Source of the DNA: Candidatus Heimdallarchaeota archaeon
Lineage (GTDB): Archaea; Asgardarchaeota; Heimdallarchaeia; JABLTI01
DNA length: 32,000 bases
Reading direction: 5' to 3'
NCBI GenBank assembly: GCA_030614005.1
Contig: JAUWKS010000016.1
Span: 1 to 32,000 of the forward strand
This document shows, piece by piece, positions 1-32,000 of the stretch. Position 1 is the first letter of the stretch; every line of letters starts with the position of its first letter. The position numbers and the translations under genes are program-made. The notes under the pieces are model-generated. The model was not told the DNA's origin and did not search any database. It saw only the letters and a program-made list of their open reading frames with translations.

Positions 1-140
1 ATTCAATTATGCCAAAAATATTTGCTATGAAATATGAAGCCAAATTTCCTTGGCTAGAAAATAAGGATGTTGCCCCTCATGCTTGCCCCGATGGTAAGAA
101 TCCTGTTGTCTTCAAAATAACTCGAGAAGAGCTCGAATAA
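1..140 (+). CDS. C-terminal end of a TIGR04076-family-like protein (5' truncated by window edge)
   Basis: Not in the ORF track. Frame 3 reads SIMPKIFAMKYEAKFPWLENKDVAPHACPDGKNPVVFKITREELE* with TAA at 138-140. The W...CPDG.NPVVFKI.R ending resembles the C-terminal motif of that family as I recall it. Confidence 0.6.
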   Translation, partial: SIMPKIFAMKYEAKFPWLENKDVAPHACPDGKNPVVFKITREELE

Positions 141-258
141 TTTAGCGGTCTGAATTATTTCAATTTTTTTCTTTCCTTTCAAATAGGATAATGAATGAGT
201 CAAAAATAAAGTTGATAAAAAAGAAAAGAGGAAAAAGTAACTTGGAGTTACTTTTCTT

Positions 259-3060
259 TCACATTTCTAATGCGAATTTTGTTTTCGTTGGAGGTGTAAT
301 TATGGCAATAGGATCAAATATCGGTCCATTTGATAAAGGAGTTAAAATGTAAATATCCATTTCGACTACCAATTTATCGACACTACCATCAAATAAACTG
401 GATTGGTAAAGATCTGTACTGTAAGTGAATCTAAAGTAGTAATTGTATGTACTGAGTACACCATTGAATTGGGCGTAACCTGTTCCATTTGTAAGAACAT
501 TGAGACCAGAATAGGATCCACCTTCCCGGTATAAATAGACTCTAACATTGGTTAGAGGAGTGCCGTCATTGTGAGCATAACAGAATACTCTTGCACCAAT
601 ATTAATATCATGAGTATATTCTGGTAATGCGCCATTGAATTCTGTTGACCAGAATTGTCCAGCAGCATAATCGACTCTGAATTTATACTGAGTATTAGAT
701 AATACTCCATTGAATTGTGCATGACCAGTTGCATTTGTTCTAGCACTTATTCCAGAATAAGAACCACTAGCTGTAAAGAGGTAAACTTGGACATTGTTGA
801 GTGGATTATCTTCAACTCCATAAACAACATGGGCATAGACAATACCGCCAATATTGATCTCAACTACTCTTTCTGGTAAGTTTCCACTGAAAATTGTTGA
901 CCAGAATTGACCAGCAGCATAATCGACTCTAAATTTGTAAGCACCTGTTGCTAAGACTCCATTAAATTGTGCATAGCCAGTTGAATTAGTTCTTGCGCTA
1001 ATACCAGAGTAAGAACCACTAGCTGTAAAGAGGTAGACTCGAACATTATTGAGAGGGGTATCATCAGGACCATAGACAACATGGGCGTAAACAACACCAC
1101 CAATATTGATCTCTACAACAAGATCATCAATACTTCCATTGAATTCAGTTGACCAGAATTGTCCAGCAGCATAATCAACTCTAAATTTGTATTGTGTGGT
1201 TGCTAAGACACCATCAAATCTGGCATAACCTGTGCTATTAGTCCTTGCGCTAATACCAGAGTAAGAACCACTAGCTGTAAAGAGGTAAACTCGAACATTG
1301 TTTAATGGTAGATCGCCAGCACCATAAGTAACATGGGCATAAATTGTTCCACCAACGTTTATATCGACAACAATAAACGAAGCTGAACCATTGAAAACTT
1401 CAGACCAGAATTGACCGCCAGCATAATCAACTCTAAATTTGTAATTAGTACTCTTTAAAACTCCGTTGAATTGTGCATAGCCAGTACTATTTGTTCTCGC
1501 AGACATACCTGAATAGGAACCGCTTGCTGTAAATAGATACACTCTGACTCTATTTAATGGAGTTCCTTCTGAACCGTAGATTACATGTGCATAAGCTTCT
1601 GCCCCAACATTGATTTCAACAATCGTAACTGCTTGGGCTCCGTTGAATTCGCTGCTCCATTCTTGGCCACCTGCATAATCAACTCTAAATTTAAACCAAG
1701 TATCTTTCTCAATTGGATTGAATAGAGCGTATCCTGTTGTATTGGTTCTAGCACTTCTACCAGTGTAGGATCCACTAGCTGTGAAGAGATATACTCGAAC
1801 ATTTTTGAGTGGCAGTTCATCAGGACCATAAATTACATGAGCATAGGCTTTTCCACCAATATAAATTGTAATTACTGCACCATCTGAAGCACCAAATACT
1901 TCACTCCAGGTATTTACTCCACCATAATCAACTCTAAACTTGTAGGCGCCTGAAGAAAGTGAGAAGGCAGCATAACCAGTTTCATTGGTTCGTCTACTTA
2001 CTCCTAAATAGGAACCAGTACTACTGAATAGATATACTCGCAAATTGTCTTGGCCAATTTCGTCGCCATCAACAACATGAGCATAAACAACTCCACCACC
2101 AATATTTATTGTAGTTTCTGAAACTGTTGGATAATCAACAAGTGGACTTGAATAGTTTAATCCTAAATAGAATACTTTGAATACATATACCCCTGGACTA
2201 ATTGATAGGTAAGCATCACCTTCACTATTGGTAACTGCATATTCGCCATTGTAGCGACCTAAACTATCGAAACTAAACACTGTTAAACCATCAATTCCGC
2301 CAGCATCATTTTGAACATGAACTTTCATTAAATCGCCAGTTGCGCCTATCTGAACAGTAACTGTTGATACTGTTGGATGATAGAATGCTTCAGACCAGTA
2401 AATTTGACTTAGATAGTTTACTCGAACTTTGTATTCACCAATTCTCAAAGCTTGTTCTACTTGACCAGAGGAAGAAGTAGTTTGTGTTGGAACACCAGTA
2501 AAAGCATCATTTGAATAATAAAAGTCAATGTTTGCTCCACTCACAGGATCTGAATCTTGATCGATAACATTTACTGTCAATACTGAACCAAGAGTAGCAC
2601 CACTTGGAGTAAAAGCTTTCGTTTCTTCAGAATTTCCAAATGATACGCTCAATGTATAAGAGGTTGCTTCTTCAAGTTGTCCTATGGTACCAGTAGCGGA
2701 AAGAACAACATTGCCTGCTTTTCCATCAAGTATTTGAGAAGCACCAGCTTTAGTATAAGCCCAATCATAGCTATTGGTTCCATCTGAGATTGTATAAGAA
2801 AATTGACTCATATTTGCAATTCCAGCGCCATTGGTTGTTACAATTATAATGTTAACTTTAATTGCATCAATTGAACCATCATGATCATAATCTTTGAATT
2901 CAGATACAGTGTTAATTCCAAAAGTGATTTCTACATCATTATTAAGAAGAGGAACAACAACAAAATAGACAACTGCAGCTGCTGAAACTGTCAAGGCAAT
3001 TAGTAAAATGGTTGCTACTACCGGACTAACTGCTTTTTTGTTTCTAAATATATTTCTCAT
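259..3060 (-). CDS. Large secreted/surface protein with archaeal class III (type IV pilin-like) signal peptide and nine tandem ~80-84 aa beta-rich units; putative adhesin or minor pilin
   Basis: From ATG 3060: MRNIFRNKKA|VSPVVATILLIALTVSAAAVVYFVVVPLL, a basic residue + Ala cleavage site followed by a long hydrophobic stretch (Pilin_N-like). The track start at 3075 is a GTG five codons upstream. The repeats resemble carboxypeptidase-regulatory/Cna-B-like beta-sandwich units. Confidence 0.85.
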   Translation of the reverse strand: MRNIFRNKKAVSPVVATILLIALTVSAAAVVYFVVVPLLNNDVEITFGINTVSEFKDYDHDGSIDAIKVNIIIVTTNGAGIANMSQFSYTISDGTNSYDWAYTKAGASQILDGKAGNVVLSATGTIGQLEEATSYTLSVSFGNSEETKAFTPSGATLGSVLTVNVIDQDSDPVSGANIDFYYSNDAFTGVPTQTTSSSGQVEQALRIGEYKVRVNYLSQIYWSEAFYHPTVSTVTVQIGATGDLMKVHVQNDAGGIDGLTVFSFDSLGRYNGEYAVTNSEGDAYLSISPGVYVFKVFYLGLNYSSPLVDYPTVSETTINIGGGVVYAHVVDGDEIGQDNLRVYLFSSTGSYLGVSRRTNETGYAAFSLSSGAYKFRVDYGGVNTWSEVFGASDGAVITIYIGGKAYAHVIYGPDELPLKNVRVYLFTASGSYTGRSARTNTTGYALFNPIEKDTWFKFRVDYAGGQEWSSEFNGAQAVTIVEINVGAEAYAHVIYGSEGTPLNRVRVYLFTASGSYSGMSARTNSTGYAQFNGVLKSTNYKFRVDYAGGQFWSEVFNGSASFIVVDINVGGTIYAHVTYGAGDLPLNNVRVYLFTASGSYSGISARTNSTGYARFDGVLATTQYKFRVDYAAGQFWSTEFNGSIDDLVVEINIGGVVYAHVVYGPDDTPLNNVRVYLFTASGSYSGISARTNSTGYAQFNGVLATGAYKFRVDYAAGQFWSTIFSGNLPERVVEINIGGIVYAHVVYGVEDNPLNNVQVYLFTASGSYSGISARTNATGHAQFNGVLSNTQYKFRVDYAAGQFWSTEFNGALPEYTHDINIGARVFCYAHNDGTPLTNVRVYLYREGGSYSGLNVLTNGTGYAQFNGVLSTYNYYFRFTYSTDLYQSSLFDGSVDKLVVEMDIYILTPLSNGPIFDPIAIITPPTKTKFALEM
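346..1857 (-). repeat. Intragenic tandem repeat, 252-bp (84-codon) period, six units; three more diverged units lie upstream to about 2590
   Basis: The + strand motif ccagaattg recurs at 649, 901, 1153 and 1405 (exactly 252 apart), with a variant at 1657. A 44-nt exact match lies at 992-1035 and 1244-1287. Confidence 0.95.
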
Positions 3061-3290
3061 TGTATTTCTTTCCACCAGAATATAGTAAATATAACATTGA
3101 TAAACACAAATAAGTGATAATCTCTAATAGAAAAGTCAAAATATAAGTTTTAGGAAATAGGCATCCTCGCTTATGAAGACTTGTACTTAGATAAATGCTC
3201 CATAATTCACTATAAAAGAAGAAATAGAAAAAAGCAGTAATTTTCAATGAAAACTCCTGCTATGGCAAGCAAAGTTAGTTTGCTAATTAT

Positions 3291-4526
3291 TTAGATAATT
3301 TCAAGTTTTTTGCCGATCTTGGTAATGATACCAACTGCCTCATCGATTGTTTCAAAATCAAAAGATGATTGACATGAAGTGCGCAACAATTCATGACCGA
3401 CTGGTGTTGCTGGAGTTCTTACAGGATTTGTATATACACTCCTTGGTGTTTCTGCAAGTAGTTCCTTGAAGAACGTGAAGGTTTTTAGCTCATCTTTTAT
3501 TATTAATGGGATAATAGGTGATGCTGAATGACCAATATTAAATCCTGCATCCACATACCCTTTCTTTAATCGATTAGCATTTGCCCATAATTTTTGACGA
3601 TGAGAATCATCCTTTTCAATAATGTCAAGAACTGCTAGTACTGTAGCTACAGCGGATGGCGGAGAACTAGCACTGAAAATCATACTTCTTGCTCTATGTT
3701 TTACCCATTGACAGGTTGTATCTGAACCAGCAATATAACCACCTATAGAAGCGAAGCTTTTAGAGAATGTGCCCATAGTAATATCTACTTTGTCTTCAAC
3801 TTTAAAATGAGCAGCAGTTCCACGACCATACGGTCCTAAAACGCCTACTGCATGAGCATCATCAACATAAACTCCTGCGCCATAAGTTTCAGCAAGTTCA
3901 GTAATTTCATCTAGCTTTGCGATATCTCCTTCCATTGAGAAGATTCCATCAGTCACAATTAGACCATATTGACCTTTAGGAATCATTTTCAAAGATTTTT
4001 CTAATGAATCCATATCATTGTGTTTATAGATGAGCTTATTTTTTTTGTTGATCTTGCTTAATCGAATGCCATCTATGATTGAAGCATGATTCTGTTCATC
4101 TGAAACCACCCAATCATCTTTTCTTAGTAAACATGAAAGTGTACCAAGGTTCGCTTGCATACCCGTTGAGAATATTACAGCGCTTTCTGTCCCTATGAAT
4201 TCTGCGAGTCGTTTCTCTAATTCAAGATGGATGTCCATTGTACCATTCAATAATCTTGAGCCGGTAGAGCCAGTACCATACTCTTCAATTGCTTTACATG
4301 CCGCTTCTTTGACTTTAGAATTAGTCGTCATTGAAAGGTAGTTGTTGCTTCCAAACATTATTGTTTCTTTATCGCCGAATTTCACTATTGGACCTTGTTC
4401 GCTGCAAAGTGCCATAAAATATGGGTATAACCCTAGTTCCTTGGCGAAATCCACTTGTGCCAATAACCCGGTTTTTGCCCGTTCCTCATATTTTTGGAAT
4501 AAAGTCATAGTAACCACTTTACTCAT
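3291..4526 (-). CDS. Alpha-oxoamine synthase family PLP enzyme (BioF/Kbl/SPT family), most similar in motifs to bacterial serine palmitoyltransferase
   Basis: GLYPYF, MFGSNNYL, GSRLLNGT, NHASII, DGIFSMEGD, VDDAH, PLP-lysine motif GTFSKS and a C-terminal RTPATP loop. Confidence 0.85.
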   Translation of the reverse strand: MSKVVTMTLFQKYEERAKTGLLAQVDFAKELGLYPYFMALCSEQGPIVKFGDKETIMFGSNNYLSMTTNSKVKEAACKAIEEYGTGSTGSRLLNGTMDIHLELEKRLAEFIGTESAVIFSTGMQANLGTLSCLLRKDDWVVSDEQNHASIIDGIRLSKINKKNKLIYKHNDMDSLEKSLKMIPKGQYGLIVTDGIFSMEGDIAKLDEITELAETYGAGVYVDDAHAVGVLGPYGRGTAAHFKVEDKVDITMGTFSKSFASIGGYIAGSDTTCQWVKHRARSMIFSASSPPSAVATVLAVLDIIEKDDSHRQKLWANANRLKKGYVDAGFNIGHSASPIIPLIIKDELKTFTFFKELLAETPRSVYTNPVRTPATPVGHELLRTSCQSSFDFETIDEAVGIITKIGKKLEII

Positions 4527-4683
4527 TGACTTTTCTATGTGTTTTTAAAATTTGCTTGAATACTCAATATCTACTCAGATATATAAACTAAAAAGCTTCC
4601 TTTGCTTGAGAAAAATTAAAAAAAGTAGAACTAGTATATTTTTTAATGCGTAATAGTATTAATTGAAAACTGATTGATTAAAA

Positions 4684-5304
4684 ATGTTAAAAATCGTTAT
4701 TGCAAAATGTACAGAAAAACATCTTCATTCTTACACTAAGATAATGGTACAAGCATTTAATGATAAATATCCATTTTTTTTCTCAAAAATATCTGAAAAG
4801 GATTACACTGAAATTTTATTTCAACTCAATTTGTTGGAGCTGCAATCAAATAATTTCAATGGGAAATATGTTGTCATCTATAATGAATATGTTGCAGGGG
4901 CAATTAATTTCTATATTAGCAGGCAAAAATTACAGCTTGGTAAATATTATAAGATTCTAGCAAAAAATATTGGTTATCTCAAAGCAATTAAAGTGGGGAT
5001 AATGTTATTTGGTTTTGGAGCACCGTTTAATTTTCCAATGGATACTCTATACATAGATCAAATAGGTATAAATGCAGATTTCAGGAGAAAGGGATTAGGA
5101 AAAAAACTAATGAATTTTGCACTTGAAAAAGCAATAAAATTAGGTTGTAAAAAAGTAAAGCTTGATGTTATAGCTAAAAATGAGGGGGCAATTGCACTCT
5201 ATAGCAACATAGGTTTTGTAATAACTAAAACCAATGAAACCCCATTAGGAGAAGTTTTTCTAGGAATAAGAAAATACTATTCAATGGAAAAAAAATTAAC
5301 CTAA
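4684..5304 (+). CDS. GNAT-family N-acetyltransferase
   Basis: LYIDQIGINADFRRKGLGKKLM (acetyl-CoA motif A) and N..A..LY..GF. Confidence 0.85.
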   Translation: MLKIVIAKCTEKHLHSYTKIMVQAFNDKYPFFFSKISEKDYTEILFQLNLLELQSNNFNGKYVVIYNEYVAGAINFYISRQKLQLGKYYKILAKNIGYLKAIKVGIMLFGFGAPFNFPMDTLYIDQIGINADFRRKGLGKKLMNFALEKAIKLGCKKVKLDVIAKNEGAIALYSNIGFVITKTNETPLGEVFLGIRKYYSMEKKLT

Positions 5305-5395
5305 TTTGTTCTTTTTCTTAACTGTGAGTAGAAGCAAAATACTTATCTAAACATTTTTGTCTATTCTGACAAAAATACTTGGATGAAATACTATC

Positions 5396-5785
5396 ATGAC
5401 TCAAGAGAAAACAATATTGGTTATGGATGATGATGATGCTTTTCATGATGTTATGAAAGAGGTTTTAGATTGTTTAGGATATTCAAGTATTTTCGTCAAA
5501 AATGGCGATGAGGCCTTGGTTCTTTACAAAAAGACAAAAGAATCAAACAAACCTTTCGATGCTGTTATTATGGATTTGCATATAGAAGAAGGAATAAATG
5601 GTGAAGAAGGAGCAAAACTTCTACTTGCTTTTGATCCTAATGTCAAAATAATCATTTCAAGTGGATTGGGAAACCATCCAATGATGGATAAACCTCAAGA
5701 TTTTGGATTGCAAGGTGCATTGTTGAAACCTTTTGGAATGCCAACTTTGAGAGAATTATTGAAAAAAACATTTGAAACTAACTAA
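5396..5785 (+). CDS. Single-domain response regulator (receiver domain)
   Basis: ILVMDDD acidic pocket, VIMD phospho-acceptor Asp, ISSG and KPF conserved Lys; 129 aa with no output domain. Confidence 0.9.
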   Translation: MTQEKTILVMDDDDAFHDVMKEVLDCLGYSSIFVKNGDEALVLYKKTKESNKPFDAVIMDLHIEEGINGEEGAKLLLAFDPNVKIIISSGLGNHPMMDKPQDFGLQGALLKPFGMPTLRELLKKTFETN

Positions 5786-5843
5786 TTGATTGATTTATTT
5801 TTATTTCCGAAAGAATCTAAAGTACTAGTAACTATTTATCGCT

Positions 5844-6590
5844 ATGTATGAAAAAATCATCTCAGTCGAGGGTATGCTCTACTATGGTCGATTTATTGAT
5901 AGACCAAATCGTTTTCTTGTCAACATTAAATTAGAAGGAACAGATGAAATCCAAGCTGCATTTCTACATGACCCTGGCAGAATGAAGGAATTGTTATTAC
6001 CAAATGTACGATTACTAATTAGAAAACCTTTGAAAATAGGCAACAGAAAAACTAATTGGGATGTTTTAGCAGTTTATCATAAAAATTTCTGGATTACGAT
6101 TAAATCTAGCTTACCTAATTTAGTTGCAAAAACAGCATTAAGCAATGGTTGGATATCGGAACTAAAAGATTATCCAAATCTAAAACCAGAAATTAAATAC
6201 GGTCACAGTCGCTTAGACTTTCTTCTAACAAATGGCTTAAACGAGTGTTATGTTGAAGTGAAGGGAGTTACTCTAGTTCAAAATGGAATTGCTTTGTTTC
6301 CTGATGCACCTACTTCACGAGGAACAAGACATCTACAAGAATTAATCAAAATAAAAGCTGAAGGGAAGAGAGCAGTTGTACTATTTATTTGTATGAGAGA
6401 TGACCCAACAACTTTTTCGCCAAATTGGATAACTGATCCTATGTTCAGCAAACAGTTGGAAACGGCAGTAAATATGGGAGTAGAAGTTTTGGTGTATAAA
6501 GTACAACCTACTATCAAAAATAACAAATTGGCACTTTTTTTCACAGACAAAATTAAAACCAAAATAATAGAAGGAACTAAATTCTTATAA
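5844..6590 (+). CDS. sfsA: SfsA (sugar fermentation stimulation protein A, PD-(D/E)XK nuclease fold)
   Basis: RPNRFL, HDPGRMKELL, SRLDFLL, YVEVKGVTL, FPDAPTSRGTRHLQEL. Confidence 0.95.
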   Translation: MYEKIISVEGMLYYGRFIDRPNRFLVNIKLEGTDEIQAAFLHDPGRMKELLLPNVRLLIRKPLKIGNRKTNWDVLAVYHKNFWITIKSSLPNLVAKTALSNGWISELKDYPNLKPEIKYGHSRLDFLLTNGLNECYVEVKGVTLVQNGIALFPDAPTSRGTRHLQELIKIKAEGKRAVVLFICMRDDPTTFSPNWITDPMFSKQLETAVNMGVEVLVYKVQPTIKNNKLALFFTDKIKTKIIEGTKFL

Positions 6591-6628
6591 TAAAGACTTC
6601 TTTTAGTCACTATCTTGTGGGAATAACC

Positions 6629-6904
6629 ATGGAAGAACCGAAACTCGTTGGAAAAATTGCTGCTGATAAAGAGAGTAAGAAGTTAGGAAGAATAATAAAA
6701 ATTGAGCTTGTTGAAGATCAGAAGACAAAGATTCCAAAACCAAATGCACTTGTTTTAGTTAGTAAACCACTCAGAAAAGATATTGTTATTTTAATTGAAA
6801 TTTCAAAGTTGCTTAAAGAAGAAGCTGAATATGTTTGGTTTGATATTTTCAAGAAAGATTTCGATCAAGAAGTTAGAGAAACAAGAGCTTTAATTAGACT
6901 TTAA
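6629..6904 (+). CDS. Small PRC-barrel-like protein
   Basis: LVGKIAADKESKKLGRIIKIE fits the PRC-barrel N-terminal pattern (l.G..v.d..g..lG.v.di). ATG at 6629; the track start at 6617 is GTG. Confidence 0.5.
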   Translation: MEEPKLVGKIAADKESKKLGRIIKIELVEDQKTKIPKPNALVLVSKPLRKDIVILIEISKLLKEEAEYVWFDIFKKDFDQEVRETRALIRL

Positions 6905-7013
6905 GGATATTTTCAATGTAAAATTATTGCAATATCTACTTACATAGTGAGAAACAGAGCTAAATTTAAATTCAAGTCTTTTAATTCAAAGTTGGCATTC
7001 AGAGGAATTCATT

Positions 7014-7994
7014 ATGAGTTTCATTGCAAATTTTGGTTGGTTAGCGATAGTTATAATGATATTAGCGTTCCTTTGCGAATATATGGACGCATCGCTAGGA
7101 ATGGGGTATGGTACTACTTTGACTCCTGTATTACTGTTCTTTGTAGAGGATATTGTAATGATCGTTCCCGCTGTGCTTTTGTCAGAATTCTTCGCCGGCA
7201 TAGTTTCTGCAACATTTCATATAATTTTCAGAAACGTCAAAATTGGGCAAAAAGATAAGGCAAAAAATCCAATAAAAGGACTAAATTCCAATATTATTGA
7301 AACAAGAACAACAAGTGATATCACTACTCCTTCTGATAAAAATAGTAAGATCGACGAAACCGGAAATAGGTTTACCAAATCTATTCGCAAACTAACTCGC
7401 GATACAAAAATAGTTTTGATTCTTGCTTTCTTTGGTATTTTAGGAGCAATCTGTTCTTCAGTTATCAATATGATTTTTCATACAAATGATACATTTAATT
7501 TTAGTGCAAAAATCTACATTGGATTAATGGTTATGGCTATGGGGATTGTTATCATAGTTTTGAGAAATAAAGAACAAAAGTTCTCCTACAAAAAAATAGT
7601 TTCTTTGGGTATTCTTGCTGGATTTAATAAAGGGTTATCTGGAGGAGGGTATGGTCCAATTACTGTTTCAGGTCAAATTCTAGCAGGTCGTGAAGGGAGA
7701 AGCGCCATTGCGTCAACTTCACTTTCCGAAACTCTTGTCTGCTTTGTTGGTGTAACAGCTTATATTATAACAAATATAATAATTATGAATCATGGGGATT
7801 TAGCTATTACTTGGGAATATCTGAAATACGCACCGTATTTGATAATTGGTGCAGTGCTTTCAGCACCATTGGCTGCACTAACAACAAAAAAGGTAAAAAC
7901 AAAATGGTTGAAAATAGCAGTAGGTTGGGGAACAATTGTATTGGGACTATTTAGCATAATTAGATATTCTTTGCATTTTGCAGGCATTTGGTAA
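7014..7994 (+). CDS. TSUP (TauE/SafE) family sulfite-exporter-like membrane protein
   Basis: DASLGMGYGTTLTPVLL and GFNKGLSGGGYGP in the two halves; multiple hydrophobic segments; a ~55-aa hydrophilic insert after the third helix. Confidence 0.85.
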   Translation: MSFIANFGWLAIVIMILAFLCEYMDASLGMGYGTTLTPVLLFFVEDIVMIVPAVLLSEFFAGIVSATFHIIFRNVKIGQKDKAKNPIKGLNSNIIETRTTSDITTPSDKNSKIDETGNRFTKSIRKLTRDTKIVLILAFFGILGAICSSVINMIFHTNDTFNFSAKIYIGLMVMAMGIVIIVLRNKEQKFSYKKIVSLGILAGFNKGLSGGGYGPITVSGQILAGREGRSAIASTSLSETLVCFVGVTAYIITNIIIMNHGDLAITWEYLKYAPYLIIGAVLSAPLAALTTKKVKTKWLKIAVGWGTIVLGLFSIIRYSLHFAGIW

Positions 7995-8126
7995 TTCAAG
8001 AAATTAACGAAATTCTGAATTAAAACACTCTGATTATTTTTTGAAAACCTTATATGTTAGATACCCAATATTAATTAGGCATAATTGTCCTATTAACGAA
8101 AATTATGCTCATCTGGAGTGTAGAAA

Positions 8127-8450
8127 TTGAGTTCAGAGAAAAAATTCACTGTTCTTGAGATGATTGGAAAAGCTGCTTTTGCTAATAATGATGATATAAT
8201 CATTGGAAAAGTTACTAAAATAATTGATCAGAAAGATAGCGAGGATGATGATGAATCTCTTCTTGGAGACATTAAGACAGATTTATTCCAAATTGTCGTT
8301 GAAATTGACCCGGAGAAATTTACTGCTGTATCAGAACCAACTGAAATACTGTTTTCAAGTCAAACTATTGAAAGCGTTTCAGAAAGTGGGTTTAAACTTC
8401 TCTTAACAGTAGAAACTATTGAATCATATCTGGAAAAAGGGCTTCATTAA
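8127..8450 (+). CDS. Small acidic PRC-barrel-like protein
   Basis: LEMIGKAAFANNDDIIIGKVTKII resembles a PRC-barrel start. TTG start with GGAG at 8115-8118. Confidence 0.45.
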   Translation: MSSEKKFTVLEMIGKAAFANNDDIIIGKVTKIIDQKDSEDDDESLLGDIKTDLFQIVVEIDPEKFTAVSEPTEILFSSQTIESVSESGFKLLLTVETIESYLEKGLH

Positions 8451-16236: not shown

Positions 16237-17247
16237 ATGTTTACTCTGGGATTTGTAGGAATTGATAATGCTGGAAAAACCACTATTATTAATATTTTTT
16301 CTAAGCAGAAATTAACAAAAACCATTCCTACAGTTGGAGTAAATCTGGAACAAATCGGTTTTTCTGAAATAGATTTTGAAGTAAATATCCTGGACATGGG
16401 AGGACAAAAGCATTTCAGGTTATTGTGGGTTGACTATCTCAATACTGTTGATGCTATTCTCTACGTCATAGATTCTAGTGATCATGAGCGCTTAGATGAA
16501 ACTATAAACGAATTCAGAAAAATGCTTGTTTTAACTGAAGTTAATGCTGTTCCAATTTTAGTTTTACTTAACAAAACTGATTTGCCTAATTCCATGAATT
16601 CTATGTCTATTGGTGATAAATTATCTGTTTTTCCGGAATTAGCGAATAGAGATTGGAATATCATTGAAACAAGTGCCGTTACAACGAAAGGACTTATTGA
16701 GATGTTCAAGTGGACCTACTCAAAGGTTACCACTAATACCATTGAATTTGATGTTGAGTATAGAGAAAGTGCTGATAAAAAATACTATGCTCCTTGCCCT
16801 CTTTTATTAAAACTTAGTGATGGCAATTATTGTATAAATCATGACGAGTTCATTCAAATAAAATTGGTTCCGCTAGATTCACTCTTTAATACAGATATAC
16901 TCGAAACAGAGGATATTATTAAGGATACAATCGAAGAATTTGATAAAATGGGCGAAAAAGTTTGTTTCAATAGTATATTTGTTTCGGATAACGATGATTT
17001 AATCCACTGTGCAACAGACACAACCGACATTGAAGTTGAAAATGTCAATGCAAGTAAAGAAGAATATATTGATTCCTATAATATGATGCATCTAACTGGT
17101 GGAGTAATTTGTTCAGAATGTTTGTATAAAATACTCTTCTCAGTACTAAAACGTAAAATAAAAGCAGGAATTGAACTGCATAATGATGTAATAGAAAGTG
17201 TTAAGGAAGCCGAACAAAGACGTTCTACCGATTTAAGCAACTGCTAA
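16237..17247 (+). CDS. Arf/Arl-family small GTPase with ~170-aa C-terminal Cys/His-containing extension
   Basis: G1 GIDNAGKTT, G2 PTVG, G3 DMGGQ followed by FR.LW..Y, G4 NKTD, G5 TSAVT. GGTG lies upstream of the ATG, and an in-frame stop at 16180-16182 excludes a longer N-terminus. Confidence 0.9.
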   Translation: MFTLGFVGIDNAGKTTIINIFSKQKLTKTIPTVGVNLEQIGFSEIDFEVNILDMGGQKHFRLLWVDYLNTVDAILYVIDSSDHERLDETINEFRKMLVLTEVNAVPILVLLNKTDLPNSMNSMSIGDKLSVFPELANRDWNIIETSAVTTKGLIEMFKWTYSKVTTNTIEFDVEYRESADKKYYAPCPLLLKLSDGNYCINHDEFIQIKLVPLDSLFNTDILETEDIIKDTIEEFDKMGEKVCFNSIFVSDNDDLIHCATDTTDIEVENVNASKEEYIDSYNMMHLTGGVICSECLYKILFSVLKRKIKAGIELHNDVIESVKEAEQRRSTDLSNC

Positions 17248-17256
17248 TTGTAGTTA

Positions 17257-19143
17257 TCAGCTATGTTTTGAAATGGCGGCATCATACGCTTCTTTGTATT
17301 CCTTGATAATATTTCTCCAACTAAATAATTCAGATATCTCTCTAGCCGTTTTTCTTGCTTCGCAAACTTTTTCCTTTGACAGACTTGAATGTAGTAAAAT
17401 TACATCCGCTAATTTCTCTGCTGCACTTTCTATTGTCTCTCCTCTTCTTTTCAGCACATGTATACCTAATGCTTCAGCACTCGTTTGTTTATTTATGAGT
17501 AGACCAAAACCAGAAAGATCAGTTGTAACAGCAGGCACGCCAAGGGCAAGTGCTTCTAAAGGAGTCAAACCAAAAGGTTCGTAGACCGATGGATAAATGC
17601 CCATATCACACCCAGCAACAGCATCATAATAATCTAATTCAAGAAGATTATCTCGCTTAGATAAATAAGTTGGATAGAAAATGACTTTCACGTTATCGTC
17701 TTCATTATTTAACAGATTTTGTTGAACTAATGTTTGTAAAATAGTATCTTTTTCATTCAGTTTGAATGGGCAAACAGGTGGAGAGCCACTCGCCTCTTTA
17801 CACATATTCTTTATTTCTAGATCTAGATTCAGTAATTGATTTACTTCCTCTTTCTTAAGAAAATTTTTCAATGTTTTTTCTTCTAATTTTTTCTTATCTT
17901 CAGAACTCGAAAGAGATAACCATTCTTCAATTCTACTCATTGGTTCTCGCAGTATTGCTCTCTGACTTTTAGCTATTGCAATAATTTTTTCGACATTGGA
18001 TTTGATTCCAGCAACAGGAGCAGGAACCCAAATGAAAGCTAAAACTTGCCGAAGGTTTTCGGTACTAGTTTGCAATCGCTCATTAACTACTTTCAGCGCT
18101 GCTATGAAGGTATCAATTCCTTTGTTATGAAATTCATATCGTCCGGAAATATGAACTATTAATAAATTCTCAAAATCAAGATGGTAATAAGGACTGAAAT
18201 AAGCTTCCACAAATCGTCTAATCTTCACTCGAGATAATTGGTTTTTCTCTACTAATTCTTCTTTTCGAGCTAATTTTTCAAAATTGATGCCATTTGGTAT
18301 CACAAAATCAGGTTTTCTTCCGAGTATACATTCAGCTTCTCGAGCAACAGCTTCAGAGACTGTGATTAGTAGATCGGCTTCTTTTGCACAAATAACTTCT
18401 AACTGGTGGGTTCCTTCAACATGATATTGATACGCTTTTTGTGGAGGAATTGTTTCTCCTTTTGCCAAAAAATTATCTACTACTTCATTGATATCTTCCT
18501 CACCCATAGCGATATTTCGACCAAGTTGAGTGGCATGAGTCATAAAAACAGTAGCAACTTTCACCTTATTATGTTTCAGATATAACAATCCCGGTCCAGA
18601 AATCCATTCATGAAAGTGAGTGACAATATCTTTATTCTTAAAACGCGAGGCTTCCAACAATTGAGTGATTAACACTCCTGCAGCCCAACCAAAAGCAACC
18701 ATAGGATCAAAAACCTCAGGCATCCATAAAGAATCTATTTGAAACCAATCCCATAAAGAGCGTTTAATAAGATCTATTTTTCTTTCCGCCTTTCCTGTTA
18801 TTAGTGGAACATCCAACAAATATGAAGGATCAACCAAAAAAGTCTCCACGTTCCCACCACCTATCCATCGACCATATTTAACATCAATCCCTTCTGTTCT
18901 CACTTTACTAATTGCTTCATCGAATTCTTTCGGAAGTTCTAATTCTTCGAAATCATTTCGTGCTTTGAATGAATTATAAAGTCCAATTGCAACATAATTT
19001 CCAGGACCCAATAGTCTTTGCATTTCGGCTGCTTTGGATGCAATAACAGTATATATTCCACCGATTTTGTTGGCTATCTCATTTGAAATTTCAAAGACTA
19101 TTTGACATTCATTTTTTTGAGCAGACATAGTTTCACCACTCAT
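17257..19143 (-). CDS. Glycogen synthase, GT3 family
   Basis: FEISNEIANKIGGIYTVI, THFHEW, THATQLGR, SGRYEFHNKGID, VKVIFYPTYL and YPSVYEPFGLTP match GT3 motifs of the yeast/animal-type enzyme. Confidence 0.9.
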   Translation of the reverse strand: MSGETMSAQKNECQIVFEISNEIANKIGGIYTVIASKAAEMQRLLGPGNYVAIGLYNSFKARNDFEELELPKEFDEAISKVRTEGIDVKYGRWIGGGNVETFLVDPSYLLDVPLITGKAERKIDLIKRSLWDWFQIDSLWMPEVFDPMVAFGWAAGVLITQLLEASRFKNKDIVTHFHEWISGPGLLYLKHNKVKVATVFMTHATQLGRNIAMGEEDINEVVDNFLAKGETIPPQKAYQYHVEGTHQLEVICAKEADLLITVSEAVAREAECILGRKPDFVIPNGINFEKLARKEELVEKNQLSRVKIRRFVEAYFSPYYHLDFENLLIVHISGRYEFHNKGIDTFIAALKVVNERLQTSTENLRQVLAFIWVPAPVAGIKSNVEKIIAIAKSQRAILREPMSRIEEWLSLSSSEDKKKLEEKTLKNFLKKEEVNQLLNLDLEIKNMCKEASGSPPVCPFKLNEKDTILQTLVQQNLLNNEDDNVKVIFYPTYLSKRDNLLELDYYDAVAGCDMGIYPSVYEPFGLTPLEALALGVPAVTTDLSGFGLLINKQTSAEALGIHVLKRRGETIESAAEKLADVILLHSSLSKEKVCEARKTAREISELFSWRNIIKEYKEAYDAAISKHS

Positions 19144-19351
19144 AACCGATAAATTGGTTGAGGATACTCCTTAGTAGGCATAGGATATCTTGTTTTAAAA
19201 AGAATTACTACTAGACACATTTCTATGGATTTGAGGCGAGTGTTATTTTGGTTTTTTGGGATAAAATTTTAAGGAGAATATACTAGTTTGTTCACAATTG
19301 CAAATTTAACCTTTGCAAATAAAAAAGAAAACAATTGTTGAGGAACGCAAA

Positions 19352-20689
19352 TTGAATGGTAAAGAAATTGTCCAAAAAGTTCGTCAAAAAATGAAAGATC
19401 ATCATGAATTATTCGCTCGAGCAATTCCTTTGATTGCTTCTGAAAATATTACTAGTAAGGAAGTAAGAGAAGCAACTTTATCTGATTTCAGTCACAGATA
19501 TGCAGAAGGATGGCCCGGAGAGCGTGTTTATGCCGGATGTCAGCATTTAGATGAAGTAGAGTTTATTTGTATGGATCTCGCCAAAGAAGTATTTGGTGCA
19601 AAATTCGCAGATGTGCGCCCAATATCTGGTGTAGTTGCCAACTTAGTTCTTTATTCTGCATTTACAAATCCAGGAGATATCAGTATGTCCATTAGCATTC
19701 CAGCAGGTGGGCACATATCAACTGGCCCATTACATACCAGTAAAGGAAATTATATGGGTGGTACAGCAGGTGCTGTTCGAGGATTAAATGTAAAATACAT
19801 CCCTTTTGATAGAAAGGGTTTAGTCATCGATGTAGAAAAAGCAGAGGAAGCAATAAAAGAATTGAAACCAAAATTACTCCATTTTGGTGCTTCAGTGTTC
19901 TTATTCCCACATCCAGTTAAGCAACTAGCTCCAGTAGCAAAAGATTTGGGAGCAACGGTAACTTATGATGCAGCACATGTTTCAGGATTAATTGCTTGCG
20001 GACATTTCCAAGATCCATTGGCAGAAGGTGCAGAAGCAATGGCTTTTTCGACACATAAAACAATGTTTGGTCCACAGCATGGATGTGTTGTTTCTTCAAA
20101 CGATGATGAAGAATTTACTAATAAGATTAAGAGAGCTACCTTCCCAGGTATGACTAGCAATCATCATTTGCACAATGTTGCAGGATTAGCAATAGCCCTA
20201 GCTGAGATTAAAGAGTTTGGAAAAGAATATGGTGCACAAGTAATTAAAAATGCGCAATCTTTAGCAAAATACCTTGAAACTGAAGGATTTACTGTTGTCG
20301 CTAAAGATAAGGGTTACACAAAATCCCATACTCTACTTGTTGATGTAAGTCCATTACAAGAAAAATCTGGCCTTGGAAAGGATATCGAAGAAGCCCTTGA
20401 AAAAGCAGATATCATTCTTAATAGAAACTTGCTTCCATGGGATATGTTCGAAGGAAGAAACTATCTAAATCCAGGTGGTATTAGAATGGGTACCTCTGAA
20501 ATTACAAGGTTGGGTATGAAGGAATCTGAAATGAAAGAAATTGCAAACTTTATGCGCAGAGTAGTTATTGATCGTGAAGATCCTACGAAAGTTGCTAAAG
20601 ATGTCAATGCTTTCAGAAGTGCATACCAAAAACTTCACTATTGTTTCAGCTCTAATGAAGATGCTTACAAATTCATTGAAATATATTAA
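19352..20689 (+). CDS. glyA: Serine hydroxymethyltransferase, archaeal type
   Basis: LIASEN, YAEGWPGERVYAGC, GGHIS, YDAAHV, PLP motif STHKT and GGIRMGT. Likely TTG start at 19352 with GAGG upstream. Confidence 0.95.
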   Translation: MNGKEIVQKVRQKMKDHHELFARAIPLIASENITSKEVREATLSDFSHRYAEGWPGERVYAGCQHLDEVEFICMDLAKEVFGAKFADVRPISGVVANLVLYSAFTNPGDISMSISIPAGGHISTGPLHTSKGNYMGGTAGAVRGLNVKYIPFDRKGLVIDVEKAEEAIKELKPKLLHFGASVFLFPHPVKQLAPVAKDLGATVTYDAAHVSGLIACGHFQDPLAEGAEAMAFSTHKTMFGPQHGCVVSSNDDEEFTNKIKRATFPGMTSNHHLHNVAGLAIALAEIKEFGKEYGAQVIKNAQSLAKYLETEGFTVVAKDKGYTKSHTLLVDVSPLQEKSGLGKDIEEALEKADIILNRNLLPWDMFEGRNYLNPGGIRMGTSEITRLGMKESEMKEIANFMRRVVIDREDPTKVAKDVNAFRSAYQKLHYCFSSNEDAYKFIEIY

Positions 20690-20915
20690 GCAAAATTAGC
20701 CTATTTTAACAACAATGAGGATTTTTTCCTCTTTCTTCTTTTATTTTACAATAAAACCGTTCTGTAACACCCCTAAAAGGGATTTTAAAAGCGACACAAA
20801 ACGTTTCCTTCAAGAAAAAGTTTAAATTCAAATCCAAACAATAAAAGAACTACTTAGAAATAATCATTTTATACTTTTTATTAGAAACGAGATGCAATAT
20901 TCTGGTGCTAAAGAT

Positions 20916-21152
20916 ATGACCATTAAACGAACTAAATCCGAATTACCACTGGCGCCTATTGAAAGGATGATCAAAGAAACGACTAATTTACTTGTCTCAG
21001 AGAGTGCTTCTCTTGAATTAAGAAAAGTTATCACAGAGATTATTGAAGAGCTCTCTTTAGATGCTGCAGACCTAGCAATTTTTTCAAAAAGAAAAACAAT
21101 CAAAGATAGAGACATCGCTTTAGCTTACAAAAACAGGAAAAAAGTTCGCTGA
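20916..21152 (+). CDS. Archaeal histone (HMf family), divergent
   Basis: ELPLAPIERMIK...VS..A...L......A.DLA...RKTIK..DI.LA aligns without gaps to the HMfB fold. GGTG at 20904-20907 favours the ATG at 20916 over 20892. Confidence 0.9.
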   Translation: MTIKRTKSELPLAPIERMIKETTNLLVSESASLELRKVITEIIEELSLDAADLAIFSKRKTIKDRDIALAYKNRKKVR

Positions 21153-21304
21153 CTGAACTTTTTTATTTCTCTCTTTTTTGTCAACAGTATTTTTCACATA
21201 AAGTTAAGCTTTTAAATAACGATGTATGGATAATAGTAAAACGATAAGAATGAAACATTCATCATCTTATACAATGAGCAAACTCAGAAGTTTACTAAGG
21301 CGAA

Positions 21305-22915
21305 ATGAATATGTCAAAACGAATAACTATCGACGATTTAGTTTTAATTTTCGGTGAAAAATTTTTCCCTCCTGAAATTGATGAAAAAATTTTGATGAAA
21401 CATTTTGAAGTGGGTTCAAATCGTATTATTGGCGAAAAAACAACTGAAAAATTGAAAAAAGTTCTATTAGCAGCCATCGAAGCAGCAAAAGCAGAACAAT
21501 TCAAAGTTCGTGGAGGAGTGATTAATTCTCCATTTGAAAGATTAAAACCCGAAGCTGTTGCATCAACACGACAATCACCAACTTCGCTTAAAGAAAAACC
21601 TATTGAAAAAGAAATTACTAAAGAAGATAAATATGGACTGAGTTCCATTAAATCGGGATTGGTTTCTAAACGAATAGAAAAAAGAGCAAACGGGCAAAAC
21701 GGTTTAGCTAAAAAATCTAAAGTAGATGAGCAAACCAGTAAAACAAAAGGAGATAATTCTGAGCTTCCGTCTGTTGAAGATTTAACAATACTTTCAGGCG
21801 GTCAAATGGTTCGAGAAGGAGATGAATCGATAAAATTAGTGCAAAAAGAAGTTGCCATACGAGAATATCAAGCTCAAAATGAATCTAGAAGCATTCGTTG
21901 GGGCAAGGAATTTACTAAAGATCGAGTAGGAAAAATTCAGGAAATTAATAATCCATCATACATCTTTCACTCAGATTTATGGCAATTTGAGGAAGCACGA
22001 GAAAAAGCTCCACAACATCGATGTGATATCCTCCAACATGTTGTTTTAGATATGTTAGCAAATAACATTAACGTTGTAATGTTGGAGAATGAATCAGAAC
22101 CGTTTTTCGTTGTTGAGGGTTATGGATTATTGGAATCGAAAGATTCACTAAAAGATAAAGTTAGAATACAAGAGCAAATTCAATTAATGATTATCTCAAG
22201 CGAAGCATGGCAAATTGCTTTGAAAAAACCAGAAGCTATGATAAGAGGAGGAGATAGTTCTAGTATGAAAAGAACACACTCAATTGATATGACAAGTGTG
22301 GTTCCTTTAGCAAATATTCGAACTAAAATTGTAGAACTAGATAATAAATTCAAACTTGAGTTTCAGCAACCAGATGGAGTAGTAGAACAATCATTCAATG
22401 CGCTACAAAATCATCGGAAAAATGTTGTCTGGACCTGCGGTGTACCTACAATCAAAAACTTACGAAAAGCGGTCAATGGACATAGGGCACTCATAGAGAA
22501 TCCGCAAAATTCACTAAATCTAGTCATTGTTGGTGCTAAACAAGCATTTCATCCTATGAAAATTAAATTTGACCCTTCAGGTAATTTCACTATTGAAGAA
22601 TTGTACCCCGGTTATTGTAAAAAACACTCGATTTTGTCTGCAGCAGCATTAAAGGATATTTTTGGTTGTATTCCAGCTATCTATGATTCTAGCACTCTTG
22701 GAACACCTGAAAGTGAAGTAGTGAAAATTGCTGAATCTGTTTATCGTAGATTGGGTTATAGTGCGATTGAAACATTATTTGAACCTGGTTATCAGTTAGG
22801 TAAGCCAAGTGATACTGTCCCTATAAGCAAGCTTGACATAATTCTCCCAATAGCAAGTCACGAAATGCAGAAGCAATTGTTTAATAAAGGATTCAACCTA
22901 GACCAAATTATTTAA
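21305..22915 (+). CDS. Hypothetical protein (small N-terminal domain, charged linker, ~350-aa globular alpha/beta region)
   Basis: 536-aa ORF filling the gap between the histone and tiaS genes; no motif recognised. Confidence 0.75.
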   Translation: MNMSKRITIDDLVLIFGEKFFPPEIDEKILMKHFEVGSNRIIGEKTTEKLKKVLLAAIEAAKAEQFKVRGGVINSPFERLKPEAVASTRQSPTSLKEKPIEKEITKEDKYGLSSIKSGLVSKRIEKRANGQNGLAKKSKVDEQTSKTKGDNSELPSVEDLTILSGGQMVREGDESIKLVQKEVAIREYQAQNESRSIRWGKEFTKDRVGKIQEINNPSYIFHSDLWQFEEAREKAPQHRCDILQHVVLDMLANNINVVMLENESEPFFVVEGYGLLESKDSLKDKVRIQEQIQLMIISSEAWQIALKKPEAMIRGGDSSSMKRTHSIDMTSVVPLANIRTKIVELDNKFKLEFQQPDGVVEQSFNALQNHRKNVVWTCGVPTIKNLRKAVNGHRALIENPQNSLNLVIVGAKQAFHPMKIKFDPSGNFTIEELYPGYCKKHSILSAAALKDIFGCIPAIYDSSTLGTPESEVVKIAESVYRRLGYSAIETLFEPGYQLGKPSDTVPISKLDIILPIASHEMQKQLFNKGFNLDQII

Positions 22916-22954
22916 AGAACATCCACTTTTGAGTTCAGTGAGGGTTTGTACATT

Positions 22955-24298
22955 ATGAAAAAAGTGCTACATATTGGATTTGATGATACAGATTCCCTCA
23001 GAGGTTCTTGCACTACACATTTAGCTACTCTTATTATCCATGAGATTTTTGATCAAGTATCATTTCTAGATTTTCCGAATTTGATTAGATTGAACCCAAA
23101 TATTCCTTATAAAACGAGAGGGAATGGCGCAGTTGCTCTTAGAATCGAAGGAGAAGAAAAAAATCTCGAGTATTGCAAAGAAATCGTAATTGAAAAAGTG
23201 AAAAATCTTTCTGAAGTTGATGATGAAAATACAAACCCAGGAATCGCTTTTGTTGAAGATAAAATACCTAAAGAAATTATTGCTCATTCGCAGAGGGCAA
23301 TGTGGGATGTCATCTCAATAAAAGAAGCAGAAGATTTTAGCTCTTTTCCAAATGTTGAGATTATCAAATTCAAATTAGGGAGAGGTATTATTGGTGCTCT
23401 AGGAGCTATTGGAAATCCTTTGAAAGGTGATTTTACTTATGAACATTTGAGTTATCGAGAACCGAAAAATTTCGGTACAAAACGTCTTATCGATAGTGAG
23501 AGTATCTATTCTGCAGATAAGGAAACACCTCTTACTTTCAATAATGTTGATTATGAATACAATTCCATTATGATTCTTCCTAGAGGTGCTGATCCAGTTT
23601 TCACAGGTATCCGGGGGGAAACAGTTGAAGAGGTTAGAAAAGCTTACAGTTTAATTAGACCTTTAGAAAAACTTCCTATGCAAATGGTTTTTCGAACGAA
23701 TCAACATACAAACCAGCACTTTACAGAGAAATTTTCAATAGATAAATTGAAACCTTATATATCCGCCATTGTTGATGCAGAAGTTACAAGTAAACCATTT
23801 TACATTGAAGGAAGTCATCTAATATTCTCTATTGGAGATACTACCGGAAAAATCGATTGTGCTGCTTACGAACCCACAAAACGATTTCGTGGTCAATTAA
23901 GTAAATTGCTTATTGGAGATAAGGTCACTGTTTTTGGAGGAATAAGACCAGCAGAAAAAAATCATCAAATGACAATTAACGTTGAACGTCTAAAAATAAC
24001 TGAACTTGTAAAGAATACTAAATTGGAAAATCCTTTTTGCTCAAATTGCCACGCTCGATTAAAATCAGCAGGAAAAAATAAGGGGTTTAAATGCCCCAAA
24101 TGCTCAACCAAATATCGAGAGTTACTACCAAATGAAATAGAAATCCCAAGAGAATTAAATCTGGGAGAATATCTACCTCCAATGATAGCACAAAGACATT
24201 TAACAAAACCGCAAGTGAGAGAAAATAGAGATAATACTACTACACAAAAACCGATAAAAGATATCAATAGCATTCTAGCTGATTTAGTGAAAAACTAG
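22955..24298 (+). CDS. tiaS: tRNA(Ile2) 2-agmatinylcytidine synthetase
   Basis: IGFDDTDS...CTTH, LIRLNPNIPYKTRGNGAV, GRGIIGALGA, AAYEPT, Zn ribbon CSNC...CPKC and RHLTKP. ATG at 22955 follows GTGAGG. Confidence 0.97.
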   Translation: MKKVLHIGFDDTDSLRGSCTTHLATLIIHEIFDQVSFLDFPNLIRLNPNIPYKTRGNGAVALRIEGEEKNLEYCKEIVIEKVKNLSEVDDENTNPGIAFVEDKIPKEIIAHSQRAMWDVISIKEAEDFSSFPNVEIIKFKLGRGIIGALGAIGNPLKGDFTYEHLSYREPKNFGTKRLIDSESIYSADKETPLTFNNVDYEYNSIMILPRGADPVFTGIRGETVEEVRKAYSLIRPLEKLPMQMVFRTNQHTNQHFTEKFSIDKLKPYISAIVDAEVTSKPFYIEGSHLIFSIGDTTGKIDCAAYEPTKRFRGQLSKLLIGDKVTVFGGIRPAEKNHQMTINVERLKITELVKNTKLENPFCSNCHARLKSAGKNKGFKCPKCSTKYRELLPNEIEIPRELNLGEYLPPMIAQRHLTKPQVRENRDNTTTQKPIKDINSILADLVKN

Positions 24299-24405
24299 CT
24301 AATACTGAATCTGGCGTATTAAAACTATTAATTAATACGGAAAATTTTAATAGTATCTTAAAAGTCTCTCTGTTAGTAACTCTTTAGCAAGAGGAGCATA
24401 AATCT

Positions 24406-24846
24406 ATGATTTCTATTGACAAATATGAATTTGACGAAAATCTGTATTACTATACTAAAGGAGATGGGCACGTGTGGGTAAAGAAACTCGACGATGGAAA
24501 AATACGCGTGGGTTTTGATGACTTTGGTCAACAACTCGCAGGGAAAATCCTATTTGTCAGAACAGTATCTCCTGGAAAAGAAAGACCAAAAGGCAAAAGC
24601 TTGGGAACAATTGAAACTGGTAAATATGTTGGAGCAATTAAATGCCCAGTCAATGGAACTGTTGTCGAGATAAATCCCGCAATAAAAGAAACTCCATCAC
24701 TCATTAACGATGATCCTTACGATAAAGGTTGGATAGCAGTTATTGAACCCAGCAATCTTGAAGAAGATCTAAAAGAAGATTTTGTATTTGGTGAAGCAGA
24801 GCTAAAAGAATGGATGAAAAAAGAAATCGAATCACATGTTAAATAA
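24406..24846 (+). CDS. gcvH: Glycine cleavage H-like lipoyl-carrier protein
   Basis: HVWV, RVGFDDFGQQLAG, lipoyl-Lys motif IETGKYVG, P V.G.V.E.N and INDDPYDKGWI. Confidence 0.85.
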   Translation: MISIDKYEFDENLYYYTKGDGHVWVKKLDDGKIRVGFDDFGQQLAGKILFVRTVSPGKERPKGKSLGTIETGKYVGAIKCPVNGTVVEINPAIKETPSLINDDPYDKGWIAVIEPSNLEEDLKEDFVFGEAELKEWMKKEIESHVK

Positions 24847-24862
24847 GTAATCTAATCCTAAA

Positions 24863-24902
24863 TTCTTTTTTCCTTTCCTCTTTTTCACTTTTTATTCTTT
24901 TT
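24863..24902 (+). terminator. Pyrimidine/T-rich terminator tract after gcvH-like gene
   Basis: Several oligo-T runs within 60 nt of the stop codon. Confidence 0.45.
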
Positions 24903-24998
24903 CCAATTATGGTTCTTTGACATAATAGTTTTAAATAGAATGCTATAGTACATTGTTGTTTATTTTAAACTAAACAGATACGCGAGGAAATAATACCG

Positions 24999-25886
24999 AT
25001 GGAATTCGCACCAATTATTGAAAAGGTTGCATTCAACTTAATGAAATATTCCGCTACTGTTTTACCTGATAATGCTATCAAAGCAATCAAAACTGCTTAT
25101 GAAAAAGAGAAAAGCACTACTGGCAAAGCACAGCTGGGAGCAATCATTAAGAATTTTGAATCTGGAGCCGAAAAGAGTACTCCAATGTGTCAAGATACTG
25201 GTATCCATATTTACTATGTTGAAATTGGAGCAGATTGCCCAATTGATGACCTTGGAAAATTCAGGGAAGCATTGACAAATGCTTCTAGAAAAACCACAAC
25301 AGAAGTACCGATGAGACCAAATGCTGTTGACCCTTTTGGCAGCAATTCTGGGGATAACACAGGAAGATATATCCCTTGGATTAACTGGGAAATCGTTTCA
25401 GGAGATAAAATCAAAATCACTGCCTTTCCAAAAGGTGGTGGAAGTGAAAATATGAGCACAGTAAAAATGCTCAAACCTGGTGTTGGACTCACTGGTGTTA
25501 TGAAAGAAGTGGTTGATTGGATGATCAGTGCTGGTGGTCAACCATGCCCACCAACTGTTGTAGGTGTTGCAATAGGAGGAGGAGCAGATATAGCAATCAA
25601 AATAGCTAAGAAGCAACTAATGAGACCAATAGGTGAACCACATCCACAAAAAGAAGTTGCAGAAATGGAACAGAAACTATTGAAAGCGATTAACACAACA
25701 GGAATTGGTCCAATGGGACTTGGTGGAAATATAACCTCATTAGCAGTTCATATGGATTATGCAATGAGACATCCCGCATCTTTACCCATGGCAATTGCTG
25801 TACAATGTTGGGCTGCAAGACAGTCAGCAGCTGAAATAAGCGCAGATGGCAAGGTAAAATACCTTCATCATGACATTAAGGATTGA
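24999..25886 (+). CDS. Class I (Fe-S) fumarate hydratase / tartrate dehydratase alpha subunit
   Basis: PMCQDTG, KGGGSEN, GQPCPP, GIGPMGLGG and QCWAAR, carrying the three Fe-S cysteines. Confidence 0.92.
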   Translation: MEFAPIIEKVAFNLMKYSATVLPDNAIKAIKTAYEKEKSTTGKAQLGAIIKNFESGAEKSTPMCQDTGIHIYYVEIGADCPIDDLGKFREALTNASRKTTTEVPMRPNAVDPFGSNSGDNTGRYIPWINWEIVSGDKIKITAFPKGGGSENMSTVKMLKPGVGLTGVMKEVVDWMISAGGQPCPPTVVGVAIGGGADIAIKIAKKQLMRPIGEPHPQKEVAEMEQKLLKAINTTGIGPMGLGGNITSLAVHMDYAMRHPASLPMAIAVQCWAARQSAAEISADGKVKYLHHDIKD

Positions 25887-25891
25887 GGAAA

Positions 25892-26503
25892 ATGGCAGAA
25901 GTAAGATTAACAACTCCAATATCGGAAGAAGAAATTCGAAAACTCAAAGCTGGAGATACACTATACCTCAGCGGAAAAATGTTCCTAGCAAGAGACGAAG
26001 CACACCTTAGAGCAATTGAAATGTTCGATGAAGGAAAAGAGCTTCCTTTTGATTTCAAAGGATTAGCTGTTTTTCATTGTGGGCCTATTGTAAAACAAGA
26101 TGACACTGGTCAATGGCACGTTGTTGCTGCTGGACCAACAACTTCATCTAGAATGGAAATTTTCCAAGACGAATTCATAGAAAGGTTCAGAGTAAGTGTT
26201 GTTATTGGCAAAGGTGGTATGTTTGAACGTACTACTGCAGCAATGAAAAAATATGGTTGTGTTTATGCTGCATTTACTGGTGGAGCAGCTGTTCTCGCTG
26301 CAGATGGAATCAAAAAAGTGGAAGGTGTCGAATGGTTAGATTTAGGCACTCCTGAAGCTTTGTGGATTTTCGAAGCAGACAATTTCGGTCCTTTAACAAT
26401 AGCAATTGATAGCCATGGTAATAATTTATTCAAAGATATTGCTGATATAGCCGAAAAGAATAGACCAAAAGCTTACGAAATTATTGGTGCTTCAAAAGAG
26501 TAA
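25892..26503 (+). CDS. Class I fumarate hydratase / tartrate dehydratase beta subunit
   Basis: ARDEAH, HCGP, AGPTTSSRM, IGKGGM and AIDSHGNN. ATG at 25892 follows GAGG, which overlaps the alpha-subunit stop. Confidence 0.92.
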   Translation: MAEVRLTTPISEEEIRKLKAGDTLYLSGKMFLARDEAHLRAIEMFDEGKELPFDFKGLAVFHCGPIVKQDDTGQWHVVAAGPTTSSRMEIFQDEFIERFRVSVVIGKGGMFERTTAAMKKYGCVYAAFTGGAAVLAADGIKKVEGVEWLDLGTPEALWIFEADNFGPLTIAIDSHGNNLFKDIADIAEKNRPKAYEIIGASKE

Positions 26504-26534
26504 TTATTTTCTTTTGAACAACCATTTTTTCTTT

Positions 26535-27080
26535 TTATTTCATTTCTTTAGAATAATAGACCCAAAAATAATCATTTTTCTTAACTTTCTCCCCTTCTTT
26601 AAAACCCAATTTTAAAGCAAGTTTTTTCATTCCAAAATTATCTATTCGTGTACATAATTTCGCTTGCTTGAATTTTAGTTCGTATCCTCTTTTCAAAATG
26701 TATTTCATTAAATCCTTCCCAATCCCTTTGCGTTGAAACCCCTCAGCTACAGTTACCCCTATATCAAAATCGCCTTCCTCTAAATCCTCATCTTCTTGCC
26801 AATCACCAAAAAGAGTAACCATTCCAACAATACCACTAGGATTCTCTCTAAGTCGCTTCCAAGGAAATACTTTGCGAATAAATCTCCTTTCCTCTTCAGC
26901 CATCTCCTCCTTTGATAAAACTGCTACATAAACTTCCCATAATCCCATAACCAAATTGTTAATCCAATCCTCAACTAGCTCTTCAGTATCGCTCATCATA
27001 CCTACCAACTGCTTATCTATAGGGTCAATGAGATCATACAACCCTTGCCAATCATCGGGATGAAGGAGACGAATTACCAT
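26535..27080 (-). CDS. GNAT-family N-acetyltransferase
   Basis: IGVTVAEGFQRKGIGKDLM and N.GM.KLA.KLGF. Confidence 0.85.
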   Translation of the reverse strand: MVIRLLHPDDWQGLYDLIDPIDKQLVGMMSDTEELVEDWINNLVMGLWEVYVAVLSKEEMAEEERRFIRKVFPWKRLRENPSGIVGMVTLFGDWQEDEDLEEGDFDIGVTVAEGFQRKGIGKDLMKYILKRGYELKFKQAKLCTRIDNFGMKKLALKLGFKEGEKVKKNDYFWVYYSKEMK

Positions 27081-27192
27081 TTAGTATTCACGAGTAAATA
27101 TGTGCTTATTTGATATTTAAAAAAGTAATTCTGATGAGGATAAAACCTCTAAATTACCTTATAGCACCAAAACTTTTTGAGGGGCAAACCAT

Positions 27193-28212
27193 ATGCAAAA
27201 TAACATGGCAGATTTGAACCTTCTTTGGGCAATTATAGCTCAGCTATGTGCTACTTCTCTGAATTTTATGGGTATGACCATTCAGAAGAAGGCAGCAAAT
27301 GACCTACCAAAAATCGGTCTTGAAGCGGGTTTAATTAAATCGGCGAAAAATTTCCTAAGCAATAAGGAATGGATATTTGGTTTTGGATTAAATTACGCAA
27401 GTGTTTTATTAAATTCTGTAGCTTTAGCATTGGCAGCAATATCCATTATCCAACCACTTTACGGATTCGGATTAATTGTATTAGTAATATTCTCACACTT
27501 TTACTTAAAAGAGAAAATAACTCGAATTGATATTATAGGTGTTTTAATTGGTATTGTTGGAATAATTGTCATTGGACTTACAGCTGTGCAACCTGAAACA
27601 CTATCGTACACAGATTTATTGGTAAAATTCTTTGATTTCCGCGGAATAATTTTTCTAAGTGTGTTCCTTGGTTTAGCGATTATTTTATACTTAATTAGTG
27701 AAAAAATAACTAAAAATTTTTCAGTTATTTTCTTAACTATATCCTCCTCTATTTGGACTGCAACTTCTTTTCTTTTTTATAAAGCAATAGCTTCAGCAGT
27801 TAGAGATCTAGGAATTATCGCAGCATTTTTCGGGGAAGGTTGGCTTTATACTTGGTCTTTCATTGGATTAATCGCACTTGTAAGTTCGATTGGTCTAGTA
27901 ATGTTGAATATTGCTTATCAAAATGGTCAATGTGTTATTGTTGTTCCTATTTGGTCTTCTCTTCAAGTTGTATTACCAATTCTTGCAGGTATTATCATAT
28001 TCACGGAATGGATAAATTTCTCAACAAACACCATTATTTGGCAAACAATTGGTATAATTGTGATGTTAGTTTCGTTAATTATCCTATCAATTAGCAATGG
28101 AAAAAAGGAAGACACTTGCGCCTTATTACAAAAAAATAGCAAGAATATAGATGAATCAATTGAATCAGCAACACCAAATCCAATTTTAGAAGAATCATTA
28201 GACCAAAATTGA
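27193..28212 (+). CDS. DMT-superfamily membrane transporter, NIPA (Mg2+ transporter)-like
   Basis: About nine TM helices; GMTIQKK, W..G, ALA.A.IS.IQPL and YLKEKI follow the NIPA/DMT pattern; acidic C-terminal tail. Confidence 0.75.
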   Translation: MQNNMADLNLLWAIIAQLCATSLNFMGMTIQKKAANDLPKIGLEAGLIKSAKNFLSNKEWIFGFGLNYASVLLNSVALALAAISIIQPLYGFGLIVLVIFSHFYLKEKITRIDIIGVLIGIVGIIVIGLTAVQPETLSYTDLLVKFFDFRGIIFLSVFLGLAIILYLISEKITKNFSVIFLTISSSIWTATSFLFYKAIASAVRDLGIIAAFFGEGWLYTWSFIGLIALVSSIGLVMLNIAYQNGQCVIVVPIWSSLQVVLPILAGIIIFTEWINFSTNTIIWQTIGIIVMLVSLIILSISNGKKEDTCALLQKNSKNIDESIESATPNPILEESLDQN

Positions 28213-28292
28213 ATATCAGTTGTTAATAACAAATAGCAAATATTAAATGGTCTAATGGGTAATTATTGTTACTAATACAAATGTGATGTAGC

Positions 28293-29162
28293 ATGGAAAA
28301 AGGATCACTTCGTTGGGCTTCAAGTGATGGAGCCTTTTTGTTTCAAGTGCCATATGAGGAAACAATGTTTTCTCTTGAAACAAGCATCCTCTTATCAAGT
28401 TGCCTCTATGCTATCTCAATTTTCTTGGAAAAAGGCGATCTCTCTTTTGGAGGTGAGAGACTTTCAATTATCCGATTGAATTTTCATCCACCTATACCAG
28501 AGGATGGAGAAGAATCTTCTGATGAGGAAAATGAAGAAGGATATGTTATTCATAGCACATACAAAAGTGGTTTTGGTTTTCAAAGTATATTTCATACAAG
28601 TGAAATTACCAATGAGCTTAGTGAATTTGAGAAAGCTTTTCTGGAATCAGTAGTAAATCATGTTCTGGATACTTTAGATAAAGCAGGATTTCATGTTTCA
28701 GATATTCCCTTCTTGCAAGATAATGTGGTAATTAATGACGTTGAACAAATGCTTCAAGAAATTGATACAAAATATAAATCTCTTGCAGCAAGTTGGGCGC
28801 TTGCAGCCGACTCTAATTGTGAAGATAATCGTTATGATTTTTCTAATGTATATTATCATGGTAAAATTAATGTGAAAGATCTTTTCTATGATTTGGCTGA
28901 GCATGCTGATGAATCAATAGATGAGCTATTACTGAGCAAAGAAGGTAAAATGACTCTCTTCAGAATTGCTAAGAGTTTAGTCGGGCTATCAGGTCTTTTG
29001 TATAGCGATGATAATTCTGAAAAGATTAGTGATGAAGAGCTTAATTTTGCTCATTCTGAAATTATTTTGGAAACTTCTCAAAGTAAGAGATTGTTCAGGT
29101 TAGATGTTCGAGCTTATAACATTGTCGAAGAGCAATATTGTGATATTACTATTATGGGTTAA
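28293..29162 (+). CDS. Acidic hypothetical protein, possible longin-like N-terminal domain
   Basis: The apparent secondary-structure order is beta-beta, then helix ILLSSCLYAISIFLEK, then three beta strands and helices. Confidence 0.6.
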   Translation: MEKGSLRWASSDGAFLFQVPYEETMFSLETSILLSSCLYAISIFLEKGDLSFGGERLSIIRLNFHPPIPEDGEESSDEENEEGYVIHSTYKSGFGFQSIFHTSEITNELSEFEKAFLESVVNHVLDTLDKAGFHVSDIPFLQDNVVINDVEQMLQEIDTKYKSLAASWALAADSNCEDNRYDFSNVYYHGKINVKDLFYDLAEHADESIDELLLSKEGKMTLFRIAKSLVGLSGLLYSDDNSEKISDEELNFAHSEIILETSQSKRLFRLDVRAYNIVEEQYCDITIMG

Positions 29163-29182
29163 TTCATTGCCTATTTTTTCTG

Positions 29183-30085
29183 TCATGACCGCATATAATC
29201 GAACAGATACAATTGAGCTAAACCGGCCCATTTCCCATACCTGCTAACCATCTTTTCTCTGCATTCTTCAAGAGATTTTTCTTTTCCTCTGAAAAACATT
29301 TTACTAATCCCTCTTTGAATCCAGATATCTGTTGGTGGAGCATCTATTTTACCCAACCCATAAAGAAGAAACATATCAGCAACTTTTGGACCTATTCCAC
29401 GGAGTTTTATGAGCATTTTCTTACTCTCATCAGTAGGAATATCATAGAATTTTTCAAGCCTTACTTGATAATTAGCTATTTCTTCAGTTGTAGTAATTAT
29501 ATAATCTTCACGATACCCCAGACGAGCTTCTTTTAAGAGGTGCTTATTTCGATACAACGTTTTTGGGTTAGGAAAAGAATACACCATAAAATGATCTGTA
29601 GGAAACTTTTCTCCTGCTAATTCTTTTATTTTCCTAATTTGGGCATTGAATTTCCAGACAGAGTTATTTTGAGTCATAATTGAACAAATGAGGCTCTCGA
29701 ATAAATCATGTGCTCGAGTTAAACGTAATCCTTGCCTATCTTTAAACGCTTTAGCCAGAGGATCACTCTTGAATTCTTCGTAGAACTGTAGTAAATTCAT
29801 ATCTAAACCAAAGATAGTTCGAAGATACTTTTTCATAACTTTTACATCATTCTCACTTAAAGATCCATATGGATCTGAAAGCTCAGCTTGTACTTTTGTT
29901 TTCTTCTGTCCTATTCGGCAAACAATCGTCTTATTTGTTCCTGGAACTTTTATCACAAGATAGTATTTCTCTAATTTATCGCTCACAGGAATCGGAAATG
30001 AACTATGTCCTGATTCCATTGTTCTCTTTAGATCAATTGGTCCTTTTGTAGGTAAATTAAGAGGAATCCATTCACTCATTGCCAT
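29183..30085 (-). CDS. HhH-GPD DNA glycosylase, Ogg1-like (8-oxoguanine glycosylase/lyase)
   Basis: FESLICSIMTQN, LGYR, HhH motif LRGIGPKVAD with the catalytic-position Lys, and PTDIWI with the catalytic Asp. Confidence 0.85.
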   Translation of the reverse strand: MAMSEWIPLNLPTKGPIDLKRTMESGHSSFPIPVSDKLEKYYLVIKVPGTNKTIVCRIGQKKTKVQAELSDPYGSLSENDVKVMKKYLRTIFGLDMNLLQFYEEFKSDPLAKAFKDRQGLRLTRAHDLFESLICSIMTQNNSVWKFNAQIRKIKELAGEKFPTDHFMVYSFPNPKTLYRNKHLLKEARLGYREDYIITTTEEIANYQVRLEKFYDIPTDESKKMLIKLRGIGPKVADMFLLYGLGKIDAPPTDIWIQRGISKMFFRGKEKSLEECREKMVSRYGKWAGLAQLYLFDYMRS

Positions 30086-30178
30086 TTGTATTTAACCTTC
30101 TAAGCTCTTATCTCAACAGAGATTTATTCTGCCAAAAAAATCTTTTGTCCCGTTATCAAAATGAATTTTAACTTTGAA

Positions 30179-31225
30179 TTATTGACGAGAACTTGATATT
30201 GCGTTGCGAACTTTTTCTTCATATTTGAAGAAGGCTTCTTGTATTTTTCCAAGGAATTCGCCACTTTCTTTGAACTTCTCAGAGGAGTAATCCCTGGCAC
30301 TTACAGCAAAAGCCATCATTCTTGTTGCTGTATAAACTTCATAAAAGAATATCCTATTTCCAATGTCAGGTAATTTAACCTTTGAATAATAGGTATTGTA
30401 AAAATGGTGTCTGTAACTATCCAGCTCAGGATATAATGAGAAAAAGAACAAGGTCCATCCAGCATCTAAAGCAGGGTCGCCTAAACGTGAATATTCCCAA
30501 TCAATCAAGCCGGTTACTTTTGCGCCTTTGACCATAATATTTCTCGGTTGTGGATCACCATGAAGAAGAGAGAATCTATCCAATTTGAGTTGCTTCTTGA
30601 AAGACATAAACCATTTACCAAGCGGATCGACATAATATCCTGCCTTCCTTAAGAAATTCAGAGAGCGATTAATATCATTCAAAATATATTTATCGTAAGG
30701 AATTTCTTCTTTAATGATTCCTTTTGGTGTTTCCATACCGTAATTCTTGAAACGGTAATTATGTAGATTAACCAGATATTGCACAAATCCCGTTATTACT
30801 TTTTCAAAATCTGCTGGGGTGTATGTTTTGATAGCTTGCTCAAGTGTTACACCGGGAATTCGTTCAATGATTGAAAATGGATAACCCAATATTTTTGAGT
30901 CTACTTCTAAGATATAGGGTTTGGGAACGGGTATTGGTGCTCCTTGTAATCGACCCAATTTATTAAATTCTCTTTGAGGTTTTAATGAATCATGTTTTTC
31001 AGGGTAAATTCTTAGTACTACACTCTTTCTTATTTCTTGTCCCGAAAGAATAAACTTGATCTCAAAGAAAAATACTTTATTTGACATTCCAGTTTGAATT
31101 CGTTCAGGGGTATCTATGGAAATTAATTGTGAATTCTTTGGAATAAGTAACCATATCTTACCTGACTCTATAAGGTAATTCTTTAATCTTTGTTGGATTT
31201 CAACGACAGGTAATAATGGTTTCAT
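30179..31225 (-). CDS. Aminoglycoside phosphotransferase / choline kinase-like (APH) family protein
   Basis: VLRIYP, PVPKPY, IERIPG, HGDPQPRNIM (Brenner motif) and IDWEYSRLGDPALD. The ATG at 31225 has GAGG upstream. Confidence 0.85.
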   Translation of the reverse strand: MKPLLPVVEIQQRLKNYLIESGKIWLLIPKNSQLISIDTPERIQTGMSNKVFFFEIKFILSGQEIRKSVVLRIYPEKHDSLKPQREFNKLGRLQGAPIPVPKPYILEVDSKILGYPFSIIERIPGVTLEQAIKTYTPADFEKVITGFVQYLVNLHNYRFKNYGMETPKGIIKEEIPYDKYILNDINRSLNFLRKAGYYVDPLGKWFMSFKKQLKLDRFSLLHGDPQPRNIMVKGAKVTGLIDWEYSRLGDPALDAGWTLFFFSLYPELDSYRHHFYNTYYSKVKLPDIGNRIFFYEVYTATRMMAFAVSARDYSSEKFKESGEFLGKIQEAFFKYEEKVRNAISSSRQ

Positions 31226-31352
31226 AATCCTCGTTTTCCTGAGTAATATCTTTTGTAAATTGTCAATAAACAAATTTTGATTTGCAGAATAATTCTTCTT
31301 CTTACATTTATTTTATACTTGTTATTTGAAGTTTAGGGTGAGTGAAAAAACT

Positions 31353-32000
31353 CTAAAGAGCATCAAATAACTTGAAAATAACATTAGCAGCTGTTTTTGA
31401 AGTAATATTATTAACATCTAATTGAGGGTTAACTTCTACGACTTCTAAACAACGAATTTTTTTAGCTAGTTTAGTAGTAATTTCAAAAAGCTCTCGTGTA
31501 GATATCCCACCAGGTTCAGGTACACTAACTCCCGGGGCAAAGGCAGGATCAAGAACATCAATATCTAAAGAAACATAGAGGTTTTTATGCTTCCCCAAAA
31601 TTTCTTCAATGAAATTATTCCTTTTTGAATCATCTTTGACATCTGAGGCAGAGAGTATTTTCATCTTATTTTGTTTTACAAACTCGACTTCTTCCCAACC
31701 AAGGTTATGCCCGTGAGGACCTATGAAATAAACGTTTTCAGGTAGTATTAATTTCTGATCTATAATTCTTTTTAACACTGTCGCTCGAGAATGCTTATTT
31801 CCTTTCGGAAACTCATTCATCAAATCAAGATGAGCATCTATCCAAACAATTGCATCTAATTTTTGATTACTAATAGCAAATCCCTTTGTAGTTCCTAAGG
31901 CAATTGAATGATCTCCACCCAAAATTATTGGTATTGCTTTTTTATTAATTATAGTTTTAACTCGAGTAGAGAGTTGGTTTTGCATTTCAGCATAAGTAAG
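31353..32000 (-). CDS. Ureohydrolase (agmatinase/arginase family), 5' end outside window
   Basis: GGDHSI, DAHLD, SLDIDVLDP, PEPGG and VEVNP. The frame stays open to the window edge (LTYAE before the M at 31985). Confidence 0.9.
   Translation of the reverse strand, partial: LTYAEMQNQLSTRVKTIINKKAIPIILGGDHSIALGTTKGFAISNQKLDAIVWIDAHLDLMNEFPKGNKHSRATVLKRIIDQKLILPENVYFIGPHGHNLGWEEVEFVKQNKMKILSASDVKDDSKRNNFIEEILGKHKNLYVSLDIDVLDPAFAPGVSVPEPGGISTRELFEITTKLAKKIRCLEVVEVNPQLDVNNITSKTAANVIFKLFDAL

Follow-up and report, generated by a model that had tools for sequence, protein, structure and literature searches.

The window analysed here, a stretch of 32,000 nucleotides, contains an intact gene that, in our judgement, rather likely encodes a long-chain-base synthase resembling serine palmitoyltransferase (SPT). 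It lies on an archaeal branch that is sister to the bacterial enzymes initiating sphingolipid synthesis, and on that ground the host archaeon is a probable producer of a sphingoid-type long-chain base. Sphingolipids are considered a eukaryotic trait that some bacteria share. If the assignment is right and the hosts do make such bases, the gene would belong to the first sphingolipid-type pathway in Archaea, and its hosts would be an overlooked source of the marine-sediment sphingoid lipids that are now assigned to bacteria. Such a pathway in Archaea would provide ether-lipid organisms with an additional, amide-lipid building block, bear on the origin of mixed membranes in eukaryogenesis and change the assignment of sedimentary sphingolipid biomarkers. 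Metagenomes of marine sediments and cold seeps, from four or more studies, contain the DNA of the gene.

In the literature that we searched, we found no archaeal SPT and no report linking serine palmitoyltransferase with Asgard archaea. A Black Sea metagenomic survey reported Spt-like proteins in no archaeal MAG (PMC11334938), and a 2026 Nature study describes an Asgard link of eukaryotic sphingolipid metabolism at the pathway level only (PMC12872458).

The gene and its place in the family tree

The features that carry the argument are as follows, together with one neighbouring gene given for context.

3291..4526 (stop included), minus strand: coding sequence of a 411-aa PLP-dependent alpha-oxoamine synthase of the archaeal SPT-like clade (open reading frame and translation)
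4416..4433, minus strand: N-terminal GLYPYF segment; Tyr36 aligns with Tyr27 of S. multivorum SPT, and Pro35 is SPT-clade-specific by the signature columns described below
4335..4358, minus strand: MFGSNNYL segment; Asn61 aligns with Asn52 of S. multivorum SPT
3756..3773, minus strand: PLP-binding motif GTFSKS, with the Lys256 codon at 3759-3761, aligning with the catalytic Lys244 of S. multivorum SPT
3381..3428, minus strand: C-terminal loop NPVRTPATP...LLR (NPVRTPATP at 3402-3428, LLR at 3381-3389); Asn367 and Leu380 are SPT-clade signature residues
4684..5304, plus strand: divergent neighbour, a 206-aa generic GNAT acetyltransferase (Pfam Acetyltransf_1; context only)

The coding sequence at 3291-4526 is intact, and the family match extends over the whole 411-aa protein, far beyond chance (Pfam Aminotran_1_2, E=5e-58; NCBIfam NF047600, E=8e-145). 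Since Met7 is the start in most homologs, the true start may lie at 4508 rather than at 4526. No transmembrane-like hydrophobic stretch was found in the 411-aa protein, the maximum KD19 being 1.55. The original prediction of an SPT had drawn on the motifs GLYPYF, SEQ, MFGSNNYL, GTFSKS, NPVRTPATP and LLR; all of them were located by coordinate, with SEQ at residues 42-44.

The Asgard origin proposed at the same time was supported by two lines of evidence. The window encodes a GTPase of the Arf family (16237-17247), TiaS, a eukaryote-type glycogen synthase and a protein whose N-terminus is of the archaeal pilin kind, and the nearest named homologs of the protein come from Heimdallarchaeota MAGs. 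The host genome comprises 3.6 Mb at 33.5% GC and is 90% complete. The gene itself appears monocistronic, with a pilin-type surface protein on one side and the divergent GNAT on the other. We considered this GNAT (4684-5304) as an N-acyltransferase partner and rejected it: its top NCBIfam match, PaiA, reaches 68 bits against a cut-off of 250, marking a generic GNAT, and it adjoins the synthase only in some same-genus genomes, so that the synteny is confined to the genus.

For the phylogeny, we combined 80 named genome loci with same-class relatives and annotated references. The references covered Kbl of E. coli, B. thuringiensis (beside tdh), S. aureus and Sinorhizobium; BioF of E. coli K-12 and of two Bacillales biotin operons; HemA; and the SPTs of Roseomonas (beside ACP) and Parabacteroides. 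The main tree was obtained from a careful IQ-TREE run under LG+C20 with 111 rows. The window protein fell inside a 21-row archaeal clade with support 100/100, in which Heimdall-labelled and Thermoplasmatales-labelled sequences are intermixed. The sister of this clade is a 78-row bacterial SPT-type clade (91/92) that holds all the validated SPTs. Together the two form a clade supported at 100/99, with Kbl, BioF and HemA outside. Three of the bacterial rows score above NCBIfam SPT cut-offs (Pseudopedobacter, 721 > 640; Parabacteroides, 684 > 640; Roseomonas, 625 > 500). Approximately unbiased (AU) tests rejected the grouping of the archaeal clade with Kbl (p=1e-4) and that with BioF (p=1e-4). 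Branching with BioF or Kbl, the outcome that had been named in advance as speaking against the SPT reading, is thus absent from the tree and rejected by the AU tests. Since the validated SPTs form the sister group and do not enclose the archaeal clade, substrates could have diverged at the base of the latter.

Neighbouring genes and the downstream steps

We examined the gene neighbourhoods of 24 archaeal-clade loci. A KdsR-like SDR was adjacent to the synthase in 10 and a long-chain acyl-CoA ligase lay directly upstream in 8; one or both of these genes stood directly beside the synthase in 13 of the 24. The adjacent ligases had long-chain fatty-acid-CoA ligases as their top matches. All seven Thermoplasmatales-type loci carried parts of the ligase/synthase/SDR cassette. 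Three of them (L029, L041 and L042) also carried a sulfotransferase and hexapeptide transferases, and an HpnA/OleD-like (CerR-like) epimerase lay within a few kb in three (L029, L042 and, detected by HMM, L139). One archaeal SDR adjacent to the synthase scored 325 bits on the KdsR model NF049977, near the 333 of a Bacteroidia SDR beside a true Spt; all the SDRs compared, archaeal and Bacteroidia alike, are under the cut-off of 400 bits.

Bacterial Spt loci provided the reference for the later steps. A 375-aa acyltransferase, which belongs to no Pfam or NCBIfam family, lay directly downstream of Spt in 28/69 and 35/76 loci, and an epimerase-like reductase lay near Spt in 14/69 and 19/76. Judged by position and by published descriptions (PMC11087976, PMC11334938), the acyltransferase is presumed to be bCerS and the reductase CerR. 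No bCerS-type acyltransferase stood beside the synthase in any of the 24 archaeal-clade loci.

The KdsR model search of 31 relatives found an SDR adjoining the synthase only in one genome (G009), the single one within the window's own genus to keep this arrangement. The genes flanking this pair match contig C94 of the host genome and not C112, the contig of the window gene, an observation that does not tell the order of events. The best KdsR-like SDR of the host genome (C112:43544-44608) lies on the same contig as the window gene, 39 kb away, and is ambiguous, the KdsR and generic SDR models being near-equal (181 vs 184 bits). Relatives that lack the synthase can carry the 335-aa SDR type too, which makes the co-occurrence weak.

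The original prediction had called for a search of the genome for acyl-CoA supply and ceramide enzymes, and its two halves fared differently. Three strong long-chain acyl-CoA ligase homologs make an acyl-CoA supply in the host plausible. No credible ceramide synthase came to light: a TLC/Lag1-type enzyme (PF03798) was not found in this 90%-complete genome. An HMM built from 28 genes directly downstream of bacterial Spt did retrieve a full-length bCerS-like GNAT protein (C119:7559-8596, 131 bits). We rejected it as evidence of ceramide synthesis, given its identity of about 22%, its presence in 2/31 relatives and its unrelated cassette. The cassette of this protein family consists of an MFS transporter, a weak AMP-binding protein and the GNAT-like protein, with a second MFS transporter in two of the four loci seen and no synthase nearby.

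Active-site residues, profile scores and rival activities

Residues were mapped by alignment to S. multivorum SPT and read against the structural paper on that enzyme (PMC10196870). All the named PLP and serine contacts are kept: N52, G80, S81, H138, S185, D210, H213, T241, S243, K244, F272 and A274 correspond to N61, G89, S90, H147, S197, D222, H225, T253, S255, K256, F284 and A286. The catalytic Lys and the PLP-holding His/Asp/His that mark a fold-type I alpha-oxoamine synthase are among them (K256, H147, D222 and H225, for K244, H138, D210 and H213), and GTFSKS is unchanged across 22 archaeal homologs. In S. multivorum SPT, Tyr27 forms part of the acyl-pocket wall and Asn52 takes part in a water-mediated network around the serine hydroxyl (PMC10196870). 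The arginine of the RPPATP loop, pointed out earlier for the Sphingomonas enzyme, is not a general SPT feature, for S. multivorum SPT has Val where the window protein has Arg370.

We then defined an SPT signature of 11 columns, each with a residue that 85% or more of the bacterial SPT clade carries and that is absent from all nine Kbl, BioF, HemA and own-paralog rows. The window protein matched 10 of these 11 columns, but only 2 of the 8 that are specific to Kbl. At the position of Leu380, all nine of the outside rows have Arg. Such sharing is expected from the position in the tree; it therefore supports the placement and is no proof of activity.

The profile scores point in the same direction, with a clear limit. 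The top NCBIfam model for the window protein was NF047600, the Bacteroidota (CFB)-type SPT, at 482 bits and so short of the 640-bit cut-off, and the protein stayed under every NCBIfam SPT cut-off (NF047599, 364 vs 500; NF047603, 302 vs 670), which bacterial reference SPTs do exceed. Among solved structures, the best relative was S. multivorum SPT (PDB 8guh/3a2b, 381 bits). Thermus BioF/KBL came second (271), and the other scores were 239-251 for Kbl, 247 for S. paucimobilis SPT, 223-229 for solved cysteate fatty acyltransferases (CFATs) and 193 for human SPTLC2. On the archaeal profile, a proteobacterial SPT reached 310 bits, not above the 323 of Kbl.

Overall, one part of the original SPT assignment stands: the tree, the AU tests, the signature residues and the best solved relative group the protein with SPT within the family and set it apart from Kbl and BioF. 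The rest is held back by the missed NCBIfam cut-off, a clade that is sister rather than nested, the lack of a cassette in the host genome and the lack of a credible ceramide synthase there.

The same facts leave some room for an enzyme with the same chemistry and other substrates, using glycine, alanine or threonine, or a medium-chain, branched or isoprenoid-derived acyl-CoA. Its product would be a non-classical amino-ketone or amino-alcohol, such as a 1-deoxy base or a signalling molecule. The sister position and the score under the equivalog cut-off are compatible with such a shift, and three pocket positions are changed relative to S. multivorum SPT (A79 to T88, F83 to L92 and M271 to I283). 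Bacterial SPT itself accepts glycine, alanine and homoserine at low efficiency (PMC10196870), and the sulfotransferase and hexapeptide transferases of the Thermoplasmatales-type cassettes are absent from known sphingolipid loci. Nevertheless, we regard this reading as unlikely, since the surroundings of the serine hydroxyl and carboxylate are conserved and the ligases beside the orthologs best match the long-chain fatty-acid-CoA type.

A housekeeping role as Kbl (glycine C-acetyltransferase) or BioF (8-amino-7-oxononanoate synthase) is what many database records would imply, JGI records labelling homologs as '8-amino-7-oxononanoate synthase'. The window protein indeed scores 389 bits on one Kbl model and 405 on the BioF/Kbl-related model TIGR01825, and Thermus BioF/KBL is its second-best solved relative. 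However, the curated cut-offs are missed throughout: 389 vs 460 and 307 vs 493 on the Kbl models, 360 vs 426 on the BioF model TIGR00858, and a score under the cut-off on TIGR01825 as well. True bacterial SPTs also reach 399-428 bits on Kbl/BioF models, so the secondary matches of the window protein are no evidence for Kbl. The AU tests and the low share of Kbl signature residues speak against this role too.

Moreover, the Kbl role appears to be covered by a second paralog, at C34:17190-18449. This protein is 40% identical to the window protein, has its top scores on Kbl-type models and clusters with Kbl in the IQ-TREE analysis (100/95). An SDR-type threonine dehydrogenase, 51% identical to a kbl-adjacent Bacillus Tdh, lies 2.6 kb from it. 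As for biotin, the window contains no BioB, BioD or Tdh gene, as had been stated at the outset. With E. coli queries, BioB and BioD were not found in the host genome, an absence that is not proven at 90% completeness, and only generic aminotransferases matched BioA. Taken together, we consider a Kbl or BioF function very improbable.

The sulfotransferase in the Thermoplasmatales-type cassettes hints at sulfur-bearing lipids in those relatives; sulfotransferase products are sulfate esters, not sulfonates, and the window holds no sulfotransferase. That the gene encodes a CFAT supplying a capnine-type base for sulfonolipid can hardly be credited: CFATs belong to the same superfamily, but the solved ones score far under the 381 bits of SPT, and Asn126 of the window protein equals the SPT-type Asn117, a local feature that CFAT lacks (PMC13692747).

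Returning to the SPT-like long-chain-base synthase, we picture a soluble, bacterial-type PLP enzyme that would work like SPT, presumably as a homodimer. L-serine, the most likely substrate, would be converted to an external aldimine with the PLP that Lys256 holds. The aldimine would then condense with a long-chain acyl-CoA, with loss of CO2, to yield a 3-keto long-chain base, for instance 3-ketodihydrosphingosine. This would be turned into a sphinganine-type amino alcohol by a short-chain reductase of the KdsR-like kind, for which the host genome presumably holds a partner gene, and the long-chain base might later be N-acylated. More tentatively, we extend this scheme to two Heimdallarchaeia families and the Thermoplasmatales-labelled group. 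In these archaea, fatty acids that are scavenged or made by the cell may be turned into sphingoid long-chain bases through a separate archaeal module, leading from acyl-CoA ligase to SPT-like synthase to KdsR-like reductase, without bacterial bCerS/CerR.

Distribution, eukaryotic LCB2 and comparison with known systems

Clear orthologs, defined by an archaeal-profile score of 650 bits or more, were present in roughly 29 of the 399 Asgard species genomes (about 7%), nearly all within two families of one class. The eukaryote-type SPT sample came from two giant-virus contigs, one with an LCB2-LCB1 fusion and one with a single LCB2. The LCB2 rows fell outside the prokaryotic SPT clade with split support 100/98 and joined, at weak support (88/68), a third Heimdall paralog absent from the host genome; the LCB1 domain had a branch too long for placement. 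The profile scores gave no special affinity between Asgard and LCB2 sequences. The tree shows no special tie to LCB2; a sister grouping of the archaeal clade with LCB2 is not favoured, nor is it rejected by the AU test (p=0.128). The patchy occurrence in Asgard archaea and the prokaryote-type appearance favour lateral spread over a direct ancestor of the eukaryotic enzyme: the gene resembles a relative of prokaryote-type SPT that passed laterally between archaeal lineages.

Compared with eukaryotic LCB1/LCB2 (SPTLC1/2), the window protein has in common the predicted reaction and the GTF[ST]KS type of PLP-lysine motif. SPTLC1/2 are membrane-bound and heteromeric, whereas the window protein is without a hydrophobic segment. 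With Kbl and Thermus BioF/KBL it has the fold and the reaction class in common, at 36-42% identity. It differs from Kbl in having no adjoining Tdh and matching only two of the eight Kbl signature residues, and the trees and AU tests separate the two.

Known sphingolipid loci allow a comparison of gene order. The Caulobacter-type Spt-bCerS-CerR module has an Spt-type first enzyme in common with the archaeal loci, which in contrast have no adjacent acyltransferase and, in three cases, a CerR-like epimerase within a few kb; here bCerS and CerR are presumed identities, based on position and published descriptions. In one Bacteroidia locus, the order is Spt, KdsR, acyl-CoA ligase, one short ORF and the presumed bCerS, and the archaeal loci are without this last gene. 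The order of SPT followed by KdsR (BT_0972-type, NF049977) in Bacteroides and eukaryotes is matched by archaeal orthologs that are often directly followed by a KdsR-like SDR, whereas in the host genome the two genes stand 39 kb apart.

For the Bacteroidota-type SPT (S. multivorum, 8GUH/3A2B, NF047600), the comparison can be made residue by residue. The window protein differs in its 44-54% identity to bacterial members and its separate archaeal sister clade, and, relative to S. multivorum SPT, in Arg370 for Val in the C-terminal loop and in T88, L92 and I283. It is alike in approximate length, predicted solubility, the GTFSKS motif, the GxYPYF N-terminus and the PLP/serine contacts.

Gene neighbourhoods of the SPT-like synthase

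The Thermoplasmatales-labelled loci (L029, L041, L042 and L137-L140) shared a conserved core, which consists of an acyl-CoA ligase, the synthase resembling serine palmitoyltransferase (SPT) and a short-chain reductase (SDR) resembling 3-ketodihydrosphingosine reductase. In L029, L041 and L042 this core is joined by a divergent sulfotransferase, along with one to three transferases of the hexapeptide-repeat type. An HpnA/OleD-like epimerase appeared in L029, L042 and, by HMM, L139; the search of L137-L140 covered the ligase, the SDR and the epimerase only. The cassette in these loci could represent an archaeal pathway to an N-acylated or sulfated long-chain-base lipid.

Loci L017-L019, L025 and L026 come from other species of our genome's genus; there, the synthase gene precedes an Atg22-like MFS transporter. 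Next, in four of these five loci (L018, L019, L025 and L026), come pdxS/pdxT, which encode PLP synthase, and a PALP-family enzyme of 480-500 aa. This arrangement is not present in the window.

A transporter/GNAT operon outside the window, and further window genes

Outside the window, contig C119 of the same genome carries an operon of four genes on the minus strand (locus L131, positions 6282-11355), given here in listed order:

Gene 1, minus strand: MFS_2 transporter
Gene 2, minus strand: 455-aa protein without a family match, a homolog of which has a weak AMP-binding match
Gene 3, minus strand: 345-aa GNAT-like protein, distantly related over its full length to the presumed bacterial ceramide synthase family
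Gene 4, minus strand: MFS_1 transporter

Genes 1 to 3 keep this order in one Heimdall contig and two metagenome contigs, and the named members of the family include Thorarchaeota and Chloroflexi. The operon may serve as a module for lysolipid uptake and re-acylation.

The window itself also holds the following genes:

16237-17247, plus strand: small GTPase of the Arf family (Pfam Arf, 150 bits), extended at the C-terminus by ~170 aa
17257-19143, minus strand: 628-aa protein with a match to glycogen synthase of the eukaryotic type (PF05693, 371 bits)
30179-31273, minus strand: APH-family kinase with a weak choline/ethanolamine-kinase match

Arf-family small GTPases are eukaryotic signature proteins typical of Asgard archaea. 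The neighbourhood of the C119 cassette includes another APH-like kinase. Lipid head groups could be substrates of either APH-type kinase.

A third paralog and eukaryote-type references

Two loci from the same class as our genome (L023 in G024 and L024 in G016) encode a third alpha-oxoamine synthase paralog, which is missing from our genome. The tree placed this paralog just outside the prokaryotic SPT clade, in a weak group (88/68, long branches being involved) with the eukaryote-type SPT subunit LCB2 from giant-virus contigs. One giant-virus MAG contig from IMG/VR was used only as a eukaryote-type reference:

L222, 1148-3775: 875-aa single-chain LCB2-LCB1 fusion SPT

The layout of this fusion resembles that of the coccolithovirus enzyme.
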